64,000 nt of DNA from Dimorphilus gyrociliatus (Eukaryota; Animalia; Annelida): assembly GCA_904063045.1 (NCBI GenBank), contig CAJFCJ010000070.1, positions 200,785 through 264,784 on the forward strand. Direction: 5' to 3'. Positions within the stretch are counted from its first letter, which is position 1. Each line of letters opens with the position of its first letter. Shown in pieces: positions 1-64,000 of this stretch. Under the pieces are notes generated by a model that was not told where the DNA came from, did no database searches, and worked only from the letters and a program-made list of their open reading frames with translations. The position numbers and the translations under genes were made by a program.

Positions 1-35
1 CAAATGATTTCTATTTTTTATAGTATTGCTCTGAT

Positions 36-3000
36 ATGACAAAAATTATTCAAACACTTTATAATACAAAGTTTCAAGATGATTATGCTCTTTTTTCAAG
101 ATATCTTTACAATTGTTATACAATTCATTATGAACAATATAAAGTAAGAAATATACTTCAAATTGAATCAAACAGCTGTAATATTTGGACAAAAGTTTTT
201 GTTTGTCATAAACTACCAAGTATGTCATTTTTACAACTTCAAATATGTCTTATGTTAAAATTTATACTTTACAGGAATTAGTAGTTATAATGAATTAATG
301 GACAATTTAGTGCAACCTCAGATTATACAATGTCCTCAAAATTCATTTTTATGTTCAAATGATCAAGTTTGTATATCAAATATCTATTTATGTGATGGAC
401 AATATGACTGCTCTCTGAAAGAAGATGAGATGAACTGTAATGAAGAGTTGATAATTCAATACTTTCATTGTCTACATTCCACAATGCAAATACAATATCA
501 GTTTGTGTGCGATTTTATTAAAGATTGTCCTGATGGTTCAGATGAAATGCTTTGTGGTTTGTTTAGTTTGCAATTATTTTAATCAATAGTATATTCTCTC
601 TTTCTAATTGACAGAAAATAAAGAATGTGCAGAAAATTTCCAGTAATATATCATACATCTTTTTGAATTAAAAATAGTTTTCTTTACATTTTAAACAGAT
701 ACTGTTTAAATCATCAATGCATATCTAAACACCAATTCCATAATGATGAAAGAAACTGTTATGATGGGAGTGATGAAAACTTCTTCTATATTCAAGAAAA
801 CCAGAACAGATTCCAAACTGGTATAAACAAAACAGAGAAAGATAGATACTAAAAATTAAAATCAACTTCAAATAGCTCATTTTAAATTTTTCACAGTGCC
901 TCCAAAAACTTGTAATAATAAAATACTTCCCAAAAATTTCATTTGTGATTTTAGAGTAGACTGTATAAATGAAATTGATGAAACACCACAAAATTGTTAT
1001 CAACCCTGGCATGACCCTATAAAACAGTGTTTTTACAACATACCAAGTTGTTGAAAATGATCACAATTTTTTGACTTTTCACTAATCTTAATTAACATCT
1101 ACTTTATGATCAACATATAAATCCAAAATGATCATTTTCAACAGTTACCGAAAATTGTCATTTAAAATATGACTCTTTGGGTAATATGCGAACAAGGCCA
1201 CATTTTCCATTTCATAATCTATTCATGTGTAATTTATCATTTTGTAATGAGGGTGAATATCTGTGTTATTTGGAAAGGTTTTGCATATCAATTCAACAAT
1301 TTTGTGATGGAATCAATCATTGTTTCCATGGTGATGATGAAATTTATTGTGGTAAGCAATCAACAAACAGTTTTCACTTAAGGACAAGTTTGACTACACA
1401 AAATATATGAAAAACAGATGAATTCAAACCCAAAGGATTTTTTAAATGTAAAAATGAAAAGCATTATATTTTAATGGAAAAAGTTTGCAATGGCATCATA
1501 GATTGTTTACATGGCAGTGATGAGCTGTTATGTTTGCAACCAAAGGTTTACAATGAACTATGTAATAACAACATGACATACAGTCTTGTTTGCGAAAACA
1601 AACAACAATCAAATGAAATATGTGAACTGACAATTTTAGATGAACAAATCAAATCGTTAATCATTTTTGGAGATTTTCACATTAATTTGAAAAAACAACT
1701 ATTTTCTCTGACATTAATCAACATTCAGAATACAAAACAGAGGTTTTTTAAAATCAATTACTTCCCTAACATTGTAATTATCATTCTGAAGAATACAAGC
1801 CTTTTGAGTTGGACTACTCTGAGTGACAAGACTTCATCAAAGTTAATTCAGTACATTGATATTTCCTATAATCCAATAAGACACATTCACTTTTTAACAA
1901 AATTCAACAATAATTTGCTGAGATTTCTAGACATTTCTCACACAAAAATTACTCATTTGCATTCAAACAATTCAATTCAATTGAAAAATCTACAGATTTT
2001 TAAAGTGTCAGGAAATAAATTACAAGATATTGAAAGAAACTTCTTTGTACACTTGACAGAATTGAAAGAGTTGCATATGAATTCAACAGACTTTCCACTT
2101 GATCAGGGAAAATTTATTGTACATAAATTGCAACATATTGAAAAAGTCTTTAGCATCAGTTTCAATCTATGCTGTTTGGCTTGGGCTTATGTTAAGAAAA
2201 ATATATCCTGTCTGCCACAGCCTTTACGCTTTCAAACATGTTCCAATCTTTTGGGAACAAATCTTTTGAAATTTCTCTTTTGGATTTATGGCATTGGTGG
2301 ATTCTTGGGAAATTTCTTGGCAATAACTGTTTTGCATATCTATGAAAGACAAAAGTTGGCCTACCAATCAACACTGATTGTTGGAGACTTTTTCATTTGT
2401 CTCTATATTCTCACCATTGCAATAACTGATGGCTACTATGGAGACAATTACCTTGATGATGACATCAACTGGAGATACGGCTTGATTTGTAAATATTTAG
2501 GAAGTCTAATGACTTTTGCAATTATATTGTCATCAAGTAGTCTTGTTTTATTGACACTTGAGAGAGTTTTGGTATTAAATAATATCATAAAAGACTCAAT
2601 CATTTTGGTGAAAAAGAAATTTTGGATTATATTAATAAATTTTATTGTGTCATTTGTATTGGGATATTCACCAGCTATTTTTTATCCAGTAAAAGGAATC
2701 TTTTTCAAATGACACTACTAATGGAATCTTTTTTCAGAATTTCTTTTCAAAAACACCAATTTGCTTCAATATTTATATTAAAAGAGATTCATCAAATCAA
2801 TGGTTTTTTTCATTTTTCTTTTTTGGAATATTGCTTTTATTACATATTATAGTAATAATAATTTTTATTTTTGATGAATTTTCAACAAAAAAAAAACTGA
2901 AGAAAAATTTCAAAAGCTGTAATTCTTTGCCCATTTCTTCAAAGATGGCTTTTGTAAATATTGTATTTTGGATACCATTGTCTTCTTTTTGTCTATTAAC

Positions 3001-3130
3001 AACATATCTTAACTTTAATGTAAACATAAATTTGCATTCTTTATTAATAATTTTACTTGTAGCATTTAATGCTATTATCCACTCATTAATATTTCTTATT
3101 GATTCATTCAATAAACACATGATATATTTA
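36..3130 (+). CDS. GRL101-like LDLa-LRR-7TM G-protein-coupled receptor (multi-exon; exon boundaries approximate)
   Basis: Repeated LDLa motifs (CDGQYDCSLKEDE, CDFIKDCPDGSDE, CDGINHCFHGDDE, CNGIIDCLHGSDE). LRRs (LQIFKVSGNKLQDI). Hinge LCCLAW...CLPQP...TCSNLL. TM1-3 typical of LGR/relaxin-family receptors (WRYGLICKYLG...LLTLERV). Later TMs lie in 2720-3130 after an apparent intron. Confidence 0.85.
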
Positions 3131-4039
3131 AAAGAAACTGCTAGAAAACAGAGGTTTGGTGTTTTTCCTTTTTTTTTCAATTTTATAAAAGTGGTTTTAA
3201 ATATTTTGAAAATTTTACACAGTCAATTAGAATTGGAGTTGAATTTTAAAAAATTTATTAGAGATGGTAAGCCAATTGTTTTAATGTTCTTTTGTCAGTT
3301 TTGTTTATTTTTTTACAATCAGTCATAGAATTTTATAACAATGCCTTTTCAAATCATATCACTTGCAATTTCAACTATAGTTTATTCGAAACTTTTGATG
3401 AGAAGAAATATAATTTTGATTGTTTAAAAATCTTTAAACTTTCTAAAAGTGTTATCAAGTCAATAGAGCTTTTATTTAAAAGTTCCATTTGCTTTGCAGA
3501 TCAAATTTATATTAAAAACATAAAGATTAATGTAATAAATTATTATACTTTTTATAAATTCAAGTGTGTTTTTGTTTGGTTTTTTTAATTTCAGTGCTTG
3601 TTCTACTTTTAGACAAAAGCAAAGAATTATGTTGTAATTATAGAAAATCTAAGAAATTTCTCTGTTGAAGATTCTCAAAAGAACATTTTTCAATATGGAT
3701 TATTTTTAAGGGAATTGCTTGAAAATATTAAAAAACATATATAAATAAGAAATATATGTTATGTTTACAAAAATTTTTGTGTTTGCTTATCTATAAAATG
3801 AGGTCTTGTGTAATGTTTTATTTTTAAAAATTAAATCAAAAACAGTTATGTTTAAAATCGAAACTAGATCTGTTAAACTTAAGATCATTCATGATTCAAT
3901 ATATATTATTAGCTATATTCTGAAAGAGATATTGATATTTAGACTTTAGATATAAATGAACTTTAGAATAACTTCTATTTCGTGGCAATTATAATGGTCC
4001 AACTTTATAAACTCTTTCATTTCGTAGAATAAGATTCTA

Positions 4040-4651
4040 GAACTTTAGAAAGAACTCTATTTTGTAGGAAATAGATTGTTTGCCCATAGAAGATGGAGCC
4101 ACTATGCAATTAACAAAGGAACAAAGAATATAGAAAAGATGCATGTGAAATTTGTTACATCTTAGGCAATACCAGATGCTACTGAAGAAGGCCTGTGTTG
4201 CAGTGGCACATGTTGGCCATATGGTGTTCATCTCATCATTGTATTCTATATGTGTGATATAATAGTTTTTCATATTTTTGTTACTTGTGGATTATGAGAC
4301 TGCTATATTTTTCCCTCCTAATCCTTTGACCAATTGAACCCAAGCTTTGGGAAATGTATAAGAGGAAATACATTTCCCCAGCTTGTCAGTTCAGTTCTTT
4401 AACTGTTAGCTAGCTGTTTAAACTTACTTATTTAGAACTAGAAACTCATTCACTGAATGCATAACCTTTGGACGAAATACTGGTGTTTTGTTGTTTAATT
4501 TCTACCAAAATTACATTTGTTGATACTGATTGTGGACGAACTTAAATGGTTCTATAGAACCAGTACTTTGGTCAGTTCATCAATCAGTCAAAATGATGAA
4601 TATTGCTCTGAAGAAGCAGAAATTCCTACAATTACAATACAGCAAAGTACA
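4040..4651 (+). repeat. Diverged LTR of Gypsy family A (variant U3)
   Basis: From 4153 (TGTTACATCTTAGGC) to ...CAAAGTACA at 4651 it aligns by eye with the solo LTR at 22185-22728. Upstream similarity to the 46433-46970 copy. Confidence 0.7.
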
Positions 4652-4659
4652 AGAAGAAA

Positions 4660-5990
4660 AGAAGTGTGGTCAAGACAAAATGAAAATTTATTTCTCAAAT
4701 GCAATTTGGAACACAAAAGGAAAAATAATTTAGAAGTGGATATTAAAGTGAAAACAGATTTGAAAATTGTTTGCAAAAGTGATAATAAAACATCTGGAAG
4801 AAGCATTGCTGAAAAAGTTCTTCTATCCTATGAACCCAATGCAACTTGTCTTCCTGATATCAACTATTTGAAGAGAATGGCAAACTCAAATAGACAAAAG
4901 TTTAGGCCAGTGGAACCTAAAGTGTACAACTTTAATTTAGATGAAACATTTTTGCCTGATGAATTTTTGCAGAAAGATATTTGTGAAAATGGAGAAAGAA
5001 TTTTAATCTTTGCAACAAACCATCAGCTGAATTTATTATCAAAATCCAACTGTTGGTACATTGATGGTACTTTCAAGATTGTAAAAGAACCATTTTATCA
5101 ACTTGTCACTATTCACTCATTTGTTAAGAAGAGTGGTGATATGAAGCAAGTTCCTCTTGTTTTTATTTTTCTGACTTCAAAGCATACCAAAGCATACTTA
5201 CAAGCATTTCAAGTAAATATTTCATATTATCTCTTCAAAAGTGATGATAAATAAAGTTGCTTTTTTGTAGCATATCAACAATCTTATCAATGATTTTCAT
5301 CCAAAAAGAATTACAATGGATTTTGAAAAAGGACTATGGAAAGCATTATCAAAAGTATATCCCCTCACTGAATTTCAAGGTTGTGTATTTCATTTCACAC
5401 AAGCAGTATACAGGAAAATACAAGTCAGTTACATTCAAATATATATAACATTATCTATTAAATAACTTATATTATTGAGTAGGCTCTTGGCTATGTAAAG
5501 AAATACAAAGAAAAAGGAAATGATTGGAAAGATTTCAGAAAATTGATGGCTCTGCCATTCTTGCCAGCACATATTATTCAACCAACATTTGACAGCATAA
5601 ATGCAGAACTTTGTGAAAAAAATAGATTTTTGGACCTGCTGCAATACTTCCAAACAAACTGGATCAAAAATAAATTATGGAAACCAAATAACTGGTCAGT
5701 TTTTGGTTTGTCTATTAGGACCAATAATGATTGTGAAGGATGGCATCAAAGAATGAATAGTAAGCTGCCTGCTAAAGGTTCTTTTTACATGCTGGTTGAT
5801 GAGCTAAAAAAAGAGTCTGAGTTGATTGCAGTTTATGAGAAATTACTGTCAGAAAAAAGGATTTACAAACATCAATTCGCACCCCAACTCTAGAAAATCT
5901 TATATCAAAGATTTTTTTGAAATTCAAAAACAATATATGACAAGAAATGAGAAAAATTTCGATTTAGCTCTATTCAAACTGATGAAAATC
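4660..5990 (+). mobile_element. MULE/Mutator DDE transposase, 5'-truncated, with introns
   Basis: Motifs WYIDGTFKIVKEPFYQL, MDFEKG, GCVFHFTQAVYRKIQ, LMALPFLP and RTNNDCEGWH, spread over spliced exons. Confidence 0.85.
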
Positions 5991-6523
5991 AATTATACCC
6001 TGCTTAGTTTGGCAATAATGGAACTTTAACTTGAACTTTAATGCTAAGCCAGAAGATTATGCAGAAATGAACAGACTTATTGGGGAAGTTAACAAAAAAC
6101 AATTTCATTTCTTCTCACAAGTTCAAATTCATTAGATGGTGGAAATTTTTAAAACAAAATGCTTGAGCAAGGTCAAATAAGCAACTGATGACTTTTTCCT
6201 ATCATGACATTTTCTGTCACTTCCCAATACATAATCTATTTGGAATCTACTGGTGCTTGAAAGCATTTCAAAATATATTATGATCAAATATTATAATGAA
6301 CAGGGGAAGAATTGAACAAACAAATGATCATAGCCAAATAGAAATGATAAAACTCAGTAGAGGATATGATTTAAAAAGTTTTACCATTGGGGAGCTCTAA
6401 TTATTTGAAATTTTTCAATTGTTGTAAACAATAAACTCAGGATAGACAATTGAATTGAAAAACTGCAAAACTACCAAATATTTCTCTATTTGTAATCATT
6501 TGGTACAATATACATTATATATT

Positions 6524-7476
6524 TGTACTTTGTTGTATTGTAATTGTAGGAAGTCCTAGCTCCTCACTATCAAATTCGTCCTCTCCAATCATTTACCAAT
6601 GTGCCAAAGTACTGGTCCAAATGGAACCTTTCAAGTTCGTCCACAAGTAGTCTTAATAAATGTAATTCCAGTAAAAATTAACCAACAAACACCAGTATTT
6701 CATTCAAAGAATATGTATTTGAGTAAATGAGTTTCTAGTTCTAAACAAGCAAGTTTGAACAACCAGCTGATGGTTAGAAAACTGAACTGACTACTGTTAA
6801 ATTTGTAGGGTTTATATACTTTTCCAATAGTTCACAGTTCACAGATAAAAATATTCACACAAACAAATGTAACAATTTGGATAAAGGGAAAGTTCAAATA
6901 TACTTCCATGTTTGTTACTTTTTCTTTATCTTGGAGAACTTTTGCTCCCTATTTTAGTAGGTCAGAAAGTTGCCTAAGATGTAACAATTATTAATAGAAG
7001 TTGGATTGATTCCAAAACACAAAAATAGGAAAAGGTCAACTTGATGCCATTTTAATATACAACAAATTATTAATAATAATTGTTTGTGTAAGATAATATG
7101 TTTCTGTGTAAAGGACTGGTAGGATAAAAGTATTAAACTTAATCATTCAATATAGTATTGTGCATACAATACTGTTCAAAAGTGACAATAATCTAAAAGC
7201 TCCAAATATAAATAGAATAGTGGAAGATATAATTAATATTCATTAAATATGATGTGTATAATAATTTGGGTTAACATCTAAGTTGTAAAATACTTTTACA
7301 ACTTAGTTTAAATAGTGTATGTTGTAGTTTTAGGTGTGTAGAGTACTCTATAATACTCTTTCAATATTGCTTTCCATTGATGAATGAAATGTAACAATTT
7401 GGGTGTATTGTGTGAATTTGTGAGCCTGGTTACGAGCTTATGTGTTTAGTACTTACAAACTGCCTAAATGTGTACA
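6524..7476 (-). repeat. 3' LTR of family A carrying a 410-bp insert (6990-7399)
   Basis: TGTACA...GTACA termini. Colinear with the solo LTR at 22185-22728 except for an insert bounded by the 11-bp direct repeat ATGTAACAATT (6979-6989, 7389-7399). Confidence 0.85.
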
Positions 7477-7490
7477 AACATCCCACTCCT

Positions 7491-10400
7491 TTAAGACCTT
7501 GCTTCCATGAAAGGTCTTGGGCTTGAAACAATCAGTGTGTCACCATCCTTTTTGAATGTTGGATAAGTTTGTAGTGGTATTTCTTCTGGTTCAGCTGTTG
7601 GGGCTGTAGGTAACTTTTCTTTTCTAGCTAAAAGCTTAGCTAGCTTGGTGAAGTGTACTCTTTTCCAGTCTTTCTTCCAAAGAAACCAAATCAGAATCCC
7701 AATTCCAATGATTATTGTTATTGGAAGAAGTATGTTGATGAGTGTTTTGTAAGGTGTCCTGGCCCATGATGAGAATATATGTTCAGTTTTAGACAAAGCA
7801 GCATCAATGCCCAAATCATTAGCAAAGTTTAAGTGCTCTTTATGTCTTGTTAAAGTGTCTTGAATGTATTCTAAAACTTGTTGAACTTGTTGTTGCTTCT
7901 TACCAACATCCTCTTTTATACCAAGCTGTATTAACTCAGTAAGTCTAGCAACCTCTAATTTTGGTTCTTCAATTTCATTGCTTATTTTCATTCTGATTGA
8001 TTGTGCTGCTGCAGTTTGAAATCTGCATCCTTTCTTTGTGTAATAGATGAATGTTTTCTTTCCAGAATACATTGCATGTTGATTGTGTTCAATGTCCAGT
8101 GGGTTTTTCTTAATTTTGAACAGGTGTTGTGTTTGGTCACAACCTCCATATCTTATATCTTCTTTTGTTATGTGGTAAGCATGATGGAGTATTGGATCAA
8201 CTGAGAATAAGAGATCTTTATACTTGATGAGAAATTCTTTGGAGCATAATCCACTTTTGGTGATAATTGTTGTATCACACACTACTTGAACTGATTTTAA
8301 TTCTGTACAAGTATTTAAGGTTGTTAGATCACCAAGCCATGTACTGTGCATTCCATGCTTAGATCCAAGTATTGTTGGTAGTTGAGGTGCCAATGGTGTG
8401 AGTAATGCTACCATCTTGTTTCTCATAATGAATTCTTTGCATAGAAGTTGTGATACTTGTTTGAAAACTGTTTGTAAATTTTGGAAATTTTTATCAATGT
8501 TATTTAATAAAGCAGATGTTCAAATAGCATCTGCTATGTCTATTTTGTGAAATTTTGGCATCTGTATGCTTTCTGATACTCTTCTCCTCCATTCATGCTT
8601 CTTTGGTGTTCTTTGCAAAAGTGTAAATTTTCCATTTGCTTGATGTGTTTGAAATTGTTTATCTTTTGGACTTTGGTACCAAGTGTCCAGTCTTGGTAAG
8701 GGATTGAAACTAATTTTCTTCTTGTTGAGTTCAAAATCTTCTGCTTTTGCCATTCTATCAGGTTCCATTTTGGTTGTTTTCAACATTTTGAGTATGTATT
8801 TGTTGTTAATATCCCATATATCAGGTGAGATTATTTCTCTGACCATCCAGGTCCTAACCAGTGGTGTTACATGATTTTTGATCAGCATATGATAAGTCTT
8901 GTCACCATCTCTATACCAATCATTATAGGTTAGTATATTTTGTATTTCTGTATTATTTGCTTTTCTCAAAGTTGATATCTTTCCATCATAATTCTGCAAT
9001 CTTGCAACTTCTTTGTTTGAAATGATTTTATATTTGATATCTGCCATCATTCTGTTATCAGCATAATTTGAATTTGTAAGATCAGTTCTTAATAAGTCGT
9101 ATTCCTTCTGGGGTACTAAAATTCTTGTTCCAGGACCACCATATCCTTTGATATATCTATCTTGATAAGGTAAATCCATTATTGCATAGTTGGGACATGA
9201 AAAATATCCTCCAAGCTTAATGCACTCTACATTGTAGGATACTGCTTTCCATGGGGATTCATGACCAAGGAGATTTTGTCCTTTCTGAGGATTGAAAATG
9301 ATAATGGAATCCAGAGTTCTACAAAATTTATGTTTGATAGAACAGTCCTCTAAATATTCCAAGTTGGTTGTTATCTTATCCTGACTTGGGTGCCAATAAG
9401 CTTTGCCAATTTGGAGAATTGTTGTAAATTCTTCAACCACTGTTGTTCTTGGCCATTTGTAGTTTGATCCTTTGTTTTCATTGTACATTAGAAGGTTTCC
9501 TTTTTCAATGAGTTTTTGTCCATTTAAGGTCTTTTTTGACAATAACATTTTTCTGCATTGTTTGTCACTTAAGGTAAGTGTTTGTTTTTCAACTCTGTGT
9601 TTCTTTGCTCCAAAGAAGTAATGAGTGTAAAAGTTGATTCTTCTCTTTACCAAACACTTAACAGCTTGTATTGCCAAATTATCAGCTTTAATTTCATAAA
9701 TATTTGCCATTATTTTGGTCATTTGTTTAGTTTTGAATGTGCAAATTGGTTCATCAGCCAGATCAAATGACTGATGTACTTGTTGCCCTTGACAGAATTG
9801 TACTGAAGGAAGCATTCTCACAGTTATGTTTGCTTTTGTTATTGATACATTTCCCTGAACCAAGTTTAATAAGCATAGCGCTAGCAGAGTGTAAACAATG
9901 GATCCTCTTATAGGAAGTGTTCCAACTTTCCTTTCTTGTTTCTCTACCTTGAGTGTGTTAACTCTAGTTGGTTGTTTGTTAGCCAATCTTAGTCTACTAG
10001 CATGGTAGAATTTTCTTTTGCCATTTAATATTTTCAATTCATAAAGACATTTTGTAGTATCAGTAGCAGTTACAATGTATGGTCCACTCCATTTGCTTGT
10101 ATTTATTCTATTCATTCCTTGACCAATGTGTTCATTTTTTATGTGTACCCATTCACCAATTTGGTAAGTTGGGGGTTTTCTTGTGATAGTTTTGTTTACT
10201 CTATCTCTATATGCCTTCTTTTTCATGACAGATTTGCACAATGCAGTTGCTCTTATTTCTTCCATATCATGCTTTCTATCAAATAGAAATTTTGTTGTTG
10301 GTTCTAATCTTGGAACTTCCATTAACAAATCTAAGACATTCCTATTCTTCAATCCAAATAATATTTCATGTGGAGTTTTGCCTGTGCTTCCCACTGGAAT

Positions 10401-11966
10401 TTGGTTTAAGCATGTTTGAATTATTGGTAATTGTCTTGTCCAATCTGTTAATTGTTCCATAACTACATGTTTATGTAGTGCTCTGCGAATTTCCAAATTC
10501 TTTCTTTCTACCATTCCATTACTTTGGCTATGGAATGCTGTTGTTTTTATTTTCCTTATTCCCATTGATGTAACCATCTCTGTAAATATTTCCCCCAGAA
10601 AATTCCGTCCTTGGTCTGTGAGAATTTCTTCTGGAATACCAAATATTGGAAAGTAGTTAAAAAACAAGTGTTTTGATATTTCTTCAGCTGTCTGAGTTTT
10701 TAATGGAAATAGATTTGTAAATCTTGACATGTGATCTATAATGACAAGTATGTATTTGTAAGATTCATGTCCTGTTAGTGGTCCCATTATGTCCATTGCA
10801 ATTCTTTGCATTGGTAGAGTTGGATGGGGTGTTTCAACCAATAGATGTTTGTTTCCAGGTGCTCTTAATTGTTCACAGAATTTGCAATTGTTTATATGGT
10901 CTTTAATTGTTTTCTTAAGTTGTGGATGCCAGAAAGCTTGTTCCAAAGTATGAATTGTTATGTCTACACCATAGTGTTCAAATATTTGATGTTGATGTAT
11001 TTGGTTCAGTAGGTTTGTTAAAGTTAGTAGTGGAATTACCAGTAATGGTTGACAACCATTCAGATACCATACTAAATCATCTTTGACAAACATATGTTCA
11101 ATAAAATTTTTGTATTCCTTGAACATTTCAACATCAATATTTGCTCCTTCCAATTTTTCTACAATTTTCATTAGCGTGTCATCCAAAACTTGTTCAGTGT
11201 AGAAGTTTATCTCAACAGGTTTATTTTTTAATTTCATGACCTGTAATTTTTTGTCATCTGCTTCTTCATCATAACCATCATTATTGTCTAAAATGTCATC
11301 CAAACAATCAGCTAAGTCTTCTAAATCTTCTGTATCAATATAAAAGCATTTAAGCATATCCTTTCTTTCTGCTAATTGTGGAATTGTATTGCCATTTTGT
11401 TTTTCTTCATTTAGTCTTTCCTTTAGTAAATTTCGGAAATCAATAACTTCATCAGTTTCTCCAATTCTGGATATCCAGTCTGCTCTGTTGGTTCTTCCAG
11501 GTATGTAAATTATTTCAAAGTCCATATCCATAAGTGCCATAACCCATTTAACAGTACTTGAATTTAATTTGTTTTGTACAAATGTTTGTACCAAATTTTG
11601 GTGATCAGTGTAAAGAAAAAATTTCTTATACTGCAAGTAATGGGAGAATTTTTGTACTGCCCAATAGACTGCAAAAGCTTCTTTTTGATAAGCTGCATAC
11701 CTTAGTTGTGTATTGATTAGGAGTTTTGAAGCAAAAGAAATTGGCTTTCTTATTTTCTTTCCATCTTCTTCCCATTCTTGTTCTAAAACTGCACCAACTG
11801 CATAATTGGAGGCATCTGTTGTTAGATAGAATGGTTTACTAAAATCAGGTAGTTGAAGTATTGGTGGTTCTGTCATTGATTTCTTTAGTGTCTGATACGC
11901 TTTCTCTGCTTCTGTAGTCCATTTTAGTCTTTCAGTCTTCTGATGTAGTTTTAATAATTCTCTCAA
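7491..11966 (-). pseudogene. pol(RNaseH-IN)-env polyprotein of family A, interrupted by one in-frame TGA at 8520-8522
   Basis: ORFs 8520..11966 and 7491..8426 are in the same frame. The intervening codons (TSALLNNIDKNFQNL...LLCKEF) align with family B env (QTSTLLHGIDSNFKNL...LLCNQF). Confidence 0.85.
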
Positions 11967-12298
11967 TGGTTTTGTAATTTTTGCAAAGTCCTTGATAAAT
12001 CATCTATAATAACCACAAAATGCAACAAAACTTAGTAAAGTATTTGCAAACATTGGTAATTCAGCATCTTTTATCTTTTGAATCTTTTCTGGATCAGTTT
12101 CAATACCTTTCTGTGTAATTCTATGACCAAGAAATTGTACTGATTCTTGTAGAAATGCACATTTGCTTAACTTGATTCTGAAGTCCTTTTCTTTGATTCT
12201 TTCCATCAGTTTCTGTAGACTTGTGTAGTGTTCCTCCAATGTTTTGGTAAAAACAATAATATCATCCATATAGTTAATACAGAAATTTTCCAATCCAT

Positions 12299-12500
12299 TT
12301 ATGACAAAATTTGCCATAATATAGCCTCAATATAAGTAACAAGATCCTCCAATTTCTGGATTGCTTTCATATGTTGCTTTATTTTATGAAATTCATTTGG
12401 AATAACATCAGCAGGTAAGAATGGTAATGCCAATAGCTTTTTCATTTCAGTCCATTGTCCAGTATGGCTTTTATATTCAGCAGAATAACCCAATTCCTAC
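12299..12500 (-). mobile_element. MULE transposase fragment abutting the broken end of Gypsy A
   Basis: GQWTEMKKLLALPFLP matches GQWFEMRQLMALPFLP of the MULE at 29929-30443. Confidence 0.75.
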
Positions 12501-12648
12501 AAAATCCAAAAGAAAATTAATTTTTTAAGAAAATATTAAACACAAAAAAATTATGTACTTGAATCTTTCTGAAAACTGTCATTTATTCAATTGATGGAAA
12601 GATAGTAAGAAATGTAGAATTATTTCATATTTTTATCTGTAATACTAC

Positions 12649-13283
12649 TGTACAACTTTGGTTATATTTTACATGCTTGAACTCTATTATTTTATGCAAC
12701 ATATACATGTACATCTTAAAACCTACGCAAGAAAATGCTATAACATTGGCCAAACATAAGTCTGATTAGTCAGCTTGAAGGTTCATCTTTAATTACCAAT
12801 AAAGGTTTGGCCAAGTTATAATTTAATTAACTTGCCTAGGGTGTGGCCAAGTTATAATTCAATTAACCTTCCTAAATGTTGAACCTTGTAACATCCTGTT
12901 ACTAAAGATAAATATGAACTACACATTTTGGCAACTGTAAAGTGATGATTGGATGTCAGAGACAAACCTCAAAGTATATAAATCCTCATTATTCTCATTT
13001 GGCATGCAGCTTCCATCTGGACCCAAGGACCTGGGAAAATCATCTGGAAACAACCTCCACTGGAACCATCCATCTACTCCTCAACATTGGAAGACAGTTT
13101 GGTAATTTGGCAACCTGCTATTACAAACTATCTACTCTGCTATTGAACTCTCATATTGTTACTTGCTTAAGTATTATTATTGTGAATAAACCATTTTAAT
13201 TTAAACATTTGTTTAAAGGTTCGAGTAGAACCAGTATTGTTATAACTTGCAAACGCATAGATTTTGCCAGCAAGAGCAGTACA
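12649..13283 (+). repeat. 5' LTR of family B
   Basis: TGTAC...GTACA termini. About 6 differences by eye from the copy at 21378-22012. Confidence 0.95.
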
Positions 13284-13287
13284 AATT

Positions 13288-13305
13288 TGGCGCAGTCGAC
13301 AGGAT
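13288..13305 (+). promoter_or_regulatory. Primer-binding site, tRNA-Ser-like
   Basis: TGGCGCAGTCGACAGGAT, 4 nt after the LTR. Resembles the tRNA-Ser PBS (TGGCGCAGTCGGTAGGAT) of 17.6/ZAM-type elements. Confidence 0.75.
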
Positions 13306-13343
13306 ATTCTTTTGGTTTATTCAAAAGTTTTGAGAAAGTAAAT

Positions 13344-14243
13344 ATGGCAGAAGGAGGAAATGGAAACGCCACTGGGGCAGTTACAGACTCTAACCCTTCA
13401 ACCCCAGCAACTCCAACAATTACAATTCAGCCAGCAGGAATGTCAGAAAGGCAACAAAGACTAATTGAAGACTATGATAGATTGGTGAGTGAAATGAAAA
13501 GAAATCGAATCACAATTCCAACAGATCATGGAGATGGAACACATCACCCAGCACAGAACCCAAATGTTGATATCACAACAGTAATTCAAGCATTAAGGGC
13601 TGCTTGGGACCGCCCTCAAAGAACTATTCTCAAGTTGTATGATGGAAGCAAGGAGTGTTCAAAATTCAAAGAAGACTTTAATCAGGCATGTTATGCTTAT
13701 GGTTGGATAGGAGAAGATGTTGTGAAAGCAAATCTTTTAGATTATTTAACTGGTCCTGCAAAGGATTTGGTGTTGGCTCTGGATGGAGAGCCTACTGTGG
13801 AGGAAATATGGAAAGCCCTCCATGACGAATTTGATCTAGATCCTTTGGAGTATCAGGAGAAATTGCTTAACTTAAAGCAAATGAATGGCGAAAGTGTGGT
13901 TCAGTTTGTTAATAGAGCAAAGAAATTGATAAAGAGGTTTTCTCCACCTAGACCAATGGAACCACAATTGCTTGCAACTATGAAAGAAATAAAACTGATG
14001 GAAGTTTTACAAAGAGGATTACAACAGGATATTCTACATTTAGTGTACACCTTACATCCTAAATGTCAAACATTGGCAGAACTATATGAGGCTGCTAAGC
14101 AAGCAGAAACTTCATTAAAACTAACTCAAAGAAAACCGATCACAATGGTGTCAAAATTGGAAACTCAACAAAGAAAAGAGACCAAAAAGACCCAGGTAAT
14201 CAGAAAAAGATGCTTCTACAGAAACCCCAAATTTCTGGAATAG
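13344..14243 (+). CDS. gag: Gag (retrotransposon capsid-like)
   Basis: ATG downstream of the PBS. Ty3-type capsid pattern F-x-x-x-F...YGW...LLDYLTGPA...L-x-x-EF and LLNLKQ..GESV..F. Confidence 0.85.
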   Translation: MAEGGNGNATGAVTDSNPSTPATPTITIQPAGMSERQQRLIEDYDRLVSEMKRNRITIPTDHGDGTHHPAQNPNVDITTVIQALRAAWDRPQRTILKLYDGSKECSKFKEDFNQACYAYGWIGEDVVKANLLDYLTGPAKDLVLALDGEPTVEEIWKALHDEFDLDPLEYQEKLLNLKQMNGESVVQFVNRAKKLIKRFSPPRPMEPQLLATMKEIKLMEVLQRGLQQDILHLVYTLHPKCQTLAELYEAAKQAETSLKLTQRKPITMVSKLETQQRKETKKTQVIRKRCFYRNPKFLE

Positions 14244-14882
14244 AAAGCATGTACCTGACAACAAAAATGCTACTAAAGAAAAGTTTTCAAGCCAAAAAGT
14301 CCAAAAGTATGCACCAACTACAACAAATAGGTATTATAAGAAAAATCAACCAGCAAAGACGATACTGAAAGAGGAACCTAAGCTACAAAAATTAGAAACA
14401 TTAGACAATGAAAGCATGTCAGAAAACGACGAAGTTCAAGATATTCTCTGTTTTTCAGATAGTGACGAATCCACTTGTCAGCTGTTACAAAGCAAACAAT
14501 CTGAGCGAAATGCCTCAACATTTATTGGACAATTTGAAACTAATACTGGTTTTAAGTTTGATGCCTTGATAGACTCTGGTAGTGACAGATCTTTCATTTC
14601 AAAAAAGGTATTAAGACAAGTTCAAGGAAAAGCATCCTTCCCAGAACAAACTGTGAAAAATGCTAGAGATGCTTCAGGAAATAGCATTGAGATATGTGGA
14701 GAAATCATTCTCAGACTTTATTTTAATCGAAAGATTATTAAACAACGCTTCTGATCAACAAAATCATTACACAACAATGTATTATTGGGTGTGACTTTCT
14801 ACAACAAAATGGAGCTACCCTTGACTTTGGCAAGAGACAGATTATACTCCAGCCAGGTACAGAAAAGATTACCCTGTTGGAA

Positions 14883-15580
14883 NNNNNNNNNNNNNNNNNN
14901 NNNNNNNNNNNNNNNNNNNNNNNNNNNNNNNNNNNNNNNNNNNNNNNNNNNNNNNNNNNNNNNNNNNNNNNNNNNNNNNNNNNNNNNNNNNNNNNNNNNN
15001 NNNNNNNNNNNNNNNNNNNNNNNNNNNNNNNNNNNNNNNNNNNNNNNNNNNNNNNNNNNNNNNNNNNNNNNNNNNNNNNNNNNNNNNNNNNNNNNNNNNN
15101 NNNNNNNNNNNNNNNNNNNNNNNNNNNNNNNNNNNNNNNNNNNNNNNNNNNNNNNNNNNNNNNNNNNNNNNNNNNNNNNNNNNNNNNNNNNNNNNNNNNN
15201 NNNNNNNNNNNNNNNNNNNNNNNNNNNNNNNNNNNNNNNNNNNNNNNNNNNNNNNNNNNNNNNNNNNNNNNNNNNNNNNNNNNNNNNNNNNNNNNNNNNN
15301 NNNNNNNNNNNNNNNNNNNNNNNNNNNNNNNNNNNNNNNNNNNNNNNNNNNNNNNNNNNNNNNNNNNNNNNNNNNNNNNNNNNNNNNNNNNNNNNNNNNN
15401 NNNNNNNNNNNNNNNNNNNNNNNNNNNNNNNNNNNNNNNNNNNNNNNNNNNNNNNNNNNNNNNNNNNNNNNNNNNNNNNNNNNNNNNNNNNNNNNNNNNN
15501 NNNNNNNNNNNNNNNNNNNNNNNNNNNNNNNNNNNNNNNNNNNNNNNNNNNNNNNNNNNNNNNNNNNNNNNNNNNNNNNN
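14883..15580. other. Assembly gap (698 N)
   Basis: Run of N inside the pol region of Gypsy B. Confidence 1.
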
Positions 15581-17560
15581 TATGTAATGAATATCATTTG
15601 TGCTAAAGGATGTAAAGCATTTGTGCCTAAACTACCTTGATGACATAATAATATTTACCAAGTCGCTGGACCAACATTGGGAAGCATTGGAGACCATTCT
15701 TCAACAGATTCAAAAGTACAATTTTAAGATTAAACTAAGTAAATGTGTGTTTTTGAAAGAACAAGTTCAATTCTTGGGACACATTGTATCAGAAAAGGGG
15801 ATTGAAACAGATAAGTCCAAGACAGATAAATTATATAATTTACAGCCACCAGTGTTTGCAAATTCACTACTAAGCTTTGTTGCTTTTGTGGCTATTACAG
15901 AAAATTTATACAAGATTTTGCAAGAGTAGCTAAACCTCTGTATATGTTAATGAAACTACATGGGAAAAAGGATAAATTGCAATGGACTGAGGAAGCCAAG
16001 CAATCATTTTTCAAGTTGAGAGATGCAGTAGTTAACCCTCCTGTATTACAACTACCTGATTTTGCTAAAGATTTTCACTTAACAACAGATGCATCGAATG
16101 TAGCTGTAGGAGGAGTTCTTGAACAAGTTTATGTAGATGAGAATGGGAAGAAAACAATGAAACCCATTGCCTACGCTTCAAAACAATTCAACAATAATCA
16201 AATGAAATATGCAGCCTATCAAAAGGAAGCATTTGGTGTTTACTGGGTTGTAAAGAAATTTTTACATTACCTTCAAGACAAGCCATTCTTTTTATATACT
16301 GACCATCAGAGTCTAGTACAAACATTTAAGCAAAACAAATTGAATGTCAGCACAGCAAAATGGGTCATGGCTTTAATGGATTTAAAATTTACAATTAACT
16401 ATGTGACAGGACAAAAAATAGAGCAGATGCATTAACAAGATTAGAAGAATATACACCCCCAAGGAAAGTAACATTTGAAGAGCTAATTCATGGAAAGATC
16501 AAAAAGGAGAATTCTCCCTCTATTTCAGTTAAAATGGAACAGTATGAACATACACCAGAGTTAACTTTTGTAGCTACCAGTGATAACAGTGAAGAGAAAA
16601 TTGATTTGTCTTCTGTTGACTTACAGTCAGAGCAAGAAAAAGATGTGAATTTAAAATCAATTAAAGAATATTTAACATTGGATGGTCAGCTACCTATTCC
16701 TTATTTTGGAACTTTTACACCTTTCATAATGGAGATGTTTGTTCACAAGGAAATGATCTGGATTATCCTTGAAGAAAGAAACATTCTGGTTTACCTGACC
16801 ATTTGATGCTAACTCTGCTCCCTAAATTCCATAAAAATAAAATTCACAATCACATGGACCCAGAATGACATTACAAATAATACAAAGACCTTTGGCACCC
16901 AAAATTAAAGATTATGATTGAGAATTCAATAAAGGATTGCACTTTGTGTGAACAAATGAATGGTAGGAGTAGAGTATACCCTTTGGTAGAAACCTTTCAC
17001 CCTGCATCACCAATGAGTTGGTAGCCATGGATATAATGGGACCCTTACCCATGGTTAAGTCATACAGATTCATACTTGTGATAGTGGATCATTTCAGTAG
17101 ATACACAGTTTTATATGCACTCAAACAGCAAACAGTAAAGAAATTGCAAACCTTCTTTCAACAGATTTTTCCCATTTTTGGAATTCCAAAACAATGTTGA
17201 CAGATCAAGGAAGAACTTTGTTGGTAAAGCTTTTAAGAGTTTATGAAGGTATTAGGTATTGAGAAAATCCAAACAACAGCTTATAGAAGCCAGAGCAATG
17301 GACTAGTTGAACGAAGAAATAGAAAGTGAGGAAGGAAATCAATAAATTAGTGGTGGAAGAAAATCAGCATAACTGGGTTGCAAACCTACCCTTGATTCAA
17401 GCATTTTTGAATCAATCACCTGTAGGAAGTACAAGACTACCACCCCAGGAACTTCTTTTGGCACCAGCACAAGAACACTGATTGATGTAACAATGCATAC
17501 TACCTCTCCTGAAACAAATGTACTATTTGTATTCAATCACCAGCAGCAATTGGTACAGTT
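15581..17560 (+). pseudogene. pol: RT - RNase H - integrase of Gypsy B (multiple frameshifts)
   Basis: YLDDIII, TTDASNVAVGGVL, AMDIMGPLP and DQGR motifs across several short ORFs. Confidence 0.9.
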
Positions 17561-17929
17561 AAGAGCTACAGCCTTCTGTAAATCCATCATGGCAAAAGAA
17601 CAATATAGGGAAAGAAAGAATAGAAATCTCAATCTTCCAAAATATTTTGAGGTTGATGATGAAGTATTCTTAAGAAATGATGGTGCAAGAATTGCAATAA
17701 CAAAAATCCCTTCTTTAAAATGGTTAGGCCCATACCGAATAACAAAAGTCAATCATCAAAAGTGGATATATGAAATACAAATGGATGATAATACATGCAA
17801 GTTGGTACATGGTAGCAGATTAAGACTAGCCAATGAATCTAAAAAGTTGGAAACAGGGAAAGAAGCAACAACAATCTTTCACCTTGTGGAGAAGGAAATA
17901 ACACACCTCCAATATCTTTCTCAGGTAGA

Positions 17930-18880
17930 AGGAAGAAATGACTTCCAATTCCGTTTGAAGAATCAAAAAGGCCAAGAAGTCATTGCCTTGTGTGACACAG
18001 GAGCATTGAGATCCTTTATTACTGAAAAAGAATCAAGTTAATGGATGTTACAATTATGGATAAAGAAACAATTGGCTTACCAATTATAACTTCAGCTGAT
18101 GGGAAAGCTTTAAAGCAAAAGGAAGCGTAAAGCTGAATATCCAATTTGCTGGAGAAAGTATGGAACAAGAATTTATAGTTATGGAAAATCTAGACATAGC
18201 AATAATACTTGGTTGTGATTTCCTACAAACTGTGGGAGCAAACCTCAATTTTGAAGCTAAACAGTGTTCTCTCAAATTTGATAGAAGGAAAGGGAACCTG
18301 GCTGAAAGAATAAGGCAACCTCAACTAAACAAAGTCACTATAGCCATGATGGGACAGCATGACTCTTCATCAGAAAGCTCAGATAGTGATGACTCAGAGA
18401 TGGAAGTTACTAATTCTGATACTGGTTATGACACAAGCAATACTTTCAAAACAGACAGTAATTACAGTCTCAATGAACCTTCAAGCTCATCTGAAAGTGA
18501 TGACACAGAAACAAATAATGAACTGGATCAAAATACAGATTCAGAGGCAAACATTATCTCTGATAGAGAAGATGAAATACCTAGTTCAGACAATGAGTCA
18601 ATAATTATTGAAAGTGAAATTATTGATATAACCCATTCTGATAATGAGTCAATAATTATTGAAGGTGAAATTATTGACATAACCCATTCAGATAATGAGT
18701 CCCTCATAGTGGTAGATTCATCCCAAGATGAGAAAGAAAATACAAGTGACACAGACAATGAGTCAGTCATATTTTTAGATGAGACTAAAATCATCTCTGA
18801 ACAATTAGATTCCCAACAAGAAGTGGAACCACAATATATAGAGTTAGAAGATGGAATAACTATCAGAGTGGAACAACAAC
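17930..18880 (+). pseudogene. Second aspartic protease plus D/E/S-rich repeat spacer between integrase and env
   Basis: ALCDTGALRSF and IILGCDFL flank a frameshifted protease. DNESIII repeats and PQYIELEDGITI follow. Confidence 0.8.
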
Positions 18881-18929
18881 ACAAAATTTTCAACCATTCA
18901 ACTATAGCCAACACAGGAAGAGCTAACAT

Positions 18930-21346
18930 GAAACAGATGTTGTGGCTTCCACTAGTGATGACTGTAATGGTGATCTGTGGCTGCATCCACTCAATAACAG
19001 TCCCAAAACCATCCTACCAAGGTGCACATGTTACAAGTGCAAACATTACCTTAACATTTAAACCACCGTTATACTTTTGTTCTAACCAACTACCAAGCCA
19101 GGCATTTGATCTAGCAGATGAGCCAACTTGTAATATAGAATCACAAGAAACCAAGACAATTACAGCTGATATCTATGAATTGAACTTGGAAGAAATTGAA
19201 ACAAGAGCAGTAAAATGTCAAGTGTATCTAAGAACTAATTTTTACACTTACTATTTCTTTGGAGCAAAGAAGAGGAGAATTGTTAACTCAGTTATCAAAG
19301 TAACTCATGATCAATGCAGACAGATGGTAAAAGACAAACGATCTTTTCAAGGAAAACCTTTAATGGTGAAAAGAAACACTTGGATCCACCAAGATCAGTT
19401 TCCTGCTGCCTACACATGGCCAACAACTACCAAGGTGCTGGAATACACCACAATTATCCAGTTTGGCAAAGCATATTGGCAACCTCCTAATATGAAAATT
19501 ACAACTAATCTGGACTACCTGGAAGATTGTTTACCAGGGCAGTCCTATTGTGAGACAGAAGAGGCAATTATTGTCTTTAGAAACCTCAAGAATAATTACA
19601 CACTTGGGCAACAATCACCATGGATAAAAATTAGCAACAGAATTAGTTGTATCAAATTTGCTGGTCACTATTCTTGTCCAGGGTATTCTATTCTGGACAT
19701 CCCTTATCAAGATAAGTTCATTGATGGAATTGGTGGTCCTGGAACAAAAGTACTAGTACCACTGGAGGAACAGAGTTTAATACAGGAAACAAGCAAGGAA
19801 CACCTATACAATTTGCTACAATATCAGAAGATTGGCAAAAATGAAGAAAAACGACTATTAAACTATCCCAATAAAGTTAAAGAACAAATTATACTGTACA
19901 AGCGAAACAACCCCTTACCAAGTCTTAACCAATGGTACAGAGAAACAAACACAAAGTATAAACTAATGAGAAATAAAGGCACACTCAAGGAAGTTGTGAT
20001 ATATCATCTACAACAACCCATTAGTCCATCTTACTGGGAGCTGGATAACTATTATATCCAAGAAATGCTGCAAGCAGTCAATTGGACAAGGGCAACAAGA
20101 CAATCTGTCACGATTTCAAATATGTATACAGTGAGAAAAGAATCAAAAAGAAGGTATTACCAACATTGGGCATATGGTATAAAGGACCACCAGCCAGAGA
20201 ATTTAAGATTACCTATGAAGGAATTTATTTTACTCTACACATGAGAATGGCTAAAAAGCAGATGAAGAAGGAAGCAAAACTGAAACATAAGATAAGTAAA
20301 AACCCATACCACAAATTCCCATTGGAAATGAGAGAAGCTGCCCAAACATCTACCTTACTACATGGTATTGATTCAAATTTTAAGAATTTAAAAAAGTTTA
20401 CCCAACAGCTGTCAAGTCTTCTCTGCAATCAATTTGTTCAAAGAAGCAGAATGATGGCATTACTAGCAAATTTGGATCCTCAATTGACCACAGTGTTAAC
20501 AAATGAGTTGGGAATGCACAGTAGTCAGATGGGAGAATTAGCTATAATTAAACAATGTTCACCAATAGCCTCAACAGAAGTAGTTTGTGACTTAAGCATG
20601 ATAAAAAGAATAACAAATGTTCTCAATTTTTACTTGTCACCATGAACAACCTGCTTTTCCAAGTAGAACCAGTTACTCATGTTTTACAGCAAGTCAATCC
20701 TGAAGAGATTACCTATAATGAGTGTAAGTTTAACAAGTTATTCTACAAAACAACTCACAACCCATTAAATCCTATAAGAAACCAACCAATGAAAGACAAA
20801 ACATATGTGTATTATTCAGAAAGAGGATGCAGATTTCACACTGTGTCTGCAAAATCCATGCAGTTACATATCCACAATCACCTTTCTGAACCAAAAATTG
20901 AAATTGCCAGATTAGCTGATCTACTCCACCATGGGGTAAAGAAGGATATTGCATACCAGCACTCAAAAATTAAGCAAGTTATCAGTTCACTAGAACAGAA
21001 GCAGGCAAGGTATGATAACATGGTCACTGTTGCAGAGAAAAATGGCATTGTACCCAATTTATCTGGAATTAAAAAGTTTTTCCATAGTTGGTACTATAAA
21101 CCTGGGAAAACACTTTATGTTATCATACGAAATATTTGTTTGAGTATTGTAGTGTCAATGGTATGTATCATCATTTTCAACTATATTATTGGTAGAAGAA
21201 AACAAAGAGAAGAAATTGCTACCCCAAGTGAGAGCACAGATAACTCTCCTGAAAACCCAAAACTAATGAAACAAAGTTGTAGCTTTAGTCAACATCAAAC
21301 TAATGAAGAAGAACAACCACCTGTAATTCTCATTAAATCAAGATGA
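18930..21346 (+). pseudogene. env: Env-like class III fusion glycoprotein of Gypsy B (frameshifted)
   Basis: Signal-like hydrophobic stretch, Cys pattern, YTYYFFGAK, DPQL...GELAIIKQC and a C-terminal TM (IIRNICLSIVVSMVCIIIF). Homologous to env of family A. Confidence 0.75.
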
Positions 21347-21362
21347 AGGGACTCATCTTCAC

Positions 21363-21376
21363 AAAGAAGGGGGAAG
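21363..21376 (+). promoter_or_regulatory. Polypurine tract
   Basis: AAAGAAGGGGGAAG immediately before the 3' LTR. Confidence 0.85.
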
Positions 21377-21377
21377 T

Positions 21378-22012
21378 TGTACAACTTTGGTTATATTTTA
21401 CATGCTTGAACTCTATTATTTTATGCAACATATACATGTACATCTTAAAACCTACGCAAGAAAATGCTATAACATTGGCCAAACATAAGTCTGATTAGTC
21501 AGCTTGAAGGCTCATCTTTAATTACCAATAAAGGTTTGGCCAAGTTATAATTTAATTAACTTGCCTAGGGTGTGGCCAAGTTATAATTCAATTAACCTTC
21601 CTAAATGTTGAACCTTGTAACATCCTGTTACTAAAGATAAATATGAACTACACATTTTGGCAACTGTAAAGTGATGATTGGATGTCAGAGACAAACCTCA
21701 AAGTATATAAATCCTCATTATTCTTATTTGGCATGCAGCTTCCATCTGGACCCAAGGACCTGGGAAAATCATCTGGAAACAACCTCCACTGGAACCATCC
21801 ATCTACTCCTCAACATTGGAAGACAGTTTGGTAATTTGGCAACCTGCTTTTACAAACTATCTACTCTGCTATCGAACTCTCATATTGTTACTTGCTTAAG
21901 TATTATTATTGCGAATAAACCGTTTTAATTTAAACATTTGTTTAAAGGTTCGAGTAGAACCAGTATTGTTATAACTTGCAAACGCATAGATTTTGCCAGC
22001 AAGAGCAGTACA
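21378..22012 (+). repeat. 3' LTR of family B
   Basis: 635-bp direct repeat of 12649-13283. Confidence 0.95.
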
Positions 22013-22147
22013 GAATGATTTATATGTGGAACTACAATTGAAAATTGCATGTTTTTTCTTGTTATTTTTCTAACATGGGGTGAAATATTTTGGGTGGAAA
22101 TGTCCCAAAGTGGGCCAAAATGTCCTGGGCCGAAATGTCACTGCACC
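22013..22147. mobile_element. MULE-type terminal segment with GGGCCGAAATGTCC subterminal repeats
   Basis: Near-identical to 27655-27801. Ends ...GCCGAAATGTCACTGCACC. Confidence 0.7.
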
Positions 22148-22184
22148 CTCTGAAATATTGCAATTTACAAAAAATCAATATAGT

Positions 22185-22728
22185 TGTACACATTTAGGCA
22201 GTTTGTAGGTACTAAACACATAAGCTCGTAACCAGGCTCACAAATTCACACAATACACCCAAATTGTTACATCTTAGGCAACTTTCTGACCTACTAAAAT
22301 AGGGAGCAAAAGTTCTCCAAGATAAAGAAAAAAGTAACAAACATGGAAGTATATTTGAACTTTCCCTTTATCCAAATTGTTACATTTGTTTGTGTGAATA
22401 TTTTTATCTGTGAACTGTGAACTATTGGAAAAGTATATAAACCCTACGAATTTAACAGTAGTCAGTTCAGTTTTCTAACCGTCAGCTAGTTGTTTAAACT
22501 AGCTTGTTTAGAACTAGAAGCTCATTTTACTCAATACATATTCTTTGGACGAAATACTGGTGTTTTGTTAATCAATTTCTACCGAAATTGCCTTTGTTAG
22601 ACTATTTGTGGACGAACTTTAAAGGTTCTATTTGTGTGAGTACTTTGGCAAGTTGGTAAATGATTGGAAAGGACGATTACAGTTGTGACGAACCAGAAAT
22701 TCCTACAATTACAATACAACAAAGTACA
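22185..22728 (+). repeat. Solo LTR of family A with 5-bp TSD ATAGT
   Basis: 544 bp, TGTACA...GTACA. ATAGT at 22180-22184 and 22729-22733. Confidence 0.92.
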
Positions 22729-23298
22729 ATAGTCATCAATAAAATATATAAATAATTTGTAAACTAGGAGAGGTAGAGAGTATCTGAAAACTACTCATAA
22801 AACTAGACAAAATTTCCTACATTTTAGTTAATAATTTTTTAAAACAAGGCCATTGATTACCCTTCAAAATAGCCCTTGCAAAAAAATAGTCCATCAAATG
22901 AAAAATTTCTTTCACCACTGTATATACTTTCCAAAGAGTTTAACACATTTTACAAAACTTGTTAAATATTTTTCATTCAAATACAAAATATATTATTGTT
23001 TAATGCAAATATTGAGGATATTTTTTGTTATATGTTTGAATATTTTGACTATTAGCATAATGCATCTTTTTTCATTTAGAGGAACTTTAAATTCTGAGTA
23101 TCCCCATCCCCAATAATTAAATTCACATACAAAATTGAAATTTTCACCTTCTGCAGGAGAAAATATTTTTGGTCATCCTATAATTCTTGGAATTGATGCT
23201 GAATTTTTTGGAGAGAAATTAGCATTTAGGGCAAATTAGTATCATTAATTAGTAAAAGAAAAGCAATTACCATAGAGGACTATTCCAGTTTTAGCAGA

Positions 23299-26200
23299 AT
23301 TAGTGCTGCTACCATCATCAATAGAAGCTCCAATTTATATACCATCATTCTATTTTCAAATAGCAATATAAATAATTAAAACTATTTGAATAGAATAAGA
23401 AAAAAATATGGAAAATATGAATCATCTGTTACTCATTTTTTCTGATTTAGCTACAGTGAAAGTATATGTTGAACTTTCAACAGTAGCTGTCACTAGAACT
23501 TAAACAAGTGATTAAATTTTTTAAACAGCCTATCTATAGTTTAGATTTTAGTATTATTATTTACTTTTTTATATACATTTTTAATATAAATCAAGTTATA
23601 GCAAGACTCATAGGACTCATCAAACTAATGTTGTATACATCGAATTTAAGGATGCAATGCACTTTATCATGGGAAAGTTGTATGTCTTACAATTTCTTCC
23701 ATAAGGATTTATCTTGTATGGGTTTTTTTGACATTCCATCGACTCCTTTGTGTTTGAGGTCTCACTTGTTGTTAAATATAGTGTTTAGTGTCTGTTTTTA
23801 ATGGAGTTAGGGTGTGAATGTACATCAAAAGTGCTCCTAAAAATTCTTTAACAGAATATATTGATACCATATTTTTGTATGAATTATAATACACAACAAA
23901 AAAAGGCATTAAAAGTATATTCATCAGACTAGCTCAACCATGCATATGTAATTTTAAATAAGTATAGAGCAATACTCTATTTACACATCACTATGGTTTT
24001 TCTTTAATTCTACAGCCAATTGTAGATAATTGATATTCAACTCAAATATTAAAATTAAATTTATCCTATGTTGACAACAGCTCTAGTAGGTCATATATTT
24101 GTTCCCTGATTTCCTCAGATAATTAGAGGGCCAGATTGGGCCAAGAAAAAAGATCTATCTTGGCAATTTACAAGAAATTGCTACAATGCCTCATCAATAA
24201 AATACAATGGAAAATACAACATAAAAATTTAATAGAATGTATTGTTTATGAAGAAATATACACAACTGTTCAGCTCAGGTTAAGCATAAAGGAAACTTAT
24301 TATTTGTTGACATGAATCTAAGTTGATTCCCATGTTATATCAAATTTTTCAGAGCAGCTATCTTTAACACTTCTACACAATTTTCTGTAATGGGCTTTAC
24401 AAAAATTGCATGTGTATTTTTCTTGCTTCTCTCTCACATTTTCAGTCTGAAATGAGAAATATTAGAAACAGCCAAACTATCTTTTTGCTATACCTTTTTT
24501 AGTAGTTCTCTCATTACAAGTTTTTCCATTAATATGTCATCTTTTTTAGATAATAGTTCCATCAATTCATCTTCTAAAAGTGTAGAAAATGCCAAATTAG
24601 CCAGAATTAAAACCAGACAAATATTGAGGATGTATTTCATTTTGCGAAAAAGATTAAAGATTTTATTAGCCAAAAAATGTCAAGCTATATTCAAAGTGTA
24701 GAGTTTACATAGACACACACAAATATATATATATATATCCTTTGAAAGTATTTAGGCTAACTAAAAGACCTGAAAAACTGGTTTGACATGTTTCACTTCA
24801 AATGCAGACAATATTCTTTTAGATTCCTTTGTGTCCAATGCCTCACTTTTTTCAAATTGAAAGCAATCATACACAAATACAGAATTATTTTCAACATACA
24901 CCAAAAATACTAGTTTCGCATAGGTCAGTGCATACACATTATGCAGCAATAAAACCTTTTGAATTATATAAAGAATATTTGCTATTTGCAACCTTGCATT
25001 AATATTACAATTTATTAATCCATAAATTTATGATTTCGAACTAAAACTAGTTCAATTAATTATCAATTATGCTTAAATTCTAAGTTTAGATTATATTCAC
25101 TATTCAACAGTATTGTATACACAATACTGTTCTTTTTAACATGTAAAAGATGACAAGGCCAAATATTACCTTTATTTTTTTGGCCTTTGTCACCTTGAGA
25201 GCAAATATTCTTTATATAATTCAAAAGTTCTGGCTAATTTGGCATTTTCTAGGCTTTTAGAAGATGAATTGATGGAACTATTGTCTAAAAAAGATGACAT
25301 ATTAATGGAAAAACTTGTAATGAGAGAACTACTAAAAAAGGTATAGCAAAAAGATAGTTTGGCTGTTTCTAATATTTCTCATTTCAGACTGAAAATGTGA
25401 GAGAGAAGCAAGAAAAATACACATGCAATTTTTGTAAAGCCCATTACAGAAAATTGTGTAGAAGTGTTAAAGATAGCTGCTCTGAAAAATTTGATATAAC
25501 ATGGGAATCAACTTAGATTCATGTCAACAAATAATAAGTTTCCTTTATGCTTAACCTGAGCTGAACAGTTGTGTATATTTCTTCATAAACAATACATTCT
25601 ATTAAATTTTTATGTTGTATTTTCCATTGTATTTTATTGATGAGGCATTGTAGCAATTTCTTGTAAATTGCCAAGATAGATCTTTTTTCTTGGCCCAATC
25701 TGGCCCTCTAATTATCTGAGGAAATCAGGGAACAAATATATGACCTACTAGAGCTGTTGTCAACATAGGATAAATTTAATTTTAATATTTGAGTTGAATA
25801 TCAATTATCTACAATTGGCTGTAGAATTAAAGAAAAACCATAGTGATGTGTAAATAGAGTATTGCTCTATACTTATTTAAAATTACATATGCATGGTTGA
25901 GCTAGTCTGATGAATATACTTTTAATGCCTTTTTTTGTTGTGTATTATAATTCATACAAAAATATGGTATCAATATATTCTGTTAAAGAATTTTTAGGAG
26001 CACTTTTGATGTACATTCACACCCTAACTCCATTAAAAACAGACACTAAACACTATATTTAACAACAAGTGAGACCTCAAACACAAAGGAGTCGATGGAA
26101 TGTCAAAAAAACCCATACAAGATAAATCCTTATGGAAGAAATTGTAAGACATACAACTTTCCCATGATAAAGTGCATTGCATCCTTAAATTCGATGTATA

Positions 26201-26535
26201 CAACATTAGTTTGATGAGTCCTATGAGTCTTGCTATAACTTGATTTATATTAAAAATGTATATAAAAAAGTAAATAATAATACTAAAATCTAAACTATAG
26301 ATAGGCTGTTTAAAAAATTTAATCACTTGTTTAAGTTCTAGTGACAGCTACTGTTGAAAGTTCAACATATACTTTCACTGTAGCTAAATCAGAAAAAATG
26401 AGTAACAGATGATTCATATTTTCCATATTTTTTTCTTATTCTATTCAAATAGTTTTAATTATTTATATTGCTATTTGAAAATAGAATGATGGTATATAAA
26501 TTGGAGCTTCTATTGATGATGGTAGCAGCACTAAT
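23299..26535. repeat. 3.2-kb palindrome: 1308-bp arms (23299-24606, 25228-26535) around a 621-bp spacer
   Basis: Identical 97-aa ORFs on opposite strands (23508+, 26033-). Arms are reverse-complementary, with only a few mismatches seen near the inner ends. Confidence 0.95.
24488..24640 (-). CDS. Possible small secreted peptide or first exon (signal peptide, KK sites)
   Basis: MKYILNICLVLILANLAFS followed by acidic/helical TLLEDELMELLSKKDD...LKK. The end AAG/GTATAG could be a splice donor. Confidence 0.35.
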   Translation of the reverse strand: MKYILNICLVLILANLAFSTLLEDELMELLSKKDDILMEKLVMRELLKKV

Positions 26536-27509
26536 ATCATTAAATTCTCCACATTTTCAACAGCACCACTTGGAATATCAATTTCTCTCCAAATATAGAC
26601 CAACAATCTGGTTTATCTAATTATTGATATCTAAAAATTATTTTAAAAATTTGTATTTATTGCAATAGGCGAGCGATATTAGATTACAGATGTTTGGTTT
26701 GATGAATTATACAGCTTTTCACACTGGGTGTTAGGTTGAAAAAGTGAAAATTCTTTAATCAAGTTATAAAAATGATATGGCACAAATACAGGGTTTACAA
26801 ACTACTTGTTTGTTTGTCATTTTGTGAATAAAATGTATAAGACAGCACTTGAGATTGAATTTGGTGAAAATTGTTCATATTTACACTAACCTCAGACCTG
26901 AAAATGTTTGCTAACCAGGCTGGTAGCTAAAACAAAGCTGTTAACTTTTTAAGTACTGGTACCAGTTTTCCCAACCCTATTGATTCTCAATTGTGGAAAA
27001 TTTTATGACAATCTGAGAGGATGTCTGAAACAATCAAACCTCTTATTTAAACTGTCACCAAGTTCAAGTGTGGATATTGTACCTGTGGAGGGTTCAGACA
27101 GAGCCTAATATATCTAAAATTGCATGTAATATCTATATTATTTATATTCCCTAACCCTAAACTGAAAAACCTTTTTGACATAACTAAACACCATCAGGAT
27201 TAATTCATTGTTCTTGTCTTTAACTTGAGACCACTTTTCAGTTCAAAAATTTACATTTTTTATATTTTGCACAGCAGTTCAACCGCATTTTCTGGTCATT
27301 TGAAGGTATTGCTTTCTATATTTCAGATATCTTTGTCCTTAGAATAGAGTTCATGCTTTAGCTTGTTTGAAAGCATTATTACATATATTTCATTCTTTGA
27401 CTTCTTATTCATGTTATGAATGTGTAGGCCTACGAAGTAAAAGTCTTTCTAAAGTAACTAAAGGTAGGTTGCCAAAACTATTATACACATGATCTCATAT
27501 TATAAGCAA

Positions 27510-27542
27510 ATTTAGAGTCCTGGGCCGAAATGTCCTGACCCC
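27510..27542. mobile_element. Second MULE-type terminus (GTCCTGGGCCGAAATGTCCTGACCCC)
   Basis: Shares GACATTTCGGCCCAGGAC with the other terminus. Followed by GGATTTAAC. Confidence 0.65.
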
Positions 27543-27645
27543 GGATTTAACAAGTGCATTTCATCATATTCCAATCAAAGAAGAAGATAAGGAGAAAACT
27601 GCTTTTATTACGCCATTTGGTTTATTTGAATTCAACCGCATGCCT
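27543..27645 (+). pseudogene. Inverted Gypsy RT fragment
   Basis: Translates DLTSAFHHIPIKEEDKEKTAFITPFGLFEFNRMP, the continuation of the minus-strand RT that ends LDLT at about 27802. Confidence 0.85.
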
Positions 27646-27654
27646 TCATTTTTT

Positions 27655-27801
27655 TTGAATGATTTATATATATATATATATGGAACTGCAATTGAAAATT
27701 GCATGTTTTTTCTTGTTATTTTTTTAACATGGGGTGAAATATTTTGGGCAGAAATGTCCCAAAGTGGGCCGAAATGTCCTGGGCCGAAATGTCACTGCAC
27801 C
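27655..27801. mobile_element. MULE-type terminal segment
   Basis: Copy of 22013-22147. Flanked by GTTAAATCC (reverse complement of GGATTTAAC). Confidence 0.7.
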
Positions 27802-28670
27802 GTTAAATCCAATATAGAAAAATATTTGTGGCCTCCTCCAAGCTTATCAAATAAGTCTTCCTGATGTGGGATTGGATAACAATTCTTTTTTGATTGCTTG
27901 TTAAGTTTTCTGTAATCCAGACACATTCTTAATGTTCCTTCTTTCTTTTTCACAAAACAATGGGTGAAGACCATTGCCTTTTGCTTGCTCTAATTAGACC
28001 ATTTTCCAATAATCCATTTAATTGATCCCTGCATTCCTGCTGTTTGTTGAGTGGCAATCTGTATGGTCTTTGTTTGAAAGGCTTTATATCTTCCAATAAT
28101 TCAATTGCCATTGGTGGAACATCTGGTGAACCAATGTCATTCTGATTTGTAGCAATAATATCTTCATAATTCTTTATCATTTCTTTTAATTCTTCTCTGT
28201 TCTTGTCAAGATTATTTTTGGACACATGTAAATAATTGTCAATTTCTAGTGTATTTGAATTAATATTGTGTACATTTTGATTAGACAAATGTTCAAATTC
28301 AATACTTTCCAACTGTAATTCTTCTATTTCAGGAGTTACTGGATTTTTCTTTTGTTCTTTTTCCACTTTGATAGTTATTCCATCTTCTAATTCTATGTAT
28401 TGTGGTTTAATTTCCATTACCATAGCCAAGTCTTCATTTTATTCTTCAGAGGAATTTATGAGAATAACTGAGTCATTGTCAGACTTAGGTATATTTCCAG
28501 TCTCTTCATCAGATGAGTCTATAACAATTATGGAATCATTGTCAGACTCAATTGTGTTACTGGTCTCTTCTTCAGATGAGTCTATAACAATCATTGAATC
28601 ATTATCAGGCTCAGTTATGTTATCAAGCTCTTCCTCAGATGAGTCTATAACAATCATTGAACCATATTCT
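27802..28670 (-). pseudogene. Gypsy fragment: acidic spacer followed by RT N-terminus
   Basis: DNDSIIVIDSSDEE repeats, PQYIELEDGITI, KQRPYRLP...[17 protein letters not shown]...YPIP. Confidence 0.9.
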
Positions 28671-30712
28671 GAGCAAATGTGATGAAATTTTACAAGATAA
28701 ATCTACCAATAAAGTCTCAAATGCTGAAAATATAGATCTAAATCATACAAGAGAAGAGATAGATGTGCAAAATATAATAATGGATGTTGATCATGAAGAA
28801 GTGGTTACCCTTATTGAAACACTGAATTGTGATGCAGAGTACAGGCTTGTTGATAATCTTAGTGAAAGCAGCCCTCTGCATGGAAATACATTACATTTGA
28901 ATGAGAATGATGTCAATATGGAGGAGTCCTTTGAAAGTATACCAGAGGTGAACTATGACAGCAATGGTAAATTCAGAATATTCCCTACAGGAAGTCAAAA
29001 AGGCAAAGAATTACTTGTATCTAATGGTCACTCATTTGTTGTCAAAAGAAAAGACAAGACTTCCATAATTTGGAGATGTGGAGTTAGAAGCAAGAAAATG
29101 AAATGTCCTGCCAGTGTCATTCAAAGAAATAATAACTTCTCTTTGGGGTCTAAATATCATATTCACCCCCCCAAAAAAAATTTAGAACAAATTATTGAAA
29201 TGAAAGTGACAGCAAAACAAAAAGGAAAGACTGACACCAATGTTAGTGGAAAACGAATAGCTGAAAATGTTCTGCTTCCTTTTGCAAATATGGGAAATAT
29301 TGTGAAAGTTGAAAATTGCAAAGAAATGATAAATTACCATAGAAGAAAAAATCATCCCAATGAACCTATTGGAAGAAACTTTCTTATTAATAATTGCTTC
29401 ATTCCTGATGATTTCTTAAAGAAAGATGTCCTTGAAAATAATGAAAGAGTGATTATTTTTTCCACTTCAAAACAACTTAGCTTACTTGCAGTGTCAAAAG
29501 TCTGGTACTTAGATGGAACTTTCAAGATTGTTAAGGACCCATTTACACAGTTATTTTCATTTCACTCATTCCTCAAAAAAGAAGGTGAATTAAAAAAGGT
29601 TCCTCTTCTATATGCATTCATGTCATCAAAAAAGAAAAAAGCATATAATCTGTTATTCAAGGTAGTTCAACTTGAAATTTTCTCTGAAATGCATTTAATA
29701 TTCATTTCACTGTTTTTCAGTGCATTAATCAACTGCTACAATATAAGGAACCAAAAAAGATAGTTATGGATTTTGAAAAAGCTGTTTGGAAAGCTGTATT
29801 AAATAATTGGGAAAATGTAAATCTGTCAGGATGCTTATTCCATTGGAATCAAGCAGTTTATAGAAAAATTCAGGTATTATTCAACCTAAAACTCAAACTG
29901 GAGTCATTTTTAATTTTGTTTTTTTAGGAGCTTGGTTATTCATCAGACTTCAACAAAAAAAATGGACAATGGTTTGAAATGAGACAGCTAATGGCTTTGC
30001 CATTCCTTCCATCTCACATTATTCCAATAGAGTTTATTAAAATTAAGGATTACCTTAAATCAATTGATAAACTTGCTGATTTTATTGATTATTTTGAAAG
30101 AACTTGGATTTTGAATGATGTTTGGTCACCAAAATGTTGGTCTATCTATCAATGTGCAATCAGAACAAATAATGATGTTGAGGGATTTCACAATAGGTTG
30201 AATGGAAATGTTGGAGTGAATGTTTCATTTTATTCTGTGATAGATGAATTGAAAAGGGAAGCAGACCTTATAGCAGCATATCAAAGAATGTTATCAGAAA
30301 AGAAGATATTAAGATACCAAAGAAAGCTTTATAAGAACCTGCAAAATAAAATATTTTCAATTTGGGAAAGATTTGAAAAGCATGAGATTACTTCATCAGA
30401 AGTTCTAGTAAAGTGTTCTGAACTTTATTTAGTAGCTCAATAAATAAATCAATTGTTGTTAAATTGCATGATCTTTTAAGTTGTAGTCTCATAATGTATT
30501 CAACTCTTCAAATAAACACACTTTCAAAATTTCATTCATTTCTTGTTTTATATATTTTAGGTTGAAGAATCCTGTGGCCATTTTCTGTCTCAGTTGGGGC
30601 CGTTTTCTGTTCCAGTTGGGGCCGTTTTCTGTTCAAGTTGAGGCCGTTTTCTGTTGATTTGTGGCCGTTTTCTGTTGGGTCCGTTTTCTGTTGGGGCCGT
30701 TTTCTGTCGTAT
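28657..30712 (+). mobile_element. MULE transposon: FLYWCH plus DDE transposase with two introns and 3' subterminal repeats
   Basis: FLYWCH (WRCGVRSKKMKC...HIH), WYLDGTF, MDFEKA, GCLFHWNQA and RTNNDVEGFH. GT-AG introns at about 29661-29719 and 29874-29928. Confidence 0.9.
30575..30712. repeat. Tandem GGCCGTTTTCTGT subterminal repeats
   Basis: About seven imperfect copies downstream of the transposase stop. Confidence 0.9.
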
Positions 30713-31417
30713 TCATTTTTTAAGAAACAAGCATTGCTTTTTACAGATAATTTGATATTTTGAATGGTTTTAAAACATCATTAACATTAATCAACCAACA
30801 TTCTTCATGGCTTCTTTCCACTTTTCCCCCCTTTATTATCATGCTATCAATGTCAATTGAAATAAACATTGCTGTAAAGTTGCTGTCTGATTGAATGTTT
30901 TCATGAAATCTGTATTTCTTTTTTCAATTTAAAACTTGCATCTAAGTGAATTTCTGATGAAATTTTTACTGTCTAATTGCATTTAAGTGAAAAATACTGA
31001 TGATTTTACTATTTTGGAAGACAAAAGAGAAGAATATAAATGCTTTACAGTGATATTAATTATGATAAATGCATAGTCAATGACAGTTTTATATCTCGTT
31101 AGGTTCTAAGTAATACATATAAATAATTAACCAATGATGCTGTTAGGGGACAGTTGGGTAGAGTTTCTACTCCACTGAAATAAGAATTGAAGTTAATGGT
31201 AACTATTAAAAATTTACTTACTGCACCATTTCATTAATGAAATAGTACAGTTGTCATAAAATGTTCAATTGGGCCTATATACAAGCATATTTCTATTACT
31301 AATTGGGGATACAATAAATTTTGTTAATGGTACTTTTTTTTATATGAATAAGCTTTAGATTTTACCTGAAGAAAAGTTAATTTTTTTCTTGTACATAATT
31401 TATTAGGTCTATCTCCA

Positions 31418-32356
31418 ATGTATTTATTACTCTTTACAGCATCAAGGATGCTGAATGCTAAAACTATTATATTATCATTGATGTACTGTAATCAAATTGT
31501 TGGTTTGTTTTTAAATAGTAATTTAATCCTAATTGGTATAATTACTAAAGACATGTGGAAATTGAAAAATTTTGGTGTGACTGTATTGACTGTTACTGAT
31601 ATTTTATATTCAATAACTATCACTTGTGTCTTTCTTTTGGAAAATAGTCAAAAAAACTATTACCTTTGCCTCATTTCAAGTCAAATGGTCTTTTTGATTG
31701 TTGCAGCATCATCATTCACTGTAACGCTCATTATATTTGAAAAATTTATAGCAATCAAAAATCCTTTTAAATTTCATAAACTATGGACAAGAAAGACGGC
31801 TTTTGTTTTACTTGCCATTGTCTGGCTAATCAGTATAATTGTCAACTCACTTCCGGTTATGGGCTGGAATAAATATAGCAGTGTTTTAAAATCAAATGTT
31901 ACTTTTATATGTGACATTCATACTGTCTTTTCATTCTCGTATTTATACTTTTGGGGACTAATTGTTATTCTTCCTAATACCACTGCCAGTTTATTTTTCT
32001 ATATACCAATATTAAGAGCAGTAAGGAAACACAGAAGAGCAATTTCAGATGTGTCAAATGTTAAAAATATGAAAACCGAAGGGACTAGCATTAGAGTCAT
32101 AACCTATTTATTAATATTCAATTGGCTTTTATGGACTGTGCCAGTTGTAATGTCAATTGTTAATTATTATAGATTGAATGAAGGATACACTCAATTGGGA
32201 CCAAAACTTCAGATAATTACAAATTCAATATCAGCAATTGTTCTTTCAAATTCAACAATAAATCCACTTGTTCATGGTTATACAAAACCATCAGTAAGAA
32301 TCCAAAGCAGGAAATTTTACACAAATCTTCTCAAAAAGATAACTTGTGCAAGATAA
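31418..32356 (+). CDS. Rhodopsin-like class A GPCR (intronless core)
   Basis: Seven hydrophobic segments. TM2 Asp, EKF at the DRY position followed by AI.NP, W in TM4, P in TM5 and TM6, NSTINPLVHGY. Confidence 0.88.
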   Translation: MYLLLFTASRMLNAKTIILSLMYCNQIVGLFLNSNLILIGIITKDMWKLKNFGVTVLTVTDILYSITITCVFLLENSQKNYYLCLISSQMVFLIVAASSFTVTLIIFEKFIAIKNPFKFHKLWTRKTAFVLLAIVWLISIIVNSLPVMGWNKYSSVLKSNVTFICDIHTVFSFSYLYFWGLIVILPNTTASLFFYIPILRAVRKHRRAISDVSNVKNMKTEGTSIRVITYLLIFNWLLWTVPVVMSIVNYYRLNEGYTQLGPKLQIITNSISAIVLSNSTINPLVHGYTKPSVRIQSRKFYTNLLKKITCAR

Positions 32357-32748
32357 ATAATTGGAAAAATTAGAATAACTAAAAGAAACTTTGTCTCCTT
32401 TCTTTGAAACAATTTTCAAAGTAGATTCTTAAAATGAGGCTTGATCTTGAAATTTTATCACCAGTTCCTCTTTTAAAAACAGTGTGAGAAGTAAATGCAG
32501 CTATACATTTTTAGCTCTGATCCTAAGAGGAGAGCCTCCTAAGTAGAAATCAGTTGCTGTATTCTTCCTTCTAACCTTATTTCAATCTAAAACCTAGCCT
32601 TCAAATTTCACATTTGTGAACGTTTTCTGTCGACCCCGAAAAATTACTATCAGAGAAAAGGATCTACAGACATCAAAGAAGACATATGCTGAGAGCCAGA
32701 AGAAAAATTTTGATATATAGGATAATCTATTGGATGACAAAGCATCAT

Positions 32749-32851
32749 TCTATTTGTGTGAGTACTTTGGCAAATTGTTAAATGATTTGGAGAGGACGAA
32801 TTGGATTGTGATGAACTACAAGTTTCAATAATTACAATACAACAAAGTACA
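32749..32851 (+). repeat. 3' fragment of family A LTR
   Basis: TATTTGTGTGAGTACTTTGGCAA...ACAAAGTACA matches 22628-22728. Confidence 0.75.
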
Positions 32852-32865
32852 AATACTTTAATGAT

Positions 32866-33324
32866 TTAATTAAACTTGAAAAATAATTTCCAAAAGTTTG
32901 TAGATATATATACTGATGTCAGAGTTTCTGCTGATAATTCGAAAAAGTTACAAATTCTTCCTAAATCCACAAAACATTTTACGCGAAAAGCTAATTTTAA
33001 CTCTGAAAATTTATCACCATAATATACATCATTGATCAATGGCTGATGAATTAAGGATTTCAAACCAACAGCTATAAGAATAGCAATACAACTACGAGAT
33101 ACATAGATTTTCTGTAAGTCAGTGCACTTCAAAAGCAAGTTTTCCAAATAGATATTCTTGTGATTGGTTAATTTGATATTTAAAGAACAAAAATTGATCA
33201 ATTCAAGAGATTTTGATGAAGATTTTAGACCATGACATATTCTCTCAAAACCTTTACCTGAAATTTTCAAACCATTTTGACTATAGGATTTTAATGATGT
33301 ACATTCTCTGAGCAAATCACCCAA
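32866..33324 (-). pseudogene. RNI-like leucine-rich repeat fragment (NLR-type)
   Basis: LLRECTSLK..ICHGLKSSSKSLELINF..LLLKCTDLQKI repeat pattern. No full gene seen. Confidence 0.45.
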
Positions 33325-34287
33325 ATATAAACATTCTTTTTAACTTGTTTTCAGAGAGTAGCTTTTTATAAATTTTAATTAAATCATACTCAGACTGCCC
33401 TCCAATAGATATTCATTAAACGATTTAAACTACACTCATTACAGTTGACTATTTTAGATATCCAAATGCATTAATATTTACCATCTGCATATTTTATTAT
33501 GAATAACTTATGGGATTTATTAAAAAAAAAGGACAGCATAATGCTGTCCTTTGTCTAATTTTCCCTTCTATATTCCATTCAACTCCTACTCAAAGTTCTT
33601 ACATTTTATGTAATTTTTTCTGAATTACTAAATATATAGGAAACTAAACAACTCATTTACTCAATAAATATTCTTTGGATGAAATACTGGCATTCTGCTT
33701 GTCAAATTGACAATTACTAAGTCAACTATCAACCAAAGTATTCATTAATAATTGAAAATTGTCTTGAACAATTGGTATTCATACTCTGACAAACATACCT
33801 TTTAATGTTTGAACAAGTCAATTCATTAAATTTTCAATGATTTTGTAAAGAGATTCATTTATATTTCATCTATATTCTAATCTTGAACATCAATAATCTT
33901 TAAAAAGATTAATGACTTTTGCACATGACCTATTTTTAAAGGGTACATCTGAGGGAATTCTCTATTGCATGGTGAAAGTGTTTATTTAGATGATTCCACT
34001 ACTTGTAGGTTTGTTTTAACAATCAGATTAAATTATATTTGTTTACTTTTATACTATATCAATAGCATTGATGATGAAGTTATCATCAAGGAAAGCCTAA
34101 CATCACAGAGAGAGAGAGAGAGAGCTAAAGATATAATAAAACTGCTTGAAAACACATTCTAAACATTGTCTGGATTGTTTATTAACTATCACAAATATCC
34201 ATTATCATCTTCTTATCTAAAAAAATGCAATGATTATTTGGTTCGTAAAAGGTCAAGGTCAAGTGAATCAGGGTTACTTATCCTTTT

Positions 34288-35552
34288 TTATGCTATATTT
34301 GTTATATCATAATAACATATTGACATGTTGTTTCCACTGTTGCCAAAGCCATTGATGTATACAGCTTGACAGTAATCAATCCCACAATTACAAGAATAAG
34401 TGCAAAATTGATTATCATCCCCATCAATTAGCTGACAACTGTAGTGTTGCCCATAAAAAACTGGTTCAATTTGTATATCCATTGGTATATAGGCTATAAT
34501 TCCAGTATACGCTAGACTTTTTCTAATATCAATGCAATTTTGTAGATTTTCACCTTTTATTTTTATTTGAAAATTTTGAAAAATAGAATTAACTGAAGGC
34601 CAAGGAATTCTTAATTTGAATATTTGATTATTGATTACAGGAACACAAGTAGAAGGTAATTCACTATCAGTGATAGTTTTCAATTTAATGTTATTCATAC
34701 TTTTAACATCATTGAAAATTGGTCCATTTGTACAAGAGTGAATTATCACATATTGTCGATCCAGTTCAGAATTAATATTACAACTATCAGCTTTTGAATT
34801 CAGTAGACTGCATTGTTTAATCCTATGATCAGGAATGTATGTAATCATATCGCAATTTGATTGATTGTTGCACATAGTTTTACATTCTTGTATACCTTTT
34901 ACTGAGTACATTTCTATTGGTCCACATTGAACTTTGTAACAAGTTTGAGATTTTTGAGCAAGTCTATGATAGGTTACTGTCTCCATCATATTTTCAATAC
35001 CAGTTTCTCTGCAATAATCCGATGATAAAATACATACAGTTGTTGTAAGATTGTACTGCAAACAACTACAATCTGCATTTGACAAACATTTCCTTGTACA
35101 TTCTTTCAAATCAATTCCACTAAATACTGACAAGATGGATGGTAATTCTGTTGCCCTAGTAACTTTTATAAATCCAGGTATAAAAGTGTTGTCATAGAAA
35201 CACTGACCATTGATAAAACAACAACCAAATCGATTGCAATTTGACATGGTTGTTTCAGATGTTCCACATAATTTTGTAGAAATAGTTTGACACTGTTGAT
35301 TATTTATTACAGTATCTGTAAAATGCAGCAAAGAAAAGTACTTGTTATTGTTAAAAACTTTATCAATTTCTCACCGCAGACTCCATCTTTTCGGCCAAAA
35401 TATGTATATTGATCATGATAAACAAAAGCCAAAGGTGCTGAGTATCTATCATCACTATTCAAATGACAACTTAAAGAATTTTTACCATATTCAAATGACC
35501 TGTAAAAAAAATGAACAAGGAAATAAAAATGATGTTTTTCTTTGTCTCTCAA
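34288..35552 (-). CDS. Extracellular protein with trefoil (P-type), two PAN/Apple-like domains and a C-terminal Cys module (3' exons)
   Basis: CGTSETTMSNCNRFGCCF..QCFY (trefoil). ECTRKCLSNADCSCLQY...CIL and ECKTMCNNQSNCDMITY...CSL (PAN). Confidence 0.7.
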
Positions 35553-37199
35553 TCTTCCTTTTATTATTTACTTGCAATTTAAATTTTTAATGCATCGCAA
35601 TTTACAATCTTCCAATGGCAAATTTCCAACAAATACATTAAGACTATTTATTTTGTAACTTTCAACCACTTCAGTAAAGCACACTGTAAATAGGTTAAAA
35701 ACAGAGGAAAATGAGAAAAAAAGGAGAAAGAGAAGATTTTAGGAAAAAAATTTTCTTACTATCATGTCGAGATTGAACATTTTCTAATCTTCCTATCAAA
35801 AATATCAACAAGCAAGAAGTATGTATGATATAGGTCATTGTTTTCTTTCTGTTAGAGTGAGGGAGAAAAGGGGAACTAAGATTACTGCCAAACCCTCTAG
35901 CAACTCTGCTAATAAATTTTCTATGTTCACCTTTAGGCCTAAAGAAATGTAATTTTTTCAACAATGAATTCAAATTAAATAGCCAATCATAGTAGAGAAC
36001 TTTTGTTAATGTAAAGATTTCCTAATAAAAGATGATATTTGATTGCAAAAAGTCTTTAATTGATCTTTCTACAGTTCTTTTTGTTTTCATTGGAAAATTT
36101 TTTAATGGAATTCTGAATATTATAAATAATTAATTATGGTACTGGTTGCTATAGTTTTTTGATTGACCTATATTTCGTATCTGACACAGAAAACATACAA
36201 GGGTGAAAGTGTAGGAATGATGGAAAAATTGTGAGCTAGACAGTATTTGGAAAACAGAAGAGAATATTATGGAAATGAATAGGATGATAATATAAATATA
36301 GGTGTAAATGATAGAAATATGAATGAGAATGCAGATAGTTCAGTTTTCTAGCCATCACTTTATGAGTACTTTATTCATCTTGGCTGAATAAGGATTGGTG
36401 GAAGTTGTATATCAACGTCTCCTTGGCACTGTTGAGGGGTACAACTCCTTTCAATGGATATTGCCCTTCTATTTGTGAGTTGAAAATTATACAAATAAAA
36501 TATTATATCTAAATTTTCCTATATACCAGTTTTTAATTTTATATTTAATACTTTTCACACTGCAATATATAAAAAAGAGATTTGTTAATAAATCAACTAA
36601 TTCTTATTATCGCTCATTTCCTGTTATCACTAGAACAGTTATCTATAGTATATCTACTGACTAGAAATGAAAGTAATATTTGAATAAATTGTTAATGTTT
36701 TTTTTTCTTCTATTTTCAAAATCAATTTATTATGATTAAAAAATGTCAAAAATGCACACGTTGCATAGATTTTTTTACAGGTTTTGTGTTTTTTGGATGA
36801 TATTTGTCTTGTTTATAATATGATACTCTCTTAAGAATTTTCTCAACAACAAACCTGATTGAAAGATGTTTTCTTGCTTTTCTGCAAAAAAATATAATTT
36901 AAAATATATTTAAATGAATTCAAAGTTGCTATATTTGTTTTGTAGAAAGCATAATATAAAATTTGTTTATTTTTTTTGTCATTTAAAATTTAAAATTTTT
37001 TTATTTTTTTTAAAATAATTAAAAAATGGCTTATTAAACAGAAACTACTCTTAATAATTTTTTGAAAATAGATATTAAAATGATCAATGGAAGAGTGTAT
37101 TGTTAAATTGAAGAAAAACAGATGAACTGTTATCAGTATATCATTGATATGAAGTAAATAAAGCTTATAATTACATATTCCAATTTTGTAATAGTAGAT

Positions 37200-40100
37200 C
37201 ATAGTGTTTAGAAGAATACAAATTGTTGATATTATGAAAAATGTATAGAAATATCCTTGAACTATTGAAACAAATTGTATTCTCTGTAATGTGTAGATTC
37301 TATTATTCCAATGGCAATTTATAGATAGTAATTTTTCATTTTCAATAATTGAACAGAGGAATTTGTAATTTGTTTGTAAATATTCAAGTGATTTTAGATT
37401 TTTGATTTTTGTTTCATTGTTAATGAAAATAGCATTTTGTCAATAATAAACATCTTTAAAACTCTTAGATTTTTTAAATATTTAAAACAATGTTCTTCTA
37501 TACTCTCCAAAAGATTTCCATTTAAATATAGGTGTAACACATTTATTAGTTGTTTAAATGCACTTGATAATAGTATCTTAATCCCATTATATGATAAATC
37601 TAAAGTAAGCAGATTAACAAGATTATCCAACCTTGATTTCCCAAAATTAGATATCATATTTCTACTGATATTTAATAATTGTAAATTCTCTGGTACCATT
37701 AGTAGTTGGACACTTGAAAATTGTGTCATTACATTCATGCTAATATCCAAAATATGAATATTTGAATACTGCATTAATGATAATTTCTCTTGGCTTAAAT
37801 TGCACATTCACAAACTTAACTCTGTTAATTCATAATTTGTATTGAGAAGATCAAAACCAAATTGTTGTAATTTAGTAATTTTTAATGATTTTATTGATTT
37901 TGGAATAATGGAAATAGGGTTAGAGCATATCATTTGAAATGGACTTTTACAAATACAAGAATACGGACAATTAAATATTTCGCAAAATGTTTCGTCAGAT
38001 GCGTAAAAACAATCTAAAATTCCATCACATATTTGAGAATCTTTTAAAAATCTTTTCTCTCTGCTACATTTAAATAAACCCTTAGGAAAAAATTTATCTA
38101 TACAGTAAAAAGCAACTACTGTACTGATGGCATTGTAAGAAATTTATCAAAAGTTTTAACAAACTTACCACATAGTTGTTCATCATCTCCCAAAAGACAA
38201 TCAGAAATTCCATTGCAAACCCTTTTTGGTTGAATACAGTAATTGTGTTCTCTATATTTGTATTCCCCACATTTACATTTATTTGACATTGGACAATCTT
38301 TGAGGTCATTTAAAGGTGCAAATGGTTTTGAAAGAAGAAAATCCATGCTATTATATTTCATGGTACATGTTTTATTTCTTTTCAATTGATAATTAAAAAT
38401 AATAGAATTTCTTTTTTTATTATTCTTAAATTTAAAACTGAAAACCAAGTTTCTATTATCTTTACAATTTATAAAAAGTTCATCACTAGAATCATAACAG
38501 TCAATCTTCCAATCACATTGATAAAACTTTGGAATACATTCTGTATTTGAACATTGAAATTGGACTTTTCCACATTTTTTACAATCTTTAAATGTTTCAA
38601 AAATGACAAAAAAAAAATAAATTAATACTAAAACAAAACAAAAAATAATCTATTTATAGAAACTTTTAAAATTTTCATCACTATAATCAAAGCAATCTCT
38701 CTCATTATCACAAAATTTACTACTTTGAATGCAGTTTTCATTATCACACTTCCTGTTTTTTTTTTTGAGGATATAGAAAAATGAAATTTATTCATAGATT
38801 TAAAAATTCAGTGAAAGAATTTTACTTCTCATCTGCTTTACATATTGGAAATGCTAAAAACAAAAAAAGAAGAGAAAAATAGATATAATGATGCTTAATG
38901 ATTAACAGAAAGTGTCTGTCTCTCTGGACAATTTCTGGTAAAAAAGACAATTAAGTACTGCAAAATTCCTTATCTTCATCAAACAAAGAATCATTATGAT
39001 AATCACATATATATAATGGATTAATAGTGTCATTTAGCTTTGTATGTATTATCTGTATAGGACTACAATTCCATTCATCACTTTTATCCAAACAATCAGA
39101 ATATCCATCACATATTGATTTTTTACTAATGCAGTACAAATCAATTTTGCAGATAAATCCATAATTATTGCATTTTGGTAAAGTATTATTTGTACAAATT
39201 TGCAAAACTGGCACATGTGCTTGTCCTTTGTATTTGCCTGAATCTAAAAAAAAAAGGTTAGCATTGTTCGGATGAAAACAAACAATTTTATCTCCGTTCT
39301 CCATTATACCAATGCTGACAAACCTATTTTAATTTGGCATATAAGTTTTGAAAATTTTGATATTGAACAATCCACCCATCTGAATACACTTTCAACAGAG
39401 ATATCTCTATACCATTTCTTCTCAATCTTTATATAAGGGCATAAGTTTTTATGAGTAGATTTCTTAATCTTTTCTTGAAAGTATATGTTGTTATTAGGCC
39501 TACAGAAAAATTTATATATATAGATGTTCTTCTGACTGGTAGTACATCATTACAAACAGCAAATTAAACCAATAGTATCCAATTGTATCGTAAGGTACAT
39601 TAAAGCTATTGACATCAATAGTTCTCCGATTGGATAAAATTTTGTTCATTTTACCTGCAATATTTAATGATAATTGATAGGTTATTGGCTGAAATCAAAC
39701 ATGCACTGACAAACACACCTATAGGAAAACTGCCCCAATTCTTTGAAGCAATATGACCCTGTACAACTGCAAGGAGGAAAGAAATTTGTCTTTTATCTAC
39801 TGGAGATACAACTCCCCCATTTCTTTTACAAATACTAGTTTGCTCTTCATATGTTAATTTTTTACCATATTGATGATAGTATATACAACTATCATCAATA
39901 TGATAAACAAATTTAGTAGTTGGCAGTTGAGGACAAACTGTGAAAAAAAAATAAAAACCAAACATTGACACTGTAAATTTAAATTGATTTATTTTTCAAT
40001 TTAGACTGTTATTTTTACATTTAGTTTCAAGATTATTACAAGCAAGATGTAATGGAATTTGTGATAATTTAAATAGTTTATCATCAAAGAGATTTTGAAA

Positions 40101-40200
40101 GTAACAATTGTCAATATGAGTAGCATTTCTTGGACAAGATATTGAAAACATAAATGGTTTGAAAGCATGACTTTCATTCATTTTAAATATCAAAAATCCA
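37200..40200 (-). pseudogene. Second GRL101-like gene (C-type lectin, LDLa repeats, LRR; 7TM apparently lost after TM1)
   Basis: CTL exons (CIYYHQYGKKLTYEEQTSIC; WVDCSISKFSKLICQ), LDLa (CDGYSDCLDKSDE, CNGISDCLLGDDE), LRR ORF 37394-37807. Confidence 0.7.
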
Positions 40201-40450
40201 TTTTGATAACCTAAAGTCTTACACAGTACCTACAAACAAAAAACAACTCATGAATAACCTAGTTCAATGTTTCAACCATTACTTACTGTAGCCTCATGTT
40301 TCCTAAATCCATATATTGATATATGAAACCATAAATGCCTATACTTTACCTTTAAGATACCTTCTTTCTGTATTGTTAGATTATTAGTCATGCCTGTAGA
40401 TATGATCCTTATGAAATAGCCTAAACTAGAAAAAGAAGATTTTTTTGTAG

Positions 40451-41212
40451 CTAAAAAGAAATGTTAGTTGTTTGTTTACAAAAACCTTGACTGAAAATTA
40501 TTGAATAGTTATTTTCATTTGTATAGTTTCTGCATATTACTGGTACATAAACATAATGATATTTGGTAAAATGTCTACTACATTCAAACAGATTCAATGA
40601 TTTTGGTGAACATTGAAAATATTCTCTTTCATTTTGATATTGTATATATGAATCTTCCACAACATATTTCAACTTGCTAACTTTTGTTTTAAACTCCATT
40701 GAAAAATGATTACAAACTGTTCTTGCATAATTAAGTCTTTGTTCTATTCCATTTTTGTTATTTATGAAAATTAATTGAGGAGAATGATTTATCCAATTAA
40801 TTAACACAAATCTTTTTGTTTTTTTATCAGATAAGAACATCTCTGATTCATGTACAAGTTTGAAATTTGCAACATTCTTACTCTCAATGGTACAAGATAT
40901 ATTATAGATTTCATGGGCATCATATTCAAGTTTTACAAATTTTTCATTAAAAGTAAATACATATTGACTACTTATCTTTTCAGTATTCAAAAGAAAATTT
41001 ATTTTTGTAAAGAAAAATCCATCTTTGCACAAGTTTAATAAACTCTTTTTATCGCTCAATTTAAACTTATAAGATGTTAAATCATATCTTGTGTACAATA
41101 TATCTTTTTTATGTAATACATCATTTAGCTTTAGTACTGTATACAGGACTGCAAAAAACATATTTTTTTTTTTAAAATGCAATATGAACGGACTTTTGCG
41201 TTTTACAGGCAT
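40451..41212 (-). CDS. Uncharacterised ORF, possibly an upstream exon of the GRL101-like gene
   Basis: 253-aa open frame co-oriented with downstream exons. No motif recognised. Confidence 0.35.
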   Translation of the reverse strand: MPVKRKSPFILHFKKKNMFFAVLYTVLKLNDVLHKKDILYTRYDLTSYKFKLSDKKSLLNLCKDGFFFTKINFLLNTEKISSQYVFTFNEKFVKLEYDAHEIYNISCTIESKNVANFKLVHESEMFLSDKKTKRFVLINWINHSPQLIFINNKNGIEQRLNYARTVCNHFSMEFKTKVSKLKYVVEDSYIQYQNEREYFQCSPKSLNLFECSRHFTKYHYVYVPVICRNYTNENNYSIIFSQGFCKQTTNISF

Positions 41213-41229
41213 GTAAATTGGTAGGAACG

Positions 41230-42870
41230 ATCCAAGCAGATTTCGAACATGTAGCTACATGTAGTGTAAGAATGAAAGGAAGAATGATCAAGTTGTGCTA
41301 ATCAACTTTACACGTTTGACAATTTTGAACATATATATCTTAGCATTGAGAGCATTTATAATCTTCATTATAGGAGCATTCCTTGCAAAATTTTGGACAC
41401 TGCCCACATTCGACATCATTTAAGTAATAGCCATTTGAACATGTTCAGCATACTAGAGTTCTGATATCGGAAATCATTTCACAAGATTGGCATTCCTCGT
41501 ATCCGCATTTACTGCAAATTGAGCCTTTCAAACCATACGTAGGAAGACATTTGGTACAGGAAACAGTTCCATCGCTTAATGAACAATTTTCGCATCCTTC
41601 TGGGCATTATGAACATAATTCTCATCCGTTTTGTAAAATATGGAATTGCAATTGAAGCAAGTAAATTTTTTTAATTGTAAAACCATAAGAGCATCCATTA
41701 CAGCCAGCTGGACAGAAAATGCAAGATACTACCAACCAATACACGAATTGATAAATCGCACAAAGACCATTCTCTCCTACTGAATTCATTTCCTGAAATC
41801 CGTGTCTCTAAAAGCTTCAGATGAACAGCCAAAAGCTAAATATATTGCTCTTGTTTGATCTCCAGGGTCTATTCTATACATTCAGTGCACGGCGCTGGAC
41901 TTTGTAGACATTTGATACAAGTCCCAGAAATGTTCAATACATAGCCAACCTTACAAAAGGTACATTTTGTATTGCCAGATGAATCAGTACTACATTTTGA
42001 ACAGCCTTCACGACATTAAGTACAAGTTGGATTAGTTGCAGGTGACGAGGATTGTATTATTGCGTATTCGCTGCCAAGTTACAAACTTTACAATTAGACG
42101 TTACAGCCCAGGACCAGTTTGACAGCTAATACAGGCTGACCTATCAGCTGTTAGTGCATAATTAGGATTACATTTTTTACATTTGCATACGTCATTGTCA
42201 AGTTTCTCTTCTACGCAAAATGGTTTACCAGGTGCCAAGCAACTGATGCAGTCAGTCTGTTGGCTATTTACGAGACTAACTGCGGAACAATCGCAAACAC
42301 AGGCAACCTTTGTTCCTCCCGTGAATAGTTTTTGTACACGGAATACATGAAAAATAGTCACTAGCGATAGCACCAGTTGAGCATTGAGAACAACTAAAAG
42401 TGTACTTTTTCAATCTGATGCTGTGAGTTGTGCAATCAGCAATTTTTGAAGTTTCTATACTACCACGTTGATTGGGATGCTTAAAATATCAGCCATGTCA
42501 GCTGTACATCTTCCGCTAATGCACTTACCTCCCGATAGAACTGCAAGTTGGGCTGTTATATTTTTGCTCACAACCAGGCAATACTATTGGTGTGCTCTCT
42601 GTATGCCACATCCCACTCCAATAGTTAGGATAGAACCAAATATGGCATGAAAATTTTTGACTGTGAATCCGCTTTCGCATTTAGTGCAATGACATATGCT
42701 ACCCCTCTGCTCTTGTAAAATTTCCTCCCAGTTGGGCGACTTCTCTGGAAGACCAGGTGAACAACTGTTTCCTGACCTACCATCAATACACTTTAAGCAA
42801 TATTGACCAGGATTGTCTACTAGGCAAGATAGACAGTTGTTTGTGCAAGGTGTGCAGTAGCTGAACTCAA
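41230..42870 (-). pseudogene. Furin-like cysteine-rich repeat protein, frameshifted
   Basis: Repeated C-x2-C...C-x2-C-x2-GY units (CTKCESGF, CKKCNPNY, CTFCKVGY), broken by frameshifts and stops. Confidence 0.65.
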
Positions 42871-44198
42871 ATAGAATCTACAGCAGGATGTTAAAAGATG
42901 GTACATTTGCTACTTGTGAAGGACTAATTCAATTCTCAAATACGTTGAAAAACGTCAGTTTGTGTAATTGTAATTTTAGAGATGAAAATTGTAAAAAAAA
43001 TGAGAGAAAAGTTAAAACCATTCGCTTAATTTGAAAAATTAGATTTGAGTGTAAATAATGAAATAAGAAATGAGTTTTCTTTTGATATTTCTCAACAAAT
43101 TTTTAATTTAAATATTCAAACAAAAACTGGAAGATAATCTCAAAAGAATAAAAGAAAAAAATGGAAATTGAATTGTAATACAAGTGATTTAAAATATTGT
43201 TTATTATTCTTTCATTTGTAGGTTAGGGAAGCATAAGAGTCTCTCTCTCATTCATCGCATAAAGCACCCGATAACAATTGATCTCTGAGGATCTGAAATT
43301 TGCTGTAGGCAATTCAAGGGAATTTTATTACAGTAAACAAACAACTTCCAAGAGTTACCAATAGCAACGCAACAAGTATCTATGGCTACTGTAACTGTTT
43401 CATAGATTGAATCATCAACACAGCTATGGTATATATTAATTTACAAAACACAATTAGTAAACATGGTAGCCAGATGCATGTATGATAGCCACATCCAAAC
43501 AATTCAATTACTATTATACGCATCACAATTTGATTAAAATTCAACTGAATTCTTTTCACCATTTTGTATTCTTTCTCTTTACGTAGAATTTGAGATTCGC
43601 TCTACTACGTTCAATGAAATTGGCTTGATTGTTCCTGTAAGCAGTTGTTATTTTCCATTGAATATGTGAATTTCAATTGAGCAAGTATGCTCAATGTTTA
43701 GACTTTTAGATGTTTACAAACCTAAAGGCTTTTTCAAAATAAATATATTAATATCAGTAAAATCTGCGACCGAATTATCAATTGTTTTGAAGGGAGTAAT
43801 GAGATTTTCTGCCTAAAGACAAATCACTCTTGTCCCTATTCCTGCACCTGTCCACTACCATTTGAAATTTATTGCCAAACTGGGAATGAATTGTTCAACT
43901 TTGAATCAATATCTTCCCTAAAATTCAAAAGAGTATACGTAAAAAATTCTTTAAATTTAACTGGCTCAATTCAATCGTTTGAATTGATTAATTTAAAAAT
44001 TCAAAATTCAAAAATTGATAATCCACTTAAATATTTGATAATTTAAAATTCAAAAGTTAAAGAAAAACTCCACCAACTTTGGTGGTTAGAAGAAGAAGAG
44101 AAGTCTGGTTTTAAGTTCAAGAATAGTCTATTTGAATTGTTTTAAAAATTTTAAATCCATCATTAATATGAATAGTTTGGAAGATTTTCCCAGGAAAA

Positions 44199-44935
44199 GT
44201 GAATTTTCAAATAGCGAGATTATCTCTTGAATTCCAAAATTTGTCTAACAACAATACATACACTCATGAAAATAGAAGTAAAACAACAACCTTCTATTCA
44301 ACTGATGAAAACCTATTTAAAGATTACAAAAGTACAAAAAAACTGGTAGTGGAAGAAAAGAATATTTTTCTCTCTTTTGAATATTGGCTGAAAGTATAAT
44401 GTCATTTTGATTAAACAATTAACACCTAATATCATTCATATTCCTTTTTCTTTTAACCAAAAGTCTCTTCCATCACTGAAAAACTGCTGCGGAAGTCTCT
44501 CCAACAGATGTCAGCCTATATATTTAACAAAAAAGTGGAAATAGAACATTTCAGTTGTCGAAAATGTGAAAGTTTAATTGATGCGTTAAAGACAAAGATA
44601 AATGATGCATTCATGTTTTGGAATGAGGATTGTATTAGAATTCTTCTCTGGTTGGATAAAAGTTATAGACACAACAATTGGCAATTCAAAACCAACTATG
44701 ATTTTGGGTTCATTCTAGACAGAATTCAGCAGGATGATTGATAGTTGTACCAGCATTCAAGTACAGTTCAGACCATATTCAATTGATGAATAATGGCGAA
44801 CTAATTGAGCATCAATCACTCTATGTTCCTCTCGTCCAAACAGCAAGCACCAATTATAATTTTCCAGTTGAAATCAAGGAAAATGTTGGCGAAAAATTGA
44901 TTATAGAAAAATATAGATTTTCTGTTTCTTCATGA
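44199..44935 (+). other. Chain of short co-oriented ORFs, possibly a decayed gene
   Basis: Three adjacent 65-77 aa ORFs. No recognisable motif. Confidence 0.2.
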
Positions 44936-46099
44936 GTACAATTAAAGGGCAAAGAGATTAAGTCTTATGATAATCAATATCATAATTCTCTTTATTTAGC
45001 CAGATTGCGGAAACATTCTAAAGAGTTTCCTTTTCAGGATGCCTGCTTTCATGCAACATCAACAACTGATTGATTTGAAGTGATATGATTACCAATTCAG
45101 CTTTAGGGGCTATCATCAGTTCCCAACTCGAATCTGAAGGCTATCTTAAATCATTCAACTTGGCAGTTACTTTCAACTATGAAATGTTGTCAGCTAAATT
45201 AGAGGATAGTAATGGCGATGTCATAAAATTTATAGCCTCAATTGAAAGATCAACATTCTGAACCTTGAAAACAATGCTACTACAATGTGTTCAATGATAG
45301 AGAATACTGTTACAACTCTTAATGAAACAACAAATTAAAGAGCGGAATCTATTGTTCTTATTGAATTTGATCTATTATATCACCTAGTTTCATTGAAAAT
45401 TCAATTTTCAAATACAAATAGAGAAGAGTGATTGGTTAAAGGGAGAGTAATGATTGGAATTCACTAGACAAATATAGAGTTGCAAAATTAGATCATCAAA
45501 ATTCTTCTAAGCATCGAGGTGAAGATAAACAGCGTTCTCTCCATCACCGAATTGATAATCTGAAACCTCAGTCTGATTTTAAATATTAGGGATGGATAGC
45601 AAATGAATATCACTACTGATGATAGTTGTCAAGAGGCTCTTTTTTGCTTTTTTATTGATCAATTAAACATTCATCTATTCCAAATTCATTTAACCCTCCT
45701 TTGATAAATATATTTATTTATTTATGGTTAGGATAAAACTAGCAAAAAAGGGATGAGTTTTGGCCATACCTGTGATTTCAATTGAGAACAGGAAGTCCAC
45801 AAATTAATTCCAAAGAGTTGTACAACTTGATGATGGATGATAAATTGAGAAAAAAACTGACAATCTTTATGGTAATTACTAAGGGGACACATAGTAAAAA
45901 GAGGCACGTTTACAAACAAACCTAGCAAATGAACTTTTAATCTATAGAAGAAGACAATAGGGAGAGTATATTTTCGGATAATGAGAAAGAAGCATTGTTA
46001 ACTGGAACAGATATTTGTCTTATCAATAGCTATAAAAATTGACAGACAGTCTACCAGTTTCTTATATGAAAAAGAACAACTGAAAAAATTCTTGTCCTA

Positions 46100-46430
46100 G
46101 ACACAAGACCATAAATCTATGGAATGTGCCGATATTCATCATGTTTTTTCAAGAATCCATGAATTGAAAAGAGTTGATAAAATAGATCTCTAACAACTTT
46201 CAAAGTTGCATCAATGAACCAAATTTTACAGCATTGCAGTAATTCTATTTGATGATTTGTACCAAAGAAAATACAACAATTTTTCTTTTCTTTTATATCT
46301 CTCAATAAGAAATTGTTCGGAATTTCATCTAGATTTACTTCAAACTATAAATCTCTACAATGCTTTGGTCTTCTATTCTCTTTATATCTGCAAGCTTTTC
46401 TTCTTAGTGATTCTAATTCTAGCAAATCTT
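46100..46430 (-). mobile_element. MULE transposase remnant
   Basis: IWFIDATLKVVRDLFYQLFSIHGF corresponds to WYxDGTFKIVKxPFxQL. Confidence 0.75.
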
Positions 46431-46432
46431 CA

Positions 46433-46970
46433 TGTACTTTGTTGTATTGTAATTGTAGGAATATCTGGTTCGCCACAACAGTATTGGTCCTCATCAATCA
46501 TTGATCAACTCACCAAAGTACTGGTCCAAATAGAACCTTTTAAGTTTGTCCACAACGTAGCCTCAATAAATGTAATTTAGATAGAAATTAATCAACAAAA
46601 TGCCAGTTCATCATCCAAAGAATATGTATTGAGTAAATGAGTTTCTAGTTCTAAACAAGTAAGCTTAAACAGCCAGCTAACAGTTAAAGAACTGAACTGC
46701 CAAGCTGGGAAATGCATTTCCTTTTATACATTTACCAAAGCTTGGGTTCAATTTGTCAAAAGATTAAAATAAAAAGTGAAATGCAACAAAAACATTAAAG
46801 ATTGTCATAAAACACATATAGATCATCATGACATGGCCAACATCTGCCACTGGAGATTAAGTCTGCCTCATCAACATCTGGCATTGCTCAAGATGTCACA
46901 ATTTTGACATGCATCTTTTTTCCATGTTCTTTGTTCCTTTATTCCTACGAAATAGAGTTGTTTCTATAAA
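46433..46970 (-). repeat. Diverged LTR of family A (same variant as 4040-4651)
   Basis: Ends ...CAAAGTACA. Colinear with the 4040-4651 copy. Confidence 0.7.
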
Positions 46971-47134
46971 ATAAAATTTTATAAAATATTGAAGAAATAA
47001 ACATAATCCATCATCAAATTTCAAGTTGTAGTTGTCAGTATGCGACAATATCTTATGTTTTAATTCACATTCAATTAAAAAGTGGAGAACATTTTATATT
47101 ACAAAAGATACATTTGTTAAAACTTTGAGATGAA

Positions 47135-49550
47135 ATGGAAATATTAAAGTTTGAATTTATATTTACAGAAAAGGATATTGAACCTCTCGAATTATTGCAT
47201 AATTTCACAAAAGGATGGAATGAAATTCTATTTGATAATATAAATTTTATCAAATCTATTAAAATAACTGTAAATAATTCAAGTTCAACAAATCTGGAAG
47301 TTGGTGAAATTCAAATGTTAGGCTTAGTGAAATATTTCTTTTCATGTAATGAGTGGGCTATTAATTCTAAAAAAACATCAGAGTTCACATATTTTCAAAA
47401 TCTATACAATTCAAAAAATGTAGATGTTGCCAGAATAGAAATGTGGTTCAATGGGTGTTTCTTCTTCTGGTAATTGCTATTTAGCTATAAAGGATTCAGT
47501 TGTTTTTATTGATGAATTATGGAAATCATTGGCAACTGATAAACAAATATATCTAAGAGTAAATCTTTACAAAAGATACCTTATAAAAGAAATTCTTGTA
47601 AAACAGCCTATAGAAAATAAAATTGACTATATTTATATAGGAAATGAAGAGAATGTGATTGATTTGCTGGTAAATAAAACTGGTATGATAACAACAATAC
47701 AAGCAAATGTTAGAACAAATTTTTTGAAATTTTCAATTCCTAATGACAAAAACAGTTTTATTGGCCTATATGAAGTCAAGGTATTTACCTATAAACCATC
47801 AGGATATTTATTGAAATGCACGGAATATCCACAAAGAATTTTAACTTTTGATTCTGTTTTAGAAAACCATAAAACAAAAACCTATAATCCAACATCAACT
47901 GACCAATGCGGCCAGAATTTCCAATTCTTTGGGTAAATCATTTTCTCTTTGAAAATAATATATTTAAATATTTAAATTTTTTCCATATATTTTTAGGTCA
48001 ACAATCAATTTTTTTCAATCAGCTACAGTCACAAATAAGAATTAATTCTTTTTTGTGTGAAATGCGAATGACAATTTCATGTCAACACTATTTATCAGAT
48101 AATATAAAAGGAATTTTATATAATTATAATAATCAAACAATAAGTATTTTGGAAGAAGATTCTAATTGTTTAAAATCCAATGAAAAATGCCAATGTAGTA
48201 ATAATTCTACTGAAAGTTATTATGGAACTGTCAGATTTTCAAGTAAAGATTTGCCAATTTCAAAGATTTGTAGAAGTAAAAGAGATAATGGTATTGATTC
48301 ACCAAAAATTCTTATCAGTGTAATGCCACTGCTCTGCTATTCTGAATTACATTATTTGATTTCTGATAATAAAGAAATTATTGATAATAGTCTTCAGACA
48401 TGTTCAAGAAATCTACAATTTAATACTGTTTCTATTCATTCAAAATTTCAAGATTATAGTTCTCTAGAAACAAAATTATGGCTTGGACACAAAAATTCAT
48501 CTACATGGATGTACTTTGTTGTTTCGTGATCATAGGAATTTCATTCTCGTTCCAACTGTATTCGTCCGTACTGCTCATTTAATATTATGCCAAAGTACTT
48601 GTCCAAATAGAACCTCAAGTTTGTCCACAAGTATCAACAAATGAATGATATTCGTCCAAAGTTTTTTTTTTTTATATCAAACTTTCAACAAAAAGCCAGT
48701 ATTTTCCAAATAAGATATGTATTCAATATTCTGAGCTTTTACCTCTAAGCAAGTGGTTAGAAAACTAAGCTAACAACTGTTCAATTCTAAGGGTTTATAT
48801 ACTTTCCTAAGAGTTTAACAGTTCACAATTTCAAAGTTTGAACAATGCAAAGTAACGTTTTAACACAATTGAAAGTTCTAAAAATGGTTCCACCTTTAAT
48901 TGATTTTCATTCATCCTGAGTAATTAGGTCAGATAAATTTAGATGGTCAACTTCTTTCGTAAGATGTAACAATTTTGTTAACATTCAATTCAACCATTGA
49001 AAGTGAAAAATTCAAACTGGTCCAAAAGTCAACAATAGTTGAGTTTTACCTTTTGATACTCTTTAGCTGGTGGCTAAATAAATGTTCTTAAGTGATTAAA
49101 GTAAGACTAATGTAGTTCTATAGTTAATGCTAAATTCATTGCATTTGTTTGCAAGTATTTTATATGCTCATGTGCTACCTGCATTGCGGCATATGTGTAT
49201 AATAGAATTGTGTGTACCCAGCACACAATGCTATTGCTAAGTATTCATATTAAATAGTATTGAATTAAGTCTATGGTTTTCTAAAAGAGCATCTATATTG
49301 AACTGAAGTGCACAATGGAATTGTCAAGATATAATTGTTTATCAACATAACATTGAAAATTGTGGTAATTCTGCATTTAGTAAATGCAATTTAGTAGAAT
49401 ATGAACAATTAAGTTCAGCTTCAATTAAAGTTTGTAAATATATTTGCAAAATAGGAACTATTGACCAAATACAAATTATGAAGAAATTTCAAATTTCTCA
49501 AACAGAAATAGAATTGTGCAAAGGAACTGTGGCTTTGTTAGATTTGTAAT
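47135..49550 (+). pseudogene. Discoidin/F5-8-like plus Caspr/COLFI-like domain gene, interrupted by an LTR fragment
   Basis: GWNEI...IKITV...LEVGEI. QLQSQI..FLCEMRMTISC...CQC...DLPI...PLLC. Terminal CKYICK module at about 49430. Confidence 0.5.
48588..48974 (-). repeat. Partial family A LTR
   Basis: CAAAGTACT..CCAAATAGAACC..GTTTGTCCACAAG through AGATGTAACAATT. Confidence 0.65.
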
Positions 49551-50232
49551 TATATGAATGAAAAATAATTATTCTTTGAAAATAATACATGAATTTAATA
49601 CAGAAATAACTCCCTTTTGAAACAGCTGAGCTATGATTCTACCAATAATAGAGTACTGGTCCTGATAGCACCAAATAGTTAGTAAAGTGGCTGGAAAAAT
49701 GAAAATTTCTAAGCAAACCAAAGGGCTAGGTTAGTTTAAAAGCAAAGCTTTTTGTGCACATTTTCCATGACATCCAAATTCATTCAGTACTGAATGCTTA
49801 ATTCTAGTTCAGGCTGCTTTTTATGCACTCTTTTTGTACAGGTAGATGGCTTATAGCACTGATAGCCAAGTGAAAGTGAACCTGGGTGTAGCTGTACCCA
49901 TTTCATTTCCCAATACCAATATATTGGCAACCCCTGAAAACATTTTTGGAAAAAGTTAGTTGGAAAATTTTTATTCATTTTTTGTTAGAGAGGTTGCATT
50001 TCTGTATCAGAGAATATAAATAACATAGATATTACCCAGAATTTCAGATATATTCTTAAAAGTTTACAGCTTCTGTGTGTATGTTTACACCTCCATCTAA
50101 GATATCTATAAGAATATTACTGAAAAGAATACAATAAAACAAATTATTGGACTATTGAAGAAAGAATACTATGCAAAAAAAATACTTAATGTTTGAATTA
50201 ATAATTCATGAGCCAATACCTTCCAAGTCTAT

Positions 50233-50933
50233 TGTACAACTTTGGTTATATTCTACATGCTTAAACTCTAGTACTTTATGCAACTTATACATGTACATCT
50301 TAAAACCTATGCAAGAAAATGCTATAACATTGGCCAAACATAAGTCTGATTAGTCAGCTTCAAGGCTCATCTTTAATTACCAATAAAGGTTTGGCCAAGT
50401 TATAATTCAATTAACCTTCCTAAATGTTCAACCTTGTTACATCCTCTTACTAAACATAAATATGAACTACACATTTCAGCAACTGTAAAGTGATGATTGG
50501 ATGTTAGAGGCAAACCTCAAAGTATATAAATCCTCACTATTCACATTCTGCGTGTCACTTGTATCTGGACCCAAGGACCTGGGAAGAGAACCTGGAAACA
50601 ACCTCCACTGGAACCATCCATCTACTCCTCAACATAGGAAGACAGTTTGGTAATTTGACAACCTGCTATTACAAACTATCTACTCTGCTATTGAACTCTC
50701 ATATTGTTACTTGCTTAAGTATTATTATTGCGAATAAACCATTTTATTTTAAACATTTGTTTAAAAGGTTTGAGTAGAACCAGTATTGTTATCACTTGCA
50801 AATGCATAGATTTTGTCAGCAAGAGCAGTACAAATTTGGCACAGTCGACAGGATATTATTTTGGTTTATTCAAAAGTTTGGAGAAATTAAATATGGCAGA
50901 AGGAGGAAATGGTAATGCCATTGGGGCAGCTAC
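50233..50933 (+). mobile_element. Diverged 5' LTR (50233-50832) of family B with PBS and the first gag codons, then truncated
   Basis: TGTACA...GTACA, PBS TGGCACAGTCGACAGGAT at 50837, ATG GCA GAA GGA GGA at 50893. Confidence 0.9.
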
Positions 50934-51149
50934 ATTTTGTATTTTTTAGATATGATAGTTAATTCATTTTAATAATATAGCTTTAATATTATAGCCTATA
51001 GTCTACTTTAGAAAATTCACTATTTTATTTTTTAATAGTGCATTGCATTATTTGTTTTAAATTCTTTAACCTTCATTATCTAACATAATAACTGTTGCTT
51101 CACACAAATTTGCATCATTATCTGGGTATTTTTGGTATTCCTTAACAAT

Positions 51150-52090
51150 TTATAAATGACGAATTACTGCAAATTTACATATATATTTACATAGTTTAAT
51201 AGAGAAGTAATCTGAATTTTCTGAATTATGAAAAGGACATTGGCACAGTGATAGGCTCCCGCAATTTTTAGTATTATCTTCCTTATAAACTGTAATATCT
51301 TGACAATCAAATGGATTCTTATTCTCTTTAAACCATAGGTTAAATTTTATTTCAATAAATATATTTCTATCAGTTGCCAATGGTTTCCACATTTCATCAA
51401 TATAAACAACGGAATCTTTCATTGCTGATTTACAATTACCAGTTGATGATAGGCAAGTTGAACCACTTTCAATTCTTGAAACATCTAATGATATCCAATT
51501 ATCAATTATTGACAGAGGGACAGTGGCTTTTTTAAGTTTTGATTCATTAGACCATTCATAACATGATAGAAAATATTTATTTAAAAACCAAGTATTTGAA
51601 ATTCACCAATTTCTAGATCATCATAATCAGATTCACTTACCATTACATAGATTCTAAATATAGATGTTAAGTTAGAAAATTCAATTTCATTCCAGCCATT
51701 AGTAAAATTATGCTGTAAAACATAATCTTCTGTATTGTCTGAAAATGTTAATGTCAAATTCAACTTTTCGTGTCCATTACGTAATTTTAGGAGATGTATC
51801 ATATGCAATTTAAAATTTTCTCCATCTTGAATTTGAAACCAAAATTTAAAATTACCAAATTCATACAATCCGTAATGAAGTGAACCACTTTGACGAAAAA
51901 TCTGGTCAGATGACAATAGATTTACGTAATCTTCATAAAATCCATAGATTAATGGTACAAACAATATGGTCGAACCGAAATAGCTTTTTGTCATATACAT
52001 TTCTTTTTTGAACAACTCATTCAAAGAGAGAAGGTTCTCCAATTGACAAACAGGTTTTTTTTCAATTGTCCAATTTGTGTATATAGACAC
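51150..52090 (-). pseudogene. Shorter inverted paralog of the 47135-49550 gene
   Basis: HNFTNGWNEI/LEIGEFQILG vs HNFTKGWNEI/LEVGEIQMLG. KDSVVYIDEMWKPLATD vs KDSVVFIDELWKSLATD. CKYICK. Confidence 0.6.
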
Positions 52091-53133
52091 GGGATAATGA
52101 TCTTATCTCTTCATTTCAGAAATTTTTAAATAATTAATGATCAATGTCAATTGAAATTCAATTTTATCAATATTTTTTATTTATTAAGTTTGAGGAGAAA
52201 TTGATTATCTGACTTTTCTTTATTAATACATTCAGTTTTTTGTTTGTCTCCACGAGTCAATAGCAAATGTCCATAAATTGATAGACTGGTAGACATAAAG
52301 AAAATCTATAGAAAATGAAGTATAAAATGCTAACTTAGTTTCCCTATTTTCACTTTTTTTTGATGTAATTTAAAAAGAAAATATGGGGTAAAATGTCATT
52401 GAATAAATACTTTTTATTTGGTAATATAAATGTTAGCAACTGGCCTGTTTGGTAGTGAATTTTATATTTCTATAATTGACCTTCACCTTTGAATTAATAT
52501 AGACTAGAAATCTACCTAACCCTAACCTTAAATAATTTATAAACCAAAGACATAAAACAAAGCAATTGATGTCAATTTCCAATTATCGCTAAATAAACTA
52601 TAAATCTGAAATTGAAACTTTATTCGAAGTTTCTATAGAATTCCAACCAGAATTTGTATCATAAACAATTTGTTGAGAAGCAATTTTAACTCTTTCAGTT
52701 GCTTGTAAATTATTTGTTTTATAGGCAAAAATGCTGAATGTTGTTCAGTAGCATTGGGCTTATATCCTGATATATATGTATCTGAGGATGTTGATCTTGG
52801 AGATCCTTCAATCAGCTTTCAGGATAATCTATCATTTTCATCTAAATGCAGAATAATCCCTTTTGATGCTTTATTGTTGAGTCCTTGGAAAGTTAATGAG
52901 AATGATTAGAAGCATTCTAAGCAAATTATCAGAGGAAGCTAAATTTACAGAAACAAATAGAAAATGGTCTGGAAATCAAAAGGAACAATTAAAACTTACA
53001 TATCTATAGGGCAGGAATTAAAAGGAAAGAACATCTATGAAAATAATTCTAGTTAAAAAATATAAGCATTATGGAAATATTTAGGGTGGGCGAAATTACA
53101 AGAAAATAGCTTATTAAAATGTCTTCTAAATTG

Positions 53134-53427
53134 TTAGGGTTAGGGTTAGGGTTAGGTTAGGGTTAGGGTTAGGTTAGGGTTAGGTTAGGGTTAGGGTTAG
53201 GGTTAGGTTAGGGTTAGGTTAGGGTTAGGGTTAGGTTAGGGTTAGGGTTAGGTTAGGGTTAGGGTTAGGGTTAGGGTTAGGGTTAGGGTTAGGGTTAGGT
53301 TAGGGTTAGGGTTAGGGTTAGGGTTAGGGTTAGGGTTAGGGTTAGGGTTAGGGTTAGGGTTAGGTTAGGTTAGGTTAGGGTTAGGGTTAGGGTTAGGGTT
53401 AGGGTTTGGTAAGGGTTATGGGTTAGG
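53134..53427 (+). repeat. Telomeric-type tract of mixed TTAGGG/TTAGG, degenerate in the last ~20 bp
   Basis: Directly visible. G-rich strand on +. Confidence 0.98.
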
Positions 53428-53736
53428 CCACTCACACAACTCTGGTAATGTTTTTGGGAACTGGTTAGCTAGTGTTCCAGTGTAATACCTAACTTTTACT
53501 CAATGTTAGGTAGGGGTTCTCCTTGGTCAGGATTATAGATCTGGGCTCCCAGTTCTAGTCAGGTTTTGGGAACTGGTTAGTTGGTGTTCCAGGGTTCTAC
53601 CAATTTTCCAATAGGTAGGAGTTCTCTATGTCTGAGCTCCTTGGTGCTTCAGTGCTCTGTCAAACTCTTAGTCTTATTCAATAACAATTAAATTTTTTCT
53701 TTTTCATCAACTTTTTATTTTAAACTTTAAAACATA

Positions 53737-53781
53737 TTACAACAATATTTCGCCTCTACTTGAGGCTTCATCAGGTTGTAA
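53737..53781 (-). ncRNA. Minimal type I hammerhead ribozyme (HHR1)
   Basis: UUACAAC CUGAUGA A GCCUC-AAGUA-GAGGC GAAA UA UU GUUGUAA: 7-bp stem I, 5-bp stem II, palindromic mini stem III (AUAU). Confidence 0.85.
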
Positions 53782-53884
53782 GTTAAACTGAACACAAACA
53801 TAAGTATTTATACCATCACCACAAAAAAAATTTATATATAAAACATGAAAACAAGATGGCTGCCCTTGCACTAGCGCCACCTAA

Positions 53885-54076
53885 CTACATTTTTCTTTGT
53901 TTCTTTGAAGGTACTACTTCAAATTCATCACCTGATCTTTTGATTAGGAGTCTTTGTTGTATTCCAATATTGCTATTCTCTTTTGGAGTGCTTTCATATT
54001 GATACTCACCATCTTCCATATCATCATAGTTGTCATCATCTTCTTCCTCCTCAGTCTGTTCCTTGGTAGGGACCAT
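53885..54076 (-). CDS. Possible small acidic ORF with bipartite NLS in the PLE1 3' region
   Basis: 63 aa, EEEEDDDNYDD tract, KR-x10-KKQRK, good start context (AAGAAATGG). Confidence 0.35.
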   Translation of the reverse strand: MVPTKEQTEEEEDDDNYDDMEDGEYQYESTPKENSNIGIQQRLLIKRSGDEFEVVPSKKQRKM

Positions 54077-54104
54077 TTCTTTGTCTGACTAAGTTGTAAG
54101 AACT

Positions 54105-54330
54105 GTTGAAGCTCACTTGAGCTCTTGGAGCTCTATTGAGTTCTTGGAGCTCTACTGAGCTCTTAGAGCTCTTGGAGCTCTACTGAGTTCTTGGAGCTCT
54201 ACTGAGCTCTTCAAGGTCTCCTGTGGTATTGGAGCTCAACTGAGCTACTGTAGCTCCTTGGAGCTCTTGGACCTTATTGTAGCTAACTGTAGCTTTTGGA
54301 GTTCATTGTAGCTTGTAGAGCTTGTTGTAG
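54105..54330. repeat. Short tandem repeats built on the palindrome GAGCTC
   Basis: GAGCTCTTG / GAGCTCTACT units downstream of the RT stop. Confidence 0.85.
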
Positions 54331-54343
54331 CTGCTGAAATTCA

Positions 54344-56697
54344 TTACAGTTCTTGGAGTTCACTTTGGCTTTTCTGGAGTAGAATTTTTTCTATGTGTTT
54401 TTCCATCATCTCATCAACCTTCTTATTGATAAGCCAGTGTCTGGTAGTAGTTGGGATCCTAAAGGCAGTTATTGACTTATACATTTGGAAGTGAGAGCTG
54501 TTAGGGGCTAGCTGGTGGATTGTTCTCTTGACTTTCTCAGCTATTAGTTGGGCTCCATTGTGTTGTGGTATGAGGAGTGGTACCATTTCCTTGGTGGTAA
54601 AACCTTCATGTTTATTAAGACCATGTGGGAACAGTGTATCCAAATGGTTGATGATTTCAGTTTCTTTTCTCATTAACCAAACTATTACTGAGCTCTCTGT
54701 GAGTTCCTTAGGAGCTACAGCAGCTATGTAGATCTTGAACTTCTTGATATCATGTGTTGCCATATGGTTATATAGTGGTCTATCTATCTTGTTTTTGAAG
54801 CCCAAATTATGGGTACCCCATCTACACTTGATAGTATCTGTAGTCATACCCACATATGCTAACCCACACATAGAGCATTGTAGGATATAGACACAACCAT
54901 TGGTGTTACAGTTAATGCTTTGGGTTAAGCTCCAAGAGTTGACCTGGTATAGGTCAAATACCTCATCTCTGGAGTCCAGTCTGAGGCAAGTATCACATCT
55001 AGTGTTACAACATTTATTGACTTTATACCTCAGTGCCTTTTTTTCTTCAGCTCTGGTGTTGAATTTTTTGATGGTGTCCCTCCCCATTCTCCAGGTGTAG
55101 CCATTGACTTTATTGATTCTAATGAGATCTTTGAACTGTGAGATAGCCATTTTGGGATCTTTGCAGTTTCTCATATATCTAGTTAGCTGGCTCATTAGGA
55201 TACCTCTGAATGTGTGTGGTGGATGATTGGATTTGGTGTGTAGCAGTATTCTGGAGTCAGTAGCCTTAAAATGGGTTTCCCAGGAAAGAGAGTTCCCTAG
55301 TATATGTAGGTCCAAGTCCAGAAAAGTACTTGATTTAGGGTTCTGGGACCAAGTGAGCTTGATATCTGGATTTCTGTTGTTTAGTCTTGTCTTGAACTCC
55401 ATGATGTCCCTGTCTGGTTTAGTGACCAAAATGATATCATCAATGTACCTGCCATAGTACTCAATGTCCTCTGTAAAATCTGTGACCAATTCATGTTCCC
55501 AGGTGTGTAACACTATGTTTGCATATGCAGGACTAAATGGAGCTCCCATAGCTGTGCCCTTTATTTGCAGGAACCTGTGGTTCCCAAAGGTGAAATCATT
55601 GTTGTTGAGACAAATCCAAAGGAGTTCCAAGATTAGTTCATCAGGTCTACCTTCATGGTAGTGGGTTAACATGAACTCTTTAACAGCTTTTATGCCCCAT
55701 TGAGGGTTAATGCTTGGGTATAGAGCTTCTACATCTGCTGTGAAGATCCCTCTGTTTTGCCAATTATGTATCATAGATAGTTTGCCAATGCAATGTTGGG
55801 TGTTTTTAACATAGCTAGTGGTACTTTTTGCCATTTTGACCAGATAGTGATCAACAAATTTAGATATTTTATATAGATCAGAGCCTACATAGCTCACCAC
55901 TGGTCTCCCCTTGGGGATCCTATATGGTACTCTCCATTGGGAGCTGTGTTTATGAATTTTAGGTAGGAGGTAAAACTTTCTATCTCCTGGGCTATTCTGT
56001 GGAGCCATCAGAGTTGCTGTAGATTTGGTAATAATTTTCATTGTAACCAATTCATTAAGGATTTCATTTAACCGGGTCCATTGGGTAGAGCTTATTTTAT
56101 TGCTGACCTGTTTGTAGGTTGTTCTGTCACAGAGCTGTGTCATGGCTTCAAAGACATAGTCCTCTTTGTCCATTAAGACAATCCTTCTTCCTTTATCAGC
56201 TGGTTTAATGATAATGTTAGGATGATTGTTGAGGAAGTTTTTCATTAGGCCTTGATTTTCAAAACCCTTCTGGGCTCTATTAATTTTTTCAGAGCCCTTT
56301 ATAATGTCATATATCCTGTCTGTGATATGGTTAATTTCTGGAATATGACTAGAGGGCATGTAATTTAACTCCCTCATTAGTTCAGGTAGAGATGGTGCTT
56401 GTATGTCAAGAAGTTTTTTCTTTAGTGGATTATTTCGAAATCTTGGTGTACCATTTTTCTCAATGATCTTTAGCCATTTTAATGTATAATCCAAGATCCC
56501 TGTGAAGTGCAAGTTTATAAATTTATTTGGGGCCCAAGTCCAGGCAAAGCCCAGACCTTGTGCCATAGTGTTCAGGCAAGAACTCTTGATGTTAGAGTTC
56601 CTACATAGGTTAAAAACCATACTTGGTTCTGTTTTATTGATAAAAACATGTTTAAAAACATTATAATTGTTATGCTGTTGTGCTTGAAGAGTTAGGA
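54344..56697 (-). CDS. PLE1 RT - GIY-YIG endonuclease (frame open 26 codons upstream of the ATG at 56620)
   Basis: VFNL..QGLGF, IKPADKG, FYLLPKIHK, GRPVVS, DVEALYPSI, GTAMG, YIDDI. Linker CCNTRCDTC. VYILQCSMCGLAYVGMT..R..H..H..E..GLN. Confidence 0.95.
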
Positions 56698-57474
56698 GTT
56701 TCCCTGGTCCATAGTCTCCTCATCAGCACTCATTTTCTCTGTAATTCCTTTAAATAAGACAGTCATGATTGCCAATTCCTTTCTTAGTTCTGAGATTTCA
56801 TCCTTAGAGTTCTTGTAAGGTTCTTTGTGTCTGGTTTTGTCTGCTGGTTTCTTGGATCTCTGTATGGTAGGGAGCTCTTTGAAATTTTCATGGAGCTCTC
56901 TATTGAAAGAGTCATCTAAGGGAGCTTTTAGATTTTTGGTAACCAAGTATACACTTTCTTTAAGTTGGGCCCAATTAATCTTTTTGCCATATTTTTGTAT
57001 CGATCTGGTTTTGGCTACTTCAATAGCTTTCTTAACCTCTGATTGATTGTAATTTTGCTGATCATTTTTTATCTTGTCCCTCATTTTAGAGAGCCTCTCA
57101 TTGAGCTCCTCCAGCACCACTCTATTTGTTTCTCTAGCACAAGTATTGGCTATTTCATGTAGTTGGTTGAGTCTTTCCCCAGTAATGGGACCTCCTGTGA
57201 TTCTAATTGAGTCCATCATATCCATGGCCTTTTTGGTCCAAGGGTTATATTCCTTAAGTCTCTCAATCTGGTGAATAGAACTGTAAGTTTTACTCATAGC
57301 TCTAGTCAGGGCTTTTTCCTTGTCACTTAGAGAACCTTTAAAACCATTTGCATCAGGTGCAGTCTGGCTCTTTGTGACTTGTACCCATCTGGGTTTGTCT
57401 GGAGCTCTGGAGTAGGGTGTCTTTCTTCCTGTTTTTTTTGTTCTTCTAGGAGCTTGGTTTTGTTTAGGGTCCAT
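56692..57474 (-). CDS. PLE1 ORF1, basic and coiled-coil-like
   Basis: 260 aa, strong start context GCAATGG, helical charged heptads (LEELNERLSKMRDKI; KDEISELRKEL). Confidence 0.85.
   Translation of the reverse strand: MDPKQNQAPRRTKKTGRKTPYSRAPDKPRWVQVTKSQTAPDANGFKGSLSDKEKALTRAMSKTYSSIHQIERLKEYNPWTKKAMDMMDSIRITGGPITGERLNQLHEIANTCARETNRVVLEELNERLSKMRDKIKNDQQNYNQSEVKKAIEVAKTRSIQKYGKKINWAQLKESVYLVTKNLKAPLDDSFNRELHENFKELPTIQRSKKPADKTRHKEPYKNSKDEISELRKELAIMTVLFKGITEKMSADEETMDQGNS
56698..56704 (-). promoter_or_regulatory. -1 ribosomal frameshift slippery heptamer G GGA AAC
   Basis: In the ORF1 frame (CAG GGA AAC TCC TAA). The -1 frame is open from here into the RT ORF. Confidence 0.75.
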
Positions 57475-57478
57475 TGCC

Positions 57479-57609
57479 AGGGTTAGGGTTAGGGTTAGGG
57501 TTAGGGTTAGGTTAGGGTTAGGTTAGGGTTAGGGTTAGGTTAGGGTTAGGGTTAGGTTAGGGTTAGGTTAGGGTTAGGGTTAGGGTTTAGGGTTAGGTTA
57601 GGGTTAGGG
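57479..57609 (+). repeat. Second mixed TTAGGG/TTAGG tract between PLE1 and PLE2
   Basis: Directly visible. Confidence 0.98.
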
Positions 57610-57856
57610 TTTTATATAGGTTTGAACTAGACACTAAGGTCTCAGTTCTGATGAAAGTCAAATAACTTCCACCAAACTTTCAGAAGATCCCATAATGAAA
57701 TGGAATGCAAGAGTAAGAACTTATTGTACATTTTAAAACAAGTACTCTTCCCATCACTAATCAATTTATGTCTGTTTGTTTGTTTTTGATTTGGTTTTAA
57801 ATTGCAATAGTATGTTTAACCTAGGATATATTAATCTAGATGGTTGCCAAGTATGG

Positions 57857-57911
57857 TTGACCTACCATGGTTTCGTCTTCCCCTTTTAATGCAAAGACTC
57901 ATCAGGGTCAA
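57857..57911 (-). ncRNA. Type I hammerhead ribozyme (HHR2)
   Basis: UUGACC CUGAUGA GUCUU-14nt-AAGAC GAAA CCAUGG UA GGUCAA: complete core, palindromic stem III ACCAUGGU, GUA cleavage triplet. Confidence 0.93.
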
Positions 57912-58706
57912 TTCAGAGGATAGTATAACCTAAGAACTATCTTGAAGGGGGGGAGAGGATCAATTCTACAATTGAATCCTTCCCTGCAGTAAGTTTTTGG
58001 TTATAAGCCTAATCATAAATTGTTATATGTATGTATATGTATCATTATGTGTAGGTGTATGTGTGATTGTGTATGTATATATCAACCATTGAAGTTGATT
58101 TTTGTAATAGTTGTCAACAAGTTGAGATTTGTTTTTTGTAATTTTTTTGTAATTTTTTTAGTTTGTTTCCTATTAGGATTATGAAGATGATTTTGGTCAT
58201 ATAGATAGTTGTATTTTGATGCCTAATTTTTTATAATTTGTGAGGTTATATATGGTATTCATAAGAACTTTTGTTTTTAACAATGAATGCATGTGTGTAT
58301 GTTTGTGTGTAAATATGTTTTTTATTTGTTTTGAATGGATAAAAGTTGATGTTTTTTAATTTTTGATTGAATTTGTGATGATCAGATGTTAAGTTCAACT
58401 TGTACTGTTCCTCAAAACCCCTTGACTCTTCTTACTTGTGATTAGGTTTTATATAGGTTTGAACTAGACACTAAGGTCTCAGTTCTGATGAAAGTCAAAT
58501 AACTTCCACCAAACTTTCAGAAGATCCCATAATGAAATGGAATGCAAGAGTAAGAACTTATTGTACATTTTAAAACAAGTACTCTTCCCATCACTAATCA
58601 ATTTATGTCTGTTTGTTTTTTTTGATTTGGTTTTTTTGATTTGGTTTTAAATTGCAATAGTATGTTTAACCTAGGATATATTAATCTAGATGGTTGCCAA
58701 GTATGG

Positions 58707-58761
58707 TTGACCTACCATGGTTTCGTCTTCCCCTTTTAATGCAAAGACTCATCAGGGTCAA
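58707..58761 (-). ncRNA. Type I hammerhead ribozyme (HHR3, identical to HHR2)
   Basis: Same sequence in the second repeat copy. Confidence 0.93.
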
Positions 58762-59795
58762 TTCAGAGGATAGTATAACCTAAGAACTATCCTGAAGGGG
58801 AGGAGAGGACCAATTTTATAATTGAATCCTTCCTTGCAAGAATGTTCTTGTTGTATGGATGTTGAAATTGTATGTGTATTTGTATGTTTATATATGTATG
58901 GATGAATATCAACCATAGAAGTTGATTCTTTATAATACTTGTCAATAAGATGACTTTTGTTTTGTAATATCTAGTTGCTTACTTTTCAGTTATTGAAATT
59001 TTCTTTGGTCTGATATATAGTTATTTGCCTAATGGTTTTTTTTGTTGTCCTATTGGTATGTTTAGGTATAATGTAGGTACAATGTGTATATAATGTTTAC
59101 AAAAGATGCCAGAGTTTATAATTTTCATTTGTTCCTGTTCCTCATTGAACAATTTTTGAACTGTTAAACAGCAAGATATATAATCCAAGTTGTCTGACAG
59201 GTCTTATAGTGTTAATGAAAGAAATGAAATTGATGAAAATCAACTATAACATCTTAAAGTCACCTGGACATATATAAACAAATAGATGCATAAATGTAAA
59301 ACATTATAGTATCTTTAATTTCACAAATGAACAAACAAACATATAGCTTACTTTGTTTTTTCTTTCAGAGTTGTTTGATGTAGAAAAATGATCTTTTGTT
59401 GTATGTAGATGTTGAATCACTAAACAGAGTTTTTGTAGAGAGCAGTCCTTCTTGTTCTGAGAATTTTCTTGAAGTGATGATGTTTGATAGACCTTGTAGC
59501 TTATATAGAGGAGTGTTATGTAATTGACATATCCTAAGATATGTCAGTTTATCTTGACAAGTATCTGGTATTACATAAAAGTTTTAGTATCCCAAGCCTA
59601 GACACATTTGGTATTATATAAGAAGTGATATGTCAGCCTCTGGCATTCCAGTGTGTCACACACCTAATCAATTTTGCATTGATATAAATACATAGTTATA
59701 TTATGCTAATATTACTATTTTAAACTAGAGAAATATCAAAGTGTTTATATAAAATATACAGAGATTGAAATTTAGTTTTGATAGGTCTGTTAATT

Positions 59796-60023
59796 TCACT
59801 CATTGTGTTGTTCCTCTATAGCCTGAATATCTTGTCTGTTTAATCTTCTTCTTCCAGTTCTTCTTTGTTGTTGTTCTATCACATCTTTAGTGTTTACTAA
59901 TATCTCATTAAAAATTAAATGTTGAACAATATTTCTTAAAGGAGATATCTTGTCCTGTTGGAGTCTTCTATGAAAAGGATCTCCTCTTATAATGCCATTG
60001 ATATAAACAATATTTGTAAACAT
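59796..60023 (-). CDS. Short ORF downstream of the 276-aa ORF (possible -1 frameshift extension)
   Basis: 75 aa, ATG 5 nt after the upstream stop. Frame open from 60053. Confidence 0.4.
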   Translation of the reverse strand: MFTNIVYINGIIRGDPFHRRLQQDKISPLRNIVQHLIFNEILVNTKDVIEQQQRRTGRRRLNRQDIQAIEEQHNE

Positions 60024-60028
60024 TTTTT

Positions 60029-60859
60029 TTAACCTTTCTGGTAGAAATTTTGATTATTAAAATTATCCTGAACTTTGTATGATATAAACAGCATACATTC
60101 CTTAATATTTCCATTACTTTGATAAATAGCTGGAAAATTATCATCAATATCATTAATGGTGTCAAAAGGAATATGTAGAGCTACAATGTTAGTTTTTATC
60201 TTCCATTTTGATAAGATTTCTTTGCAATTTTCAAATGTTAATCCACAAATATTTACAATCAAAATATTTCCATGAAAATTGATATTCCTCTTAACATCTT
60301 CTATTTGAAACAAATCCAAATCACTCAAACTAGCATCTGTTAAGAGAAGCAAATTACAGTTGGTAGTAAATTTCACTGCTGGTTGTTGAATTTTCATAAG
60401 ATTTTCCATTTCCCCTTCTGTTAAATTCACTCCAATATCTGCAAAAGATGCTAGTAGTTCACCAACATTGAAATGTTTTCTTCTATTAACTTTGATTGTA
60501 TTATTAAATCTTACAAGCTGGTCAGTACCATTCAAATATCTTAATATCACTTCTCCAAGTTGTTGTTTATTTATATTATTTACTTGGTGTTGTTCAACAA
60601 GCCACATTTTTTCATCACAAAATTGTTTAAATTTCATCAGTTTGTCTACAGTATCTTTTTCAAATTTACTTGCATCAAAAATTGGAGGATGATTTCTGTC
60701 ATCTCTTCTAAATCTTTGAAGATGATTATAAAATGTTCCAAAGTTAAAAAATTGTTGAAAAGATGGTGGTAAAAAATGTTCAATATCAATTATTTGATTG
60801 ATAAGAATTGCATCATTTTCTATTCTTTCAATTTGATTTTGTGGAGTATTATTTGCCAT
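60029..60859 (-). CDS. Orphan 276-aa ORF within PLE2
   Basis: Long open frame in very AT-rich DNA, co-oriented with RT. No confident motif. Confidence 0.6.
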   Translation of the reverse strand: MANNTPQNQIERIENDAILINQIIDIEHFLPPSFQQFFNFGTFYNHLQRFRRDDRNHPPIFDASKFEKDTVDKLMKFKQFCDEKMWLVEQHQVNNINKQQLGEVILRYLNGTDQLVRFNNTIKVNRRKHFNVGELLASFADIGVNLTEGEMENLMKIQQPAVKFTTNCNLLLLTDASLSDLDLFQIEDVKRNINFHGNILIVNICGLTFENCKEILSKWKIKTNIVALHIPFDTINDIDDNFPAIYQSNGNIKECMLFISYKVQDNFNNQNFYQKG

Positions 60860-60962
60860 TATAGAAAATCTATAAAAACAAAATAATTTAGTAAAATTTA
60901 GTATATTCTACACAAAAAGAATATTATAGATATGAACTGAACAAATCTAAGAATACATAGAA

Positions 60963-60966
60963 TATC

Positions 60967-61003
<37 letters not shown>
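60963..61003. repeat. (TA)n microsatellite between the PLE2 ORFs
   Basis: Directly visible. Confidence 0.9.
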
Positions 61004-61004
<1 letters not shown>

Positions 61005-61097
61005 GTTGTACAGATATATGCAGTGAAAAGCAAATTATTATGAAGCAAACAAAACAAATATTCAAAGGAAAACAACTAATTAAAAAATATTGAAAGT

Positions 61098-63992
61098 TTA
61101 AAGTTTCTTCTTAATTCTTCTTCCAGTTCTAACCATCTTCTCTGCAACTACTGGTTTATGTTCGTCTGTTTCCTTCTCCATCTTCCTCTTCATAGTGAAT
61201 TTTCTTGTAATTGTATCAAACTTTGGTTTTTTTCCTGGTTGAGGTGGTGCACTAAGTGAAGATGTTTCTTCTGCATTCTTCTTTTTATAAAAATGTTTAA
61301 TTGTTGATGTTCCTGTTTTATTTAGTGAAAAATGACATTTTTCTGATGAATCTGTACTAGTTGTATTTCTTTTATGAAATAAGGAAGTAGACATATTTTG
61401 TTCCTGTTTAAAATAAATGTTTTTATGAATTAATTGAAAATAACTATTTATGTTGTTTGTAAAAGCAAATATCAGAGGAATGTTTTTAAATATGGAATTC
61501 TTATCACTTAATAATTTATAGGTTTTTGTTAATTTTTTTAACACTGGTCCATGATCATTTCTATAAGGCATAATTAATGGTAGCTTTGAATATACTGGAC
61601 AACTGGTATATCTGGCTAAGCCAAAGGGATAATACATGACATTTTTCATATTCAAGTGATAAATATATCTGTTCATTTCAATTGTTGATTTATCTCTTTG
61701 CAATTGTTCATAAGGAAATATTGTTATATTAAATTGATTTTCTGCAAAATGTTGATGCTGGATATAGTTTTCTACTAGGTCAATATTATTCAATTCCAAA
61801 TATTTTCTTGATAGAAGGTATTTAAGTGTTTGTAAGATGTTGATTTTTTTATGTTGCTGTATAGAAAAGTACATCATTTGTCCACATTCTTTACATTGTA
61901 ATAGAAATACTTTTGAGTTATCTGTAATTAAATCTACACAGTTTTTCCTATAAATGAAATTCATGTTTAGAGGGCAGAATATCTTTTTTCTTATGTTAAA
62001 ATATATTCTTAATTCCTTTGGAATATTCCACTGTTTCTTTCTATTTTCTTCCAACACTCTTTCATAGTTTTCTTTCTTCATTTGGTCTTTAATTACAGAC
62101 TGTATTGCTTTTTTTATTTCTTTAGCACTGTAGCCTTGACTGGAAAGTGGTTTCATCACAGTTTGACAAGTTTGAAAGAATAGAAATGGAGAGGAGCTGT
62201 TATTAAGAAATCTTTTGAATTGAGATTTTAAAAGTCCTTTAAAGATATGTTTAGGATGAAAAGAAGTTCTATGAAGTTGATGAAATGTTTCACAATTTTT
62301 GAAGAAAGTTAGATGATCCAATTGATTTGTTGAGAGAAATCTTGTTCCTTTAAATAGAATTAAATCTAAAAAGTTGATTGATTGAAAACTAGTTGTTCCC
62401 TCAAACTTTAAATTTTTTAATATATTATTGACTTTTTGAAGATAGCTATGAAATGTATCAATGCTACCTGTCCAAATTAGGAAAATATCATCCAAATATC
62501 TTTTATAAAATAGAGGTTTAGGTCTAATGTTGAAGAGGTAGACTTCTTCCACCCAAGCCATCCATAAGTTTGCATAAGCAGGAGCATAACTTTGACCCAT
62601 AGCACAACCACTCTTTTGTAAGTATATTGTATCTAAAAATTTAAAATGATTCTTATGCAAGTTGAATTTGAGAAGTTGAATAAGAAAATCATCAGGTCTG
62701 TGCTTGTAGGAATACTTTTCAAAAAAATATTTTACAGCTTTCAATCCAGTGTAAGTATCAATGTTTGTATACATACTTTTTATGTCCAGAGTCACCAAAA
62801 GAGCATCATCTGGAATTGTTATTCTATTAAGTTCATCCAACAGTTGTTTAGAATTACCAATATATGAAGAATGTAGCATACTAATTGGTTTGAGGTGATG
62901 TGAGATATATCTTGATATTTCATAAGATTCTGTCCTTAAATTGCTAACAACAGGCCTTCCTTTAGGAATTTTACCATCAACCAACCATTGTTCTGGTTCC
63001 TTATGTATTTTAGGTAAGCCATAAAATATTCTATTCTCAAAAGAATGCTTCTTTGTACACAGAGAATCCAACAAATGTTTATATTCTTTTTCATCCAAGG
63101 TAACTTTAAATGTTTTAATTAGGTCTTTATAATAGAAAATTGAGTTTTCTAAAAATTTATTACCAGAAATATTTATATTAGAAGTTGTTGATAGTTTACA
63201 ATATTGTTTATTATCAGAAAGTAATTGATTGCACATGTAGATATAATCTTCAGTATTTTGTATCACAACACAAGATCCCTTGTCAGCTGGCTTAATCACA
63301 ATGTCTAATGATAAAAACTTTCTCAGAGATTTAAAGAAATCTTTGTCAAATTTTCCAAGTTTTTGATTAGAATTCTCTTTAAAAATATTACTTTGAATTG
63401 CCTTTCTGCATCCTTTGAAAAATTGTAACATTTCATCACTGTCACCATCACCACCATCATCATCATCAGTATCATCTAGTTCTTCAACAGATGTTATATT
63501 TCTTTCAAATCCTTCTTTTGGTATCCATTGATAGTTAATACATGTAAGATTTTCCAGATTTGTTGATTTATTTTGTTTTTTAATGATTGATACTTTTTTA
63601 AAGAATCTCTCTAAATTGAACAATGTGTATTGCTTCCATTTGTCTGGTTTTATACTTTCATGTACAAACTTTAAACCAAGATTAAAAAAACTATTGACAT
63701 CATTTGGAATCTGATATTTGCTCAAATTAACAACATATTGAGTATTTAATTGTTTATAGAAATTAAATCCAGACATTAATATTACCTTGTTAGTTGATGT
63801 ATCTATGTCCATTGTTTCCTCTTTCTGATCTTTGATAATTCTCTGCAAAGTTTTCATTACTAAATCAATTGAAAATTCTTGTGCCTTCTTTGTCAGGTGT
63901 TTACATTTCGAATTTCCAGTTGGATTATCTGTAAATCCCAATTTTCTCATATCAGTCATATCAAGAACAGTGGCTTGGTTCTTAGTTGCCAT
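61098..63992 (-). CDS. PLE2 reverse transcriptase with degenerate GIY-YIG-like domain (may extend upstream of the window)
   Basis: VVNLS..LGLKF, IKPADKG, FYGLPKIHK, GRPVVS, LDIKSMYTNI, GCAMG, YLDDI. The EN region reads VFLLQCKECGQMMYFS...GLAR. Confidence 0.93.
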   Translation of the reverse strand: MATKNQATVLDMTDMRKLGFTDNPTGNSKCKHLTKKAQEFSIDLVMKTLQRIIKDQKEETMDIDTSTNKVILMSGFNFYKQLNTQYVVNLSKYQIPNDVNSFFNLGLKFVHESIKPDKWKQYTLFNLERFFKKVSIIKKQNKSTNLENLTCINYQWIPKEGFERNITSVEELDDTDDDDGGDGDSDEMLQFFKGCRKAIQSNIFKENSNQKLGKFDKDFFKSLRKFLSLDIVIKPADKGSCVVIQNTEDYIYMCNQLLSDNKQYCKLSTTSNINISGNKFLENSIFYYKDLIKTFKVTLDEKEYKHLLDSLCTKKHSFENRIFYGLPKIHKEPEQWLVDGKIPKGRPVVSNLRTESYEISRYISHHLKPISMLHSSYIGNSKQLLDELNRITIPDDALLVTLDIKSMYTNIDTYTGLKAVKYFFEKYSYKHRPDDFLIQLLKFNLHKNHFKFLDTIYLQKSGCAMGQSYAPAYANLWMAWVEEVYLFNIRPKPLFYKRYLDDIFLIWTGSIDTFHSYLQKVNNILKNLKFEGTTSFQSINFLDLILFKGTRFLSTNQLDHLTFFKNCETFHQLHRTSFHPKHIFKGLLKSQFKRFLNNSSSPFLFFQTCQTVMKPLSSQGYSAKEIKKAIQSVIKDQMKKENYERVLEENRKKQWNIPKELRIYFNIRKKIFCPLNMNFIYRKNCVDLITDNSKVFLLQCKECGQMMYFSIQQHKKINILQTLKYLLSRKYLELNNIDLVENYIQHQHFAENQFNITIFPYEQLQRDKSTIEMNRYIYHLNMKNVMYYPFGLARYTSCPVYSKLPLIMPYRNDHGPVLKKLTKTYKLLSDKNSIFKNIPLIFAFTNNINSYFQLIHKNIYFKQEQNMSTSLFHKRNTTSTDSSEKCHFSLNKTGTSTIKHFYKKKNAEETSSLSAPPQPGKKPKFDTITRKFTMKRKMEKETDEHKPVVAEKMVRTGRRIKKKL

Positions 63993-64000
63993 TTGAATAT

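What the first reader, a model, noticed from the sequence alone, without database searches (positions are those of the whole stretch)
53134..64000. Telomere-associated array of Penelope-like elements, including an endonuclease-competent member
Seen: (TTAGGG/TTAGG)n - PLE1 antisense - (TTAGGG/TTAGG)n - PLE2 antisense, with each element's 3' end joined to the G-rich tract. Known: this polarity is that of the telomeric Athena/Coprina PLEs and bdelloid Terminons, which prime on the G-overhang and lack an endonuclease in the RT ORF. Unusual here: PLE1 has a fully conserved C-terminal GIY-YIG with a Neptune-type Cys linker, and two different families share the niche. Inference: a retroelement-assisted telomere elongation or telomere-targeting system coexisting with telomerase.
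Basis: partly seen in the sequence, partly recalled or inferred. Interest (0 to 1): 0.92.

Follow-up and report, generated by a model that had tools for sequence, protein, structure and literature searches.

The report
Telomere-attached Penelope elements with endonuclease
Near a chromosome end of the small annelid Dimorphilus gyrociliatus, telomerase-related jumping genes lie head to tail between telomere repeats, each ending in its own telomere-like tail, and one lineage does this while keeping an intact-looking DNA-cutting domain that tip-dwelling elements of this class were thought to lack.

Summary
Two G-strand tracts of mixed TTAGGG/TTAGG (53133-53396, 57479-57611) are each followed by an antisense Penelope-like element (PLE) whose 3' end abuts the tract.

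PLE1 (53397-57478) has ORF1, a -1 frameshift site, an RT plus intact GIY-YIG ORF with a CX3CxxC linker, a minimal hammerhead, and a constant 31-nt degenerate C-strand telomere tail.

Genome-wide, 38 PLE1 tails were found. Fourteen run into the next copy, 14 into telomere tracts, two into one repeat and eight into other DNA. All lie in the same array-bearing contigs.

Copies cut short at different 5' positions are capped by telomere repeats, twice under ~600-bp tracts that end a sequence piece.

Two sister families (52-67% identical) keep the tail, the hammerhead (with compensatory changes) and every endonuclease catalytic residue; dN is 0.27-0.40 with dS saturated.

PLE2 belongs to a separate lineage with an eroded endonuclease and hammerhead-bearing 3' repeats. 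Five of its six array ends meet telomere repeats.

My reading is a telomere-specialised PLE primed on G-strand 3' ends through the tail. What the endonuclease does, and any benefit to the host, are not shown.

The genome paper mentions neither PLEs nor telomeres. Other agents of this scan reached the same reading on other pieces of this genome.

The parts
53133..53396 (+). Telomerase-type G-strand tract 1 (TTAGGG with about 23% TTAGG), lying on DNA whose last ~600 bp have no other match in the genome
53397..53427 (-). PLE1 element-coded 31-nt degenerate C-strand telomere tail; identical variant repeats in all 26 3' ends read
53428..57478 (-). PLE1 body (short 4.1-kb form); its 5' end stops 16 nt short of the leader seen in tandem copies and is capped directly by tract 2
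53737..53781 (-). Minimal type-I-like hammerhead (1-bp stem III, palindromic loop), about 310-355 nt before the PLE1 3' end
   Evidence: 6 of 13 pairs show compensatory changes across three families, 0 of 500 shuffles reach this. Rfam does not report it at E<=10.
53885..54076 (-). Last 63 codons of ORF3; the full 401-aa ORF3 is present only in the 5.26-kb long variant elsewhere
54344..56620 (-). PLE1 ORF2: RT plus C-terminal GIY-YIG; the linker and endonuclease occupy about 54596-55015
56698..56704 (-). Slippery heptamer G_GGA_AAC in the ORF1 frame, one codon before the ORF1 stop; a -1 shift opens into ORF2
   Evidence: A_AAA_AAC at the same place in PLE1b
56692..57474 (-). PLE1 ORF1 (260 aa, no Pfam family)
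57479..57611 (+). Telomerase-type G-strand tract 2, between the PLE1 5' end and the PLE2 3' end
57612..59290 (-). PLE2 3' region: two tandem ~840-bp units (junction at 58444/58445; the upper end is approximate), each with a hammerhead (57865-57923 and 58715-58773)
60029..60859 (-). 276-aa ORF downstream of the PLE2 RT ORF, no family match
61098..64000 (-). PLE2 RT ORF with an eroded GIY-YIG remnant. It continues to 64211, is then interrupted by a MULE (about 64125-66850), and its N-terminal ~700 aa follow to about 68840 outside the window.

Best explanation
The region is part of a subtelomeric array of telomere-specialised Penelope-like retroelements in what is almost certainly Dimorphilus gyrociliatus. 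PLE1 and its sister families make an RNA, probably read from tandem copies and possibly processed by the hammerhead. That RNA carries an AC-rich 31-nt stretch that mimics the C-strand of the telomere, just upstream of the next unit's ORF1. Reverse transcription starts in this stretch, the position where PLE reverse transcriptases are known to initiate internally. It is primed by a G-strand 3' end that can base-pair with the stretch, so the cDNA is joined tail-first to telomere repeats with the element's 5' end facing the chromosome tip. Incomplete copies leave a new end that telomerase re-caps. Copying of multi-unit RNA, or homing into an existing tail, gives head-to-tail tandems without repeats in between. 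Shown here: the anatomy, the junction classes, the orientation, and conservation of tail, hammerhead and endonuclease. Inferred: base-paired priming, telomerase capping, and the job of the endonuclease. My guess is that it nicks tail-like and telomeric DNA and so frees the element from waiting for an uncapped end. PLE2 is an independent lineage doing the same with a dead endonuclease.
For: Anatomy.

Tail: constant on 26 of 26 3' ends read.

Genome-wide census of 38 tails: 14 tandem, 14 into tracts of two or more repeats, 2 into one repeat, 8 into other DNA, all on array-bearing contigs.

5' ends capped by repeats at element positions 1, 591, 3689, 3748 and about 4011. Two of these lie under about 600-bp tracts: one at the start of contig C162, one on a piece of C254 bounded by an N run.

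Orientation: the 5' end faces the nearer contig end wherever contig lengths are known (C70, C41, C162, C80).

Internal and terminal tracts have the same TTAGG share, 23-35%.

Sister families PLE1b and the C80 family keep the GTGAGTGG box plus a telomere-like tail and a hammerhead with compensatory changes. They keep the linker Cys, GIY, CC, YIG, R, H, E and N. Endonuclease identity is 57-62% against 62-71% for the RT core, with dN 0.27-0.40 and dS saturated.

Two relatives from one unnamed public run also have the box plus a CCCTAA-like stretch just before ORF1.

PLE2: 5 of 6 array ends meet telomere repeats.

A run from a different study holds a tail, three repeats and a truncated PLE1 in one contig.

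Literature: internal RT initiation in an AC-rich site that defines the PLE 'tail', and multi-copy mRNA (PMC11167929). EN- PLEs use reverse-complement telomere repeats next to hammerheads (PMC8557442).
Against: C70 does not reach a terminal tract, and its last 13 kb hold other repeats, including a short tract in the opposite orientation.

Fifteen of 16 full-length 5' ends sit in tandem arrays without telomere repeats, which unequal recombination could also produce.

Eight to ten 3' ends join non-telomeric DNA.

One full copy in C162 is inverted.

No run on record as RNA was found, so transcripts, their ends and hammerhead cleavage are untested.

Rfam does not score the PLE1 hammerhead, and it scores the PLE2 ones only at E 6-7.

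Sequence alone cannot separate priming at a natural end from priming at an endonuclease nick.

The TTAGG units could partly be homopolymer errors of a long-read assembly.
Confidence: 0.7

Rival explanations
1. Endonuclease-dependent, site-specific insertion inside double-stranded telomere repeats, a PLE counterpart of the silkworm TRAS/SART elements. The endonuclease nicks the G strand within a tract, the tail anneals at the nick, and both flanks are old telomere rather than new telomerase product.
For: The endonuclease and Zn-linker are intact and under constraint in three tail-bearing families. Linker-bearing PLEs are reported to prefer microsatellite targets (PMC8557442). The Penelope endonuclease was reported to need the 'tail' sequence for recognition (cited in PMC11167929). 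PLE1 in the window has telomere repeats on both sides.
Against: Tracts on the 3' side are mostly very short (0-65 bp in most cases, against about 600 bp at terminal tracts). About a quarter of 3' ends sit on no repeat at all. That fits eroded or broken ends better than random nicks in a long tract. PLE2-type elements reach the same places without a working endonuclease.
Confidence: 0.2
2. Passive pile-up. These are ordinary dispersed PLEs that survive only in gene-poor subtelomeres and are multiplied there by unequal crossing-over and segmental duplication. The interstitial telomere tracts are scars of breakage and healing unrelated to the elements.
For: Many copies are 99% identical and lie in exact tandems of 4.1, 4.7 or 5.26 kb. 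Inverted duplicated flanks occur in C107. Other repeats share the arrays.
Against: Every tract next to an element begins exactly at the element-coded tail. The tail is conserved in families only 52% identical. Two unrelated lineages show the same polarity. No 3' end was found in ordinary chromosomal context.
Confidence: 0.06
3. Assembly artefact: telomere-containing reads were misjoined to repeat contigs.
For: The arrays lie on small or gap-containing scaffolds (C254 is joined over an N run). C70 ends in mixed repeats. The reads could be laid only as contigs and not across the tracts.
Against: The same junction types recur on more than 15 contigs with different tract lengths and truncation points. 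A contig from another study's run reproduces a tail-repeat-PLE1 junction.
Confidence: 0.03

Closest known systems
Athena and Coprina (endonuclease-deficient telomeric PLEs; Gladyshev and Arkhipova 2007, as summarised in PMC8557442 and PMC3846280)
   Same: The 3' end carries short reverse-complement telomere repeats with a hammerhead nearby. Elements are joined 3'-first to G-strand repeats. 5'-truncated copies are re-capped by telomere repeats. Chains lie at chromosome ends, and telomerase is present.
   Different: PLE1, PLE1b and the C80 family keep a canonical RT-fused GIY-YIG with all catalytic residues. PLE2 keeps a dead remnant rather than lacking the domain. The hammerhead lies about 300 nt upstream of the tail. 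The host is an annelid.
Neptune/Nematis-type EN+ PLEs (PMC8557442)
   Same: C-terminal GIY-YIG with an internal CCHH and an upstream CX2-5CxxC linker, the DKG motif, pseudo-LTR/tandem organisation, a 30-40-nt 'tail', and ORF1 separated by a frameshift.
   Different: Those are described as dispersed within chromosomes, often at (TA)n. Here no 3' end was found outside telomere-associated arrays, and the tail mimics the telomere C-strand.
Terminons of bdelloid rotifers (Arkhipova et al. 2017, as described in PMC5537684 and PMC8557442)
   Same: Telomere-attached PLE chains with several ORFs. Some units carry GIY-YIG-type ORFs with both Zn motifs. The long PLE1 variant has an extra ORF3 whose N-terminus resembles the linker plus GIY half.
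   Different: Units here are 4-5 kb (PLE1) or roughly 11 kb including the inserted MULE (PLE2), not up to 40 kb. The RT is not shown to be of the Athena clade. The endonuclease is fused to the RT.
TRAS/SART of Bombyx and HeT-A/TART of Drosophila (my own knowledge; PMC5537684 for Drosophila)
   Same: Retroelements dedicated to telomeres, in fixed orientation and head-to-tail arrays. TRAS/SART coexist with telomerase-type repeats and use an endonuclease.
   Different: Those are non-LTR elements with an AP-type endonuclease or none. They have no telomerase-like RT, no hammerhead and no telomere-mimicking tail.
Poseidon PAc of Anolis (PMC11167929)
   Same: Multi-copy RNA, and reverse transcription starting inside an AC-rich site near the ORF start, which defines the genomic 'tail'.
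   Different: In PAc the initiation site has no homology to the cut DNA and the targets are AT-rich. Here the equivalent site is complementary to the G-strand it is joined to.

Membership tests
Penelope-like elements | PLE-type reverse transcriptase with upstream DKG and downstream motifs | tested here: met
   RVT_1 1.4e-10 for PLE1. IKPADKG, PKIHK, PKGRPVVS and YxDD are present in both elements. Hundreds of RT plus GIY-YIG homologues were found.
Penelope-like elements | Tandem or pseudo-LTR organisation with a 30-40-nt tail | tested here: met
   Head-to-tail units with a 31-nt tail and 16-nt leader. A partial upstream copy (positions 3748-4051) precedes a full copy at C162.
Penelope-like elements | Hammerhead ribozyme motif in the repeated 3' or pLTR part | tested here: met
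   The core is conserved, and stems I and II show 6 compensatory pairs among three families. PLE2 has weak Rfam hammerhead hits with an intact core. Cleavage was not tested.
Canonical EN+ PLE with linker (Neptune/Nematis type) | C-terminal GIY-YIG with R, H, E, N, an internal CCHH and an upstream CX2-5CxxC | tested here: met
   Pfam GIY-YIG 27.5 bits, above the 22.6 cut-off. Alignment with 8 database PLEs. Applies to PLE1, PLE1b and the C80 family only.
Neptune clade | RT groups with named Neptune references | not testable with these tools
   No named reference sequences were available. In a tree of 79 rows, PLE1-type rows sit in a well-supported 8-row linker-bearing clade.
Athena/Coprina (EN- telomeric PLEs) | No endonuclease domain | tested here: not met
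   PLE1-type elements have an intact domain. PLE2-type elements keep an alignable remnant with the linker Cys, the YIG, the H after the R, and the N lost.
Athena/Coprina (EN- telomeric PLEs) | Reverse-complement telomere repeats at the 3' end, and attachment to G-strand repeats with re-capped 5' truncations | tested here: met
Terminons | Giant units (tens of kb) with Athena RT and cargo ORFs | tested here: not met
   Unit lengths are 4.1, 4.7 and 5.26 kb. PLE2 spans about 11 kb including an inserted MULE.
TRAS/SART-type telomere-specific non-LTR elements | Non-LTR RT with an AP endonuclease | tested here: not met
   The domains are a PLE RT and a GIY-YIG. The resemblance is functional only.

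The most novel reading that the evidence does not exclude
The endonuclease of this lineage has been retargeted to the telomere repeat itself through a tail that mimics the telomere. The elements would then be a living intermediate between dispersed EN+ PLEs and end-priming EN- PLEs, and a standing back-up that rebuilds eroded or broken chromosome ends alongside telomerase.
Probability: 0.15. Interest if true: 0.9.

Novelty: new variant of a known kind. Interest (0 to 1): 0.72.

Why it matters
Current descriptions split PLEs in two: endonuclease-bearing elements that spread inside chromosomes, and endonuclease-lacking ones confined to chromosome tips (PMC8557442). Here three related families combine the tip-dweller's equipment (telomere-complementary tail, hammerhead, re-capped truncations) with a conserved endonuclease. 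Beside them is a second lineage caught with a dead one.

That makes the gain or loss of end-priming in the closest relatives of telomerase testable in one small, culturable animal. An in vitro PLE system that could be adapted already exists (PMC11167929).

It also bears on the published observation that Neptune groups weakly with EN- Coprina in RT trees.

Tried and rejected
- Rfam on 50000-64000 at E<=1 gave no hammerhead. A narrow scan still missed the PLE1 motif, so I relied on covariation instead.
Flanks of the 8-10 non-telomeric 3' junctions, and most contig lengths, therefore could not be read, and target-site duplications could not be tested.
I then laid the part between the tracts, as the tool suggested. 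Only contigs were available, so no read spans a tract and no RNA ends could be seen.
- dN/dS could not be computed because dS is saturated.
- I suspected a second locus (C185) with the same 5' cap as the window copy, but the census of full-length 5' ends did not list it. I dropped it.
- No telomere repeat caps the PLE2 5' side, and no PLE coding sequence lies between about 69 kb and the contig end.
- P0007 was not on record for context.
- A second relative, L036, shows no tail-like stretch.
- Pfam gives nothing for ORF1 or for the N-terminal 716 aa of PLE2; for ORF3 it gives only sub-threshold coiled-coil-type matches.
- Naming the RT clade was not possible without reference sequences.
Full report
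WHERE THIS IS

The window is G000:C70:200785-264784. C70 is 283,104 b long in a 77.9-Mb assembly of 349 contigs. The nearest named proteins are from Dimorphilus gyrociliatus. One of those gene models maps to G000:C46 at 91-98% identity. The published assembly of that annelid has about 350 scaffolds for a 73.8-Mb genome (PMC7854359). I therefore take the organism to be D. gyrociliatus. That paper mentions neither Penelope elements nor telomeres.

THE OBSERVATION

Tandem Repeats Finder reports G-strand arrays at 53133-53427 and 57479-57611. On the minus strand lie these ORFs:
- ORF1, 56692-57474.
- ORF2, 54344-56620, with Pfam RVT_1 and GIY-YIG.
- A second RT ORF beyond tract 2, 61098-63992, which continues to 64211.

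The second RT ORF is 27% identical to PLE1 across the RT and endonuclease region. Both elements are antisense on the + strand with their 3' ends against the tracts.

The last ~600 bp before tract 1 have no other match in the genome.

PLE2 runs on outside the window. A FLYWCH/MULE transposon with subterminal repeats interrupts its ORF at about 64125-66850. Another ~700 codons of the same giant ORF follow, as shown by uninterrupted relatives on C76 and C3. C70 continues 18 kb past the window and ends in mixed repeats, not in telomere repeats.

ANATOMY OF PLE1

I compared the window copy with copies on C41, C107, C162, C254 and C269. All 26 3' ends carry the same 31 nt, CCTAACCCATAACCCTTACCAAACCCTAACC. 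This is a degenerate C-strand telomere sequence whose variant repeats never change, so the element encodes it. In the window it occupies 53397-53427.

In tandem arrays the tail is followed by a 16-nt leader and then by the sequence that starts the window copy. The window copy lacks the leader and is capped directly by tract 2.

ORF1 ends one codon after a G_GGA_AAC heptamer that sits in the ORF1 frame, and the -1 frame is open into ORF2. The PLE1b family has A_AAA_AAC at the same place. A frameshift-separated ORF1 is a known PLE option (PMC8557442).

A longer 5.26-kb variant carries a 401-aa ORF3. Its Cys-rich N-terminus weakly resembles the element's own linker plus GIY half (E 0.006). A coiled coil follows. 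It has a homologue in a related element from another organism (E 6e-18). The window copy keeps only the last 63 codons of ORF3.

HAMMERHEADS

About 310-355 nt before the PLE1 3' end is a CUGAUGA...GAAA motif with a 1-bp stem III and a palindromic loop. I recall this as the minimal form reported for PLE hammerheads (Cervera and de la Pena 2014, cited in PMC8557442; I did not read that paper here). Rfam does not score it.

The same motif occurs at the same place in PLE1b and in the C80 family. On the three-way alignment:
- 94.9% of cells pair.
- 6 of 13 pairs carry changes on both sides.
- No shuffle out of 500 reaches this, and slid controls fall to 26-58% paired.

PLE2 has a motif with an intact core in each of its two ~840-bp 3' units. 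Rfam reports these weakly, at E 6-7.

THE ENDONUCLEASE

PLE1, PLE1b and the C80 family were aligned with eight database PLEs. All three keep the following:
- the CX3CxxC linker;
- GIY, the two internal Cys, and YIG;
- the R, H, E and N positions listed as catalytic in PMC8557442.

The three families are 52-67% identical overall. The linker-plus-endonuclease segment is 57-62% identical, close to the RT core at 62-71% and well above the termini at 34-40%. Non-synonymous divergence in this segment is 0.27-0.40 while synonymous sites are saturated. The domain has therefore been kept by selection throughout the divergence of three families that all carry the telomere-like tail.

PLE2 and four relatives (C76, C68, C51, C3) lack the linker Cys. 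They have a ~12-residue insertion in place of the YIG and have lost the H after the R, and the N. Even so, the segment is conserved among them.

In a tree of 79 rows:
- PLE1-type rows form a supported clade with one foreign relative, inside an 8-row linker-bearing clade.
- PLE2-type rows form a separate long-branched clade.

The two lineages are thus not close kin. No named references were available, so clade names cannot be given.

GENOME-WIDE JUNCTIONS

A pattern for the end of the tail plus 16 free positions found 38 PLE1 tails at one mismatch or fewer:

| What follows the tail | Count |
|---|---|
| Leader of the next copy | 14 |
| Two or more telomere repeats | 14 |
| One repeat | 2 |
| Unrelated DNA | 8 |

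Two further tails, one base shorter, also sit on unrelated DNA. Several of the eight lie within 0.1-3.3 kb of another tail or telomere tract (C3, C5, C22, C51, C93).

For PLE1b the counts are 11 tandem, about 4 on short repeats and 1 on other DNA.

For the exact PLE2 family, internal units follow each other five times. Of six array ends, five meet telomere repeats. On C3, tracts start right after three successive PLE2-type 3' ends.

Sixteen full-length PLE1 5' ends exist. Fifteen are in tandems, and the window copy is the only one capped by repeats.

Truncated 5' ends capped by repeats occur at element positions 591, 3689, 3748 and about 4011. The C80 family and PLE1b also have capped truncated copies.

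Two caps are long tracts that end a sequence piece:
- 623 bp at the very start of C162.
- 597 bp at the end of the left piece of C254, before an N run.

Where contig lengths are known, the 5' end of the elements faces the nearer contig end. One copy in C162 is inverted. Internal and terminal tracts have the same mixture of units, 23-35% TTAGG. A TERT RNA-binding domain is encoded on C10.

INDEPENDENT DATA

Four runs of one 2020 study hold PLE1. These are probably the source of the assembly and so are not independent. A 2017 run from another study, under another species label, holds a 404-nt contig made of PLE1 positions 3700-4051, the tail and three telomere repeats running into another tail. 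That contig is about 100 times the depth of the ORF. It reproduces a tail-repeat-truncated-PLE1 junction outside the assembly. It also hints at a short hammerhead-bearing tandem or circular unit.

No run on record as RNA was found.

MECHANISM

Frangieh et al. (PMC11167929) showed the following for a Poseidon element:
- The template is a multi-copy RNA.
- Reverse transcription starts inside an AC-rich site near the ORF start.
- That site defines the genomic 'tail'.

In PLE1 the equivalent site is the telomere-mimicking tail, 21 nt upstream of ORF1. I infer that a G-strand 3' end pairs with it and primes cDNA synthesis, as proposed for Athena and Coprina (PMC8557442, PMC3846280).

This explains three things:
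- The constant 3' junction.
- The polarity.
- The tandems, through copying of multi-unit RNA or homing into an existing tail.

Repeat-capped truncations are explained by telomerase acting on the new end.

Tracts on the 3' side are mostly far shorter than terminal tracts, and a quarter of 3' ends have none. That fits attachment to eroded or broken ends better than random nicking of long tracts.

Why the endonuclease is kept is not resolved. The Penelope endonuclease is reported to need the tail sequence for recognition (cited in PMC11167929), so nicking of tail-like and telomeric DNA is my preferred guess. The TRAS/SART-like alternative remains open.

COMPARISON AND NOVELTY

The published framework places EN+ PLEs inside chromosomes and EN- PLEs at termini. 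Terminons occasionally carry separate GIY-YIG ORFs (PMC8557442, PMC5537684). My paper searches found no description of a canonical RT-fused EN+ PLE with a telomere-complementary tail confined to telomere-associated arrays.

I class this as a new variant of a known kind. Other agents of this scan reached the same reading on other pieces of this genome. I reached mine before reading those notes, but they are not independent evidence.

Noticed in passing
window 64125-64000+ (L011:129-2847): A FLYWCH/MULE DNA transposon with 16-21-nt subterminal repeats sits inside the PLE2 ORF, splitting a ~1,700-aa reading frame that is continuous in relatives on C76 and C3.
   Followed up: partly
L017:4524-5729 (C162); remnant at window 53885-54076: The long PLE1 variant encodes a 401-aa ORF3. 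Its Cys-rich N-terminus weakly resembles the element's own Zn-linker plus GIY half; a coiled coil and an acidic tail follow. It has a homologue in a related element, L035.
   Followed up: partly
window 53419-53779, run X5: A 2017 run from another study has a 404-nt self-overlapping contig (hammerhead, 3' end, tail, three telomere repeats) at about 100 times the depth of the ORF. This may be a short tandem or circular hammerhead unit, as in retrozyme-like satellites.
   Followed up: no
window 53752-53790, run X6: A 2024 run with the same species label differs from the window almost only by G>A changes. This looks like bisulfite or enzymatic conversion rather than strain divergence.
   Followed up: no
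window 50600-50935: A 335-bp dispersed repeat with at least 40 copies at 94-95% identity across many contigs; not identified.
   Followed up: no
L035:1-80 and L037:640-745: Two PLE1-clade relatives from one unnamed public run also have a GTGAGTG box and a degenerate CCCTAA-like stretch just upstream of ORF1, so the telomere-like tail may predate this genome's families.
   Followed up: partly
C70 beyond the window (window-equivalent 76042-76679): The 3' end of another repeat is followed by a 22-bp C-strand tract, in the opposite orientation to PLE1 and PLE2. The distal part of the contig may be inverted or misjoined.
   Followed up: no
window 14883-15580: A run of N inside the window (a gap or a withheld stretch).
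   Followed up: no
G000:C10:286333-286790: Two exons matching the telomerase RNA-binding domain (43 and 40 bits, above the cut-off); a probable TERT gene.
   Followed up: no

What the first reader, a model, noticed from the sequence alone, without database searches (positions are those of the whole stretch)
61600..61915. PLE2 keeps an open but catalytically eroded GIY-YIG domain: possible intermediate in endonuclease loss
Aligned by eye to PLE1: VY becomes VF, YVG becomes YFS, the conserved Arg is absent and GLN becomes GLA. CxxC, an HxH and the overall spacing remain, and the 964-codon frame with all RT motifs is intact. Telomeric PLEs known so far lack EN outright. A dead-but-retained domain next to an EN-intact telomeric neighbour would capture the transition to overhang-primed retrotransposition (inference).
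Basis: partly seen in the sequence, partly recalled or inferred. Interest (0 to 1): 0.8.

Follow-up and report, generated by a model that had tools for sequence, protein, structure and literature searches.

The report
Conserved dead endonuclease domain, telomeric retroelement
A telomere-attaching Penelope-like retrotransposon family of the tiny annelid Dimorphilus gyrociliatus keeps a domain derived from the GIY-YIG nicking endonuclease that has lost its catalytic residues but is still under strong selection, so it is a repurposed pseudo-nuclease and not a domain caught in decay.

Summary
Window 61608-61922 (minus strand, PLE2 residues 691-795) is homologous to the GIY-YIG endonuclease of Penelope-like elements (PLEs). 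It lacks the residues that were invariant in all 35 canonical PLE endonucleases I aligned: Arg, His, Glu, Asn and the Gly of YIG. The CxxC pair, one His and the Gly of the "GLN" motif are kept.

The "intermediate in loss" reading is only partly right:
- **Old and shared.** The same losses occur in all seven diverged family members (about 35-79% identical in this domain). One of them, P0002, comes from a different sequencing run and has no close copy in this genome.
- **Under selection.** dN/dS of the domain is 0.16-0.25, about the same as the reverse transcriptase (RT).
- **PLE1 is not the ancestor.** In the RT tree, neighbour PLE1 (intact endonuclease) belongs to another lineage. PLE2's nearest relatives outside its family are canonical endonuclease-bearing PLEs.

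The family ends in a hammerhead ribozyme followed by CCCTAA repeats, like Athena, Coprina and Terminon elements. Its full ORF is about 1,700 aa. The window copy is only the C-terminal 60% of that ORF, cut off by a DNA transposon just past the window edge.

Craig et al. 2021 already report endonuclease loss and endonuclease remnants inside endonuclease-bearing PLE clades. I rate this a new variant of a known kind, of moderate interest. The scan had noted the same idea on an overlapping stretch (s1-080998).

The parts
61098..63992 (-). PLE2 open frame, 964 aa plus stop. It is the C-terminal ~60% of a ~1,700-aa family ORF; the N-terminal part is cut off by a transposon just beyond the window end.
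   Evidence: It matches residues 701-1707 of the C76 paralogue at 78% identity.
62193..63305 (-). Reverse transcriptase region (residues 230-600), including the YLDD motif.
   Evidence: alignment with PLE1, which matches Pfam RVT_1. dN/dS 0.11-0.18.
61608..61922 (-). GIY-YIG-derived pseudo-endonuclease core (residues 691-795). Predicted order of elements: strand, strand, helices, strand, helix. The catalytic Arg, His, Glu, Asn and the YIG Gly are replaced.
   Evidence: Structure model pLDDT 76.8; best structural match is the I-TevI catalytic domain, Z 5.9. dN/dS 0.16-0.25.
61884..61895 (-). CxxC pair (C700, C703), the first half of the zinc-finger-like CCHH motif. Invariant in all 42 aligned domains.
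61749..61757 (-). HxH (H746, H748). H748 is invariant in all 42 aligned domains; H746 is invariant within the PLE2 family.
61413..61607 (-). Conserved module after the endonuclease (residues 796-860, modelled as strand-helix-strand), shared with canonical PLEs.
61101..61130 (-). Basic C-terminal tail RTGRRIKKK(L/V/I), conserved in family copies. I infer it may be a nuclear localisation signal.
60029..60859 (-). Downstream accessory ORF (276 aa), present after the RT ORF in other family copies. No recognisable domain.
57612..58860 (-). Two tandem 3' repeats of about 840 nt, each carrying a hammerhead-ribozyme core (CTGATGAG...CGAAAC) at 58755-58720 and 57905-57870.
   Evidence: The same motif lies downstream of copies on C3, C51 and C68. 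Rfam gave no hammerhead hit at E<=1.
57479..57611 (-). Reverse-complement telomeric repeats, (CCCTAA/CCTAA)n on the element strand, ending the PLE2 3' end and abutting the 5' end of PLE1.
   Evidence: Short CCCTAA stretches at the same position in the C51 and C68 copies.
54644..54898 (-). Comparator: the intact GIY-YIG domain of neighbour PLE1 (residues 575-659 of the ORF at 54344-56620).
   Evidence: PF01541, E 4e-6 and 6e-7.

Best explanation
PLE2 belongs to a family of Penelope-like retroelements in Dimorphilus gyrociliatus that attach to telomeric G-strand ends and so need no DNA nick.

Proposed mechanism (inferred from the Athena/Coprina/Terminon model in the literature):
- The transcript ends in a hammerhead fold followed by CCCUAA repeats.
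- These repeats pair with a TTAGGG 3' overhang, and the RT extends that 3'-OH.

The former C-terminal GIY-YIG endonuclease has lost its catalytic set. Arg, His, Glu, Asn and the YIG Gly are replaced, and the first Tyr is mostly Phe. This loss happened before the family radiated.

The domain keeps the fold, the zinc-finger-like CxxC...H motif and the module that follows it, and selection holds it constant. The most likely reading is a pseudo-nuclease retained for a non-catalytic role, either holding DNA or the primer end, or supporting the RT structurally.

What is shown: homology, the residue losses, family-wide conservation, purifying selection, and the 3' hammerhead plus telomere-repeat anatomy.

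What is inferred: lack of nicking activity, and the non-catalytic role.
For: - **Homology to the PLE endonuclease.** BLASTP collinearity with PLE1. hhalign probability 94%, E 1.4e-7 for the whole region and 90.7%, E 1.3e-6 for the core alone. The family profile reaches a canonical GIY-YIG PLE endonuclease (P0003) at E 2.6e-4 in 1.84 billion proteins.
- **Fold.** I-TevI catalytic domain ranks first in Foldseek for both structure models and first of 48,161 chains in VIA-align (Z 5.9, 86 of 92 residues aligned). Another restriction endonuclease ranks second.
- **Catalytic residues.** Seven positions are invariant in 35 of 35 canonical domains. Six of them (the second Tyr, Gly, Arg, His, Glu, Asn) are replaced in all or all but one of the 7 family members, and the first Tyr in 6 of 7. 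The CxxC pair, H748 and G791 are kept in all. Pfam GIY-YIG matches 0 of 7 against 35 of 35.
- **Selection.** dN/dS is 0.16-0.25 for the domain against 0.11-0.18 for the RT, in four pairs with dS 0.6-1.1. Bootstrap upper bounds are at most 0.48.
- **Age and spread.** At least 9 open copies at 45-100% identity in the genome. P0002, from another run, is at most 44% identical to anything in this genome and has the same domain state.
- **Telomere anatomy.** Hammerhead core followed by CCCTAA repeats at the 3' end in the window and in the C51 and C68 copies. 12 of 16 placeable copies have their 3' end facing the contig interior.
- **Nearest outside relatives.** They are ~700-aa PLEs with PF01541. 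The RT tree attaches the family among them.
Against: - No biochemical data exist. Inactivity is inferred from sequence, and a new active site built from family-specific invariant residues (E741, N742, H746, E762) cannot be excluded.
- I could not inspect the model coordinates.
- The structural matches are weak (Z 5.9; Foldseek E 0.4-0.5). The better model used an alignment that included canonical endonucleases.
- No RNA-seq run was found, so expression is untested.
- Four copies have the opposite orientation, and no contig I examined ends in a terminal telomere array.
- The family's position in the RT tree rests on a long stem and weak support (90/52).
Confidence: 0.72

Rival explanations
1. 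One reading: a recently eroded endonuclease, relaxed in selection and on its way to deletion. On this view it is a snapshot of the transition from endonuclease-bearing to endonuclease-lacking elements, with PLE1 as the intact counterpart.
For: The catalytic residues are gone while the frame is open. An endonuclease-intact PLE lies next to it between telomeric tracts.
Against: - dN/dS of the domain is 0.16-0.25, as low as for the RT.
- 42 invariant columns across six members that are 34-77% identical in this domain.
- The same state is found in P0002 from another run.
- PLE1 is in a different RT clade.
Confidence: 0.06
2. The domain is still a nuclease with a rewired active site. For example it could use the family-invariant Glu/Asn/His cluster (ENxxxHxH, PYEQ) and cut DNA or process RNA or ssDNA ends.
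For: Many invariant polar residues are specific to the family: E741, N742, H746, N752, N755, E762, Q763, N781, K783. Purifying selection shows that some function is kept.
Against: - Arg, Glu and Asn were invariant in all 35 canonical PLE endonucleases compared here.
- From general knowledge of I-TevI and UvrC mutants, which I did not test here, these residues are essential for GIY-YIG catalysis.
- H748 and the CxxC pair are the known zinc-finger-like CCHH motif, not catalytic residues (PMC8557442).
- The Glu of PYEQ corresponds to the PIE motif also present in canonical domains.
- The telomere-repeat 3' end removes the need for a nick.
Confidence: 0.12
3. The region is retained only as a structural spacer needed for folding or stability of the RT thumb and the conserved C-terminal module. 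It has no nucleic-acid contact of its own.
For: The module after the endonuclease is shared by all PLEs and lies downstream of the domain, so deleting the domain could disturb it. Low dN/dS is compatible with a purely structural role.
Against: - Athena and Coprina function without any endonuclease domain (PMC8557442).
- Strict conservation of the surface-type zinc motif and of many polar residues suggests a binding surface rather than a spacer (inference).
Confidence: 0.1

Closest known systems
Canonical C-terminal GIY-YIG endonuclease of endonuclease-bearing Penelope-like elements (Neptune/Nematis/Penelope-Poseidon type; NCBI cd10442, Pfam PF01541)
   Same: - Same position after the RT thumb.
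- Same order of secondary-structure elements.
- Same CxxC...H zinc-finger-like motif, the P-x-E motif of the third strand, the P-x-G-L motif, and the conserved module that follows the domain.
   Different: - Arg, His, Glu, Asn and the YIG Gly are replaced in the whole family.
- There is a 5-10 residue insertion after the second strand.
- The linker zinc finger (CX2-5CxxC) upstream is lost.
- No Pfam match.
[quoted passage not shown] 2017, as summarised in PMC8557442 and PMC6431247)
   Same: - The 3' end has a hammerhead ribozyme followed by short reverse-complement telomeric repeats.
- Head-to-tail chains of elements separated by telomeric tracts.
- A long N-terminal extension and extra ORFs.
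- Location near contig ends.
   Different: - Those clades lack the endonuclease domain entirely; this family keeps a conserved dead one.
- By similarity ranking and the RT tree, the family sits with endonuclease-bearing PLEs, not with a known endonuclease-lacking clade. I did not test this against Athena or Coprina reference sequences.
- The host is an annelid with TTAGGG telomeres.
Endonuclease remnants (EN*) and endonuclease loss inside endonuclease-bearing clades: Chlamys subclades, the reduced Physarum EN-like domain, and Neptune-like MjPLE01 of kuruma shrimp (PMC8557442)
   Same: Secondary loss or reduction of the GIY-YIG endonuclease within lineages that otherwise carry it, explained there by adoption of another source of 3'-OH ends.
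   Different: - The Chlamys remnants are N-terminal domains.
- No selection analysis is reported in the passages I read.
- This family combines a full-length, strongly constrained pseudo-domain with the telomere-repeat 3' end and a giant ORF.

Membership tests
GIY-YIG nuclease superfamily (catalytically competent member) | Match to the family profile (Pfam PF01541) | tested here: not met
   No hit even at E<=10. 0 of 7 family members match, against 35 of 35 canonical PLE endonucleases.
GIY-YIG nuclease superfamily (catalytically competent member) | GIY and YIG motifs (two Tyr, one Gly) | tested here: not met
   First Tyr is F in 5 of 7 members, Y in 1 and C in 1. The YIG Tyr column is M, or Y/F if one residue is shifted. 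The Gly is F, A or S in 6 of 7.
GIY-YIG nuclease superfamily (catalytically competent member) | Conserved Arg, with the following His, in the first helix | tested here: not met
   Arg becomes L, I or V in 7 of 7. His becomes K, Q, N or D in 7 of 7.
GIY-YIG nuclease superfamily (catalytically competent member) | Metal-binding Glu and the C-terminal Asn | tested here: not met
   Glu becomes Y, H or L in 7 of 7. Asn becomes A or V in 7 of 7.
GIY-YIG nuclease superfamily (fold and descent) | Three-stranded sheet flanked by helices, and detectable homology | tested here: met
   hhalign 94% and 90.7%. I-TevI catalytic domain is the first structural match, Z 5.9 with 86 of 92 residues aligned; it also ranks first with the model built from the family alone. 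The scores are modest.
Penelope-like elements | PLE-type RT with PLE N-terminal motifs and thumb | tested here: met
   27% identity over 652 residues with PLE1, which carries RVT_1 and GIY-YIG. 480 PLE-type relatives at E<=1e-20.
Penelope-like elements | Hammerhead ribozyme motif in the terminal repeats | tested here: inconclusive
   The CTGATGAG...CGAAAC core is present twice in the window and in other copies. Rfam gave no hammerhead hit at E<=1, and I did not test the full fold.
Telomere-attaching endonuclease-lacking PLEs (Athena/Coprina type) | Short reverse-complement telomeric repeats at the 3' end after the hammerhead | tested here: met
   Window 57479-57611. Also seen in the C51 and C68 (two) copies.
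Telomere-attaching endonuclease-lacking PLEs (Athena/Coprina type) | No endonuclease domain | tested here: not met
   A full-length, conserved endonuclease-derived domain is present.
Telomere-attaching endonuclease-lacking PLEs (Athena/Coprina type) | RT groups with the Athena or Coprina clade | not tested
   No Athena or Coprina reference sequences were available by reference. The 120 best database relatives listed are PLE-type proteins, most of them carrying GIY-YIG.
Terminons | Giant (tens of kb) multi-ORF unit with accessory enzymes | tested here: inconclusive
   A ~1,700-aa RT ORF with an upstream ~510-aa ORF and a downstream 280-400-aa ORF. No accessory enzyme domain was recognised. I did not determine the unit length.

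The most novel reading that the evidence does not exclude
An annelid lineage of endonuclease-bearing (Neptune-like) PLEs independently evolved the Terminon/Athena lifestyle of priming on telomere overhangs. In doing so it converted its GIY-YIG nuclease into a zinc-binding, non-cutting module that holds the chromosome's single-stranded 3' end for the RT. This would be a pseudo-enzyme exaptation, functionally analogous to the DNA-anchoring parts of telomerase.
Probability: 0.3. Interest if true: 0.72.

Novelty: new variant of a known kind. Interest (0 to 1): 0.52.

Why it matters
PLEs are the closest retroelement relatives of telomerase, and how they moved between nick-primed and chromosome-end-primed reverse transcription is an open question.

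Known telomeric PLE clades have no endonuclease domain at all, so they say nothing about what happens to the domain when it stops being needed. This family shows a third state. The nuclease chemistry is gone, but the domain is kept under selection as strong as on the RT, in several diverged lineages.

That gives a concrete and testable handle on non-catalytic roles of the PLE endonuclease domain, such as binding DNA or the primer end. It also documents a Terminon-like, telomere-associated retroelement system in an annelid with one of the smallest animal genomes.

Tried and rejected
- **Pfam on PLE2.** The whole ORF and the endonuclease-like segment gave no RVT_1 or GIY-YIG hit. This uninformative blank was resolved by profile-profile comparison.
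- **PDB sequence search.** The family profile gave only chance-level hits.
- **First structure model.** With six family sequences alone the model was poor (pLDDT 53). I use it only as a check that I-TevI still ranked first.
- **Rfam on 52500-64000.** No hammerhead family at E<=1. The hammerhead cores were found by motif only.
- **Other parts of the element.** Pfam and ESM Atlas searches of the N-terminal extension, the upstream ~510-aa ORF and the downstream ORF found nothing. So there is no evidence for an alternative nuclease in the element, but a blank here is weak evidence.
- **Sequencing runs.** The search found one DNA holder and no RNA run, so expression could not be assessed.
- **Organism of P0002.** The organism behind run ERR14224706 could not be identified.
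- **Rejected: sequencing or assembly error as the cause of the substitutions.** They recur in independent paralogues.
- **Rejected: PLE1 as the ancestor of PLE2**.
- **Limits reached.** No more letters could be fetched from the genome.
Full report
**What is at the coordinates**

The window carries a 964-codon open frame on the minus strand, 61098-63992, called PLE2 here. PLE1 is the 758-aa frame at 54344-56620, also on the minus strand. PLE1 matches Pfam RVT_1 and GIY-YIG (E 4e-6; E 6e-7 for the domain alone). The two proteins align collinearly over 652 residues (27% identity, E 5e-60). The alignment runs through the RT, the thumb, the endonuclease region and a conserved C-terminal module.

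The genome is that of the annelid Dimorphilus gyrociliatus. One family member is identical to the NCBI protein DgyrCDS14925 (P0001). The assembly has 77.9 Mb in 349 contigs. The window is about 29% G+C.

**Is the region derived from GIY-YIG?**

Pfam does not recognise it, even at E<=10. Other evidence shows the homology:
- A profile of six family members against a profile of four PLE1-type endonucleases gives hhalign probability 94%, E 1.4e-7 over 173 columns.
- Restricted to the core, from the first strand to the "GLN" position, seven family members against 35 canonical PLE endonucleases give 90.7%, E 1.3e-6.
- An exhaustive HMM search of 1.84 billion representative proteins with the family profile found only three proteins. 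Two are family members. The third is a 178-aa canonical PLE GIY-YIG fragment (P0003, E 2.6e-4).
- A structure model built on a 42-sequence alignment has pLDDT 76.8 and the order strand, strand, helices, strand, helix.
- Its best match among 48,161 PDB representatives is the I-TevI catalytic domain (Z 5.9, rmsd 3.5, 86 of 92 residues aligned), followed by another restriction endonuclease. I-TevI also ranks first in Foldseek for this model and for a poorer model made from family sequences only.

The structural scores are modest, and the better alignment contains canonical endonucleases. I count the fold as supportive evidence and the profile comparisons as the main evidence.

**State of the catalytic residues**

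In the 42-sequence alignment, seven positions are invariant in all 35 canonical domains. Their state in the seven PLE2-family members is:

| Canonical residue | PLE2-family members (7) | Residue in PLE2 |
|---|---|---|
| Tyr of GIY | F in 5, Y in 1, C in 1 | F696 |
| Tyr of YIG | M in 7 (or Y/F with a one-residue shift) | M707 |
| Gly of YIG | F in 5, A in 1, G in 1 | F709 |
| Arg | L, I or V in 7 | L726 |
| His after the Arg | K, Q, N or D in 7 | K730 |
| Glu | Y, H or L in 7 | Y776 |
| Asn of GLN | A or V in 7 | A793 |

Kept in all 42 sequences are the CxxC pair (C700, C703), His748 and Gly791. Pro789 is kept in all but one. The CxxC pair and the His belong to the zinc-finger-like CCHH motif described for PLE endonucleases (PMC8557442). 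The upstream linker zinc finger (CX2-5CxxC) is present in PLE1 and in many canonical relatives. It is absent from the family.

Pfam GIY-YIG matches 35 of 35 canonical domains and 0 of 7 family domains. By the standards of the superfamily the domain should not cut DNA. That is an inference from sequence; no assay exists.

**Not erosion in progress**

Four results argue against an eroding domain:
- The genome holds at least nine open copies of the family at 45-100% identity to PLE2, plus broken ones. The endonuclease-like region is one of their best-conserved parts, with motifs such as LLQCKEC, ENFIQHQHF, NITIFPYEQ and HPFGLA.
- Pairwise Nei-Gojobori dN/dS for residues 691-795 is 0.16-0.25 in four pairs with dS 0.6-1.1. 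The RT gives 0.11-0.18, and the N-terminal part and C-terminal tail 0.20-0.45.
- Bootstrap 97.5% bounds for the domain are at most 0.48.
- P0002 (1,327 aa) comes from an 8.3-kb contig of another sequencing run. It is at most 44% identical to anything in this genome, shares the long N-terminal extension, and has the same catalytic losses. Its contig also carries a hammerhead-like core downstream of the ORF.

The loss is therefore old. It predates the radiation of the family, and the domain has been maintained since. This is the signature of a pseudo-enzyme with a retained function, not of a domain on its way out.

**Relation to PLE1**

I built an RT tree (IQ-TREE, LG+C20, 68 sequences, 378 columns).
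- The PLE2 family with P0002 forms one clade (100/100) on a stem of 1.77 substitutions per site.
- The clade attaches among canonical ~700-aa PLEs that carry GIY-YIG. Its weakly supported neighbours (90/52) are P0016, P0019 and P0041.
- The PLE1 family forms a separate clade (100/100) on a stem of 1.69.
- PLE2 is 32-43% identical to outside endonuclease-bearing PLEs but only 27% to PLE1.

The neighbours in the window are therefore two different PLE lineages that landed in the same telomere-associated chain. They are not a before-and-after pair. The tree is unrooted and has long branches, and I could not include Athena or Coprina references. The exact clade of origin remains open. Many of the closest outside relatives carry the Neptune/Nematis-type linker finger.

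**How the element most likely works**

On the element's strand, the RT ORF is followed by:
- a 276-aa ORF (60029-60859);
- two ~840-nt tandem repeats, each with a hammerhead core (58755-58720 and 57905-57870);
- a tract of CCCTAA/CCTAA repeats (57611-57479), which directly abuts the 5' end of PLE1.

PLE1 in turn ends at another tract (53133-53427). Copies on C51 and C68 (two copies) show the same arrangement: a hammerhead core followed 250-300 nt later by short CCCTAA stretches. The C3 copy has at least eight tandem hammerhead repeats.

Of 16 copies whose position can be judged, all lie within 40 kb of a contig end and 12 have their 3' end facing the contig interior.

This is the anatomy described for Athena, Coprina and Terminons. 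In that model, the reverse-complement telomeric repeats next to the hammerhead let the RNA pair with the G-rich overhang, so the RT can extend the chromosome end without an endonuclease (PMC8557442, PMC6431247). Under that mechanism a nick is unnecessary, which explains why the loss of catalysis was tolerated.

What the retained domain does is not shown. I favour a role in holding DNA or the primer end through the zinc motif (inference). A purely structural role and a rewired nuclease are the alternatives.

**State of the window copy**

The 964-codon frame is not a complete gene.
- It matches residues 701-1707 of the uninterrupted 1,707-aa frame on C76 at 78% identity.
- Residues 6-703 match a 721-aa frame about 2.5 kb further along the contig.
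- Between them lies a 2.7-kb element with ~120-nt terminal inverted repeats (96-98% complementary) and an ORF with a FLYWCH zinc finger. It starts about 130 bases beyond the window end.

So this copy is disrupted. Uninterrupted frames of at least 1,530 aa exist on C76, C3, C51 and C50.

**Comparison with what is known**

Craig et al. 2021 (PMC8557442) state that Athena and Coprina lack the endonuclease entirely. They also note several related cases:
- endonuclease-lacking families that arise within endonuclease-bearing clades (Chlamys PLE-X, Neptune-like MjPLE01);
- subclades with endonuclease remnants (EN*);
- a reduced EN-like domain in Physarum;
- stand-alone endonucleases in some Terminons.

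The general idea of secondary endonuclease loss is therefore published. Three things appear new here. The first is a full-length C-terminal pseudo-GIY-YIG under demonstrable purifying selection. The second is its combination with a telomere-repeat 3' end and a ~1,700-aa ORF. The third is its presence in an annelid. A full-text search for "Dimorphilus gyrociliatus" together with "Penelope" found no paper. I classify it as a new variant of a known kind.

**Limits**

- No expression data are available.
- There is no access to the model coordinates.
- No reference sequences of the named PLE clades were available.
- The organism behind P0002 is unknown.
- I proposed no mended version of any element. 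The only consensus lines were column summaries for residue comparison: those printed by the alignment tool, and a majority line over the 35 outside endonuclease domains that my residue script printed.

Noticed in passing
window 53133-57611; loci L025, L029, L038, L040: PLE1-type elements, which have a fully intact GIY-YIG endonuclease, are also flanked by TTAGGG/TTAGG tracts here and on other contigs. They occur in ~5.26-kb tandem spacing on C162 and C254. Elements with a working endonuclease thus share the telomere-associated niche, which is unusual for PLEs of that type.
   Followed up: partly
just beyond the window end: L032:4914-7631 (= C70:264913-267630, window-equivalent about 64129-66846): A 2.7-kb DNA transposon with ~120-nt terminal inverted repeats made of GGGTGCGAACGTACC subrepeats and an ORF with a FLYWCH zinc finger. 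It splits the giant PLE2 ORF.
   Followed up: yes
L031:1180-2703 (+) and L031:5337-9998 (+), contig C76; also contig C3: Uninterrupted family copies have a ~510-aa upstream ORF and a ~700-aa N-terminal extension of the RT ORF with no recognisable domain. The extension is only 48% identical between the C70 and C76 copies, whereas their RT halves are 78% identical.
   Followed up: partly
window 61101-61130 (-) and the same position in paralogues: The RT ORF ends in a strictly conserved basic tail RTGRRIKKK. A similar RTGR(R/K)(R/K)K motif sits near the end of the downstream ORF in the C76 and C51 copies. It may be a shared localisation or binding signal.
   Followed up: no
L004 and L005 (C68:192569-195457 + and C68:178108-180996 -): Two family copies in inverted orientation about 11.5 kb apart are nearly identical (dN 0.001, dS 0). 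This suggests a recent inverted duplication or gene conversion in a subtelomeric region.
   Followed up: no
L044 (C3:36737-41636): At least eight tandem ~698-nt repeats, each with a hammerhead core, lie downstream of the C3 copy. This is a retrozyme-like array.
   Followed up: no
window 8520-11966 (-): A Ty3/gypsy-type pol fragment with RNase H, integrase zinc-binding and integrase core domains, in an 1,148-aa frame.
   Followed up: no
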